Shown here: positions 1 through 64,000 of the stretch, in pieces | Layout: each line of letters opens with the position of its first letter | Position numbering within the stretch: the stretch's first letter is position 1 | From: Octopus sinensis | Lineage: Eukaryota | NCBI RefSeq assembly: GCF_006345805.1 | Contig: NC_042997.1 | Location: forward strand, 38,254,001 to 38,318,000 | Length of the DNA: 64,000 bases | Direction of reading: 5' to 3' | The notes under the pieces: model-generated | What the model saw: only the letters and a program-made list of their open reading frames with translations | The model's database searches: none | What the model was told of the DNA's origin: nothing | Position numbers and translations under genes: made by a program

Positions 1-96
1 AAACAGGTTGCTGAGATCATTTCCTTCTGGTCTTTGAAAATGTGATCGCGTGTGTACCGTTGGCGATTTTTTTTCCTCTGTCTTCCCTTCTCCTAT

Positions 97-131
97 GTTT
101 CCGACGAAGAGCTCCGCTCGAAACGTTAAAC
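97..131 (+). ncRNA. Decayed minimal hammerhead (sister at 11275-11308)
   Basis: GTTT-CCGACGA-A-GAGC-TCC-GCTC-GAAAC-GTT-AAAC; the sister copy retains CTGACGA. Confidence 0.5.
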
Positions 132-1261
132 CCTCCTTCTTTCCTTCTTTCCTTCTTTCCTGAGCGTCCAATAATACTATATTTGTTCCACGTCCTCACG
201 TTGTTGTGTTTTTTGTACTTTCTTGTTTGGATTAACTTTAAATATATATATATATATATATATATACAGCTTCTGTCTACCAAAGCCACTCACAAGGCTT
301 TGGCCGGGCCGAGGCTACAGTAGAAGTCACTTGTCCAAGATGACACGAAGAACCATGTGGTTGGTAAGCAACCTTCTTACCACACAGCCACTCTTGCATA
401 TATATATATATGTATATGTATGTATATATATATATATATATATATATTTGTGTGTGTGTGTAAGTACGCGTATGTGTTTTTCCAATTTCGAGGATATTTT
501 ACATACCCTAATTTTCTCAGCTCATGGGAATAAACACACATACACACATATGTATAACAATAGATCTAGTTCTGTTTAGATCGATTTGGCTAAACACGAC
601 ATTTTCAGTAGTAATGGAAATAAGTATAGTTGCACTAAACTACTTAAAACACTGTGCAACTTCGATCAATTATGGCCAAATTTAAATTAGAAATGAAAAG
701 TCGTTGCTACTTCTCGAAATTACTCGTTTTATCAATAGTGTTCAAGTCAGATTAAGTAAGCATCATCACTTTCTACACAGGCATATAAATTTGATTTTAG
801 TATTTTAGTGAATTCGTATGTTGAAATAGATTTGATTTTAGCTCGATGGTGTGATATAAAGCCAAAATATAAACACACGCACTAGGTCAATTTTACTTCT
901 TTATTACTTGTCAATTGTTCAGCAATCTAACGAACATATCTGTTCTTTGGATAATCGTTCGGTTAATTAATCAGTCAATAATGTTTGGCAAAATCATTTC
1001 GTCATCATGGACCTTAGTTGTTTGATTCAATCCCAGGTTATTGCTGGTACTTTTTTTACCGACCAGTGAGAAGTGAATGGATATAGATATAATTATATCT
1101 GTGACTAAACTCAGTACTACTTTCAGTCACATATCACAGAAGCAAGTGAGCGGATCTGTTAATAGTTGATCAGCGACAGCTCAAGTTTGCCGCATATTTT
1201 ATTATACCATGTTACAAAATTGGTGACTTCTCCATAGACACGGCAATTAATTACCTATTTC

Positions 1262-1479
1262 TTTACTACCCACAAGGGGCTAAACACAGAGGGGGCAAAC
1301 AAGGATAGATACACGGATTAAGTCGATTACATCGATCCCAGTGCGTAACTGGTACTTAATTTATCGACCCCGAAAGGATGAAAGGCAAAGTCGACCTCGG
1401 CGGAATTTGAACTCAAAACGTAGCGGCAGACGAAATACCGCTAAGCAATTCGCTCGACGTGCTAACGTTTCTGCCAGCT
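1262..1479 (-). mobile_element. tRNA-derived SINE family S2 (Meta-domain-like core)
   Basis: Core GAGTTCAAATTCCGCCGAGGTCGACTTTGCCTTTCATCCTTTCGGGGTCGATAAATTAAGTACCAG, repeated across the window. Confidence 0.8.
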
Positions 1480-3547
1480 CACATAATTACCATTATGTCA
1501 GTTCACCTAACTATCAACAGGTTATATGTAGTGATTGCCTTGATATATATATATCAACAGAAGAACAATGAATGTCAAAACGTGGACTCAAAATATTTAT
1601 ATAAATCAAGTTTAAATAAAGATAAAAAATATTTATTCTGGCTGACTAGAAGCTGCAATATTGAAAAAGAAACAAACAGCATAAAATAAATGTAAAAACA
1701 ATAAAAATAAAATGCAATATTCTACGTGAATATTGATGTTTTTGTACTGAACAAAGTGTTTAGAAATGCAAGTCCATTTTCTTTTTAAACTTATCTAACT
1801 TTAATTACCTAGTAAGTCGTCTTTTGGGCCAGGTCAGCATTAATATGGCGATAATATGATGAAACACACTAGTCAAAATCCCCTATCTTTTTCCTATATA
1901 TAATACGCCCAGAAGTTTATTATTCAATGTTTAGTTCTTTTTTAAACAGTAATGTTGTATTTGAGGAAGGTTTCACTGCACCTTTTAGCAATTAAAACAC
2001 ATTTACAGAATCTGTCTCATTGTATTATTGTATCTAGCATTCTTGGAAAAGAATGAACATTATATTTTTGTAAACACTACTTACTACAAAATATACAAGT
2101 CCACATTCCTTCCAGCTACATAAAAAATAAACATTTTCTTTTTTGTTCATTTAAGTGAGAACAAAGGTAAAATAGAGAAAGTTTTGCTCTTGATGCTTTT
2201 ACCGAGGAAATTAATACGATAGTAAAGTGAAATGGCTTCAACTAGAATCGAAGCAGTACAGATTCAACTCTACAAAAGATTATCATTTTCTCTACGGCGT
2301 TGTTAAAGTAATTTCTCTGAATAAATTGCTATGTGAATATTCAAAATAATTTACAGTTATGACGACTAAAGCTTCGTTTGGAAAAAACAGTTCATTTCCA
2401 GGTCCATTTATAGTATGTGCGCATAATATTTTCTTGTTTGTTGTTTTCAAGAAACATCTTAGAATGAATTCTGTTGAGTTCATTTAATTTTTGTGGTATT
2501 TACCGTATATAACCATAAGAAAAAACTATGTTATTATGTAAAGTTGTTACTTTTATTATTTTCTAGCGTGTTATTGCTTTGATTCTGGCGTTTTTAAGTG
2601 CGAAGACAACGTCAATATTTGTGTAGGTGACTTTTTTTTTTGTATTTCTATATTTGCATGTGTATACATGCATAAAATTCCACGCCATATATACATTTAT
2701 ATATAAATTCACATATAAACGTACGTTTTATGTAATACTGTAGGAACCTGTGTGTGTGTGTGTGTGTGTCTGTTTGTCCTTGCCTATTATATTTACTGGA
2801 TAACAGAGTATCGCACTTTCGAGCTAAATTTGGTTTTGTTTTAACGTTGCTTTGTTTTTGCTTTGTCTTTTTTACAGCTTAAACGAAATATGTCTTCACT
2901 TAATATTTGTTGTTATTCATGTTTCTCTTGCATTCATAAATTTCTTTCTCATTCATTTTCCAATGCGCCTTTTGCGTTGTTGCTTTCTTTTGTGTTTTTT
3001 TTTTCCAAAAGGAAGCACTTAGGTCAAATCAAGACAACAAGAATCGCTTACCATAAAGAAAAGTAACCTTTCTCTGCTATTTCACTGACTATATCAAGGA
3101 ATTTTTCCGGTCTTACAAGGAAAACACATTACGATCATAAAAATATTTCTACGTTGTGTATATGTGATACATGATTTCATGAACGATGTGAGATGGTGTA
3201 ATAGATGGAATGGGAGAGAAGAATGAAGAGATTTTTTTTTTTAATTCGTTGTGCTATGGTATATTATGTTGAAGACTCTGACAAACATTTCTATTACGAC
3301 TCACTGGAATGGTAATGCAGAAAACAGAATCTGATAAGCTATTTCACGCTAAAAAAAAAAAAAATATATATATATATACGTGTGTGTTGTGTGTGAAGGC
3401 GTACGTAAAGAGGTATAAACAATAATCTACACAACGTTTCTATATCGAATTGAATACATTTTGCGATGTAAGAAATAAAGCTTTTTATACATATACATTT
3501 TATCTAAATATAAGTAAATATACACATGCACACACTGATCTGAATAC

Positions 3548-3790
3548 ATATATATATATATATGTATGCATATGTGTATGTATGCATGCATGTATGTTTG
3601 TATGTATGTATGTATGCATGTATGTATGCATGCATGTATGTATGCATGTATGTATGCATGCATATATGTATGCATGTATGTATGTATGTATGTATGTATG
3701 TTGTATGTATGTATGCATGTATGTTTGTATGCATGCATGTATGTATGTATGTATGTATGTATGTATGTATGTATGTATGTATGTATGTGT
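3548..3790. repeat. (TATG/CATG)n compound microsatellite
   Basis: Seen directly. Similar tracts at 19245-19327, 19812-20010, 44005-44101 and 45583-45680. Confidence 0.95.
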
Positions 3791-4354
3791 GAGCGCGTAG
3801 GCAACGATAAAACCGTACAGTTAGGCTGTTGACCTTGTAGAGCATTCCCGAAGACGAAATTTTCTTGAAACATAACAGACATCGTTCTGCTGTAAGATCT
3901 TCTGGAGTTCAAGGACATCGATAATTTACCATTGCACGTGGTACCTATTTCCTGGAGCTCCTGCCAACGCGAGCGAGCGATTGCGAATGAAAAGAGTCGC
4001 AGCAAAATCTGTGCTCACAGAAGATCAAAAGCGGTCGTGACTGAATGCGTGTCGTGAACTGAAACAACAGTTGGATGTTAATCTGGACCTTTTTTCCGAA
4101 GGTCATCACTGTGACGATAGATGGTGCTACGGAATTCGCAGATGTGAAAGAGATGAAGAAAAAATGACGATGGCGTTAAAAGTGATCACTTTGCAAGAGT
4201 TCCAGCACTTCTTCGGATTGTGGAAAATGCACCTGGATCGATATATTGCTTCAAATGTAGGCTACTTTGAAGGCGATAAAAGTGTAAATATGTGAAAATA
4301 AGTGAATAAAATAATATTGCAAAATCCCGGTTTCTGTGGGGTACCTCTTCGTAT
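3790..4354 (+). mobile_element. Decayed, internally deleted mariner
   Basis: VIT.DDRWCYG and FQHFFGLWKMHLDRYIASNVGYFEGD (mariner C-terminus); TIR-like end GGGTACCTCTTCG followed by TA. Confidence 0.65.
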
Positions 4355-6230
4355 ATCTATATAAATACCTGAGATTTGTTCAATTGTGTCAACATTTACG
4401 CATTTCATCAATGTTTAAAATAAGGAAATTAAAGCCAACCATTATTAAATAGAAATATCGGAAGATTAGGACCATTTCAAAGTTGTAAACATGATAACGG
4501 CAAAAAATTAACTAACTTTCAAATTAAATGCTTGCAAAATTTAAAACTGGGAAGGTGAGAATATCAAGGTGTGTCAAAGTTCTACGAGGTAGAAGACATT
4601 GAGACACCGCAATATGTCCCGACATGAACAATATTATTAGTACATTGATATGTAAATATACATAGACATGCATAAAAACATTTATACATACACACGTACA
4701 GATACGCATATGCATACACATTGTTTTAATACATGCACCCTCGCATATGCGCACACTCACAAGCATACACGCACACACTCGCACACGTACATGCAGTTGT
4801 ATATACATGTGTGTGTATGTGTGTATTTATAGTGACAAGTCTGGGTTATTTTACCTTGTTCTAAAGAAAACTTCAAAAGGTACAGCCTGACAAACATTCT
4901 ATACAACCAGTTGGAAACCAAATATATTTCGAATAAAACGATGATTTGAAGTATGATAGCTGCGTTCCAACAGAGAAATCAAGGAACAAATGCATCAAGA
5001 GATTAAATCAATTTATTGACCTCAAGTCTAAGTCTACGGACTTGTGTACTTGTATATCAGTCGTAACGTCTTTATAGTCTCTATCCTATCTCCTGCAATT
5101 ACCTCTTTCAATTAGACACGAGAACAAACTTCTTTTAATTAATGCAAGTACACGTTAACTATGCGGTACTCATAAAATTATTTATGTATAATTAAACGGT
5201 TAATAATTCTCATGGAAGCAAGTATAGCTTGCTACATCATAAAAGACCCAAAACAGCATTTTCAGCCTAGAAAAGAAATCAGTAATTTCACTGATCATAT
5301 ATGCGAATGTGAATTTGAGAACATCTTTAAAATAGCTAAAGAATTTCTGACGAGGCATGAAAATGAAACTGGTACTGGATTCCCTCTGTGGAACATCGAT
5401 AATCCTACACAACACATCACTATCATATAAGTTAAGTTAGTTCATTCAAAAATATTGCAGATGGGCGCTTAAAATGAAGACAACAAGCCATATAGAAAAT
5501 CATATCACACTAAAACCATTATGTGAAGTACCGATAAATGTATGACATTACATCTTGAAAGGACAAGATGAACAATTGCCAGCTCCAAATATTCCTGACA
5601 AGTATTTTTGCGCATAAAAAAAATCATCTCTCAATGCAAGCTATATAAATATAAATCTGAAAAAATCAGCCACATCATTGTGCACTACCAGGGAATGACT
5701 TCTATGTACGATATTTCCGAGTGGTGTATTATGCTCACCAGAAAACAAATTTATCGGGAAAGAATAAATAGACGGAATGCGAGCTTCCCTAGCGTGCGGA
5801 ACTGAGTCTATAAGAGAGTTTTTTTTGCAACAACCACATGATTCTTTGAATTCACATTTTATTCTACTCATGTAATAAAATACAAATATTTTGAAACTGG
5901 TAAGTAGACGGAATTTAGAACAATTATATTCAAAGCAACAACCTATTTAAAGCAGTGTCGAATACATATTACTTGATATAGCAAAATATTAGTGTACTAT
6001 GTCTCGAAAGTCCGCGGTTTATTTGATGTTAATATGGTAAACAAAATGCAAGAAAAAATAGATATATCAGTGGTCCATTGGTCGGGAGATTTCAACGTTC
6101 AACTTTATATCTTTTCTTTATAATTGAAGCAACAATATGAGAAACCCACTCATAAACATATGAACAGATAGCTGAAATTCTTCAAGGATATATGCAGGTC
6201 TGTATGTATGTATATATATATATATATATA

Positions 6231-6331
<101 letters not shown>

Positions 6332-6444
6332 TCAGATGAATATGGTACTTAAGTTGAGGCACCAGAATTTAGTACGGTATTATCCATACAATTTCAAAAT
6401 AAGGTGATTAAAATCAAATAAGCAGAAAGGATATACAGTGGAAA

Positions 6445-6536
6445 TGCAGTACGTTCGTTTCATGCAACTCCATTTAATTGAACAATGCAATCATTTCATT
6501 ACATCAATTTAAAATGTAGATCAATCTTCAGCTGCA
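6445..6536 (-). ncRNA. Decayed type I hammerhead (relative of the 28.3-kb element)
   Basis: TGCAG-CTGAAGA..GAAAC-GAAC-GTA-CTGCA; stem II is disrupted. Confidence 0.5.
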
Positions 6537-6699
6537 CAAAGGCATAGACTTTTATTAAATTAGAACAGAAGGACACATTATTATAATTTTACCTAGAATC
6601 ACCAAGAAGTTAAGGAGATAGACAAAGAACATGTTGTACCAACATACTAATATTAATGTGTACCAAGCATACTAATATTAATATGAAATAAATAAATGT

Positions 6700-7560
6700 T
6701 ATACTTACGGACCTATTATTAAATTCAAAAATAAATTATGGGTCAGAAAAGACACTCACAACTGTTTCGATATTACAATGGGCGCGTCAGACTCAGCCCA
6801 AGTAACTGACCTTGTGGGAATTTACCTTTTATCAAATATACATGAAGAATCCCCAGAAATTTGGTGGATTGTATAGGGGTGACGCTCTTTTTATAGTAAA
6901 AAGTATTATATAAGTTCTTTAAAATATTTGGCCTTTCCATTACTATTGAGAGAAAAAAACAACTCTATAAAGTTTCTGGATGCCAATTGTAATGTATCAA
7001 CTGATCTATATGTACCTTATTAAAAACCTAACTCTAACTTCAAATACATACCTTTCCAAATTAACCACCCAAAATCAATAAAAATGCACTTATTCATAAT
7101 ATTTTAATATTAAATTGGATATAATAGATTCAGCACCTTCTTATGTAGCTAATAATAAAGGGGCTTTCTTTGTTTAAATTAGAAAGTTTTCATTCTCTCG
7201 ATGAGAGAATATTAACTAATTTTTATGAATATATTTACCCCAATATTAATATGATACATAAATACACAGTTAATTATTATATGTTATTTATCTCTATACT
7301 TTTTAATGATTACCCAGAGTATAGTATATATTATATTACATATTGTTTGCTAAATGTACACCCTTTCCTCCTTTATAAGGTCTATAATGAATTTATCAAT
7401 AAAACAAGGCTCAATTACCTGAAATGTTCCGTAAACTTAACATATAAAAATGTAATGGTATATCATTTTTCGATCTCCGACCAGATTCTACTTTATACTG
7501 ATTGAATTATTTCCTTTAAAATCTTTAAAGTCTGAATCGAAACACTTGTTATATCTATTT
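6700..7560 (+). mobile_element. Decayed Penelope-like RT remnant (YRDD type) with a decayed 3' hammerhead-like motif
   Basis: Manual translation gives LWVRKD..CFDITMGASDSAQVTDLVGIYLL, then after a frameshift FGGLYRGDAL, KFLDA and PY*KPNS..YI..NHP. CTGATTGA...GAAACACTTGTT at about 7498-7550. Confidence 0.65.
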
Positions 7561-8206
7561 TTGTAATTAATAAATATAATTGTTAATTGATTTATCTCTA
7601 TTTTCTTATTTTCTTATATATATATATGTGTGTGTGTGTGTGAGTATAAAATTGAAACATAGACAACTGAAGAAGGGAAATATTCTTTATGTTGTATGTC
7701 TCCTTTCTCTGGGTTTTTTTCGTTGTTCGAAAAAAAGTTCGTTTCTATGATTTTGTTTTTATGTTTTCGTTTTTCATTGTGTTCAACGTTTTTCGTTGAT
7801 GTCCCGTACCCATATATGCATGTATATATACATATATATTATGTAGGTATGTACATATATGTATGTATATATGCATATATTTATATATTATTTACACATA
7901 TACATATACATATATACATATACATAAGGAATCCACTTTGCGTGAAATTCAACACATTAGAAAGAACAGCTAGGTTCTGTAAACCACAAAAATAGCGGAT
8001 AAAATTCGACAGGAATAAATTTGAAAATGTTACATTTCCAAATTTTAATGTGTTTAATGTGTTGAATCTCACGCAAAGTGGATTCATTATGTGGATAAAT
8101 ATGCACTATATCGTATGACTAATATATAGTCTTCTTGACTAATTTTTTTTGCACGTTAGACCACTGGAAATGTAAATTTTGATTGAATATTTCCCTTTGA
8201 TATGAT

Positions 8207-8277
<71 letters not shown>

Positions 8278-8509
8278 ATTATACATACACATATTAGAAG
8301 TATTGCATTTCTAGAGAGAGTTATGCAGTAACATCACGATAAAGTCAAGATTTATTGCCAACATAATGTGGCAGTCACAGGAAATGGAAGAAGGCTACTT
8401 CTATTTAACTCCAAGAAACATCGTTTCTAGTTGGCTACGTGTCACAAGCGTTTGGCGTCCCTAAGTTTTCAAACAGGAGATAATCACCTCCACCTAACAA
8501 AGCCAGCCC

Positions 8510-8550
8510 TCAGAGACTAGTTTCAGGGTAGTTGCCGTTCATCAGTCTGA
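8510..8550 (-). ncRNA. Minimal type I hammerhead ribozyme (decayed sister on plus at 9013-9051)
   Basis: TCAGA-CTGATGA-ACGGCAACTACCCT-GAAAC-TA-GTC-TCTGA; stem II is weak. Confidence 0.6.
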
Positions 8551-10199
8551 AGTAGCTTTCCTCTACTAGCTGTCGGTGCTAAATCGCTGTTGAAAACTTA
8601 TAGAATTTCAAGTGAAATAAATCCACTGATCTATAAAATTAGAAATATTGCATTTTTAATTCTTTCAGAGAGAGTTATGCAGTAGCAGCACGATAAAATC
8701 TCTGGATACTGGCTTTGTTGGGTGGAGGTGCTTATCTCCCCTGTTTGAAAACTTAAGGAAACAGAACACGTGTATCACGTAGCCAGCAAAACACAGTGTT
8801 TCTTGGAGCTAAATAGCAGTAGCATTCTTCCCTTTACTGGGACTGCCACATTAAGTTGGCAATAGACAATCACTTTATCGTGCATAACTCTCTCTGAGAG
8901 ATTTAGAAATGCAATATTTCTAATTTTGTAGATCAGTGAATTTATTTCATTTGAAATTCTATAAGTTTTCAACAGCGATTTAGCACCAACAGCTAGTAGA
9001 GGCAAGCTACTCCAGACTGGTGAACGGCAACTACCCTGAAATTAGTCTGTGAATCCTGGCTGTGTTGGATCAAGGTACTTATCTCCACTATTTGAAAGCT
9101 TAAGGACACAGAACGCGTGTGTCAGGTAGTCAACTAGAAACGGTGTTTCTTGGAGCTAAATTGCATTAACATTCACTTTGCTGGGACTGCAACATTAAGT
9201 TGGCAACAAACCATCACTTTATATATATATATAGAGAGAGAGGGAGAGAAATAGAGAGATATATAATACAAAGGTATGCATGTAGATAAGATATATAGAT
9301 AGATAGACAAATAGATAGATAGATATTTACATGCATATATTTACATACATACAAGCATTTATGATCATACCATAGTTATACATACGTGTAAACGTGTGTG
9401 AGGTTGGTTTCAAACACGTAAGAATGCACATATATACAGTACGTAATGGTGTTTGTGTGTGTGTGTGCGTCTATGTGTGTGTGTGTGTGTGTGTGCGTGT
9501 GTGTGTGTGTGTTTGTATGTGCAGTATACGTGATATATTGAAAGATATTACCTACTTGAAAACTATTTTTCTTTTAATTTGAAAGTATATTCGATTTAAT
9601 TCTGTATGTTATTGGCTGTCACAACAAACATATTATCTGTCTCCATTCTTCATCGAATGCATATACTGCACGATACAGATTTATGACTTTGATCAACGCT
9701 CCATTGCCCAAAACTGAGTATTGTGCAGCTGAGAGCAGTCATGCGATTAATGTATATGCTTCTCACTGCACAAAATGATCGAACACAGCATGAACTAAAA
9801 CGAAAGTGTCCACACAGTGTTAACAGAGCGTTACTATTGCATAACAATATGATGGCATATTTCATTGGTGTATTGAACAATGGTGCCTGAATGTCGAAAA
9901 TATCAGTTTCAAATACAACCGCTGCATGATGTACAAAAATTCACTATTTGACAGCTGAAAATTATACACGTGTCCTCAATATCATATTTCTGCTCCTGAC
10001 GATTGAATCTTCTTAAAGTTATATGGGAAACCCATGGATTAATACACATACATGAAACATAGAATACCCTAGACGTTTCGGACAACCATATTTTTTTCTA
10101 CTAAGAAACTAGAAGACATATCAAATATATTAGACTGGAAATGAGGAATACAGGGTTACATGTATTTGAATAATACACACAAGCACATATAATATATAG

Positions 10200-10463
10200 A
10201 TAAAAATATCGTGTACATTAAAACACATTGAGAGGCTTCCAAATAGGAAAGCTTTGTGCTAGAAAGAGCAGTAGAAACCTCAAACCACTAATTAGGGATA
10301 AATTCTCGAAAGGAATTAAATTAGATGGTAAACGTTTTTAATTTTCATTCCTTTCGAGAATTTATCCCTAATTAGTGGTTTGAGTTGTCTACTGCTCTTT
10401 CTAGCACAACGCTTTCCTATTTGGAAGCCTCTTAATGTGTTTTAATGTACACGATATTTTTAT
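10200..10463. repeat. Fold-back inverted repeat, about 120-bp arms
   Basis: 10200-10323 is the near-perfect reverse complement of 10338-10463. Confidence 0.9.
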
Positions 10464-10654
10464 GTGAATAATATATAGTCTATTGACTAATCTTTTTTGT
10501 GCTAAGCCACTGGTAATAATAATTTCCATAATTCTTATTACCCTAATATTATTTATAATATATAGATAGATATGTATGTACATATATGTGTGTGTACATA
10601 CACAAATATCTACATACATACTTACATACATAATTGCATATATATATGTGTATA

Positions 10655-10731
<77 letters not shown>

Positions 10732-10967
10732 TATATATATATGCGTGGCTAGTAAACGATGAGATGAGTACATAACACCGTATTTGGTGATTAAATGTTT
10801 TCTTTATTTGCGAAAATTACCATACAACAACTGGTCTCATGCAAGACATCAGAATTCTCAAACGTTACACTTAAAAATGCTGGTAATCAGTTTCCATTGT
10901 ATATAATGCTATGTATGATTACACAAGACTTTAAAGGATTTGAAAATTATTTGGGGGTAAGGTATCT

Positions 10968-11005
<38 letters not shown>

Positions 11006-12410
11006 ATATATAGGGGCCCCCTTAATCGTTATTTCATGCGTACAGCTTAGTGGAAATAGTAAAGCACAACGCGTGAAACGTGAAATGTCAATTAGTAGAT
11101 TAACAGTAACCACATGTGTGCGTTTTTTCGTTGCTTCGTTATTTGTTACTTTTAATGTTCGATTTGAGTATATATTTGGCTCGCGCACGTTGTGTGTGCA
11201 GCTGGTAAATATACTCAAAAACATATCATGATTTTCCTGGATATTTTCCTTTCAGGGACCTTTCCTTTCTCCCCTTTCTGACGAAGAACTATGCTCGGAA
11301 CGTTAAAAATCTACACTTCTTTCCATCTTTACTAAGCATAAAGAAAATACATTCCATGTGTACGTATTTCCGTTGTTTTGTTATTTGTCATTTTTAATGT
11401 TCGATTTGACTATATACACAGGGTGTGCGCACATATGTGTGGAGCTGATAAATATGCGCAACAACATATCGTGTCAAAATCATCTGCGTTTTAAGAACTC
11501 CCACCCTCGATTCATGGGACGTTCAGAGACATCTAAATTGTTTTTATAGCTTTGTTCAATGTACGACTATGTGTGTGCTTGTCTCAGCGTGAGTCAGTGT
11601 GCGTATCAGCTTGTGTGAAAATGTTTACGGATGTGTGAGTGAGTGAGAGCGGGAGTGGGTGTGTGAGTGAATGCGTATGTATTAATATGTAACTGTTTGC
11701 GTGATTCTCATTCTCGCATGTCTAGATGTGAACCAATCACATACAATAAAAATACTATCTTGTCAAAGTAATAGATTCTTAGATAGATTCACGTTTTTAA
11801 CGAACATAGTGCATTTCATACAGTTATATTTAGCTGAGCAACAATGTGTATACTTATATCTTACGGAGAGGGTGCAGAAAGAGAAAACACAGATAAAGAA
11901 AGAGCGTGGTAGAAGTTGGCTGTGTGTGTATATGTATGAGATTGTATAGATATGTGTATGGATTTGTATATGTATGTGTTCGATTGCTTTTGTATATAAT
12001 ATACATATGTCAGATTAAACAATATTATGTAGAGTGGACAAAGGACCTGATGTCTGAGATTGTTTTTATTGTTCTTCAGCTTATTTGTTTGCTTCAGAAT
12101 TTCGCGTGAAATTGTATAAACAAGGACAAACACGATACAAATATTTCTATTAACAATAAGCATTATGTTATTTGCTTGTTTTTCATTTGTTTGTATTTTT
12201 AATTCATTTTGGTAATTTGAATCACGAACAAAAATGCTTTTATACAATTTAGTCCATTCTACTAGAATCCTTTTGTTGCCTTTATTTCAAGTGCAAACAT
12301 AGTTAATGTGTTTGGAAAACTTTAGAAAAATTTTAACCAGGAAATCTAAAGTATATTACTTATATACATGTGCGTGTGTGTTTACGTATACATGGATATA
12401 TATGTATGTA

Positions 12411-12486
<76 letters not shown>

Positions 12487-14402
12487 ATATGATGTACGTA
12501 GATATCCAAAACTGATATGGCCGACAAGATAGCAAAATTAACAATTATTTGTTCATATGGTTCGTGTTCAAGTCTGCTGAAGCCCTTTGCTTGTCTTTCT
12601 GAAGACTACTACTTATCTCTAACCATTGCATAATAGGAACGAGATCTCCTTTAACATTCTTAAGTAAAACTATTAAGTTTCTTGATTTACACTTGGCGAC
12701 TTTTAACGAGACGGATATGGTTACGATGACAATAAAAAAAACGATTAAAGAAACAAATACAAAAATGACAGTGTCATTAGAAACTTCATTTGCAGGATTG
12801 AAGCAGTCACAAATTCTATATTGGAATATAAAAACAGTATTGAGTTGGATTTCATTCACTTTTACTCTACATGTATATTTCTTTGTATTCTACCACAAAT
12901 TAAAAAGTAGCAACAGTGTAACGCCAAGTGCACAAAAATATTACTCGTTTCGTATCTCTCATTTGTATATCAGTGCAAATGGCGTACATTTTTCTTTTGA
13001 TCCTTCCAAATTTGATAACATAAGTATTAGTTATGTTCTGTTGTTTAATCGTCTATATCTCTCTTCAAAAAGTTGTGTTCAAGCGCTAATTTATATCATT
13101 ATTTAAAAAAAAAACACGGAAACCATATGCAACCATACTTTTCAAACGTTACCATGTCATGAATATTGTTGTTCTTGTTTCGCATTGCTCAAGAGAAACA
13201 AAATACATCTATTGATATCTAAATATAATTATATAAAAGTGTTGAATAAAATCTTTGCACCAAATAGAAAACAAAAATCAATCATTTGTACCAAAGCTGA
13301 AATTAAAAAGTAATTAGGTAAAGTTAATGAACTTTCGCCATTATTAATCGTATTAACAAGACTGAAGCACTTAGGTAGCAGATTTTGTCAATTCGTGTAT
13401 TTGAGAGACTTTGATTCAAAACGAAAGCTTTCCCAAAGTAGATTCTTTTATTTCATTTTATTTTTCGAAAGCATTCATCTGAATGTTTACTTTCCATTAA
13501 GTACGTTTAAAAATAGAATTTATATACTGTTATAGTTTGTACTGTTATAGTTTTGTATCTGAGAAATATTTATTCACAGACTCTAATTACCTCTCAAAGG
13601 ATCATTGAATTACCTGTAAATACCATGCAATATGTCATATGATAGTGTAAAAATTGTTGCACTATACAATATGTAAACAAAGATTGTTGTGTGCATACAA
13701 TATCTACGGATTATTGTAAATAAAGAAGAACTAATACTGTGTACGTATCGTACAGGAACCTAAAATTTGCAGGGTCCCTGAGAATTCCTTCTAAATATGA
13801 TCCCTTCTGAAATAGGTATTAAACGAAAACATTGACTCAATAACTCTGTAAACTTATAACTTTCAAGTCATAAAGAACATAATAATTTGTGATTAAGCGA
13901 CACCAACATATTCCAGGTATATATTTTATACTACCATTTCAGATGTACCATACCGTTCGCACTCATAGACTTAAGCGGAAAAGATACATCAGTACAAGTT
14001 AACATTTTACATGTAGAGACTGTGTATGTGTGTGCATATATATATGTGTGTGTGTGTGTGTGTGTCATTCACCCACTGTCGTGAAAAATAAGTTTCTTTA
14101 ATTCAACATTTACTTCTCGATAATTTTTATTTCCTTAGACAAATTCAGTTCTTAAAAAGTCACAGGAATCTGCTCAATTTTGAGATATGATAGAAAATAT
14201 TTTGAATAAATATGTTCAGAATACAAAAAGACTACATACATGCAACTTCTGAACAGTATAGTGTCCTTTATTTACATTATTTACAATTGACGGATATTTG
14301 TCACAACGTTTCGGCTGATATACTCTCCAGCCTTCATCAGGTGTCTTAGGGAAATTCAAACCTGGGTTCTCATTCCTGAGGTATTTTTCGATGTTGTTGT
14401 TG

Positions 14403-14444
<42 letters not shown>

Positions 14445-14643
14445 TCACTGCCTGGAATCGAACTCGCAATTTGTTAATACCGGTTCCCCATGTGCTCTTC
14501 ATATCTGCACTCGGTCTGCTTAGGGGGTTGTTATGTGTCCTAGCATATGAGCTGCTTCTGTTAGTTTTCGTATTTTCCAGTGTTTTCTGTCTATTAAAAT
14601 AATAGACCTTAGGAATGAAAACCCAGGTTCAAAGTTTTTCCAA

Positions 14644-14689
14644 GATACCTGATGAAGGCTGGAGGGTATATCAGCCGAAACGTTGTGTT
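14644..14689 (+). ncRNA. Minimal hammerhead-like motif (mirror copy on minus at 14302-14345)
   Basis: GATAC-CTGATGA-A-GGCTG..CAGCC-GAAAC-GTT-GTGTT; stem III has no loop. Confidence 0.6.
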
Positions 14690-14973
14690 AACAACAAACA
14701 AGATGAAGACAAATATCCGTTAGTTGTAAATAATGTACATAATTCCTCATCTCTTAAATATAAAATAGTGTAGTGTCCTTATTGCCAAATTACTTTTAAT
14801 TTATTTACGTTTAAATAAAAGATCTTATTGAGGGAAATCCAATTCTATAAACCTCGTTTATGAGGCAAAACTTTATGAGGCAAAACTTAGTGAATTTGAA
14901 TGAGTAATACCCAAGTCCGTTTTTAAACCACGATATCTATTATTTAAAAAATAACATTTAGTATAATTATCTA

Positions 14974-15382
14974 TACTCTTTACTTGTTTTAGTCATTTGA
15001 CTGCGGCCATGCTGGAGCACCGCCTGTAATCGAGCAACTCGACCCCGGGACTTATTCTTTTGTAAGCCCAGTACTTATTCTATCGGTCTCTTTTGCCGAA
15101 CCGCTAAGTAACGGGGACATATACACACCAGCATCGGTTGTCAAGCAATGCTAGGGGGACAAACACAGACACACAAACATACACACACACATATATATAT
15201 ATATATACATACATATATACGACGGGCTTCTTTCAGTTTCCGTCTACCAAATCCACTCACAAGGCATTGGTCGGCCCGGGGATATAGCAGAAGACACATG
15301 CCCAAGATGCCACGCAGTGGGACTGAACCCGGAACCATGTGGTTGGTAAGCAAGCTACTTACCACACAGCCACTCCTGCGTC
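14974..15382 (-). mobile_element. tRNA-derived SINE family S1 (internal TA/TG microsatellite)
   Basis: A/B-box-like head (TGGCTGTGTGG, GGTTCAGTCC) and AAAGAGT tail; 11-bp TSD TATAATTATCT at 14962-14972 and 15383-15393. Confidence 0.9.
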
Positions 15383-16795
15383 TATAATTATCTTTTATAG
15401 AAAACTCTCAATGAAACACATCAATTACTAGAAACCAGTTTGAAATTGATGCAGTACAAGAAGACTTATGACGCAAAAGTAGTCAAATCGGAAAGAATAA
15501 CACCAGATAACATCTTAAAATCCACAAATTTCTGTCGTTGTGGAACAAAATTAAAAGACCTAAAATTGGAGAATCTAATACTGGACACTACGTCCAAACT
15601 GGTGCAGTAGATAAAGCTTATGGGGCAAAATGTGGTAAAATCGATGAGTCATCACTAATAAATTTTCTTATATGGTTTTTACATAAAATTATGTGGCAAG
15701 AAGTGAGGTATATTTGCACTAACTCCAAATTATGACCAGTTTCGGTTTGTTTCCACAAAAGGGTATGGTGGAGAGTCTTGTAAGGGTAGAGTTCCTCAAG
15801 TTGAAATAATGTCTAATTTCCCAAACGTTTAAAGGGATATATATTTCACGTACTATAGTTAATGAGCGGATTTTAGGTGCAAAATTATCAGAGTTTTTCA
15901 GTTCAATTGAAAACCAGAAGATCAGTTTTTTTATTGAAGATAATTTTTTTATTGAAATTTAGCAGAAATGCTAAGCTACGTTGAGAAAAAGATTATTCTT
16001 ATTCATCGTTTTAAAGCACAAATATGTCAATTTAAACTCATTAAATAGCACCTTTCACATTTCGTTTTTTAAATAAGATTTGTTTTTAGTCCAATCATAT
16101 TTTCTATGTATCTTCGTAAGAAATAATACAAATTAACTAATACATATCTTTAATAATGATAAAATTAATAAATCGACTCTTTGTCTCATTGGCATTTTAA
16201 AAATCTTATTCGTTTATAGAACGCGCTGCTTGTAAAAACAGTGGACCAGCAAAGGAATGCAGGAGCACAAACGAAAGCTTTCTTAATTAATTGAACAGGT
16301 GAAATCAGAACAGGAAGTGGAAGCTTTAAAAGATTGCAGGTGAAACTGAATATAAAAAGAACATGTTATTTATATTTTATTCAAGTATGGACCCTCGGAC
16401 ATACCCGAATTATGGAAAAATTTTATTCATTTTAGATTTATAGAACTATTGCAATTCACCTAATTTCACTTCATAAACACTTCTTAATTCATTGATGATA
16501 TATCGAAGGAGAGGAGCTTTCTCCGTCCGGGTTGCGGATCCGGGGAACAAGCTGCCAGACGAGATGGTGAAGATGCTGACGACCGCTTTGTTCAAAGTCT
16601 CCCTTGACCTCAAGTGGCCTGAACTCTTTACATGAACACCACCCTGTACATAACTTCATGTCCCCCTACATGGCCTTGCTTTTTGCTTTTGAGCCAAAAA
16701 ATTAACTAACTAACTAACATATATTGCATTTCGCTAAAATATATGACAAAATCGATTGAAAAAATGTTCATTGTCCCGTTAACATTTATATTATT

Positions 16796-17250
16796 AAGGC
16801 GGGGAGCTTGAGAATCGTTAGCACGCCGGGAGAAATGCTTAGCGGCATTTCGACCGTCTCTACGTTCAGAGTTCAAATTCCGCCGGGGTCGAGTTTGCCT
16901 TTCATTCTTGGAGTTCGATAAAATAAGTACCAGTGAAGTACTGGGATCAATGTGATCGATTATAACCTCCCTACAAATTCCAGGCCTTGTGCCTATAGTA
17001 GAAAGGATTATCTGGTTAATATTTATATTATTGTTAAGGTGGCATGCTGGAAGAATCATTAGCATTCCCGACGAAATGCTTAGCGGCATATCGTCCGGCT
17101 TTACGTTCTGAGTTCATACTCCGCCGCGGACGATTTTTGCGTTTCATCCCTTTCGGGGTCGATTAAAATAAGCAGTAGTTAAGTACTGGCGTCGATGTAA
17201 TCGACTAACCCCCTCCCCAGAATTTGCTGGCCTTGTGCTAAATTTTGGAA
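16796..17250 (+). mobile_element. Two tandem SINE S2 copies
   Basis: Copies at 16796-17008 and 17036-17250 with the same core. Confidence 0.8.
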
Positions 17251-19033
17251 CTAATAATTTATATTCTTATTTGCTCATTTCAAAAGCAAATTCGATTGAA
17301 AATTTTCAACATATGATAATTACCATCCAAATTAAATGGTGTATGAAACTCTAGTGATCTAATGAATATACTAGCTCGCTCACCTCCTATCGTTGAATGT
17401 ATAAGCTAATAAACTGCAAAAGATAAAAGTATAAAGCTTTCGGCAATTTTGTAAAGAGCTGCAGTAAGTCTACCTCTATATAATCAGAGTTACTTCTCAT
17501 ATATTTCTCTGCATAGCATTATCTCTAGTTACTCTGAAAATAAATTTTAAAAATCTTTTAAGATGAACGCTTTTAGTATTTGCATACAAGTAAGGTATCA
17601 CTAAAATATATAAAACATGCTATCGGCGATATTTGAACCATTTATTATCTTACAAAAACCATACCCACTGAGTGGGGATACGTTTATTTGTCATGTACGA
17701 GCATTTGTAGTACGTCATACACGATTGAATTTGCCCTATTCTCACGTAAAATCTTTTTTTGTCTTTCCATTTTTTCTAATCTGTTTCTTTGTATATTAAA
17801 ATAATAAAAGATCTATGTTATATATAAAATTAATTTTATATCTCGGAGCAAACACATTTCATACTGAAATATTTTCATCAAATTATTTCTTTCTTGAAAA
17901 TAAAGATATATGTTCATTCGAGAAATTAATACTGTGAAGTTGAGTTTATATTAAATTTTATATTAAATTGATTCCTGATCTAATTGATTCATCGAACATT
18001 TTCTTATTTGTGAATGAATTATTCCCTTAATACTCAATTTAATTCTAAGCTCTTATTTAAACAAGGCTTTAGCCACAGTCATATAAGCTTAGGCATATTT
18101 TTATGAGTATACGTATTTCAATCTATGTGCAGGTGTGTCTGTGTTTATTTCCGTGTGATATTTAGGATGAATAAATGATATATGTACATAGTCTTTACTC
18201 CTTTACGGACTTCAATCATTGCACAGAGATTATGTTGGAACATTACTTTCAAGGGTTTTGTCAATGATATTGATTAAATCCAGTGCTTATCTAATTCACT
18301 CTGATAAATCTGTTGGTTACAGGAGCAGAAACAAATCAATACCGGTTCTCAAGCGATGAGAGACGAGCTCAAAGAATGAAACACGAGCACAGAGATAGAC
18401 AAGCAAACAAACACATACGTACACACACACACACAAACACAGGCGTGCGTACATATGTATGTATATATAAAACAATTGCAGCGTGGAAGGTGTTTATAAG
18501 CCATTTAAAAACAACAAAAAAAAACGTTATATTCACTTCAATATTTAAATTTAATTTGTGATAAAACATATTTTCGCCGCTTTTAAACCGCGACCTGTTC
18601 ACTGCACAAAGAGCAATGATTCTGAAATACTTTACTAAATTTTTAAATTACACATCTCTAACTAAAAGAATATGAACGCATTCAACTTCTACTTTTAATG
18701 CACGGGAAAAGAGGGTGGGACGTCTCCTGACTGACTGCTTCAATAATTTTTTGATCGCTCCACAGAAAATAAGTGTCAAACTTCAAACGCAATTCATAGG
18801 ATAGAATTTTCAGCGAAAGCATAAAGCAATCAGCAGTTAAGATATTATAATGCTGGACATCTTGAATAGGCTTAGACAACTCGTCATTAATTGAACAATA
18901 TGTACTTTACAAGCAACTCACTGTGGATTAGAAGAATTGAGGAAACTTAAATATTAGTCTAACACTGTTATGATGAACTATAAAAATCTATATGCATTCC
19001 TTCTATACTTTCGGAACAAATATATATATAGAG

Positions 19034-19065
<32 letters not shown>

Positions 19066-19825
19066 TGATAGATAGATAGATAAATAGATAGATAGGTAGA
19101 TAGATAGATAGATAGATATAGATATAGATATATGTGTGTGTGTGTGTGTGTATTTATGTATATACTCAAAACTTACACGCATATGCACACACATATACTA
19201 GCGCACGCACACACGCGCGCACACAGATACACACACACATGTATGTATGTAAGTATGTATGTATGTATGTATGTATGTATGGATGCATGCATGCATGCAT
19301 GTATGCATGTATACATGTATGTATGTATAAAAGAGACATTCCAGAAGCTTGAAACCTTTTTAGGAAAGGCCATTTTAATTGTACAAGATTACTATAATTT
19401 GAGTAAATCATTATAATAGATTTTATAAGCTAACCTGCTTTTATTATTCCAGGTTGAAGGAGACTGACAGCACGTTCATCAGTGCCTAGCTACTTCTACC
19501 ATTCTTTGTGTGAGGCAGGTGAGACGACTGATGCACAGGTTTTCAGTCTGGAGGATAAATTTTCCCTGTTCAACAATCAAATATGAACACTTTCTGTTGG
19601 CCAAATTCCATTCCTAAGTCAGCTGAAAACATTGTTATTAATTCCAGCTGATTTTTTGGCATTGTTAACAATTTTTGGCATAAATGCTGGGGTCATGCAC
19701 AAAGTATGGGTTACACTAATATCTCAGGTAGTTGCAGACCCTAAACTGTAACTATTTGATTTTTGTAGTAGGAATGATAATGGATTTAATGCCAAACTGA
19801 GGGTGTTTCTATATATGTATGTATG

Positions 19826-19859
<34 letters not shown>

Positions 19860-20305
19860 TGTATGTATGTATGTATGTATGTATGTATGTATGTATGTAT
19901 GTATATGTATGTATGTATGAATGTATGTATGTATGTATGTATGTATGTATGTATGGATGGATGGATGGATGGATGGATGGATGGATGGATGGATGGATGA
20001 TGGATGGATGGTTCGATCGATCGACGGTTACCTGTCGATGAGGATTTGGTTTTAATCACTTGCATTACCTGGTCAGAGCGTTTACTCTTACCATACTTTC
20101 CAAAATAATCGGTATAAAATCTTATGCCAGAAGAGTGTGCTGTAGCTTTGAGTAACATCTAAAATTAGTGATTCCTAGGAAAGACGGTCAAAACGAAGCG
20201 GTAGATATTTGATCATATTGCCACACAATAGAATACAAGAATGAAATCTGGAGCTTAGTTGTCGTAAAGCAAACTTCTGAATAATTCATCCACCCTGTGC
20301 CAACG

Positions 20306-20341
<36 letters not shown>

Positions 20342-20354
20342 TAGATCGATAGAT

Positions 20355-20386
20355 ATAATAACAATGATAATAATAATAATAATAAC

Positions 20387-20441
<55 letters not shown>

Positions 20442-20443
20442 CA

Positions 20444-20474
<31 letters not shown>

Positions 20475-20510
20475 CGTGTATGTGTATGCGTGTATGTGTG
20501 CCTGCGTGTG
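20355..20510. repeat. (AAT)n followed by (TG)n microsatellite
   Basis: Seen directly. Other (AAT)/(GAT) tracts at 46000-46102 and 14390-14440; long (TA)n at 8215, 10640, 12410, 22720, 28090, 29500 and 37560. Confidence 0.95.
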
Positions 20511-20945
20511 CGTATGTTACTTATGTATTCGAAAACTGAGTTGCCGATTTTGACGTATGAGTTATCAAAAGATTCACCAATCTTTTGGCTACGAAATAAG
20601 GCATGGTTTTTATACAACTGTTATTTTACTTCAAAATTAACTTTGAAAACGAGGTTATTTTCGCACAATTTGAGATCTTTAGCTAAGGGAGGCAACCCTG
20701 CTTGAACAATCTTAAAATACATGAGTTTTATCTGAGAATGTAACTTCGAAGACTTTATTAGTATTATACCGTCAACTTTATTATTATTATTTAGTAGATA
20801 ATCTTTCAATGTGAAGTATGTTTGTGTTTTGTTTAACCTAGATTTACTTCTGATGTAGCAGACCCGTCGTATAGCTTTCTCTCTTCCTGAAATACTCTTT
20901 TGATGAAACGGTTTTGAAGTAGCTCAAGTTACATTAGAGACACGT

Positions 20946-21016
<71 letters not shown>

Positions 21017-21729
21017 CGTGCATGTGTGCGTGTCTGTGTAAGAGTGTGTGTCTTTTTTTGTGGTGAAAATAATTTTTTTTTCCTCAGAATATTTTGCACA
21101 ATAATTTTTAAAGAAATCTGGACATCTTTCAAATTACAATTGTTAACTGTTGGGAGTCAACTAAACTGAAATATAAATAGTGTTATTGTTTAGAGTGGAG
21201 GTTCAATACGAAGTTCTGAACTCATTATCTTGTGATTAGTTATCCATTACCTTAAATTTTAAACCATTAAGTCTTTAAACGTTATTTTACTAGGTTTAGT
21301 CTTTCGAGTGTCAACATGATGGAGTATCACCTTCAAAAATTTAATTGATCATACTGACCTCGGAACATATTTCAATGGGGCATTTATTTTATAGATCTCT
21401 GCTTGATGAACTGCTAACTTTGAGACATAGTGGGACACAATAATCGATTTAACAACAAATGTAAATAAACACACACACATAAAAACATATTAGGTGCAAG
21501 AATGACTGTGTGGTTGCAACGTTTGTTTTCCAACCACCTGGTTCCACGTTCTGCAGCCCTAGACCAACCATAGACTTGTGACTGAATTTGGTAGATGGAA
21601 ACTGCAGTGTTTTCCATCAGAAAATAACCGAAAAACATGTTTATAAAGAATAATTGTTTGTTTCATACGCCGCGTATGCCGATTCTTGCCATAAGAAAGG
21701 AACAAACGATACAATGTGGTTGTAGGTCA

Positions 21730-21762
21730 TAACACCCGGGCAACACCGGGTTGCATTGCTAG
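21730..21762 (+). mobile_element. Helitron 3' terminus
   Basis: CCCGGGCAACACCGGG hairpin followed by ..GCTAG|T, as at 41985-42010. Confidence 0.5.
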
Positions 21763-22725
21763 TGTGTGTCTGTGAGTGTGCATGTATGTATGTATGTATA
21801 TATGTATATGTGTAGAGAAATAAATATCATATATATATGAATGTGTTTGTGTATGTGCGTGTGTGTGTATGTATATATGTACGTATGGAGAAATACATAT
21901 ACATAACTTTCAAAGTCTGGCACGAATCCAATAATTTCGGGAGAGAGGTAAGTTCATTACATCGACGTTGGTGTTTAAATGGTACTTATTTTATCAACTC
22001 CGCAAGGATGATAGGCAAAGTCGACATCGGTGGAATTTGAACGCGAAACATACAGACGAACGTCGAAATAAATATATATTAAATATGCATTGTAATATGT
22101 GGACATACATTATATTGATGTCTGTGTATATAAATACACATACATACACAGACATATATGTGTGCGTATGTATCAACTTTCGTAAAATGCTTTGTTTCAG
22201 TAATGTGTTTGATAGACCAAAATATAATCGGTAATTTAATAACGAAAATCTTTAATTAGGTATTACTATTTGTAAAGGACTTAACAAGAGTTCGAATGCA
22301 TCACGCCATTATGGATCAATCATAAGATACAAGTGACTAATTAGAAGGCAGATTTTTACCATTGTAGCAGTACCATTTTTAGTTTGTACTTTTAGTTAGC
22401 TTTTCTCTTTTTACCTTTTATATACCGATTCGAGTGTTCTGTGCGAAAATCTTTAAGTAGTGTAATATTTCACTACTGGACAAAAGTATTAATCTAATTG
22501 TCTGAGAAATCCTACTGCGATATTATTTTCCTTTCTTATTTTCTCCTTTTTTTTTTTTGCCGTTATATTTGATTAAGAACTATGAAAATAGATTCACTAA
22601 AAGTGATTTAGATTTTACCTGAATGCATAATATCATTTCACTTTTTGGACAAATAATTATTTAGTTCGCAAAAAACCTGTTCTCACTACACACACACACA
22701 TGTGTATGTGTATATCTATATCTAT

Positions 22726-22825
<100 letters not shown>

Positions 22826-22848
22826 GTATGTATGTATGTATATATATG

Positions 22849-22896
<48 letters not shown>

Positions 22897-23755
22897 TTAT
22901 ATTATATATATTTATATATATGTATGAATATAAATATATGACATATATGGGTACAGCACGTCACCAACTGTATACAACATGGAATACGAAAACAAATGCA
23001 AATAACGAGAGAAAAATTGGAAAACAAGATAAGTAATACAAAGAATACAAAGACCGACCCTTCACCAGTTGTCTGCTGTCTGTCTACTCCCCATTTCGAG
23101 CGATAAACGACAACTTTTGGATTTATAGAGGCTCAAAGTTAGAAACATAAACAGGACAGTGAAGACATACAGGGAAACCAAGCGAAAACAAACATTGAGG
23201 ATCGTTAGACCTGAACGAGGGGAAAATAGTGAACGCTGAGAGAAATATTTTCTTTGAAAAGAGATCAGATAGAAGAAAGAGATATGAGACGTCCAGTCCT
23301 TAGAAGGTCCATGCAGGAAAGAAAGATGGTCACGTGTGAGCAACGAGAGAGAGAAAAAGAGAGAGACAGACAGAAAGAAAACGGTGAAAGGGAGAAAAAG
23401 GGAATTAGAGAGGATGAGGTCAAAACAGCATAGAGTATATGTATATATGTATGTATATATATATATATATATATTTATATCCTTTTATATATTTATATAT
23501 TTATATATTTCTTTATATTTTTATGTATTTATTATTCTAGATGTTATGTTAAAATATATATTTTTTTAGTCACTAAAGTATTAATCATTAACTTTTAACC
23601 ACGATGGATTGTATTTGTACATTTTTGTTATATTTTTCTCATAAGCTTGTATTGATGAGTTGTGTTTCATCTTCCATGTATATTCTATGTGAAAGAAAAA
23701 GCATGACATGTTACGTGGATGAACTTATATTTGTTTGTTCTGCAACCATAGTTTA

Positions 23756-23787
<32 letters not shown>

Positions 23788-24389
23788 AAGAGGAATAACC
23801 AAATAACCACCAAGGTTAGCGTCTTCTTCTAGCATATTAGGAATCCACCTTGGTGTTTATTCTCTTTATATATGTAAGTAATATAGTTTCTTAATCTTCG
23901 GATTTTTTAAGTATGCTAGGCCACTGGTTTAAATTGATATTAATTAATTAATATTAATTTAATTTCTACCCACATTATTTAACTTTTAAATAACCATGTT
24001 CTCTAAACGTAAATTCGCTGCCGAAATGAAGACAGATAACATGTTAAGTCTTCTGCTCCGAAATTTAAATTTTGAATTTGTTTTGAATTATAGAATTAGA
24101 CCTCACTTAAAATCATCTTTTGGCTTTCGAATACAACCTTTTCTTTCTCTTTCTATATTTTTGTTAAGTTATATTTTCTTGTTTTGGTCCAGAGTTTTCC
24201 AATTTCTTTTTGCTTGTATCAAGGAATGGAAGAAAGCATTAAAAAAATTTTAATTCATAGAGTCGAACAAAATATTAATTCTATTTTTCCCATTTCCCTA
24301 AATACTAACAAGAGATTCGAGAGAGATTTGGCTGATATTTCTAGCACATAGATTTATTTATACATAGATATACTCTCTTTCTCTCTCTC

Positions 24390-24603
24390 TTTTACTCTTT
24401 TACTTGTTTCAGTCATTTGACTGCGGCCATGCTGGAGCACCGCCTTTAGTCGAGCAACTCGACCCCGGGACTTATTCTTTTGTAAGCCCAGTACTTATTC
24501 TATCGGTCTCTTTTGCCGAACCGCTAAGTAACGGGGACATAAACACACCAGCATCGGTTGTCAAGCAATGCTAGGGGGACAAATACAGACACGCAAACAC
24601 ACA

Positions 24604-24638
<35 letters not shown>

Positions 24639-24801
24639 GTATATACGACGGGCTTCTTTTCAGTTTCCGTCTGCCAAATCCACTCACAAGGCTTTGGTCG
24701 GCCCGAGGCTATAGTAGAAGACACTTGCCCAAGGTGCCACGCAGTGGGATTGAACCCGGAACCATGTGGTTGGTAAACAAGCTACTTACCACACAGCCAC
24801 T
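24390..24801 (-). mobile_element. SINE S1 copy
   Basis: Near-identical to 14974-15382. Confidence 0.9.
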
Positions 24802-25522
24802 TCGTGTGTTATTTAGTGTGTGTGTGTGTGTGTGTGTAATTTACATATTTATGTATATGTATATAATGTATATATAAATGCTTAAAACATATATTATACA
24901 TGCATACGCTTATAGATATATAATCTTAATATGTAAGTATATATATGCATATATATATATATATAGTAATATTTATGTATGTATGTATGTATGTATGTAT
25001 GTATGTATGTATGTATTCTGAGTCATTGTTGAGACGCCAATCAATGTAATTTTTAGGTACACTCCTATATATGAGAAATTATTTCGAACAAGAACTTCAT
25101 CACATACATTTTTTCATATTAGTAAAAGCAGACTGACTGTAAATGTTCTACCAATGTCACTTGACGACCACTGAACAATATACATTGCCCAGAAATACTT
25201 CTCACACGCTGACAAGGACTCATAAAGCAGAATCTACTACGGAGCTGTCATTATCGAATAAAGTTTTAATATCTTAACTACAGATTTATGATATAGTGGC
25301 ACGCTCGCAAAAGGCATGCACACACAAACGTACACGCAATCATGCACGGACATATTCACGTACATATATAGGCATACATAAATACGTACTGGAGAAGAAA
25401 TGAGACAGATCTGAGTATATGTACAATACTTTATTTGTCAGTGATTTATCACATTTGAACGAAAATACATATATATGTGCGAGTATTTGCATGTATATAC
25501 TCTCTCTCTTTCTCTCTCTCTG

Positions 25523-25566
<44 letters not shown>

Positions 25567-25583
25567 ATATATATTATATATAG

Positions 25584-25615
<32 letters not shown>

Positions 25616-25946
25616 TATATTATATATATATATATACATATACATATAAATATATATATACATACATATACAATATGTATATATATATATATATTATATA
25701 TATATATATATATATATGCATGTAGATATATATTATATATATATATATATATAAGAAGAGAGTGCACATATAGACATAAAAATATGCAAACTACTTACAA
25801 CATACTTACAGTGGTATACTACCTACATGAATGTGTGTATATGTGCGTGTAGTGTGTGTGTGTTTGTGTGTTTGTGTGCGTGTGCGTGTGTGTATGTTTG
25901 TGTGTGTATGTGTATGTGTGTATGTGTGTGTGTGTTGTGTGTGTGT

Positions 25947-25984
<38 letters not shown>

Positions 25985-26576
25985 CTGTATTTTGATTTTC
26001 TGTTTCTGTTATTTCTTAAAATCCTGCTCATGATAGAAATATTGAGAAAAAAAATTGTGTTAGGACAGTCTCATGAGAATTTTATTAGTACTGCGGGTAG
26101 AAGAATCATAGTTGTTCAGTAATTGCTAGAAATACTCAGGACGCCTTCTGCATGGAAACGTAAGAATACGTTTGAGCAACGAGAGAAAATAATGGAGAAA
26201 GATCGAGAGAGGCAGAGAGACAGATAGAAACTGGTGAAGGCGAGGAAAAAGGCATATATATATATATACAGATATCGGACGGGTATGTTTGATTCTTAGT
26301 ATTTTCAAATCTAAATCAGACGAAATCTCTGAGCTGATGAAGGAAAAGTGGCGTTTTACCCACAAATCCAGAAACAGACTGTCCTCGGGTATCGTATATG
26401 GATGTGATCTTTCATTGTTTTTTTCCCTTATACCTATGTGAGTTATTTTCTGAGTATGCATTGTCTGGAGACTTTTATTTGCAGTTGAAGAGAAATAGCC
26501 AAATTTTGGCTGCTATTTCTGAAAAGTTCGGTGTGTGGTAAAGTGAATTTTTTCACTTTGCCATATATTTTTATAA

Positions 26577-26610
<34 letters not shown>

Positions 26611-26898
26611 ATGTATAAATTTAATTAGAGATAAAACCAATATTAGGCCAATCAAACAGTGAAAAACATAAACCAAAACATAAAAATAAATATAATTAAT
26701 ATAATATACAAAAAATATAAAATTTTAAATTTAAATTATTAAATTTAAAATTTTTTATATTTATAAATTTTTATATTTTTTTACATATATATGTCTCTGT
26801 CGCTCTGTCTCTCTCTCTCCATATTTCTCCATTATTTTCTCTCGTTGCTCACACGTTACTATCGTCCATCTTCTTTTCCTCACGTGATCATCTTTCTC

Positions 26899-26929
<31 letters not shown>

Positions 26930-26967
26930 ATATATATTATATATATAGATATATATATTATAATATA

Positions 26968-27011
<44 letters not shown>

Positions 27012-27157
27012 CGATAATGGTGTCATTGAGACCCAAAGGTGTCAGGTAATGTTGAATAAGTACTATAGACAGACCATAGTTAAGTTCCAGCTTTGGTAAT
27101 ATTGCGAATAAAGGGTTCAGCGTTGGTTCTATGTCAGCGTGTGTATATAAAAATTCT

Positions 27158-27203
<46 letters not shown>

Positions 27204-27257
27204 GGTGTGTGTGTGTGTGTGTGTACGGATATATATATATATATATACATGTATATA

Positions 27258-27777
27258 CCGTAAATCCTCGAGTATAGTCCGCCCTTCAGTATAATACGCA
27301 GGGGATTTTTAGGGGGCTGTACCTCTGAAAAACCTAAACCTTGTGTTTAATACGCACCCCTTCTCTAACTTGAGTCGTGCGTAATTAAGGCAGCAGCACC
27401 TAGTCGAACAAGCACTTCCGTACAAACACTACAATAACGGTGACGTTCTTAACTGTTATAGGTGTATGTAAATATGTTTGCAAATTGTGTTTGTTACATG
27501 TTATTCTGTGTTCTGAATACTTTTATTTTAATAAATGTTGCTTACTGCAAGTTATGGATGATTCTTTTATGACTTCATTGCTTTCAGGCTTAGCTGAAGG
27601 TATTTCCGCGCCCGTCATCACAAAATGCATCTGAATAAACATTGCCGGACAACAAATAGAGACTCGGACATAGCTTAGAAAATATTTTTCATTTTTAACC
27701 TCGTATATAGTACGTACTAGGGATTTTGACCTTTAAATTTTGGGGAAAAAATGTGGATTGTACTCGAGGATTTATGG
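27258..27777. mobile_element. Tc1/mariner/pogo-type MITE
   Basis: About 23-bp terminal inverted repeats CCGTAAATCCTCGAGTATAGTCC / GGATTGTACTCGAGGATTTATGG, with TA on both flanks. Confidence 0.8.
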
Positions 27778-27946
27778 TATATACTAACTCACAAGGTACT
27801 TGAAACATATGTATACCATTCTGCCTAAATTATGAATCTACAGATGCAATATCCCTGCATATCTCACGTCTCTTTTCATTCCTCCACTTCACTCTCTATT
27901 TCATATCTTATCTAAAATAACTGTTGCTTGACCATTCTCTCACAGC

Positions 27947-27994
27947 GTCTCCGATGAAGGGATATATAAATTATCCCGTAAACAGCTGTAAGAC
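27947..27994 (+). ncRNA. Decayed type I hammerhead
   Basis: GTCT-CCGATGA-A-GGGATA..TATCCC-GTAAAC-AGCT-GTA-AGAC, with two core defects. Confidence 0.5.
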
Positions 27995-28089
27995 CTATTT
28001 ATAAATGATCCAAAATCTTTCACAGCGTTGGATTTTTACCTCATTCTGAACATCTTCTTATGTATACGTATATATATATACATGTATAT

Positions 28090-28172
<83 letters not shown>

Positions 28173-28314
28173 TATATATATAAGTTGAGCAAAAATTTAG
28201 ATTCAAATGAATATGGTACTTAATTTAGATGCACAAGAATTCCGCATGGTGTTATCCATAAAAATCCGTGGGGTGATTATAATCAAAATAAGCAACAAGA
28301 ATGACTCCGGTAAT

Positions 28315-28400
28315 TTGGTACGATCGTTTCGTACTACATCATTTTATTAAATGTTGTAAGTATTACAACAGTTTTGAAATGCTGAGCACTCATCAGCCAA
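28315..28400 (-). ncRNA. Type I hammerhead ribozyme, intact core
   Basis: TTGG-CTGATGA-GTGCT..AGTAC-GAAAC-GATC-GTA-CCAA. Confidence 0.75.
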
Positions 28401-28687
28401 TTATAGAGGTTTTCCATTGATACAAACATTTTCATATCAAGTGGCAACATTATAGAGAAGGTAGATACATAGACAAAGATGTGGATTTAAATTTTAAGAA
28501 CATTTGAGGTAGTTGAGCCCATCAACTGACTGACTGACTAAGATTCAGCTGTTCCAGACTACTGTAAGGTTCTGAGAGGGAAGAACAAATGAAAGGTGAC
28601 AATAAAGATTCTCTAATTATAGAAATGGGGTAAAGGGGATATCAGAGCTCCATATAAGGAATTCCTTATTCTTGTTGCTTATTTTGA

Positions 28688-28721
<34 letters not shown>

Positions 28722-28722
28722 A

Positions 28723-29475
28723 TTTACACACTACAGAAGCCCCAACGCAAATTTGGCAGTACGTATAATATTACTGCTAGATAGCACAGGCTTAAATCTG
28801 AAGGTGGACGATCTTTATTCTGTACTCTACTATGTCTTAGCATAATGTAACCTAACTAATATTGACAAAAAGAAAAAAAAACGGTAGAAATCGCTTTTTA
28901 CATCAGAGTGCTTTCGCGTATCAAAGGGTGGAGAAAGTGTAACCTTGAGTACTCACTAAAAGACATCCCTATACCAACCAAGAAAGAATACTTAAAACAA
29001 CGATCAACCAACTGGAGCTATTTCATAGTAAGAATGCCATGGAAATAATTCTTCTTTGATGAGATCAACACGCAGGATCACCAGCGTCAATAGACTTTGA
29101 ATTACAACGCCTTTTTGATACACTGGGTGGTTACTTCTACCTCGCAAGCCACGACAGGCAGAAAGGATGCACTGAAAAGCGAGAATTTGAGTTTAAAGAC
29201 AAGATCTCATAATGCAGATAAACGGTCCCATAACCAAATATCTGCAAACCTGGAGCACTACGCTGCGTGGAAACAATTGTAGAAATTTCAAATAAATGTT
29301 CCCCTGTGCTCCTTGTTGACTCCAACTCATTCAATTATCCGTTCACACATTACAGAAGCCCCAACGAAAATCTGGCAGTACCTATAATACTACTGCTGGA
29401 TAGCAGCGGGTGAAATCTGAAGGTGGACGAGCTTTATATTGTATTCTACTACGTTCTTAACACAATTTAACTTAA
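28723..29475 (+). mobile_element. Penelope-like N-terminal remnant between two ~133-bp direct repeats
   Basis: Direct repeats at 28723-28855 and 29342-29475. Between them YSLKDIPIPTKKEYLKQ..RMPWK*FF (28950-29058). Flanked by (TA)n on both sides. Confidence 0.55.
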
Positions 29476-29533
29476 ATATATTATATATATTCATACATAC
29501 ATATATATATATAATATATATATATATATATTA

Positions 29534-29574
<41 letters not shown>

Positions 29575-30464
29575 AGATTGCCGTTAATTCATTCTTTCTT
29601 GCCTGTTTGTGTTTGCCTTTCAAATGCTGTGCCTTTACTGTGATCTCCCTTTTAGTAGAAGAAATAGCTATAATCTCTTTGACTGCTACTTCTAAATTTG
29701 GTGTGTGGTAAGGCAATTCGTTGCTAAACCCTTAATTGCTTAGTATTACTTATATATATATATATATATGAATAAATAAATAAATGGAGTTGAACGAAGA
29801 TGTTAACAAATTTTAACGAATTTTCCATGTTGAATGTAAACATAGGATAATTCATTCACCTATCGAAATATATATATATATAATATATATATATATTATA
29901 TATATATATATGTATGTATTTATGTATATGTATATGTGTATATGTTTGTAACTGTGTTTGTCACACGCACACGCATACCTCTTGAGAACCGATGTCGGTG
30001 TGTTTGCGTCCCCGTGACTTAGAGGTTCGGCAAAAGTGACCGATAGATTAATTACTAGGTTTTTTTAAAGAAAATAATAAGTCCTGGGGTCGGTTTGTCA
30101 GACAAAAAAAAAACTTTCAAGGCAGTGCTCCAAGCATGGCCGCAGTCAACTAACTGAAACAATTAAAAGAATGAATAATTAAATACGAATTTATAAGTTG
30201 TTAATTGATGTAATAACTCAGTACGTGGTTCCCTTTTCGTAAGCTCAAAAACCCAAACATTTTTGTGAAGTGTTGCTGTCTTTAGAGGTAGTGGTTCTTT
30301 CAGCAAACAACAAAACATATCCGGAATCGTATTGCCAAAAAGGAGACATTCACTCCCCTATATTCCCTTGGTAGCTACTTTTAATGAATTCAAATTTCAG
30401 ACGTATCTCTTCCTTTTTTTGTATTTACCGGAAGTATTCATTTGAATGACTGGTTTCATCACTT

Positions 30465-30945
30465 TTTTACCATTTACTTGTTTCAGCCATTGCACTGCTG
30501 GTATGCCGGGACACCGCCTTGAAGTGTTTAGTCGAACGTATCGACCCCCAGTACTCATTCTTAAGCCCGGTACTTAATCTATCGGTCTCTTTTGGGCAAA
30601 CCGTCTAGTCACAGGGAAGTAAACAAACCACCACCGAATATCAAGCAGTGGTGAGAGACAAACACAAAGACATGCACACCTAAATACATAATTTTGTTTT
30701 GTGAGTGTGTGTGTGTGTCTGTCTGTGTGTGTGTGTGTGTCTGTCTGTGTGTGTGTGTGTGTGTATGTGTGGTTGTGTGTGTGTGTGTGTATGTCAATTT
30801 TATTTCAGTCTACCATATCCACTCACAAGGCTTTGGTCGGCTGGGGGTTTTAGAAAACACTTGTCCAAGGTCCCATGCTGTGGGACTGAACCCGAAACAA
30901 CGTGAATGAGAAGCAAGCTTCTTATCATACAACCATGCCTGCGCC
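30465..30945 (-). mobile_element. Older, diverged SINE S1 copy (other fragments at 268-398, 21290-21600, 29970-30170, 37390-37940)
   Basis: Colinear with S1 but with many substitutions; carries the AAGAAGCTTGCTTC variant head. Confidence 0.75.
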
Positions 30946-31405
30946 AGACCGTTAATTCTATTTGATTAATTAAAACGTGTATCAAATATTTTCGCCAGTA
31001 CTTTACTGTTACCTTTTTTTATACATTAAATCTCCGTAAATATTCCCTCTATGCTATTTTTACAATCTATTACGCAACTGAACGTTCATTCATGAAATCT
31101 TCTACACCCCTCTAATCATTCGGAAACCACGGAGTCATGGTTAGACTATTATTTGCTAATAAGGTCGCATAAGACCTAAACCCACCTAGAATTGTCACTG
31201 TGTGACTATTATAAGAGGCACTCATTACAGTATTCCACATTGAATTAATTTGATTAAAGTTTCTGGCTTGTTTCTTCAGCTTGTATTATCAGAAATAATA
31301 ATTCAGGCAATGATCGTTCACGTCACAAATATTGTAATTTAATTAAACAAAACTCCTCGGCTTATATCAACTATGCAAGTAGTTATACCACTAGTAGCTT
31401 TATGT

Positions 31406-31795
31406 GGAGGCGCAATGGCCCAGTGGTTAGGGCAGCGGACTCGCGGTCATAGGATCGTGGTTTCAATTCCCAGACCGGGCGTTGTGGGTGTTTATTGAGC
31501 GAAAACACCTAAAAGCTCCACGAGGCTCCGGCAGGGGCTGGGGTGGCGATCCTTGCTGTACTCTTTCACCACAACTTTCTCTCACTCTTACTTCCTGTTT
31601 CTGTTGTACCTGTATTTCAAGGGGCCGGCCTTGTCACTCTCTGTGTCACGCTGAATATCCCCGAGAACTACGTTATGGGTACACGCGTCTGTGGAGTGCT
31701 CAGCCACTTACACGTTAATTTCACGAGCAGGCTGTTCCGTTGATTCGGATCAACCGGAACCCGCATCGTCTAAACCGACGGAGTGCTTCCATCCC
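31406..31795 (+). mobile_element. tRNA-derived SINE family S3
   Basis: Head GGAGGCGCAATGGCCCAGTGGTTAGG..GGTTTCAATTCC; 11-bp TSD AGTAGCTTTAT at 31393-31403 and 31796-31806. Confidence 0.9.
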
Positions 31796-32999
31796 AGTAG
31801 CTTTATAGATTGTGATAAACTTGTTGTTGACCGCTGTAGCAAGTGGTGTCTGATGTATCTCAAATTAAGGTGGGAAGAGTGTAGAACGAACCAAGGTGAA
31901 GGCTTATACTTCCATCTTAGCAATCTTGATGTTTCAGCTTCTGAATAACTTTTATTTTCTCTGTATTCCCAGTAGTTTTATTTAATTGCTTCACATGATT
32001 CTAATAAAATTTATTCTTTTTTCACTGTAAGTAAATTTCTTATTTGTTAGAATATTGATTATATATATTTCTTTAGGCTCATTTGTTTATTTTATTCTAA
32101 TATTTGCTTTAATGGTTTTATTTATTGAAACATCACATGATTACCTTCATTAACTAGTACAGGTGGTTTATAGTTAATTTTCACTCCTCCAAACGATAGA
32201 TGCAGTATATATCTTATACTACTTCTCAATAATTTTTCTTCTAATTTGAATATGCTTCTAGCACCAATGATCTCACATAGAAATGTGTCTTTTAACTGCT
32301 AAAACTAAAATACATTGGTTTAATATTTTATCCTTGTATCAACAAAATATTGGAGCTTCACTGCGTCTGCACATCGTACACAGCATTTTTTCATAGCATA
32401 TAAGAGCGCATTAGCAGTTACCTTTATAAGTGATGAGTTTTTACTAGCAAATATTCATGAGAACAAAGATACATGTATCTCGAATGAGTTAAATACTATG
32501 CGTCTTCATCTCAATTTGGTGCAGTTTTCCAGCATTTATCCAGAACAATTCTTTCTCTTACCTTTTTCTCTAACTCACACCCAAGTCTACTGGAAAACTA
32601 GTCTTAGAATGTTTGTTTTTGTAACATGTTTCATTTTAATTTTGTTTTCAAATTAATTCATGTCATCACATTAATAATTCAAGAAGCTATCTTTAACTGC
32701 ATTCAACACCTGTGTTGCTTAAGTAGTAATGCGCCGTACATATACTTTCAATTATGTACAAGTTGATCTAAAGACAGAGAAGTATGTGTTTAGTCATAGC
32801 AACGTGCTCGTTTACAGAAACAAGTTTTAGAAATTATATTCGGGAATCCGACGCTCTATACACCCAAGTGTGAATCTAACGACTTGAATTTTATAGTAAT
32901 AACTCGAAATTGATCAGTTACCAAAACGTATATTTATGAATTGTTTAGGACTGACTTATGAAATATCTCAAGTCACTTATTTTGTAGTTACAAGCTAAA

Positions 33000-33840
33000 C
33001 AAATTCGTGCTGTTTATGAATGAGTTTCGTCGTGGAACCAAATCATCTCAGACAGCTCGAAATATCAATGGGGTGTTTGGTGAAGATGTGATGAATGAGC
33101 GCACTGTACGTCGATGGTTTGAGAAGTTCTGGTCTGATGACTTTACTTTTGAAGATCAGCCCCGTGGTAGACCTGAGATCAAGGTTGATAATGATGAGCT
33201 TGAAACTGTAATAGAAGCGGATACATCTCAACTGTATTGGACCAGCTGAAACAAATCGGCAAGGTAAAGAAGCTGGACAAGTGGGTACCACACGAACTGA
33301 ACGGGCATCAAATGACAAATCGTCTTGAAACTTTGCTGTTCTTTACTGCCACGGCATAAAAGTGAATCATTTTTGCATCGTAGTGTTACATGTGATGAAA
33401 AATGGATTCTTTTCTACAATAGCAAGTGTTCTTCACGGTGGTTGGATAGAGACGAAGTCCCTAAACACAATCCCAAAACAAGTATTCGCCGAAAAAGCTA
33501 AAGATGTCTCTTTGGTGACCCAGCGCTGGTGTCATTCCCTACAGTCTCATGAGACCTGGTCAGACAATCACAGCGGATGTATACATCAACCAACTGGGTG
33601 AAATGATGAGTGAACTTACAATTAAACGACCGAGATTGGTCAATAGAGACAGGCCAATTCTCTTGCAAGACTATGCTCGACCACTTGTTGTACAAAGAAC
33701 GCTACTCAAGTTAGAAGAACTGAACTTGGAAGTACTCTGTCGTCTGCCATATTAACCAGACCTTGCACCAACTGACTATCACGTTTTCCAGGCATTAGAC
33801 AAAATTTTGCAAGGAAAAGGCTTCAAATCTGAAGGAGATG
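33000..33840 (+). pseudogene. Mariner transposase pseudogene
   Basis: Motifs across frames: TARNIN..TVRRWFEKF..RGRP, WVPHEL, VTCDEKW, LLQDYARP and PY*PDLAPTDYHVF. Confidence 0.9.
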
Positions 33841-34027
33841 CATCCTTTCATGACCTTTCGTGACCTTTATGGTTTCATAAATTTGGTTTCATAAATTTGC
33901 TTTTCGAAATTTGAATTCCGAGTGACTTCATTGAACCCTTTGCAACAACCATTTTTGAAACTTTTTGGAAGCAATTATTTCATTAACTTTTTAATTAAAT
34001 AAACTTTTTAATTAAATTAAATATATA

Positions 34028-35457
34028 GTGGTGTCTATACCCTTTACCCACCACTCGCCGTCCATATTTTCCGCATACTTCTGTAATATCCGTACGTACT
34101 CCGTGTCTGCTAACACGTACATAATGTTCTCGGACAGACCCTTCACTCCCGTTATATCTACCTTTACTGCTCCGTCCTACGAGTCCAATTCATCGCACAG
34201 TTCTTCATTATGCCCATTATACATTATGACATATTTTTCTTTACAGGGCGGAGGTGGGTAATTTTGTGGCTCTTGTGTGTTAGTACATATTTTCTATGTC
34301 AGACAGGGCATGAGGAGGATTGGTGTCTGTAGGGAGTGGTTGCGGTAAAGTGGCTGTGGGTAGGGGCCGGGTTGGTATGGGTTGGAGGTCATCCTTTACC
34401 ACATGTGTCTGCCTCCTTTTTTTTTCTTCTTCCCTGCTATCTCCCAGTTGGTGCTTGTCTCCTCTTCTTCGATGGTGGTACTCTGTAACACCATATATCT
34501 TTTTCCTCCACGGACGGTGGATCATCTACCAATTTCTCATTCTCCTTAGCCTTTTCTGGTGGTAGAGGGCACTCCGCTCTAATGTCGCCTGAAAGGCCAC
34601 ATTTACAGCATCTCGGAATTCTTCCTCCGACTCTAACTTTCAACGTTGTGTCTCTTACTGTGATGTTCTCTATCATCTTTTGTATATCTTCATCCGCCAC
34701 TTGTACCAACATATCAAGTGTTTCTACCCGCCAGTTCCTATGCGGTTTTCTGGTAGCCTGTAGGCCCACCACCTTCTCCTCCTTACCTAGCAGTATGGCA
34801 GCCACCAGCCAGGCTACATTGACCTCCAGGGTTATTTCCTCTACCCTAACCCTGGAAGGTAAAGGGGCAGAAGAAATACTTCATTAGTTTTCAGCGGTGT
34901 TGCTGATTGCAGCCTCGCGATAGCTACCCCCAAAATGGCACCTCCACCGTTCCAAATTCTCTACTTCTGGCAAGGTAGGTAATTCTTTGCCCGGTTTGAG
35001 CGCCTTTTCCACCTGAACTGTTGACATAATTTCAATCTTTCCGGCTGCTATCGAAAATGTTCTATAAATGATGATTTTCTCGATTTCTTTTCTTTTCACA
35101 CTTATTTGGGGTGAAAAGGGAACATCTTCACGTCGTTCCTCTCCCTTTTAAGTATTTCCTTGAACTTGCTCAGCCCTTTCAGGTTTGTTTGATCAATTTC
35201 TTCTTCCCTCACCCCCGCTGCATAATTCTTCTTTTCAATAACCTTATTGACTAATTCCGACGGCGACGACATATGCTCCGAGGAAGGGCAGCCCTCAACA
35301 CTCCAGATAGAACAATTCAATTCTTCGCAACTTCTTGTTCGACGTCCCTCCATCACAAGAAGAAAAACGTCGCCAAAAAAGAAAAAAAAATCACGCACAG
35401 CCAAAAAACACGTCTATTTCGTAGAAATACAACAAACCGAATGAACTCTGGATAACC
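34028..35457 (-). mobile_element. ORF1-only retroelement, copy A (3' end lost)
   Basis: Colinear diverged homolog of copy B (KNYAAGV, LKGLSKFKEILKRE, VGGRIPRCCKCGLSGDIRAEC = degenerate CX2CX4HX4C). Shares the 5' end (G/A)GTTA(T/G)CCAGAGTTCATT. Confidence 0.65.
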
Positions 35458-35472
35458 GGAAGCAAGCTTCTT

Positions 35473-36965
35473 TAGTTTATGAAATTGGTCATAAAGGTCT
35501 TACATAGAGGGGGCAGCACAAGGTGAGGACAAGAAAAAATGAATGGAAATGAAATTATGCAATGAAAGATGAAATTGAATCGCTCGGCCCCACCTCCGGT
35601 TGACTTCATTGATCCCTTGCAACTCTCTTACTCCTGTTGTGTCCACTTTAATTGCAGTATACCATGTTTCTATTTCTTCATATAGTTCTTCAATAAGCCT
35701 GTTGTATAATAGAATGTATTTTCTTTCTCAGGGCAAGGTGGGGGGCTTTGGGGCTCCTGTGTTTTTATGTTTGTCTTCGTGTTAGTCGGAGTGTGGAGAG
35801 TGTTGGTGTCCGCAGGGAGTGGTCGGGGTAGTGTGTGTGTGGGTGAGGGCTGGGTGGGTGTGGTTGGGGGTCATTTTTACCCATGTGTGACTTTTTCTCC
35901 TCTTCCTGCTTTTTTCTCCACCATTTCCCACCTGGTATTTCATTCTTCCTTCTCGATACTGGTGCCTGTCTTCTTCTGTGGCACCTCCTCGTTACTTACT
36001 TCTTCCTCCATGGCCTGTAGAGAACTTACCACTCTTTTACCCTCCTCAGCCTTTTCCAGTGCTGAAGGGTATTCATGCTCTAATGTGGCCCATCAGGCCA
36101 CATTTATAACATCGTAGAATTCTTCCAGTCACTCTAACTTTCAAAGTCGTTTCACCCACTAAGATGGTTTCTACCGTCTTTTCTAGGTCCTCCTCCGTGA
36201 CTTGCACCAACCATCATTTCCAGGCTTTGACCACTCCAATTCCTTTTGGGTATTCTGATGGCCTGCAGGGCCATCAACTTCTCCTCCATCCCCAGCTGCA
36301 CGGCAGTCACCAGCCAGGCTACATTTACTTCCGGTGGTATGTCCTCTACTCGAACCATGGTAGTCCGTCTCCCAAGGTACACGGATAGCAGTACAACCTC
36401 ATTTATTTTCAACGGTGTAGCCGAGTACAGTTTAGCTGTTGCTATCTAATTAAACTACACCTCCACCGTTCCATATTTTCGACTTCTGGCCAGGTAAGAT
36501 ATCTCTTGTCAGACTGGCCTTAACACCTTTTCCACTTGTGCTGCCGACACCACTTCTATCTTCCTTGTTGTCACCGCATACGTTCTGTAGACGATTGTTC
36601 ACTCTACCGTATCTTTTAACAGATCTTTGTGAGGTGGGGGGAACCTTCATATTGTCCATCTCCCTTTCAAGCATTTCCTTGAACTTGCTTAACTCCTCCA
36701 GACTTACGTCTTCAATTCTTCCCGTTGCCACTGCTGCGTAATTGTTAGTGTCCATTTGCTTGTCAATCTTCTCCAAACACTTTGCCAAGTCCTCCTCAGA
36801 CGCGACTCAAATTCTGAATAAGACTTATACATTTTTCACAACTCTTCACACGACGCCTCTCCATCACACAAAAGGAAAAACTTTGCACAGCCAAAAAAAT
36901 CCGCACAGCAAAAAAAAAGGTCTACTTCGTACAAATAAAACAAACCAAATGAACTCTGGCTAACT
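35473..36965 (-). mobile_element. ORF1-only (HAL1-like) non-autonomous retroelement, copy B
   Basis: Frameshifted gag/ORF1-like frames (NNYAAVA, YLGRRTTMVRVEDIPPEV, decayed zinc knuckle), with no RT or endonuclease. Bounded by a perfect 15-bp direct repeat at 35458-35472 and 36966-36980. Confidence 0.65.
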
Positions 36966-37685
36966 GGAAGCAAGCTTCTTAACACACAGCCACGACTGAC
37001 ATATGTATGTGAAAGTGTGTATGTGCATAGGGGTACACTGCCTATTGTTTTGTATATCTTTGTATAATATTTCAATAATTTCATATTAAAATTTACTGGA
37101 CTCCTTTGAATTATTTGATTATTATTTTACTATGGAGCTATGATGTATTCGAGAGGTGAGTTGGCGGCGCTTCATTAACTTGGTATGGAATCTTCTTTTA
37201 TTCTTTGATATAAAATCTGCTGTCAAAACGTTCTTGATTATTGAAGGGCAGAAGTTTTTAAATGATGCTGCGGTCAATTTTCTTTAATTCAGGTACACAT
37301 CTCTGTTTGCTATACGAATCTTATTACTAATTGCGTCTTGCTAACGCTTGTTATGGAAATGGTGCTGCGTGTAACATATCTTTTATTTCTGTGAGTCATT
37401 TAACTGAGGCCATACCGACTTGAAGAGTTTTAATCGATCGAATAGAATGGTATCGAATTAAACGTGGTACTCAAACTATCGGTATATTTTGCCAAACCGC
37501 CAGTTACTGGGACCTAAACTAACACACACACACATACACAAACACCTATCTATCTAATACATATATATATATGCATACATATATATATAGATATATATAC
37601 ATATTATATATATATATATATATATATATACCATATAATATATATATATACTATATATATATGTATATATATATATATAGATATA

Positions 37686-37739
<54 letters not shown>

Positions 37740-37752
37740 TATATATACATAT

Positions 37753-37785
<33 letters not shown>

Positions 37786-39192
37786 AACGGGCTTTCTTCA
37801 GTTTCCGTCTACTAAATCAAATCACAATGCTTCGGTCAAACTGCGGCTATAGTAGAAGACACTTACCTAAGGTACCACACAGTAAGACTAAACCCGGAAT
37901 CATGTGGTTCAGAAACAAGCGTTTTTTACGCCAAAGCACACCTACGTTTATATTGATATATAGATATATAAATATTTGCAAAATTGTTGTTACTATGCGG
38001 TCCACAGAATATTAATTTCTTGTTTATGTCATTTCATATGTCATCGATAGTTTTCCGTCTAGAGTATATCAGATTATATTTAATTCAATAAACAAATATG
38101 ATGCTTGAAAGGTAATTTCGTTTGTTTGCTTCTTCATTTTAAATTTCTTTCAACACGTGGTTTGAGTAATATAAGTTACACATTACACAATCCATGCATG
38201 TGTTCACGCTGTCATATCGTATTTCCAGAAAAGTTAGTGATTGCTTCGTGGCAGTTCGGACCAACCCCGAATGAAAAACAGTTAATTACAAGAATGAAGC
38301 ATCCTCCAAAACTGATATCCTGTTAATGAAAGATATTCAGATACCTTGAATAAAAGAAGACAGCTGTGCTGATTGCATTTATTTAGGCAGAAACACGTAT
38401 CAACATTTGCCGCTTGACTCCTGATAATTAAGCTCTCTCTAAAAGCACAAGGATTTGGCAGGAAAATGTTCTAAGTAATGCAAGCTGAAATCCAGAAGCA
38501 ATGTATCGGGTAGTTAGGGGTAAATGCTGGTGGCGACGGCACACTATATATGTTACAATTTCTGTTCTTGTGTATATAAATTGCTCTACGGGTTATAAAC
38601 AAAGGCTGGTAGCTGCAGGTAAAAGAGTTAATAAACTCGGATATTAAATGCCGAAGCACAGCAGGTTCTTTACTCCTCTACAGCAAGTCATTTGAGAGAG
38701 CAGTCTTGTCAAACGTTTTCTCCAGCTTTCGCAGATTGTTTAAAAGTAATCTATAACATAAAGTGCTCTCAACATATAAACAGATAGAATTACAAAGTAC
38801 AAGATAAAAAGATAAAAATAAATTATTCCATACATTTTCCCTAGAACAGGTGAAGTAATAACACCTAATGTACGCATACATTTATATATATATATATATA
38901 ACTTTATAAGTGCTAATCAGGTAGGGTTAGTGTTAGGGCTAAAGTTCGGGACAGTTAATGACTATGGCATGAAAAATAGTACTACAATGACTTTTTCCTG
39001 TCAATCTGGTTAATCGTACTTTTAGAATTATTTTAAGGCATCATTATTTCCATTACCTAAGTTTTGCAAGAATTGTATACCTCATTGTTATGCCGTGAGA
39101 AACTCCCATATTTTGAAGTCAGGACCAAGATATGAAAACAATAGTGTGAGAATTTCTTATTACCTTTTACTAATATTCACAGTTTAGAAGAA

Positions 39193-39200
39193 TATATAAA
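39193..39200 (+). promoter_or_regulatory. Candidate TATA box for the signal-peptide exon
   Basis: TATATAAA about 60 nt upstream of the ATG at 39257. The AT-rich background makes a chance match possible. Confidence 0.35.
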
Positions 39201-39256
39201 TGCTTATCATTGCATATAGAATTGTATCTGGAATCGAGAAGAGAACAAGGAACATC

Positions 39257-39350
39257 ATGTCCAAACTTCTAATAGTCATCGCATCTGCTCTACTTGCTGT
39301 CATTAGATCAGTAACTGCCTTGCACCCGCCATTTGTTCCTCACACAACTT
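39257..39350 (+). CDS. Probable first coding exon of a secreted protein (signal peptide)
   Basis: ATG in ACATCATG context; translates MSKLLIVIASALLAVIRSVTA-LHPPFVPHTT (basic N-terminus, hydrophobic core, V-x-A cleavage motif). Ends in a phase-1 GTAAGA donor at 39351. TATATAAA lies at 39193. Confidence 0.65.
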
Positions 39351-39769
39351 GTAAGAAGTTTTTACAATTTCATTTATAATTTTATGTTCTTCCTTTACGT
39401 ACGTAAAACTATAAAAATATGCTTTCTGTGAATTTAAAGGAAATTATACATGAGTGTCATTTGGAAAGTAAGGTAAGACGAATACATTTTTTTTCTTTTG
39501 CAACTTCAAGTCGCTGGCGCTTTATTGCGAGAGGAAAAATAAGATAAAAATGCAACTGAATCGAAATATCTCGTCTGAAATATCATATGAATACATATTC
39601 ACAAAATATAACTATAGGCTATAAACAATATTGCTCACAAAACTGGTAACAACTTCATATTTTATCATTGTTCTGATATTTCATATATAAAAGTACTGCT
39701 AACTGGAACGTTCTTACTAAATGACTAACACTGTAAACTGATCAGAGAAGTTGGATTACACGAAAGACC

Positions 39770-40420
39770 TAAACCTTAATCCCCTAGATTCCCCCACTTT
39801 ACCCTAAAACACCATAGACGAAATTTCTCTATGAAAACATTCATTAGGCTTCTTTACTCAAGAAAATTAGGTCTGAGTCGAATTAGAAATTGCCCTAAAG
39901 ACGGCTTATCCCCATGGTAAAAAAATAACGTTATACTTTCATTTAGAAGAATCTTGGCGTCACCCACTCCCTTTCTAAAAAATCGAATACATCTTCCAAT
40001 TAAACACTTTTAATTATTTAGTCTCCATATTCTCCATTCTATTAAATAACGCTTAATTTCCGCAAGAAAATTTGTGCCCCCATTCTCGGTCGGACGTCGA
40101 CATCATCTTAACAGCTAAAAAACACTCCAGTCTTTTCAAAACACATGCTGGTTACGAAATTCCAGCATCAACTACTTTAGGGCCCCTATGTGTTCCTCGA
40201 ACGCTGACTAAGTCACTGATAAATCTCTTTCTTCTATTACAAATAAATTAGCACTTTCTCTGCCTTTCTGGGGTATTTATACAGGTATGATTATCTTCTT
40301 GTAGACGGGAGGACATCGACTGAACGTATCCGAAAAAGACCTTTACAAGTTCTTTAAAACTTGAACATAGTACTAGAGAACCTAACTTCTTGGATGTGAC
40401 TTTCGACTTAGTTTCCGGTG
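39770..40420 (+). mobile_element. Highly decayed Penelope-like RT remnant
   Basis: Remnant motifs APMCSSNAD*VTD, YLYRYD and NFLDVTFDL occur in the same order as in the 6.7-kb remnant. Confidence 0.5.
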
Positions 40421-40818
40421 GTGTATATTTCGTTTGTCACTGTTATTTATGACAACCCTAACCCTAAAAACTTAGGCCTAACCCTAATACCCTAACCCTA
40501 AACCTTAAAGCTAAAACCAGTAGAAACGCACGAACGATGTCATAAATAACAGTGACAAACGAAAGATGTACCGCCGATAGTTGTTGTTTACAAACAACGG
40601 CAGTAATTTTATTCAGCTGAATACACGTCATTGATTGGTTGAAATTACCGAAATAGGACAACTTTAACATGAAATAACTTCGTAAATATAAGTTTTTCTC
40701 AAAAATGCTAAGAGTAAAAGATGTTTTATATGACGCATTCTACCAGTGTCCGAAGTTTGAAAGTGTTTAGTTACAAAAAATTATTTTTTTTAATCTGTCG
40801 GTCAAAAGGTAAAGATCC
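40417..40818. mobile_element. Non-autonomous DNA element with an internal inverted repeat around telomere-like (CCCTAA) units
   Basis: 27-bp perfect inverted repeat at 40428-40454 / 40538-40564 enclosing CCCTAA-like units. The terminus at 40740-40818 recurs inverted at about 42530-42608. Confidence 0.55.
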
Positions 40819-41615
40819 GAAAATCCCTCTTGTTCGTTCAGTTCAAGTAATTTTCAGAAGTTGATTAACTTGAATATAAACTCTTATGATTTAACTAATA
40901 TTATATAATGATTATATAGATAAAATATAGCTGCAGCTGAGTTTAAACAAGATTAAGTATGATGAAACAAATGGCAGGTAACATAAAGATTATCACTGAA
41001 CTCGGATTAGAAAAAATCCTATCAGAAAGAAATATCGGACTGTTTGTTAACAGAAATGTTTGAATGGAGCTTGACAGAAGATAAAAACCTAACAGAAACC
41101 TTAGTAAAATATACGTATTAAAAACCAGGAATACGACGGAAATATTTATCCCCAAGTACACTTACATATAATACTAAAAAGAAAAGAGATTGCTATTGCT
41201 TTCGTTTCTTTTCTTTTCCTCATAGACTACAGCACACAAAGGCGTTTTCGTTAAGAATAGGGAAAAAAAATCTTTTTTTTTTCTTTGCTACGCAAATGCA
41301 ATATAGTTTGAAGCTGAGTCGGCATAGATCTATTATTGCACCAGATCTATTATTATGCTTGAACAATTACCAGAATGTAGAAGCGATGACTTAGCTTTGT
41401 TTCATATATCAGTTGTTAATAAAAATCAAAAGATGCCGTAACGTTATAGCAATGGTAAATTTAGATTGCCAAGAATCACTAAGAAACTACACGACTACGT
41501 TGAAGTTGTTCGAAAAAAATCATTATAGTGTTGGGCTAATTATTCCACCTTGAAATTGACAACGCAAAGTTTGCTTACGTTTTCTTTAATGATACGTTGT
41601 AAGACAGCGAACAAA

Positions 41616-42010
41616 TCTTTATATATAAAAGTGAAGTTGTGTGCTGTCTGTCTCCTATGATTTAGATTCCTAACTACTCCCACATTTTGCGGTGCAGTGT
41701 AACCAAAAGCGGGTATCTTATAGTCGTGATTCATATCGAGCCCTTCTGGGTATTAGCGCGCGTCTACGATGAATCTACGATTATACTTTACCATCATTTT
41801 TTTCCATTTTAATGCATTTTTTCGCTATTATATAAGGGAAGTAACTCTCTAAAAATGTCTACGATGAGTCAACGATTTAAAAAAAAAACTTACCATCATT
41901 TTTTTTCCATTTTTAATGCATTGTTTTGCTATTTTTTGGCTATAACTCTCTAAAAATGCTTATATAGTTATTTCCCTTACAAACCCGAGCAACGCCGGCG
42001 ATACTGCTAG
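41616..42010 (+). mobile_element. Non-autonomous Helitron
   Basis: 5' A|TCTTTATATATAAAA; subterminal GC-rich hairpin CCGAGCAACGCCGG; 3' CTAG|T; internal ~100-bp tandem duplication. Confidence 0.75.
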
Positions 42011-42699
42011 TTATATCTATTTTGAACTGTTGCGTTAGTTAAAATGCAAAATTGTTTCCACTTTGTCATTGGATACGCCACTAATAACGAACTTACCCGA
42101 GAAGGATAATTCTGTAATGAGAGTAAATCAAGTGACGCGCACATGTCTTACTATAACAAACTAGCATGTCTGAATATAACATACATTTTATATTAATATA
42201 ACCTACTAACATATCTTAATATAACATACTAGTATGTTATATTAAAAGTTGAAGAACGTTGTAGTGTGTATATTAATGTACTATATTATAGTATGTTATA
42301 TTAAGATGCACCTGCAGCTCAAAGAGACAACAAAAGCCTCGAATCTTATTATATGCAAATGTGAGAGCTGCTTTCAGCCCTTGAACATGTGAGACGAAAT
42401 AATGTTACGACGCTAATCGGTAATATTTCCATATATTGCTGACAATTATCAACCCATAAATTTATTATTTGCTTTATTGCAACGCATGAATGGAAAAAGA
42501 CTATTCTTCCATCGGTACGCTGGAAAAGCGGATCTTTTCCCTTTGAACGGCAGATCGAGAAATGAATTTTTTGTAACTAAGCACTTTCAATCTTCGGACA
42601 CTGGTAGTGCAGCGTTGTATTGCTTAATTTTGTTTTGGAAGTGCTTGGAATCTTGGTCAATTGATGACAAAAGTCCCTTTAATGACACTGGAGGTTAGG

Positions 42700-43980
42700 G
42701 GATTGCTGGGAGTTTAACCTTTCCACCACTGCAGGTGTCTTTCCATGCCACTTCCTTGGTTTACTATGTATGCACTCAGTTGTCCCTAAACCAATGGAAT
42801 CTCTAGTACCATCTGCATAATGAACTGCAGGATCATAATTGAAAGCTGCTTCATAGAAGTTGCTTCTCCGAGCAGTTGCAACTGCTCTTCGTTATGTAGT
42901 GGAGTTTCTACTTCTTGTCAGCCGCGCATACCTTTGTTAATCACTTTGAGATACTCTGGCTTTTGTAGTGCACACTCTGTTCGTTTCTTGGCGTGCTTAC
43001 CTTTCTGCAGCTGTCTCTCTTTCCCTGGACAGAGATATTCTTTTGGCTGACCTTGACATTGTAGATAAATTTGACACTTACCTTGTAGGAATGGTTATAT
43101 ACGTATACAGAAATACACGGTTGCAGAAGATAGTAAACAAGGAAAATAACTTGGTAACGGAAATTATGTATCCTAATACGACGGGCAGAAAGTAAATAAG
43201 AATAAATGAGAAATTTTTACAGAAAATAAAGAATTGTACGGGCTGAAGCGAAATTTGTCGCTCAGAGAACGACAGAGCCAGTATGGAAGAAACGAGAAAA
43301 AAGCCGTCAACAACAGAAAAGCACAAAACCGTTGCAAAAGTAAATAAGAAACGTGGAAGCGGTTCAACCGTTAGTCATGGTGTTCGTAAACCGTCCAAGT
43401 CTCAGAGGCTTTCATATAGCAATGCTGCGCCCGTTGCTCGCCTCAAGTTGACATCAGCAAAACAGAGGTCCGTTGGAGTGGTCAGTATCCAAAAGAGTTC
43501 TCACGTTCCAAGTTCTAAGGTCACATTCGCTTTGGCTGTAAGATTTCAGCTGTTTCCAGATTTAGTGCTACGACTACAGGAAAGGTGGCCTGCCGAGTGT
43601 GGCTATCCGTTCAAGTACTGAAAGTAACTTCCGATGTTTAGCCCTCCTTTTATCGGACCTTCCGCCATTGGAGTGAGCAGAGGTAGTTCAGAAACGCCTG
43701 CTCAAACATAAGTGTTTGACTGGGTCCCAATTAGTCACTGGATCTTGGGAAGGCAGCTATCACACACTAGCTGCCAACCTGTGAGTCTGGACAAGGAGCT
43801 CCCGGTTTCACCTAAACCTGCTCCGTTATCTTTATCTTGTCGCTATTGAACTTTATGAATCTTAGTTTAAGCATGAAAAAGAGAAGCAGGAAATTAAAAC
43901 GAGCAGTAAAATGAATAAGTGGTGTGGGTTTGACTTGAGTGGATCACGACTTGCCAGGAGGTAACCTATGCAATATAATC
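42700..43980 (-). mobile_element. Decayed RTE-like LINE 5' part (AP endonuclease start), interrupted
   Basis: The minus strand encodes TWNVRTLLD at about 43488-43514, followed by a remnant SETW. The region is more GC-rich than its flanks; the rest is too decayed to align by eye. Confidence 0.4.
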
Positions 43981-44072
43981 TCAAGACTTACATAGGTACG
44001 TACGTACATACATACATACATAGATACATACATACATACATACATACATACATACATACATACATACATACA

Positions 44073-44101
<29 letters not shown>

Positions 44102-44103
<2 letters not shown>

Positions 44104-44580
44104 GAGTAGGTACTGAAAAGTTCCTGACTTTAAGGGTGTCACGAAAGATCTGGTTGGAATTCCAGCCTTCCGAGTTCTTTTACAGAGCTTTGAAAAACTG
44201 AGGGACCGTCGCAATAAATGTGTGAATCTGAGAGGCAAAGACAAAGAAAAGTTACCTTTTACAGTCAAGCCGACCCCTAAAGGCCGGTTTCCCAGTCACC
44301 ATGGCGGATAAACTTCCCAAATGGCAGGGCCGCCGGACCGTCATAGGATTACTCATTCTTTGCCGGCTGTGTGAACTGGAGCAACGTGAAATGAAGAGTT
44401 TTAGTCTAGAACGCAATGCGTCGCCCGGTCCAGGAATCGAAATCACAATTTCACAATCATGATTCCCACACCCTACACGGGCCTCCAAGAATCTGAAAGG
44501 TGAATGTGTTCAATAAAATCATAATTGAGTGATCCTACTGTATTTTTTTACCGTAAGCCACTAACTTTTCAGTACCCCCC
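44102..44580 (+). mobile_element. Mariner-derived MITE with a nested SINE fragment
   Basis: Terminal inverted repeats GGTACTGAAAAGTT / AACTTTTCAGTACC; transposase C-terminal remnant (DRRNKCVNLRG); reversed SINE fragment at about 44290-44490. Confidence 0.6.
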
Positions 44581-44618
44581 CCCCCCCATGTGTGTGTGTG
44601 TGTGTGTGTGTGTATACA

Positions 44619-45424
44619 CACGAAGTGCTATCAAAAAGTTCGCACATTAGTTCTGTAGCGTGCACACAGATGACAGCGCATTGAGCACAGTTGTTGCGCG
44701 CACAGTGAGTGGTAACAGTGGCCTTCATTATGTAGTGTACGGAGTGACATTGTGTTTACTTCCAAAGTTGTGAAATCATTTGTCTTTTTTTTTTTGTGAT
44801 CACGTGTAAGCTGTAGCCTTCGATTGTTGTCATATGCAGGAAGTTGGATCAAAGCGCCAACGTGAAATTTCGCCTTAAGGTTGAGCATGCTTGGGCAAGC
44901 TTACGGCATCGAGGCACTGGGTCGTACGAAATGTTTTAAGTGGAAGGGGCACTTCAAAAGCGGAAGAGCTCTCCTGGAAGACGAAAAGCGATCTGGAAGA
45001 TCTTCCACAAGCGTCACTCCTGGGAATGTGATATTGTGCGTCAAGAATTTGTCCCTCGGGGCAATCAAGAGTTCTGCTTCAAAGTTTTGAAGCGTTTGAG
45101 GGAGGGCATTCGGCGAAAGCGACCGAATCTGTGGTGTTCGAAGAACTGGATTTTCACCGAGCTCTTCTCACCGATGAGTTTCTCGCCAAAAACATGGTAT
45201 CCCTTCGGCACCTGCTCTATTCGCCAGATTTAGCACCTGCGGAGTTCCGTCTTTTCTCCAAGATGAAAATGCAGTTCAAAAATTGCCGTTTTAACATCAT
45301 TGTCGAGAGCCAGAGCGAGTCGCAGAAGGTCCTCGACCTACTTACGGAAAACGTCTATTTCATGTAAATAAGTTATTTTTTTTATCAAACATAACTAGCC
45401 CGACAACTATTTGTTACCACCTGC
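44619..45424 (+). mobile_element. Internally deleted mariner element
   Basis: FKWKGHFKSGRALLEDEKRSGRSSTS, VLKRLREGIRRKRP and LYSPDLAPAEFRLFSKMK; degenerate terminal inverted repeats. Confidence 0.8.
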
Positions 45425-45703
45425 AATATATATATATATATATATCCATGCATAGTTTTCTGCTCATATAGACTCATCCTTTCATCTGATGATACGTTGC
45501 GGTAGAGTCGTGCGAGGTCTTTGGGCATGTATTCTAGGCTATCAGACAAAGAGTATTGCTCGAGGAGCTGCCGTACAAGTCCTATGTATGTATGTATGTA
45601 TGTATTATGTATGTATGTATGTATGTATGTATGTATGTATGTATGTAGGTAGGTAGGTAGGTAGGTAGGTAGGTAAGTAGGTATGTGTGTATATATGCAT
45701 GTT

Positions 45704-45763
<60 letters not shown>

Positions 45764-46045
45764 TTAGGGAATCGAAACCGCGATCCTCTGACCGTGAGTC
45801 CGCCCCCTAACCACTGGGACTTTGCGCCTCCGCAGATTGCCTAGTAGAACTGATACAAAAGGATTGCCTCCTTGCCTCGGGTAGAATTATCAGGAAAGTA
45901 TTGGATAGCTGAAAAGAACGAGTAGCATGGTGCCGTAGGCTGCATCTCGTAAGCCCGCTACGCATGCAGGACTCCAGGAGCTCCAACAAAACCTGTAATG
46001 AAGATGATGATGATGATGATGATGATGATAATAATAATAATAATA

Positions 46046-46104
<59 letters not shown>

Positions 46105-46254
46105 CCAACATAACGTGACACTCCCGTAAAGGGAATTACATCACCGCTATATAGCCCAAGGAAGCATCGACGCTTCCTGTGGGCTTTGACACATTTCTTG
46201 TGTCCTTATATTTGCAAGAGGGAGGCAAGCATCCCCACCAGCTAGAACTAGCAA

Positions 46255-46300
46255 CCTGCAGGCATGCATGTTTCTGGGTCTTGACCGTCGTCAGTCCAGG
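46255..46300 (-). ncRNA. Decayed type I hammerhead
   Basis: CCTGGA-CTGACGA-CGGTC-AA-GACCCA-GAAAC-ATGCAT-GCC-TGCAGG; the cleavage triplet is mutated. Confidence 0.45.
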
Positions 46301-46714
46301 GTAGCGAGTCCTCGCTAGCGGTGATACTTACCAAGCCCTTGCAAAATATATCTATTTACAGGGAAATCTATTCACTAGTCACCGTAATTAGAAATATTGA
46401 ATATCTAAACGTCTCAACGAGGTAGGAGCGGTGGTGGAGCGATAGAGTGGTTGTATAAAATAAGGCTGTCCATCTCATTTGTTTCACGAGATCTTCAATT
46501 TTCTCGAGGAGTATCCTGAGCTATAGTTTATTCGATGGCGTAGGTATTTTCTTAATCGAGTAATCCGTGTGGTGTAAATCCAGAGTAGTGTATAGATTGG
46601 TAAAATCTTTAGCGTCTCTCACCTTAGCGAAGCAAACACACCAATCGCGTAAAGATTATGCATTTGCATGTAGTGAACGATGAATATTATTCAGAACGTT
46701 ATGATTTAAAGATA

Positions 46715-47715
46715 CAAAAATACCCTCCTAAGGTTAAAGACATAGCACCTTTTGAGACAAAGCTCCTTAATTTAGTTACCAATATTAGATTCCTTAAGTA
46801 CCATATCCTATTTGGAAACTAAAATGAAATCTGATATTAAAATCTTCAGAAGTTCTAAAAAGAAGTTCGTATTTCCTGATGAGACTAACAACCTGTATGA
46901 AGTTACTTATGATTTACATGATAAAACTTAGATAAAACTTAGATATGTTTCGACCAAAGATTGGTCCAGGCCATGTCTAACTTAATAGCACCCTGGTAGG
47001 ATTATTTGAATCCTGTTTAAGTCAAGTTTTGTTTATGGTCCATTCAAGTAGTGAGTTTTTGATGTGTGAGTTGTATCCAATTATGGGTGGCTTATCTGGT
47101 ATTCCTTGAAGGAATGTATCCAGACTCCGTTTAAAGTTGATGGGATCCTTTTCCTCTTTGATCTCTTTCGGGACAATGTTAAATAGGGCAGGGCCTGTTG
47201 AGGAAAAGAAATTATGTTGCAGTGTACATGTATGCTGTGATCTTGAATTGAGCAGGGGACGTATGGCCCGTGTTCCCTGTCTTGGATGAACCTTGAAGCT
47301 AATGTTCAGGTCGTTTGGGCAAAGTTGGCGGTATATACTCCGCATCGTACAAATGATGTACCGCTCACGGCGACGCTGGAGAGAGTAGAGTTTCAAGGCT
47401 TTAAGGCGGTCCCAATAATCGATAAGTTGCTAAATGACACCATTTCCATTATTATTTAATAAACCTACATGTAGACTATTAAACCCTGAAAGTGGGTTAG
47501 TAGCTGAAAAAATACTAAGAAGCATTAATAATAAAATTAAACAGAACACTGTGCTACAGCAATGGAATAATAGTCTTACTGTAATAGATTGGTTCAAGAA
47601 CTTTAGAAATACGGCTAATTTCACTCAGTTTGATATTATAGAGTTTTATCCCTCCATATCTAGGTCGCTGCTTGATAAAACCATCAAGTTTGCTAAATCG
47701 TATGTTGATACAGAC
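46715..47715 (+). mobile_element. Penelope-like RT N-terminal remnant split by a LINE insertion
   Basis: PPKVKDIAPFETKLLNLV..IRF and FPDETNNLYEV (46715-46920), then NKPTCRLLNP..QQWNNSLTVIDWF..FTQFDIIEFYPSIS (47450-47715). Confidence 0.7.
46920..47430 (-). mobile_element. 5'-truncated CR1/L2-like LINE 3' end
   Basis: YWDRLKALKLYSLQRRRERY...GPALFNIVP..FKRSLDTFL..IPDKP is a typical C-terminus for this LINE group. It ends in an 11-bp tandem tail (GATAAAACTTA x2 on the plus strand). Confidence 0.7.
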
Positions 47716-48037
47716 CCATATAGATCTGGACTTGATCAGGCATGCGAGGAGCACATAAGATCATGTACTGTGTCTATCAAATAATATTTATCTTTCACTA
47801 GTTAGAATACTATTTTGTTGATCTTACCGTCACGGAACAGTACATCACGCATAGGTGTGCGCGTCTATCTCTGTTCTCTCTTCATTTTAATCCTGATGTA
47901 AGCGCATTCGTATGTTTGCATACTTTTTTGTACTTTGGGACAGATCTTTCCATAGGCAGGAACATTAACTTTCTCACTCGTAATGCCTGTATGTTCTGAA
48001 AATGCAATTTCCCGAAATAAAGTGTACTTTATATTCA

Positions 48038-48119
48038 AGGCTCTGATGAAGCTATAAGATGTTATCTAGGTACTCAGCTAAGCATCCACCGCATAATATA
48101 GCAGAAACAATTGTAACCT
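48038..48119 (+). ncRNA. Type I hammerhead-like motif
   Basis: AGGCT-CTGATGA-A-GCTATA..TATAGC-A-GAAAC-AATT-GTA-ACCT. Confidence 0.6.
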
Positions 48120-48273
48120 AATGAAGTTCATTACATAACCTTTGTTTTGTTTTTTCGGTGTCATCACTTCGTTCCTATTACCACTCTATACTAATCCAAC
48201 ATTGCGTTCTGGACCATACGTACATAGATTTCTACTGCAGTGAGAAGTCTCACTATGCCTAAGCGAAATATTG

Positions 48274-48311
<38 letters not shown>

Positions 48312-48320
48312 ACACACACA

Positions 48321-48394
<74 letters not shown>

Positions 48395-48608
48395 GTTCAT
48401 ATATATATACTATGTGTGTGTATGTATGTATTATATATATATATGTATATGTGTGTGTTTGTGTTTGTCTGTGTATGTCTGTGTCTCTGTGTGTAGATAG
48501 ATAATAGATGTGTACACGTAAATGAATATATAATAGATTATTTGTATTTCCTTATTGTCGAATGTAATCAATAAAAAATCAAATTTTAATGATTATTTTA
48601 TTTTCTAG

Positions 48609-48775
48609 ATTATTGCAATAACCAACCGTACAATATTTACAGCAGCATATGCTGTAGTTCACAGTTCAATTATATACAATTTTTTTTTTTTTTTGCAATT
48701 TACTTAATCATTGGTATTTATTATTTTAATTTTCATATTTCTACTATATGTAATTTTCTAGATGGTGTAATTTGA
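48609..48775 (+). CDS. Candidate exon(s) 2/3 of a truncated galaxin-like gene
   Basis: The acceptor ttttattttctag is followed, in phase 1, by (Y)YCNNQPYNIYSSICC, a galaxin-type C..Y..ICC motif. A second acceptor (aattttctag) gives xGVI-stop at 48762-48775. The phase matches the donor at 39351, but the internal donor is weak. Confidence 0.45.
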
Positions 48776-48827
48776 TTGTTCATTTTGAATTGATAAAAGG
48801 TGTTTTTTCTAATTTTATATATATATA

Positions 48828-48982
48828 GTGGCTGTGTGGTAAGTAGCTTGCTTACCAACCACATGGTTCCGGGTTCAGTTCCACTGCGTGGCATCTTGGG
48901 CAAGTGTCTCTGCTATAGCCTCGGGCCGACCAATGCCTCGTGAGTGGATTTGGTAGACGGAAACTGAAAGAAGCCTGTCGGA

Positions 48983-49062
<80 letters not shown>

Positions 49063-49272
49063 ATGTTTGTGTGTCTATGTTTGTCCCCCTAGCATTGATG
49101 ACAACTGATGCTGGTGTGTTAATGTCCCCGTGACCTAGCAGTTCGGCAAAAAGAGACCGATAGAATAAGTACTGGGCTTACAAAGAATAAGTCCCGGGGT
49201 CGATTTGCTCGATTAAAGGCGGTGCTCCAGCATGGCCGCTGTCAAATGACTGAAACAAGTAAAAGAGTAAAG
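48828..49272 (+). mobile_element. SINE S1 copy
   Basis: Near-identical to the other S1 copies. Confidence 0.9.
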
Positions 49273-49422
49273 AATATGTGTGTGGTGTGTGTGTTAAGTT
49301 GAGTTAAGTTAAGTTAATTTTGGGCTCAAAAAGGAAAAAGCAAGGCCTTGTAGGGGGACGTGGAGTTATCTACTGGGTGGTGTTCATGCAAAGAGTTCAG
49401 GCCATTTCCGGTCAAGAGAGAC

Positions 49423-49466
<44 letters not shown>

Positions 49467-49791
49467 TGGGTTACTTTCAGCTTCCGTCTGCCATATCCAC
49501 AGACGAGGCTTTTGTCGGCCCAACACTACAGTTGAATTTCGTATAGTTTGGTTATGTAACTCTCTACACTGGAAATACTGATAAGCATTTAAAAGCGCAA
49601 AATGTAAGCCACCTTCCTTTCAATCACCACTCTCACTCCCTCCCTCCCTCACTCCTTCTCTCTGTCTTTCCTCTATCTTGCTTTACCGCTCACTTCAAGT
49701 ATACCCCTTCTGCTTAACACCTTTCATTTTCATATTTCTTTCTAACTCTCCGTTCAGCTGTAGAAAAGTAACACTAACATCAACAGGTATT

Positions 49792-49847
<56 letters not shown>

Positions 49848-49865
49848 TTGAGGTAGAGAGAATGT

Positions 49866-49900
<35 letters not shown>

Positions 49901-49967
49901 CTGACAGAGTGACTGTGAGACAGACAGACACAGACAGACAGACATACAGACAGACAGACATAGATGG

Positions 49968-49998
<31 letters not shown>

Positions 49999-50010
49999 GA
50001 TAGATAGATA

Positions 50011-50088
50011 TGTTTCTTTATTAGCCACACAGGGCTGCACACAGATAGAACAAATTACAAGGTAGAGCTTTTCTTTTGAAGGTATTAA

Positions 50089-50120
<32 letters not shown>

Positions 50121-50648
50121 GGAGAGGAAAAAAAAATGATCAATAGGGATCGTTATCACAGAAATGTCAATATGAAGTGTAAAGGGGAGGACAGGTGAGG
50201 TTTACCCGTGGAAAAAAAGCCTGCGGAAAAGACCACGGTAACCTCGGTCAATGAAGTCACATTTTATATTTCTTTTTTTTTTTTTTTTTTTTTTTTTGCA
50301 AATAAGCAACTCTCTGTTTTCGATTTCTGGGTCCATAGGACTATGCTCAAGGTGGCTTCGTCATTCATACGTGCCATTCTTGCTACATTCACCCATCTTT
50401 TTTTAAAACATTCGCTAGACAAAACTTGCCTCTCTACTCTCACTTTCCTTTTCAAGTGGTACTTGAAGAAGTTGATGAGAGATTGACCAGAGAGGAAAGT
50501 GTTTGTCTCCAATCCTTTCAGACGCGTCCACCAGATACATTCTTTCGCCATAGCCACAAGGATGATGAAAATAGCTCTTCCTTCCCGTTTGAAGGAAGGA
50601 GGCGTGACAATATTGACGATAGACTCAGCTGATAAACCGACTCGTCCC

Positions 50649-50649
<1 letters not shown>
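50011..50649 (-). mobile_element. Second, shorter 5'-truncated copy of the same L1/Tx1 LINE
   Basis: Near-identical to 51042-51762 ([35 protein letters not shown]) with the same 3' end. Flanked by (GATA)n. Confidence 0.85.
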
Positions 50650-50681
<32 letters not shown>

Positions 50682-50683
50682 TG

Positions 50684-50741
<58 letters not shown>

Positions 50742-50840
50742 GATAGATAGATAGATATGTAGATAAATAGATAGATAGATAGATAGATAGATATATAGAT
50801 AGATAGATAGATAGATAGACAGACAAACAGACAGGCAGGC

Positions 50841-50933
<93 letters not shown>

Positions 50934-50967
50934 TGTAGATAGACAGACAAACAAACTGACAGGCAGG

Positions 50968-51007
<40 letters not shown>

Positions 51008-51041
51008 TAGATAGATAGGTAGGTAGATAGATAGATAGATA

Positions 51042-52602
51042 TGTTTCTTTATTAGCCACACAAGGCTGCACACAGATAGAACAAATTACAAGGTAGAGCT
51101 TTTCTTTTGAAGGTTTAAAAAATAAAAAAAATAAAAAATAAAAAAATAAAATAAAAATAAAATAAAAAAGGGGGGGTCGATCAAAAGGGATCGTAAAAGG
51201 AGAGAAAGAGGACAAAAAAATGGGGGGGTTAAAAAAAAGGAGGAGAGGAAAAAAATTGATCAATAGGGATCGTTATCACAGAAATGTCAATATGAAGTGT
51301 AAAGGGGAGGACAGGTGAGGTTTACCCGTGGAAAGAAAAGCCTACGGAAAAGACCACGGTAACCTCGGTCAATGAAGTCACATTTTATATTTCTTTTTTT
51401 TTTTTTTTTTTGCAAATAAGCAACTCTCTGTATTAATTTTTACGGTTCATAGAATCATAGTCAAGGTGGCTTCGTCATTCATACGTGCCATCCTTGCTAC
51501 ATTCACCCATCTTTTTTTAAAACATTCACTAGACAAAACTTGCCTCTCTACTCTCACTTTTTTCTTCAAGTGATACTTGAAGAAGTTGATGAGAGATTGA
51601 CCAGAGAGGAAAGTGTTTGTCTCTAATCCTTTCAGACGCGTCCACCAGATACATTCTTTCGCCATAGCCACAAGTATGATAAAAATAGCTCTTCCTTCCG
51701 TTTGAAGGAAGGAGGCGTGACGATATTAACGATAGACTCGGCTGATAAACCGACACGTCCCACACGTGACAGCAGTCGTTCGACATAAGCCCACAGGTGG
51801 GAAATTGCTGGACACTGCACGATTGCGTGCAGAGCGGTTCGTCGCTCTGCCCGCATCTCGGGCAGGTCGGCCCCGTGTTCTCGAGCCATGCCTATAGAGC
51901 TTATCCCGACGGGTAGCGCTTCTCGGTAGCACCGCCAGGCCAGGGATCTCTGGAAGTTGTCCATAGGTCCCGGCCGAAAGTCGTTTGAAACAGGCGGGTC
52001 AGGTATTCCTCGTCGACGCCCAGGTTTGCACCGAGATCGTCGTCGTACCTCCCCTCCACTAATCCCCTATAGAATGCTTTGGTTGTGTTAAAGTCACTCA
52101 AGGTCGACCCGGGACGGCAGAGTTGCTTGAGAGTAACGCGACACTCGCGGTGCCATTCGCCCTTCCTCGGCCTCTTTTTGATCCACGACTGCAGTTCGGT
52201 CATGGAGACGAGTTGCGGGAAAGCGTGCCTCACAAACGGCGACCACACCTGTTCACCGTCGTCTACATAGAGCCGGAGATGTCGCAGTCTCAGCGCGTGT
52301 CTGTGCATCATCAACCACGGCATGCCCAGCCCTCCTTTTAACGGGTGTTGACAGCAAACGGATCGCCTGACCATCGGGACGCATCCTTTCCACAAGAAGC
52401 GGAAGAGAATGCGTTCTAGTTTGGTGATGGTAGGGTTGGGACAAGGTACGACGGTCAGGCGGTAGTAGATGATGGATGCGATGTACGTGTTCGCCACCTC
52501 CGCCCGACCTTTCAGGGACAGTTTCCTCTCGGCCCATTGCTGGGCGAGAGTGACCACCCTACTCGTTATCTCGTTCCAGTTCTCCATTTGGAGGTCCGGA
52601 CC
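51042..52602 (-). mobile_element. 5'-truncated L1/Tx1-clade LINE (ORF2 C-terminus plus 3' UTR)
   Basis: WAERKLSLKGRAEVAN..FRFLWKG..KGGLGMP and a degenerate Cys/His region, with frameshifts. The 3' end reads GCCTTGTGTGGCTAATAAAGAAACA. (GATA)n flanks both sides. Confidence 0.85.
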
Positions 52603-52615
52603 GATAGATAGATAC

Positions 52616-52683
<68 letters not shown>

Positions 52684-53336
52684 GCAGGCAACATTTCTTT
52701 TGTCAATTTCCATATTTTCAATGGCTCTATCTCATATCGTCCAAAACGATAAGTTTTTGCAGCGTTTCTGGGAATGGTTTCCTTCTCTTTGACTGTTATT
52801 CGCTATCCATTCCCTTCTTTCAATAAATCTCTGTGTTTATTCCCCATCCCTCCCTCCTCTTCGTCTTCTTGCCTCTAACCGTACTCCTGCGTTTACATTA
52901 GCCGAAGAAAACGAACCCTGGACTTATTCCCTGTAAGCATGTTGATTATTCTATCAAGTATTCTGCCGAACCGCTATGTTACGGGGACGCAAACACACGG
53001 TCGTGAGGGCACAAACACGAATACACTGCTAGCGGTTATAACAACCGACTAAGGAACCAAATATCCGTATGTACTATAGGTATCCGTTACCCGTGTTACC
53101 ACCGGGCATTTCTTTTCCCTCTAGCACCATTTATACCATAGATATATTTGTCGGCACTTGCTGGAATTTGGACTTAATTCGCAACTAACTTATTGTCCTT
53201 TCCTCCACTCACTTACCTTCCCCCACTTGAATTGGATATTAATAGCCCAACATATTTATTTCATTCTCATCTTATTTCATTCTCAGAAATATTAAATTTC
53301 TAAATCTCTCATAGAGGTATGTACGGTGGTGGGGCG

Positions 53337-53634
53337 ATAGAATGGTTGTATACTGTCAATCTAACGTGAACGGGACAGTAGGGGGTTACACCACCGCTGT
53401 TAAGCCCTAGGAAGCATCAACGCTTCCTGATGGCTTTGACACATTATTCCTGTATCCTTATATACATTTACGAAGGGCTGCTGGGGGTGTTTGTCTCCCC
53501 TTCGTAAATGTATATAAGGATACAGGAATAATGTGTCAAAGCCATCAGGAAGCGTCGATGCTTCTTAGAGCTAAACAGCGGTGGTGTAACCCCCTATTGT
53601 CACGTTCACGTTAGATTGAAAGTAACCATTCTAT
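53337..53634. repeat. Fold-back inverted repeat, about 135-bp arms
   Basis: 53337-53477 versus 53498-53634, with a 20-nt loop. Confidence 0.9.
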
Positions 53635-54115
53635 TTCATTCTATATTTATTATATTTTATTATATGTTATTTTTTTAATATTTATTGTAGTCTATGTTCA
53701 CCTTCTTCCACCATCATTGTATGTATCTGCTTGTTTTTGGTACTATATTGTTTGGGCTTACCAGGAGATATTTGTGAAAATATTATATGTACTATCTAAT
53801 TTAAGGGTAACGTAATAAACGCACAGCCTGTTGATTGCAATTGTATTTCCTGCACCAACTTTAAGTTAATAATATACCTTTAGTTTATAATTTTAATTAT
53901 TAGATATGATTAGTATTTCATTCTAATCTTGGGGTAATTGTTATTGCTTTTTAAGTATGTTTAGTAAATTGAATTAAGGTAGCTTTACTCATAGTACTAA
54001 CTTACCAGTGGACCCAGTATTAATTGTACACATATAGTGCCAATATATTCTTTTAAATTGTTTATATAATGATAAGAACTATCTAACTTTAATGACTGTG
54101 TAATGCTCATTAAGT

Positions 54116-54501
54116 GGAGGCGCAATGGCCCAGTGGTTAGGGCAGTGGACTCGCGGTCATAGGATCGCGGTTTCGATTCCCAGACCGGGCGTTGTGAGTA
54201 TTTATTGAGCCAAAACACCTAAAGCTCCACCAGGCTCCGGCAGGGGATGGTGGTGATCCCTGCTGTACTCTTTCCCCACAACTTTCTCTCACTCTTACTT
54301 CCTGTTTCTGTTGTACCTGTATTTTAAAGGGCCGGCCTTGTCACTCTCTGTGTCACGCTGAATATCCCCGAGAACTACGTTAAGGGTACACGTGTCTGTG
54401 GAGTGCTCAGCCACTTACACGTTAATTTCACGAGCAGGCTGTTCCGTTGATTCGGATCAACCGGAACCCTCATCGTCGTAACCGACGGAGTGCTTCCATC
54501 C
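54116..54501 (+). mobile_element. SINE S3 copy (older relatives at 58104-58422, 59130-59280, 45765-45830)
   Basis: Near-identical to 31406-31795; 12-bp TSD AATGCTCATTAA at 54102-54113 and 54502-54513. Confidence 0.9.
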
Positions 54502-55713
54502 AATGCTCATTAAACATATTTAGTATACTGTAGCAACTTGTGTCTTTTATTATTTGATAATTAACATGCGATTTGATCTTAAATATTAACCGCCTAAGTG
54601 TAAGTGGCTTTTTTGAGGGCACTGTAGTGTACTTATCAGAAGGATTTTTCTTGCGTACCTCTATATATCTAATTATTACCACAATTTGATATAATTGAGG
54701 TTAAGTCCAAATTTATTTCCTAGTAGCCTTAATGAGTTACTGATTACCTGTACTAGTTGCCTCCACTTAACTATAACCCGAAGCTACTTACTCTTTGACC
54801 GTTCCCTCTTGCATGTCATAATGTTAATCTGCAAAAGGATATGAGCGGCCCCGCACCACTTATATCGTTTTCTTCTCTCCCAGACCCTTTAGTTTTTCTC
54901 AATTATTTTTATTGATATATCCATTGTAGCGGTTTTAACTTGTGACCTCGGTTCAAATTATAACTGACAAATTGTAGAGACCACTGGACGTAGACCTTCG
55001 ACATTGTGGACCATAGGTGGGATTCTCGGTAATATTTCTGTGAGTACACTTTCTTAAGAATCTTACTATAATATTTCGGATACATTTTACTTGAGTTTAC
55101 GTCGTTAGCATAGGCACTGCCATTTGATAATAATGTTAGAAAGTTTTCTTGTATTAGTTTTTTATGTTCGATAACTTTTTTCATATGTTATAAAACATCT
55201 TCCCACTTCGATTCAATTGAAACTACACGTAAATAAATTTTAGTATTTCCTAAACCATTTCTAGTTCACTCTTTTACCTACGGACCTCGTAGCTCCTAGA
55301 TGGTAGATTATATGTTTTTAATATATTTGGCTTCTAGACTTCTAGACCTATAGGCCATGATTTATTCCTTCTTCCCTTTGTTTATATTGTATGCTCTTGT
55401 TTTTTTTTTTACTCAGATGAAGCTCCGTGCCTTAATTCGAATATCCAATGAAGGTGAAGAATTTTCGTATTATTTATAGATAGCGTTTGGCAACGAAAGC
55501 GGAAATGGCTGTAAGATTTGTTACATCACCTATTTGTAATGTCATGCTTTGTATTAAAATAAGCTATAAATGTGGTATAATCAATGTGTTTGTTAATCTA
55601 ATATTTTCTCCATATTCTGATTATCTGTATGTAAAAGTGTATATACATACATACCTACATACATGTATATATACATACATATATATATATAAATATTTAT
55701 ATATATATAAATT

Positions 55714-56282
55714 CATCATGGAAAATAACTTCTTCGCCTTCAACGACAACTTCTACCGACAAAAATCGGGGACTGCGATGGGTACGCGAATGGCCCCCTC
55801 CTTTGCCAACCTAGTCATGGGATATCTAGAAATCAGTCTGTATCGTAAGGTTCTAGAAATATATGGCAGCCCTTTCTCCCTCTACATAGAAAACAACTGG
55901 AAGAGATACCTAGATGACTGTTTCATTCTTTGGCATGAAAATATAGAGAAACTCAAAGAATTCCAAGGAATTTTAAATGGACTGGACGTAAACATCCAAT
56001 TCACGATGGAATATAGCCAGCAACAACTCCCGTTCCTCGACATCCTCATTAAGAAATCTAATAATGTAATAGAAACAGATATATACTATAAGCCTACAGA
56101 TTCAAAGCAATATCTTCCATTCAATTCATGCCACCCCAGACACACCAGAATGAATATCCACTTCAATCTAGCAAAAAGGATATGTACTATAATTTCAAAT
56201 GCAAACACCAGAGACACTCGACTACAAGAACTAAAAGATACCCTCATCACCAGGAACTACCCACCTTCACTTATTGACAAAC
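55714..56282 (+). mobile_element. Penelope-like element reverse transcriptase fragment (YLDD type)
   Basis: Within ORF 55487-56461: FYRQKSGTAMGTRMAPSFANLVMG, WKRYLDDCF, IQFTME, LPFLDILI, IYYKPTDSKQYLPFNSCHP. The ORF start comes from a microsatellite and its end from a SINE. Confidence 0.85.
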
Positions 56283-56313
56283 AAGGAAAATGCCACTTAT
56301 ATTTGAACACTAT

Positions 56314-56536
56314 CCCTCTTTTACCCTCTTTTACTTGTTTCAGTCATTTGACTACGGTCATGCTGGGCACCATCTTTCATCGAGCAACTCGACCCCGGGA
56401 ATTATTCTTTTGTAAGCCCAGTACTTATTCTATCGGTCTCTTTTGCCGAACCGCTAAGTAACGGGGACATAAACACACCAGCATCGGTTGTCAATCAATG
56501 CTAGGGGGACAAACACAGACACATAAACACACACAC

Positions 56537-56582
<46 letters not shown>

Positions 56583-56746
56583 CATATATACAACGGGCTT
56601 CTTTCAGTTTCCGTCTACCAAATCCACTCACAAGGCTTTGGTCGGCCCGAGGCTATAGTAGAAGACACCTACCCAAGGTGTCACGCAGTGGGTCTGAACC
56701 CGGAACCATGTGGTTGGTAAGCAAGCTACTTGCCACACAGCCACTC
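56314..56746 (-). mobile_element. SINE S1 copy
   Basis: Near-identical to the other S1 copies. Confidence 0.9.
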
Positions 56747-56800
56747 TTTAAAAAAAAAACTTTTCTATTAATTTTTCTAAATTTAATTATTTAATCGTTA

Positions 56801-56837
56801 CAGTTGAAGCGGTCTCAATTGACTGAAACCGGTACTG
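56801..56837 (+). ncRNA. Decayed type I hammerhead
   Basis: CAG-TTGAAGC-GGTC-TCAATT-GACT-GAAAC-CG-GTA-CTG. Confidence 0.4.
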
Positions 56838-57180
56838 AAATGTTCTTTATAAAATTATTTTAGCATTGACTTGTTTTTTCATATATATCAACTCGGGTGT
56901 TCGTTTTCATCCTTATACACACACACACATATATATATATATTATATATATATACACATATATATATATATATACATATATTTCGATAGGTAAATGAATT
57001 ATCCTATGTTTACCGTCAACATCGATGAACCGATACCAGGGTAGCAAATTCACGTCAGAAACACGGTTGAAGTGACTTATCCAAAGGTAGAAACTCCGGG
57101 TTCATGTGCAGAAATTTGTGTGTTATTTATGAATAAATAAATAAATGGAGTTGAACGAAGATGTTAACAAAATCCCTTTA

Positions 57181-57262
57181 CTCTCGACATATGTTTCGAA
57201 GACAACATGGTTTTATTCCAAGGCAATAAACGGTGTAAGATGCAATCTTCTCATCAGGAAAG
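57181..57262 (-). ncRNA. Type I hammerhead ribozyme, intact core
   Basis: CTTTC-CTGATGA-GAAGA..TCTTC-GAAAC-ATAT-GTC-GAGAG: stems I and II, palindromic minimal stem III and a GUC cleavage triplet. Confidence 0.75.
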
Positions 57263-57290
57263 AAAGGGAGCCTCTCTCGTAGTTTTTATA

Positions 57291-57372
57291 TTGTCCTGAT
57301 GAGAAGATTGCATCTTAGAACGTTTATTCCTTTGGAATAAAACCATGTTGTCTTCGAAACATATGTTGAGAG
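57291..57372 (+). ncRNA. Type I hammerhead ribozyme (mirror arm, short stem I)
   Basis: TC-CTGATGA-GAAGA..TCTTC-GAAAC-ATAT-GTT-GAGAG. Confidence 0.6.
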
Positions 57373-57467
57373 TAAAGGAATTTTGTTAACATCTTCGTTC
57401 AACTCCATTTATTTATTTATTCATATATAGGCATATACATACATGCGTGGATACATACATACATACA

Positions 57468-57499
<32 letters not shown>

Positions 57500-58488
57500 A
57501 ATATATATATATAAACGACAGGATTCTTTCAATTTCCGTCTACGAAGTCCACTCGCAAGTTTTTGGTTGGCCCAAGGGCTTCAGTAGAAAATACTCTAGA
57601 AAGTATGGAGTTGAATTTCGTATAGCCACCTGTTAGCAACGTTTTTCCCTCTCCCATTTTATTTTGTAGAGGGTATTACCCATTTTACGGGCTCTTTCCA
57701 CAGCTACATCCCGTTCGCTATTTGCATTTTAAAAAAAACGGGAAGAGATGGGGGATTGTTTGTAGTTTTTAGAGAAAACGTTAAACGTACCTGAAATAAT
57801 TAAAAAAGGCATAGAGATTTGCCCCACCTAAAAGAAATGAAGCACTATCAAACAAGGTGAATAAGTACTGTGTTGGGGCGAAGAGAAAACTAACTCTCGA
57901 TCCTTCTAGAACTCCCAGAATGAAAACCTAAACACCTGAAAGATTTTCTCTTCTATTCATTACTAAATCTCTTTCCCTCTTCATTGTTAAGAAGCTAGAA
58001 AAGATCGATCGTATTTCAGTCTAACTGAAATTTTAAATGACTGAGGCTTACTTTCCCGTGTCTCTATCGCTTCAGTCCTTTTCTCTACGGTTAAGAGAGA
58101 GAAGGTGCGTGACTAAGTGGTTAGGGGTATTCGGTCTACGATCGCAAAGTCATGTGTACGATTCCCGGCGGCGCGCTGTGTTCTTGAGCAAGGCACCCAA
58201 CTTCACCTTGCTGCAGGCCACTCAGCTGGTAAAAATGAGTTGTAGTTGTAATTGAAAGGGGCCAACCTTGTCACATTCTGCGTGACGCTGAATCATCCAG
58301 AGGTCTACGTTAATGGTATGCATGTCAGTGTAGTACTCAGCCACTTGCAAGTTAATTTTACGAGCAGACTGTTCCCTTGATCAGATAAACAGGAACCTCA
58401 TCGTCGTAACTGACGAAGTGCCATTTTTTTTTAAGAGGGAAAGAAAAGGAAATGTTTCATATCGTAATGCACAAATGACGTTTTTTTT

Positions 58489-58696
58489 TCTTTTACTTGT
58501 TTCAGTCATCTGACTGCGGCCATGCTGGAGCACCGCCTTTAGTCGAGCAACTAGACCCCAGGACTTATTCTTTGTAAGCCCAGTACTTATTCTATCGGTC
58601 TCTTTTGCCGAACCGCTAAGTAACGGGAACATAAACACACTAGCATCGGTTGTCAAGCAATGCTAGGGAGACAAACACAGACACACAAACATACAT

Positions 58697-58741
<45 letters not shown>

Positions 58742-58901
58742 TACGACGAGCTTCTTTCAGTTTCCGTCTACGAAATCCACTCACATGGCTTTGGTCGGCC
58801 TGAGGCTATAGAAGAAGACACTTGCCCAAGATGCCACGCAGTGGGACTGAACCCGGAACCATGTGGTTGGTAAGCAAGCTACTTACCACACAGCCACTCC
58901 T
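58489..58901 (-). mobile_element. SINE S1 copy
   Basis: Near-identical to the other S1 copies. Confidence 0.9.
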
Positions 58902-59379
58902 TATACATGTGTATAAGCAGTGAAAGCTAAGACGAAATAATTGTTATTCCGTCGAGTAGTTACTTCGCCCTCGACTCACGCTCAGTTTGGCAACAGTCTG
59001 CGTATCTGTGAGACCCACGAATGCCGCTGTTAGGACCGGATTGACACCCATAGTGATCCTAACGACTAAAAGATTCTCCGGCCCCTATACTGGATCTTTT
59101 TTCGCTTTCTTCCAAACACTTGGCGGTTTATCTTGCTCCACTCAACTGACCGAAATGAGCTGTACCAGTAATTCAAAGGGGCCAGCCATGTCACATTTTG
59201 TGTGAGGTTGAATCTCCCTGAGAACTACGTTAATGGTATGCATGTCTGTGGAGTACTCAATCACTTGCGAGTTAATGTTATTCTGGTGTGGTAATGAAAA
59301 GAGAAAAGGACATCCAATATTTGCTCTAGTTATTCGTCTTTGACTTACCAGTGTATCTACTTTTCTTTAGATGTTGTGT

Positions 59380-59860
59380 ATCAGTCTACTCACAAAATAT
59401 TTATAAACAATTAAAAACACGACATTTAAATACAAAAAAAGGAACGCCACCTTCCTTTCAGTCACCATTCACTGTCTCTATTACTTTCTCTTTTTCGCTC
59501 TCACTTCCTCTCTGTCCCTCCTCTGCTTTTAACTTAACAATGTGTATGTATCTATTTTTCTTTCGATCTATGTGTCTACTTTTCTTTTGATCTATGTATC
59601 CACTTTTCTTTTGATGTATGCATCAGTCTACTCTGATAATACCAATAAACATTTAAAAACGGGAAAACGAACACCACCTTCCTTTCAGTCACCACTCTTC
59701 GTCTCACTCATACTCTGTCTTTCTCTCTCACTTCCTCTGTGTCCTTTCCTTCTCTCCCGCTTTGCCACTCACTTCAAATATACCTCCCCTGCTTAAAACC
59801 AATTATTTCTCTTTTTTGTACCTTTCTCTTCAACCTTTTACTTCTTCCGCTGAAGTAAGT
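59380..59860 (+). repeat. Local ~240-bp diverged tandem duplication of a dispersed repeat also at 49560-49790
   Basis: TCAGTCTACTC...CCACCTTCCTTTCAGTCACCA occurs twice; CTCACTTCAA(A/G)TATACC..CTGCTTAA is shared with about 49690. Confidence 0.6.
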
Positions 59861-59934
59861 GTGACACACGCCACGTGTACAAAAAAAGTTGGCTTATTAA
59901 TATTATTGTTAGTATTAATAATTCTCTCCAATGG

Positions 59935-60136
59935 AGGCACAAGGCCTCGATTTTGGTGGGAGAGGACTAGTCGATTACATCAACCCCAGTGTTTCACTGG
60001 TACTTAATTTATCGACTCTGAAAGGATGAAAGGCAAAGTCGACCTCAGTGGAATTTGAACGCAGAACGTTGCAACGGGCGAAATACCACTAAGCATTTTG
60101 CCCGGCGTGCTAACGACTCTGCCAGCTCACCGCCTT
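59935..60136 (-). mobile_element. SINE S2 copy (diverged copies also at 21915-22070 and 60965-61100)
   Basis: Same core in reverse orientation. Confidence 0.8.
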
Positions 60137-60425
60137 AACAATAATATTGATGAACACCGAACAATATAGTAGAGGTAAAACCGTTTCTGCTGAGACTCCA
60201 AGCTTTATACCTGCAAGTAAATGTAATAGGAAATATGTGTAGATGCAATGTTGAAACTCACAACGCCATTAAGTGATAGTTTTGATCATCTGAGGTGTTA
60301 AAAAGCGATTCTAATTCCATAAATTTCTATGGACACTCTGACCATAGACGTATCTATGCAACGTCACAAGCGAAATATATAGAGACGTAAAATTAAATGT
60401 GTGAACTGTAATACACTATACTAAT

Positions 60426-60503
<78 letters not shown>

Positions 60504-61276
60504 CAAATTGATAGATAGACAGATAGATAGACAGATGGACAGACAGGAATGGTGATGCAAACAGGAAAAATAGAACTCAATATGTGTACATGTATATTTT
60601 TATTAACATTTAGCATAAGCAACAGGGCGGTTCAAGGTCCCATTTAAAGAAAAGACAAAATAACATAAATCCATAAACAAATATTGTCCAACAAGAATTA
60701 GAATTTCAATGAAGGACAGTGTTGTTGAAATTGGAGCCGTTAACAAGGTTAATAACGAAGAACCAGGAATGAAACTTTCGCATCATATGTCCTTCATGTC
60801 AACAACTGTTTATTGTTGAAAAGCGCATGTTAAATTTCAAATCCTTACATATATAGCAACGGAGTAAGCAATTTGAAAATAAAAATTAAAAAAACAGAGA
60901 AATATCATTAAAATGATTATTATCACCCTACAAATTAAATAACTTAAGCCCAGATAATATTGGCTTCACATTTTGGCACAAGGTGAGCAAGTTTGAGAGA
61001 GGGTAAAAAGTCGACTACATCGACCCCATTACCCGAAAGAATGAAAGGCAAGATCAACCTCGGCAGAATTTAAATTTAAATATAGAACGTAAAAAACGGA
61101 CGTAGTCCATAAAATATTAAGACAAATTAGGGTACTAAAAACACAATTATTGAATGTAGTCGAAAACCTTTGTTGCTAATTCATAAAATGGAATGTAAGA
61201 AAAACGTAAGAAATTTTGAGCCTGAAACTGTAAACAAATACATAAATTAAAGAAGATAAACTAATAAATATTACTA

Positions 61277-61441
61277 GGCGCAGGAGTGGCTGTGTGGTAA
61301 GTAGCTTGCTAACGAAACACATGGTTCCGGGTTCAGTCCCACTGCGTGGCATCTTGGGCAAGTGTCTTCTGCTATAGCCCCGGGCCGACCAATGCCTTGT
61401 GAGTGGATTTGGTAGACGGAAACTGAAAGAAGCCTGTCGTA

Positions 61442-61481
<40 letters not shown>

Positions 61482-61695
61482 TTTGTGTGTCTGTGTTTGT
61501 CTCCCTAGCATTGCTTGACAACCGATGCTGGTGTGTTTACCTCCCCGTCACTTAGCGGTTCGGCAAAAGAGACCGATAGAATAAGTACTGGGCTTACAAA
61601 GAATAAGTCCCGGGGTCGAGTTGCTCGACTAAAGGCGGTGCTCCAGCATGGCCACAGTCAAATGACTGAAACAAGTAAAAGTGAAAAGTGAAAGT
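61277..61695 (+). mobile_element. SINE S1 copy (full length)
   Basis: Starts GGCGCAGGAGTGGCTGTGTGG and ends in an AAAGTG tandem tail. Confidence 0.9.
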
Positions 61696-61914
61696 GATCC
61701 AACGATCTACAAGGAATATTTACAACTCGAAAACCTAATTATAATGAAGGAAACGTAAACTAGCGGTATAGCGCATCACCGCATTTATAATGTCCCAAAT
61801 TCTCTAAAAACACCACGGCATGGGAGGAGAATATTAAACTTATTCTTTAATTGTTGAAAATATATTTAAGCGAAGTTTTCTATTTTAAAAACACATCAGT
61901 ATTATAATATTGAC

Positions 61915-62295
61915 AAGGCTTTCTTTGTCTGTCTTTATGTTCTGAGTTACAATTCTGCCGATGTCGACTTTGCCTTTCATCCTTTCGGGGCCCAACAAAT
62001 TAAGTACCAGTTGCGTACTGGGGTCCATCTAATCGGCTGGTCCCCTTTCCGCAAAATTTCGGGCCTAGAGTAGAAAAGAATATTGACAAGGCGGAGTGCT
62101 GGCAGAACTGTTAGCATTCCGGGGGAAATGCTTCGTGGCATTTCATCCGTCTTAGTTTTCTGAGTTCAAATTCCATCGAGGTGAACTTACCCTTTCATCC
62201 TTTCAGGGATTGATAAAAATAAGTATCAGTTGAACACTGGTGCTGATGCAATCGACTTAGCCCTACCCAAAACATTATACCAAAATTTGAAACCA
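61915..62295 (+). mobile_element. Two tandem SINE S2 copies
   Basis: Core at about 61940-62020 and 62160-62245. Confidence 0.75.
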
Positions 62296-62445
62296 ATATC
62301 TTATAATTGACTAAAACACTGAAATAATAACGAATATACTAACATACGTAAACATTAACAACAAAATTTAGAACAAACTATAGGTCCCATGAAATAACAA
62401 CACTTTAACTATCACGCTAGTGATGTAGCGAAAGTGAAGTCTTAC

Positions 62446-62489
62446 CTCTTCTGTTAACCGTTGGTCACCAAGCAAAGACCTTTTGTAAT
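62446..62489 (-). CDS. Candidate 44-nt micro-exon downstream of the galaxin-like repeat exon
   Basis: Minus strand reads ttttttcatag|ATTACAAAAGG...GAAGAG|gtaaga; phase-1 translation is xYKRSLLGDQRLTEE. Confidence 0.35.
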
Positions 62490-63063
62490 CTATGAAAAAA
62501 TGTCCATTATTACTCTGGAACGAAAGTAACGTTGTACACACTAAGACACAATGATATATTACAATCTACAAATAAACAGCAAATCAACGGCATTACATTC
62601 AACACTAATTAAAACTATAAATTCCTACATCTAACTAATAGATCAAACTAGATATTACTGTTAAGATTTTCAAAATTTCACTTTTAAGTTATTAACTAAT
62701 ATCTTCGAAAGAAAAAAGAAACGTCATTAAATTAATTAAACGTTATTAAAAGAAACGTCTTAGAGGAATTCTAATTAGTACTCAGTGAAAGATGCATCAA
62801 GAAAATCAAATTACCAGTGATACAAATCACTAACTATGTGAATATCTAAATAGTTAACGAGTTGCCATTTCTCTTCGATTCAAGATCTGGATACATCTTC
62901 CGAAGAACTTATTCAAATAATCCCAGTTAGGAATTAAAATATTATCGTTACTTAATGCTTAATAAACTTAATTTCAATTGTACCGACATATTTAATTAAA
63001 GCATATGTGAATACAATCTTGAAATGTGATTGTGCAAATTGTCGAATTCAATAAACGAGTCGC

Positions 63064-64000
63064 TCAGAGGTTACACAAGGCACCATTACAACAATTGTGA
63101 TTGGCTTTGGGGTATATAATTAGGCCACAACATCCATGCGTGCCAGTGTTGTATACGTGTGGGTCACAACATGCTTTATCCGCTGTAGCGTAAATTTGAC
63201 CTGCACAGCATCCATGCGTGCCAGTGAAGTATACATGTAAGTTACAACATGCTTCCCCCAGTTTAATGTAAATTTGATCTGCACAGCATCCATGCGTGCC
63301 AGTGTCGTATAATTGTGAGTTACAACATGCTTTATCCACTTTAGTGTATATTTGACCTCCACAGCATCCATGCGTGCCAGTGGTGTATACGTTTCGGTCA
63401 CAACATGCTTTATCCGCTCTAGTGTAAATTTGACCTGCACAGCATCCATGCGTGACAGTGTCGTATAATTGTGAGTTACAACATGCTTTATCCGCTTTAG
63501 TGTAAATTTGACTTCCACAGCATCCATGCGTGCCAGTGTCGTATACTTGTGAGTTACAACATGCTTTATCCGCTTTAGTGTAAATTTGACCTCCACAGCA
63601 TCCATGCGTGCCAGCGTTGTATACGTTTGGGTCACAACATGCTTTATCCGCTCTAGTGTAAATTTGACCTGCACAGCATCCATGCGTGCCAGTGTCGTAT
63701 ACTTGTGAGTTACAACATCCTTTATCCGCATTAGTGTAAATTTGACCTGCACAGCATCCATGAGTCGTACGCGTGTATACATCATTTCCACAACAACCTT
63801 CAGCCAGAAAATTATATTTATTATTTACACAACACATTTCAACGAGCCGCTCGAATACTTGTTTTCCACAACATCCATGAGTCGCTTTGGTATATCCGTG
63901 TGTATCACAACATCCTTCAGTCAGAGTATCCACCGCGTTCGTTCCGCAACAGACAGTCGTTGCCGTAGGTTTCATCTGAATATTACCTTCGCAACATTTG
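63064..64000 (-). CDS. Galaxin-like Cys-Cys tandem-repeat protein, large exon, 5' end outside the window
   Basis: The 303-aa ORF has 23 CC pairs spaced about 13 aa apart, in a 26-aa/78-bp unit (THGCCAGQIYTxADKACCNSQVYDTG). The frame stays open upstream of the ATG (KCCEGNIQ-MKP) to the window edge. Di-cysteine repeats of this type are the hallmark of galaxins. Confidence 0.8.
   Translation of the reverse strand, partial: KCCEGNIQMKPTATTVCCGTNAVDTLTEGCCDTHGYTKATHGCCGKQVFERLVEMCCVNNKYNFLAEGCCGNDVYTRTTHGCCAGQIYTNADKGCCNSQVYDTGTHGCCAGQIYTRADKACCDPNVYNAGTHGCCGGQIYTKADKACCNSQVYDTGTHGCCGSQIYTKADKACCNSQLYDTVTHGCCAGQIYTRADKACCDRNVYTTGTHGCCGGQIYTKVDKACCNSQLYDTGTHGCCADQIYIKLGEACCNLHVYFTGTHGCCAGQIYATADKACCDPHVYNTGTHGCCGLIIYPKANHNCCNGALCNL

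What the first reader, a model, noticed from the sequence alone, without database searches (positions are those of the whole stretch)
34028..36994. ORF1-only retroelements stacked at one 15-bp target inside a SINE head
Seen, reading minus: SINE S1 head GTGGCTGTGTGTT-AAGAAGCTTGCTTCC, then element B (about 1.5 kb), then AAGAAGCTTGCTTCC again, then element A. B therefore has a perfect 15-bp TSD, and both diverged elements start at the same nucleotide of the tRNA-like head. They encode only a zinc-knuckle ORF1. Known: Tx1-clade L1 elements are often target-specific, and HAL1 elements are ORF1-only derivatives. Inference: a non-autonomous family that specifically parasitises an abundant SINE. The young S1 copies here read AAGTAGCTTGCT(T)A(C)C at this site, whereas the older copy near 30915 keeps AAGAAGCTTGCTTC. 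That could reflect escape from targeting, which is speculative.
Basis: partly seen in the sequence, partly recalled or inferred. Interest (0 to 1): 0.75.

Follow-up and report, generated by a model that had tools for sequence, protein, structure and literature searches.

The report
ORF1-only retroelements targeting a SINE
Two decayed gag-only retroelements lie head to tail at one fixed 15-base site inside a SINE, a site that hundreds of related copies and a full-length LINE also occupy across this genome, so they are likely non-autonomous riders of a site-specific LINE.

Summary
Reading minus: a SINE head, AAGAAGCTTGCTTCC, element B (1,493 nt), the same 15-mer, then element A (3'-truncated). 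Across genome G000, relatives show the same layout: SINE(1-40) | element | SINE(26-end). Of 39 loci found through B's 3' end, 26 continue into the SINE remainder and 6 into another element. An autonomous partner exists. A ~5.4-kb LINE (ORF1; ORF2 with endonuclease, reverse transcriptase, zf-RVT) ends in ...ATGAAATA and sits at the same SINE position in 27 of 29 loci picked by RT-region similarity alone. Its ORF1 is homologous to the ORF in A, B and their relatives (39% identity, E 9e-43). Three results exclude a "SINE plus insert moving as one unit" model. Short 5'-truncated inserts keep the 15-mer on both sides inside intact SINEs. Flanking SINEs are four times more diverged than the LINE copies. 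Flanks match the old empty SINE subfamily. A and B are not each other's nearest relatives, so they are separate insertions. Two corrections apply. In full-length young copies the upstream 15-mer is partly element-borne, not a pure TSD. The "escape" idea fails, because young SINE variants carry 555 exact element junctions. Tx1-clade placement was not tested by phylogeny. This is a new variant of a known kind.

The parts
36981..37003 (-). Diverged 5' head of the host SINE (SINE positions about 3-25), upstream of the array.
   Evidence: Read. Compared with the window's other SINE copies. The same head precedes the 15-mer in 24 of 30 genomic loci found with B's 5' end.
36966..36980 (-). First copy of the 15-mer AAGAAGCTTGCTTCC. 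It corresponds to SINE positions 26-40 (old subfamily version) and forms the joint between head and B.
   Evidence: Exact match. Maps to positions 26-40 of the SINE reference.
35473..36965 (-). Element B, 1,493 nt. It has a 5'UTR, decayed ORF1 (fragments 36450-36806, 36152-36445, and the CCHC knuckle near 36067-36210) and a 3' module at 35473-35640 ending ...CATAAACTA.
   Evidence: ORFs. tblastn with LINE ORF1s gives 40% identity, E 8e-30, and there is no ORF2 hit. The 3' module recurs genome-wide. The nearest relative lies on C3 at 82.1% over 1,235 nt.
35458..35472 (-). Second copy of the 15-mer, shared joint between B's 3' end and A's 5' end.
   Evidence: Exact match. The same kind of joint (element 3' end + 15-mer + element 5' end) is seen in 4 of 30 loci, 6 of 39 and 16 of 28.
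33917..35457 (-). Element A, 1,541 nt retained. It has a 5'UTR and decayed ORF1 (fragments 35102-35413, 34884-35147, 34437-34880, with a degenerate knuckle CCKCGLSGDIRAEC). The 3' end is missing from 33917 on.
   Evidence: ORFs. ORF1 homology at E 6e-16. The C8 paralogue (91% identical) continues through a complete 3' module, a third 15-mer and a further element. The nearest non-paralogous relative lies on C2 at 78.5% over 1,326 nt.

Best explanation
Elements B and A are two separately inserted, decayed copies of ORF1-only retroelements lying at one fixed 15-base site in the head of the genome's abundant SINE, and they were likely put there by the endonuclease and reverse transcriptase of a related L1/Tx1-like LINE that occupies the same site.

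Shown. (1) The layout SINE(1-40) | element | SINE(26-end) recurs genome-wide for several very divergent ORF1-only families. (2) A full-length LINE with ORF1 and ORF2 (endonuclease, reverse transcriptase, zf-RVT) lies at exactly the same position. It has a related 3' terminus (...ATGGCAAAT..ATGAAATA) and a homologous ORF1. (3) The SINE copies are older than their inserts and were hit independently. (4) 5'-truncated inserts keep the 15-mer on both sides, as expected from cuts 15 bp apart on the two strands.

Inferred. The LINE endonuclease nicks the bottom strand at GGT|AAG, and reverse transcription is primed there on the RNA's ...ATGAAATA end. The top strand is cut 15 bp downstream. The 5' end of a full-length RNA carries its own copy of the 15-mer, which pairs with the duplicated target end to seal the 5' joint. 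ORF1-only RNAs are coated by their own tandem-RRM plus zinc-knuckle protein and borrow ORF2p in trans through the shared 3' end.

Each insertion leaves a 15-mer on both sides, so later hits build head-to-tail arrays with one 15-mer per joint. The window holds such an array: head-15-B-15-A, and on the C8 paralogue it continues 15-next element.
For: Site specificity of ORF1-only families:
- With B's 5' end as query, 24 of 30 loci have the SINE head directly upstream of the 15-mer, 4 have another element's 3' end, 1 has a degenerate head and 1 has none.
- With B's 3' end as query, 26 of 39 loci continue into 15-mer + SINE remainder and 6 into 15-mer + another element. Two are ambiguous and 5 have no recognisable joint.
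- In a sample chosen by protein similarity only, 22 of 28 distinct loci show at least one such joint and 14 show both. The 15-mers lie 1.57-2.17 kb apart.
- Exact junction 23-mers: 199 (old type), 434 and 121 (young types); reversed controls are 0 each.

Autonomous partner:
- L249 reads head + 15-mer, a 5,486-bp decayed LINE...ATGAAATA + 15-mer + SINE remainder.
- For the young family, 27 of 29 loci selected by RT-region DNA end in ...ATGAAATA + 15-mer + SINE remainder.
- 20 of 20 fully fetched copies have the SINE head upstream.
- Pfam finds Exo_endo_phos, RVT_1 and zf-RVT.
- ORF1 homology: 39% over 180 aa, E 9e-43 to an ORF1-only copy; 37% over 98 aa, E 6e-16 to window element A.
- The last 40 nt of the LINE match B at 28 of 40 positions and another ORF1-only copy at 31 of 40.

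Independent hits on pre-existing SINEs:
- The last 130 nt of the LINE have mean pairwise distance 0.022; the adjoining SINE has 0.093 (n=27).
- For the old families, the 3' module has 0.139 and the SINE flank 0.207. The Mantel correlation is r=0.14, p=0.11 (n=32).
- The flanks' majority sequence is identical over 155 columns to that of old-type empty SINEs.
- Inserts of 50, 147 and 420 nt sit inside intact SINEs with the 15-mer on both sides (3 of 10 loci).

Other:
- A and B are separate insertions. B's nearest relative is on C3 (82.1% over 1,235 nt), A's is on C2 (78.5% over 1,326 nt), and A is not among B's 12 best.
- ORF1 fold: two RRM-like domains (pLDDT 80-95 over residues 1-170; Foldseek E about 1e-5 to SFPQ/NONO and IMP3 RRM12), followed by a zf-CCHC.
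Against: - No autonomous LINE of the old (AAGAAG...TCC) generation that would have moved A and B was found. The LINE copies seen lie in young-type SINEs.
- None of 20 young LINE copies has an uninterrupted ORF2; the longest open stretch is 1,030 aa. Present-day activity is therefore not shown. Assembly indels could be the cause, but that is a guess.
- In old copies the two 15-mers of a locus never share a private variant. That test therefore gives no positive proof of a TSD for A and B themselves.
- In full-length young copies the upstream 15-mer is not a faithful copy of the target (8 of 8 loci whose target copy has T at position 13 still have A upstream, 7 of them with one extra base). The simple TSD picture is incomplete.
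- The higher divergence of SINE flanks could partly reflect CpG decay rather than age. This was not corrected for.
- Trans-mobilisation and endonuclease specificity are inferences.
- The 3'-end similarity of 28-31 of 40 has no formal chance control.
- Placement in the Tx1 clade rests on domain content and behaviour, not on a tree.
Confidence: 0.8

Rival explanations
1. Composite unit. An ancestral element once landed in a master SINE, and the whole SINE-head + insert + SINE-tail has since been copied as one long SINE-like unit. Alternatively, the SINE is a deletion derivative of such a unit. On this reading the 15-mers are inherited and not made at each insertion.
For: In old copies the two 15-mers of a locus never share a private variant, and almost all read the same consensus. 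All old flanks belong to one SINE type. Tandem joints are frequent: 6 of 39 and 16 of 28.
Against: - The flank majority sequence equals that of old empty SINEs over 155 columns, although the element families differ so much that their ORF1s share only 35-55% identity.
- There is no co-divergence of flank and element (Mantel r=0.14, p=0.11).
- LINE copies about 99% alike sit in SINEs about 9% apart that carry different 15-mer variants.
- 5'-truncated inserts of 50-420 nt lie inside complete SINEs with both 15-mers.
- A rough census (about 21 old-type sites, and 2-4 elements, in 464 kb) makes repeated hits on the same SINE plausible.
Confidence: 0.04
2. A and B arose by local tandem duplication (unequal crossing-over) of one element plus its 15-mer, and then diverged.
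For: They are adjacent, in the same orientation and of the same 5'UTR type. In the first 135 nt A is B's best match (82%), against 77% or less for other non-paralogous copies.
Against: Over the whole element B is closer to a copy on C3 (82.1% over 1,235 nt) and several others than to A (74% over the ORF). A is not among B's 12 best matches. A's best non-paralogous match is on C2. The same joint type recurs between unrelated families at many loci.
Confidence: 0.03
3. There is no target-site duplication. The 15-mer is simply the first 15 nt of every element's RNA, the element inserts bluntly in front of the SINE's own 15-mer, and the apparent TSD is terminal redundancy.
For: In the young LINE the upstream copy keeps ...GCTAAC whatever the target reads (8 of 8 loci with T at position 13 in the target copy). 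The joint shows one extra base in 7 of those 8. This trait is not inherited along the LINE tree.
Against: Inserts that lack the element's 5' end still have a full 15-mer on both sides (3 of 3 truncated inserts), so the target itself is duplicated. The two views can be combined: a 15-bp staggered cut plus a homologous RNA 5' end.
Confidence: 0.08

Closest known systems
Tx1-Mar LINEs and SINEU-3 of crocodilians (Kojima 2015, PMC4494074; I read passages and sections 14-15)
   Same: An L1/Tx1-type LINE group and a non-autonomous partner insert at one site of an abundant interspersed repeat (Mariner-N4_AMi) with a constant 16-bp TSD. 'Tandem SINEU-3 insertions ... sandwiching a TSD' are explained there by sequential insertion. 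This is the same picture as head-15-B-15-A.
   Different: Here the target is the head of a SINE, not a DNA transposon. The non-autonomous partners are 1.5-2.2-kb ORF1-coding elements, not SINEs. Successive families follow successive variants of the target. Tx1-clade membership of the present LINE is untested.
Tx1L in Tx1D of Xenopus, and Keno, Kibi and Koshi (as summarised in the introduction of PMC4494074; passage read)
   Same: These are LINEs with an APE-type endonuclease that choose a defined sequence in a multicopy target.
   Different: Their targets are a piggyBac-type transposon, U2 snRNA genes or microsatellites. No ORF1-only derivatives are mentioned in the passages I read.
HAL1, 'half-L1' (PMC5753468, passage read; it cites Smit 1999 and Bao & Jurka 2010, which I did not read)
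   Same: A non-autonomous LINE derivative that encodes only ORF1p and arose repeatedly.
   Different: HAL1 derives from mammalian L1 with a Type II ORF1p and has no fixed target. The elements here have a Type I-like ORF1 (RRMs + CCHC) and a fixed target, so the resemblance is an analogy and not membership.
R1/R2 rDNA-specific LINEs and HeT-A/TART telomeric arrays of Drosophila (recalled, no call)
   Same: R1/R2: fixed target, constant short duplication or deletion, and upstream target sequence carried on the RNA and used for the 5' joint. HeT-A: a gag-only element in head-to-tail arrays that depends on another element's RT.
   Different: These belong to other clades and use other targets (28S rDNA, chromosome ends). 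Nothing about them was tested here.

Membership tests
L1-superfamily, Tx1-like target-specific LINE (applies to the autonomous relatives; A and B would be derivatives) | ORF2 with an N-terminal APE-type endonuclease, a reverse transcriptase and a C-terminal zinc-binding domain | tested here: met
   Pfam finds Exo_endo_phos, RVT_1 and zf-RVT in the SINE-resident LINE and in the related family called LINE-X in this report. The LINE-X ORF2 is collinear with human L1 ORF2p (E 3e-62 over residues 7-868), against R2 at 1e-23.
L1-superfamily, Tx1-like target-specific LINE | Type I ORF1p: RRM domain(s) plus a CCHC knuckle (definition taken from passages of PMC5203782) | tested here: met
   zf-CCHC by Pfam. 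The predicted fold has two RRM-like domains that match tandem-RRM proteins. Pfam's RRM and ZCCHC3-RBD models themselves do not hit, and the Atlas gives a ZCCHC3-RBD cluster only as a lead (0.91).
L1-superfamily, Tx1-like target-specific LINE | Insertion at one defined target sequence with a constant TSD | tested here: met
   27 of 29 RT-selected LINE loci and 26 of 39 ORF1-only loci continue into the SINE at the same nucleotide. Truncated inserts carry a 15-bp duplication.
L1-superfamily, Tx1-like target-specific LINE | RT phylogeny places it inside the Tx1 clade rather than L1 proper or another clade | not tested
   No named reference RT sequences were within reach. Database relatives carry no clade names.
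HAL1-type ORF1-only non-autonomous LINE derivative | Encodes ORF1 only, homologous to the ORF1 of an autonomous LINE | tested here: met
   There is no ORF2 homology in window 33800-37010. Unit length is 1.5-2.2 kb. ORF1 homology: E 9e-43, 2e-44 and 6e-16.
HAL1-type ORF1-only non-autonomous LINE derivative | Shares the 3' end recognised by the partner's RT | tested here: inconclusive
   28-31 of the last 40 nt are shared, with common blocks and the same ...ATGAAATA end. No chance control or functional test was done.
HAL1-type ORF1-only non-autonomous LINE derivative | Derived from mammalian L1 (HAL1 in the strict sense) | tested here: not met
   The ORF1 type is different (RRMs + CCHC) and the genome is not mammalian. 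This is an analogue and not a member.
tRNA-derived SINE (the host element) | tRNA-like head with A and B boxes | tested here: inconclusive
   ARAGORN finds no tRNA and Rfam finds no family in the window. The tRNA origin of this SINE and its likeness to octopus SINEs are recalled. Ohshima & Okada 1994 was seen only as an entry in the reference list of PMC10886601. That it is an abundant interspersed repeat is shown.

The most novel reading that the evidence does not exclude
A LINE lineage and a SINE are locked in a long chase. The LINE's RNA carries its own copy of the SINE's 15-mer, uses it to seal the 5' joint, and overwrites the target's variant. Successive LINE and ORF1-only families have retuned to each new SINE head variant (AAGAAG..TCC, then AAGTAG..TTAC, then ..TAAC). 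Every hit splits the SINE's promoter boxes and so silences a SINE source copy. Tens of thousands of ORF1-only elements act as hyperparasites that bring their own RNA coat and steal only the LINE's ORF2p.
Probability: 0.22. Interest if true: 0.75.

Novelty: new variant of a known kind. Interest (0 to 1): 0.55.

Why it matters
This is a clean natural case of a retrotransposon that uses another retrotransposon as its landing pad. The target is a 15-base site in a SINE that fills the genome; I counted about 65 SINE copies in 464 kb. Such insertions are probably nearly harmless to the host, which would explain how the family reached high copy numbers.

The case joins two things usually seen apart. 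One is strict target choice by an L1-type endonuclease. The other is a large radiation of ORF1-only riders.

The youngest copies also record how the 5' joint is made. The upstream 15-mer keeps the element's version and gains a base when the target differs. That makes the mechanism of 5'-end joining testable with one oligonucleotide target.

For annotation, SINE + 1.7 kb + SINE structures and their arrays in this genome should be read as nested insertions, not as new composite repeats.

In the open literature I searched I found no description of a SINE-targeting LINE in cephalopods. Repbase could not be consulted.

Tried and rejected
- Rfam and ARAGORN on the window found nothing.
- Protein database search with an ORF1 fragment gave no hit at E <= 0.001.
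- Profile comparison of the ORF1 alignment with a fish LINE that carries ZCCHC3-type RBDs matched only the zinc knuckle. A PDB profile search also matched only CCHC knuckles.
- The cluster look-up gave no clade names.
- A search of papers for a 27-nt SINE string returned 0 papers.
- Earlier findings of this scan: nothing on record.
- Paired-variant TSD test on old copies was uninformative, because all variants are private to one side.
- A second LINE family ('LINE-X', intact copy in L189) was considered as the partner of A and B and rejected. Its ORF1 is homologous (37%, E 2e-44), but its 3' end differs and its 3' flanks are unrelated to each other.
- L161, first taken for ORF1 + ORF2 of one element, turned out to be an ORF1-only element abutting a LINE-X copy.
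- 'Type 5', first suspected to be the autonomous element, is another ORF1-only family.
- The escape hypothesis was rejected.
- The composite-unit and local-duplication models were rejected, as set out under the rival explanations.
Full report
THE OBSERVATION

Read on the minus strand, the window shows a diverged SINE head (37003-36981). It is followed by AAGAAGCTTGCTTCC (36980-36966), element B (36965-35473), the identical 15-mer (35472-35458) and element A (35457 downwards).

The 15-mer is exact only at these two places. With up to 3 mismatches it has 11 matches against 1.11 expected, and 0 of 100 shuffles reach 11. Most of the other matches are the corresponding site of ordinary SINE copies. 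These read AAGTAGCTTGCTTAC in young-looking copies and AAGAAG... in two older ones.

B and A are homologous from the first base of the 15-mer onward: 82% over 135 nt, then 74% over 324 nt. Both carry only remnants of one ORF with a CCHC knuckle. ORF2 queries find nothing in 33800-37010.

One correction: A extends to 33917, not 34028. There it is cut off next to remnants of a mariner-type transposase on the other strand.

GENOME-WIDE FLANKS

The window lies in G000, a 2.72-Gb genome with 13,516 contigs.

- B's first 181 nt found 37 places. In the 30 loci returned, the 15-mer is preceded by the SINE head in 24, by another element's 3' end in 4, by a degenerate head in 1 and by neither in 1.
- B's last 168 nt found 40 scored places out of 104 candidates. 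I re-fetched the 39 non-window places with 2.4 kb upstream.
- Of these 39, the 3' end ...CATGAAATA is followed by the 15-mer and the rest of the SINE in 26. It is followed by the 15-mer and the 5' end of another element in 6. Two are ambiguous and 5 have no recognisable joint.
- Mapped against a SINE copy from the window, the layout is SINE 1-40, element, SINE 26-end. SINE positions 26-40 are therefore present twice.
- A sample chosen only by protein similarity gave the same picture. That search had 150 of 31,896 first-look candidates scored and returned 30 loci, 28 of them distinct. Of the 28, 22 show at least one such joint and 14 show both, with the 15-mers 1.57-2.17 kb apart.
- Several families with unrelated 5'UTRs, and with ORF1s only 35-55% identical, share the site and the 3' module.

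TARGETED INSERTION OR A COMPOSITE THAT MOVES AS ONE UNIT?

This was the main rival. For the old families the evidence is indirect.

- The two 15-mers of a locus never share a private variant, so that test is uninformative.
- The majority sequence of 32 SINE flanks is identical over 155 columns to that of 15 old-type empty SINEs. It differs from 26 young-type copies at 5 columns.
- Flank and element do not co-diverge (Mantel r=0.14, p=0.11).
- The flanks are more diverged from one another (0.207) than the adjoining 3' modules are (0.139).
- The flanks have the age of old empty SINEs: 0.203 against 0.236, with young SINEs at 0.084.

The decisive evidence came from younger relatives, described next.

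THE AUTONOMOUS PARTNER

To test the 'escape' idea I searched for the element end joined to the young SINE's 15-mer. ATGAAATA+AAGTAGCTTGCTTAC occurs 434 times exactly. The ..TAAC variant occurs 121 times and the old-type junction 199 times. Reversed-pattern controls are 0 in all three searches.

Among the first loci, one (L249) reads SINE head + 15-mer, a 5,486-bp decayed LINE with ORF1, endonuclease and RT, then ...ATGAAATA + 15-mer + SINE remainder.

Its RT-to-3' region found a large family (5,028 first-look candidates, 40 scored). Of the 29 loci returned:
- 27 end in ...AAATGCCTAAATGGCAAATTATATGAAATA followed by the 15-mer and the SINE remainder;
- 1 is followed by the 15-mer and other sequence;
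- 1 shows no joint.

Twenty copies fetched in full are about 5.44 kb long and about 99% alike, with terminal branches near 0.006. All 20 have the SINE head upstream.

Pfam finds Exo_endo_phos, RVT_1 and zf-RVT in ORF2 and zf-CCHC in ORF1. None of the 20 has an uninterrupted ORF2; the longest open stretch is 1,030 aa.

ORF1 is homologous to that of the ORF1-only elements: 39% over 180 aa, E 9e-43. Against window element A it gives 37% over 98 aa, E 6e-16. The last 40 nt match B at 28 positions and another ORF1-only copy at 31.

WHY THE COMPOSITE MODEL FAILS

- The LINE copies' last 130 nt differ by 0.022 on average, while the SINE sequence immediately next to them differs by 0.093 (n=27). The SINEs are therefore older and were hit one by one.
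- The target copy of the 15-mer varies among near-identical LINE copies (TTAC, TAAC and private variants), as expected of different SINE copies.
- 3 of the 10 loci returned carry very short inserts: the last 50, 147 and 420 nt of an element. Each sits inside an otherwise complete SINE with the 15-mer on both sides. These are classic 5'-truncated products of target-primed reverse transcription. They show that the target itself is duplicated by 15 bp.

THE 5' JOINT

The 17 young copies with the same 5'UTR start and with both joints readable show the following.

- When the target copy (3' side) reads ..GCTAAC (9 loci), the upstream copy is a seamless 15-mer in 7 and has one extra T in 2.
- When the target copy reads ..TTAC (7 loci), the upstream copy still ends ..CTAAC and is 16 nt long: AAGTAGCTTTGCTAAC in 5 and AAGTAGCTTGTCTAAC in 2.
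- One locus with ..TTAG has the plain ..TAAC 15-mer upstream.
- These joint types are scattered over the tree of the copies, so they arise at each insertion.

I infer that the full-length RNA starts with its own copy of (part of) the 15-mer, and that this pairs with the duplicated target end. A mismatch then gives an untidy joint. It does not remove the target specificity.

ARRAYS, AND THE WINDOW'S ARRAY

Joints of the form 3' end + 15-mer + 5' end are common: 4 of 30, 6 of 39, and 16 of 28 for the family I called type 5.

A rough census of 400 kb of arbitrarily placed stretches plus the window (464 kb in all) gave about 35 young-type SINE sites and about 21 old-type sites. It gave one occupied flank besides the window's array, and ORF1 hits in 2 of the 40 random 10-kb stretches (3 elements, one of them weak). 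With a sizeable share of old-type sites occupied, second hits are not surprising. These counts are small.

B and A are not a local duplication. B's best non-paralogous match is on C3 (82.1% over 1,235 nt) and A's is on C2 (78.5% over 1,326 nt). A is not among B's 12 best.

The locus has a paralogue on C8, about 91% identical. There B(1-527) is joined to A(226-end), and A's complete 3' end is followed by a third 15-mer and a type-5 element. The B-A array therefore predates that duplication and was at least three elements long.

WHAT THE PROTEINS ARE

An alignment of 18 natural ORF1s, from ORF1-only families and from the second LINE family LINE-X, shows one conserved architecture.

The AlphaFold model has mean pLDDT 73, and 80-95 over residues 1-170. 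It has two beta-alpha-beta domains that Foldseek matches to tandem-RRM proteins (SFPQ/NONO, IMP3 RRM12) at E 9e-6 to 1e-4. Global TM scores are low, about 0.2. A CCHC knuckle and a disordered tail follow.

ORF2 was tested with the intact LINE-X copy. It is collinear with human L1 ORF2p (E 3e-62) and far from R2 (1e-23). Its nearest named relative is a fish protein with ZCCHC3-type RBDs, CCHC, endonuclease, RT and zf-RVT.

I could not make a clade-level RT tree, because the database relatives bear no clade names.

COMPARISON WITH WHAT IS KNOWN

The closest precedent I read is Kojima 2015 (PMC4494074, passages and sections 14-15). There, Tx1-Mar LINEs and SINEU-3 insert into a mariner-type repeat with a 16-bp TSD, and tandem insertions sandwiching a TSD are put down to sequential insertion.

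ORF1-only derivatives are known as HAL1 (PMC5753468, passage read).

Repeat surveys of octopus genomes list L1-Tx1 among old and recently active LINEs (PMC8967140 and PMC13282606, passages read). They bear on this genome only if my recollection is right that this SINE is of the octopus type, and no call confirms that.

My searches found no paper describing a LINE that targets a SINE in cephalopods. Repbase and supplementary tables were not consulted.

VERDICT

It is an instance of a known kind (target-specific L1/Tx1-type LINE with non-autonomous riders) in a new form: a SINE head as target, ORF1-only riders in large numbers, and families that follow the target's variants.

The escape speculation is refuted. 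Old elements sit in old SINEs and young elements in young SINEs.

Noticed in passing
L189 (G000:C16:5403500-5413000), element at about 2125-7445; also L186-L193: A second L1-type LINE family ('LINE-X', about 5.3 kb, copies 87-95% alike). One copy has open ORF1 (347 aa) and ORF2 (1,132 aa). Its 3' flanks are unrelated to each other. In 5 of 8 copies the 5' end directly abuts the 3' end of an ORF1-only element through a short shared string, ATTCCAGTCTGTTA.
   Followed up: partly
L161 (G000:C26:123451-132951) and L175: A distant ORF1-only element (382-aa open frame) and a LINE-X copy are each preceded by the same unrelated repeat, which ends ...AACATTGTGCT|AGCC. A similar string follows the LINE in L161. 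This hints at a second target sequence for another lineage.
   Followed up: no
window 32962-33755 (+): Remnants of a mariner-type transposase (open frames with ...GRPEIKVDNDELETVIEADTSQ... and ...RPRLVNRDRPILLQDYARP...) abut the point (33917) where element A is cut off. The family name is recalled, and Pfam was not run on them.
   Followed up: no
L100 (G000:C8:38434000-38441700) against window 33917-37650: There is a segmental duplicate of the whole locus on another chromosome-scale contig, about 91% identical. It has a 1.2-kb deletion joining B position 527 to A position 226.
   Followed up: partly
window SINE copies (e.g. 15346, 24773, 48841, 56717, 58870, 61299, 30909, 364) and loci: The SINE has at least three variants of the 15-mer site: AAGAAG..TCC (old, pairwise distance about 0.24), and AAGTAG..TTAC and AAGTAG..TAAC (young, about 0.08). 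In 464 kb about 65 copies cover the site.
   Followed up: partly
L135, L136, L137 (contigs C9316, C9317, C11031): Three small unplaced contigs carry what looks like the same ORF1-only locus (identical scores and joints). They are probably redundant assembly pieces.
   Followed up: no
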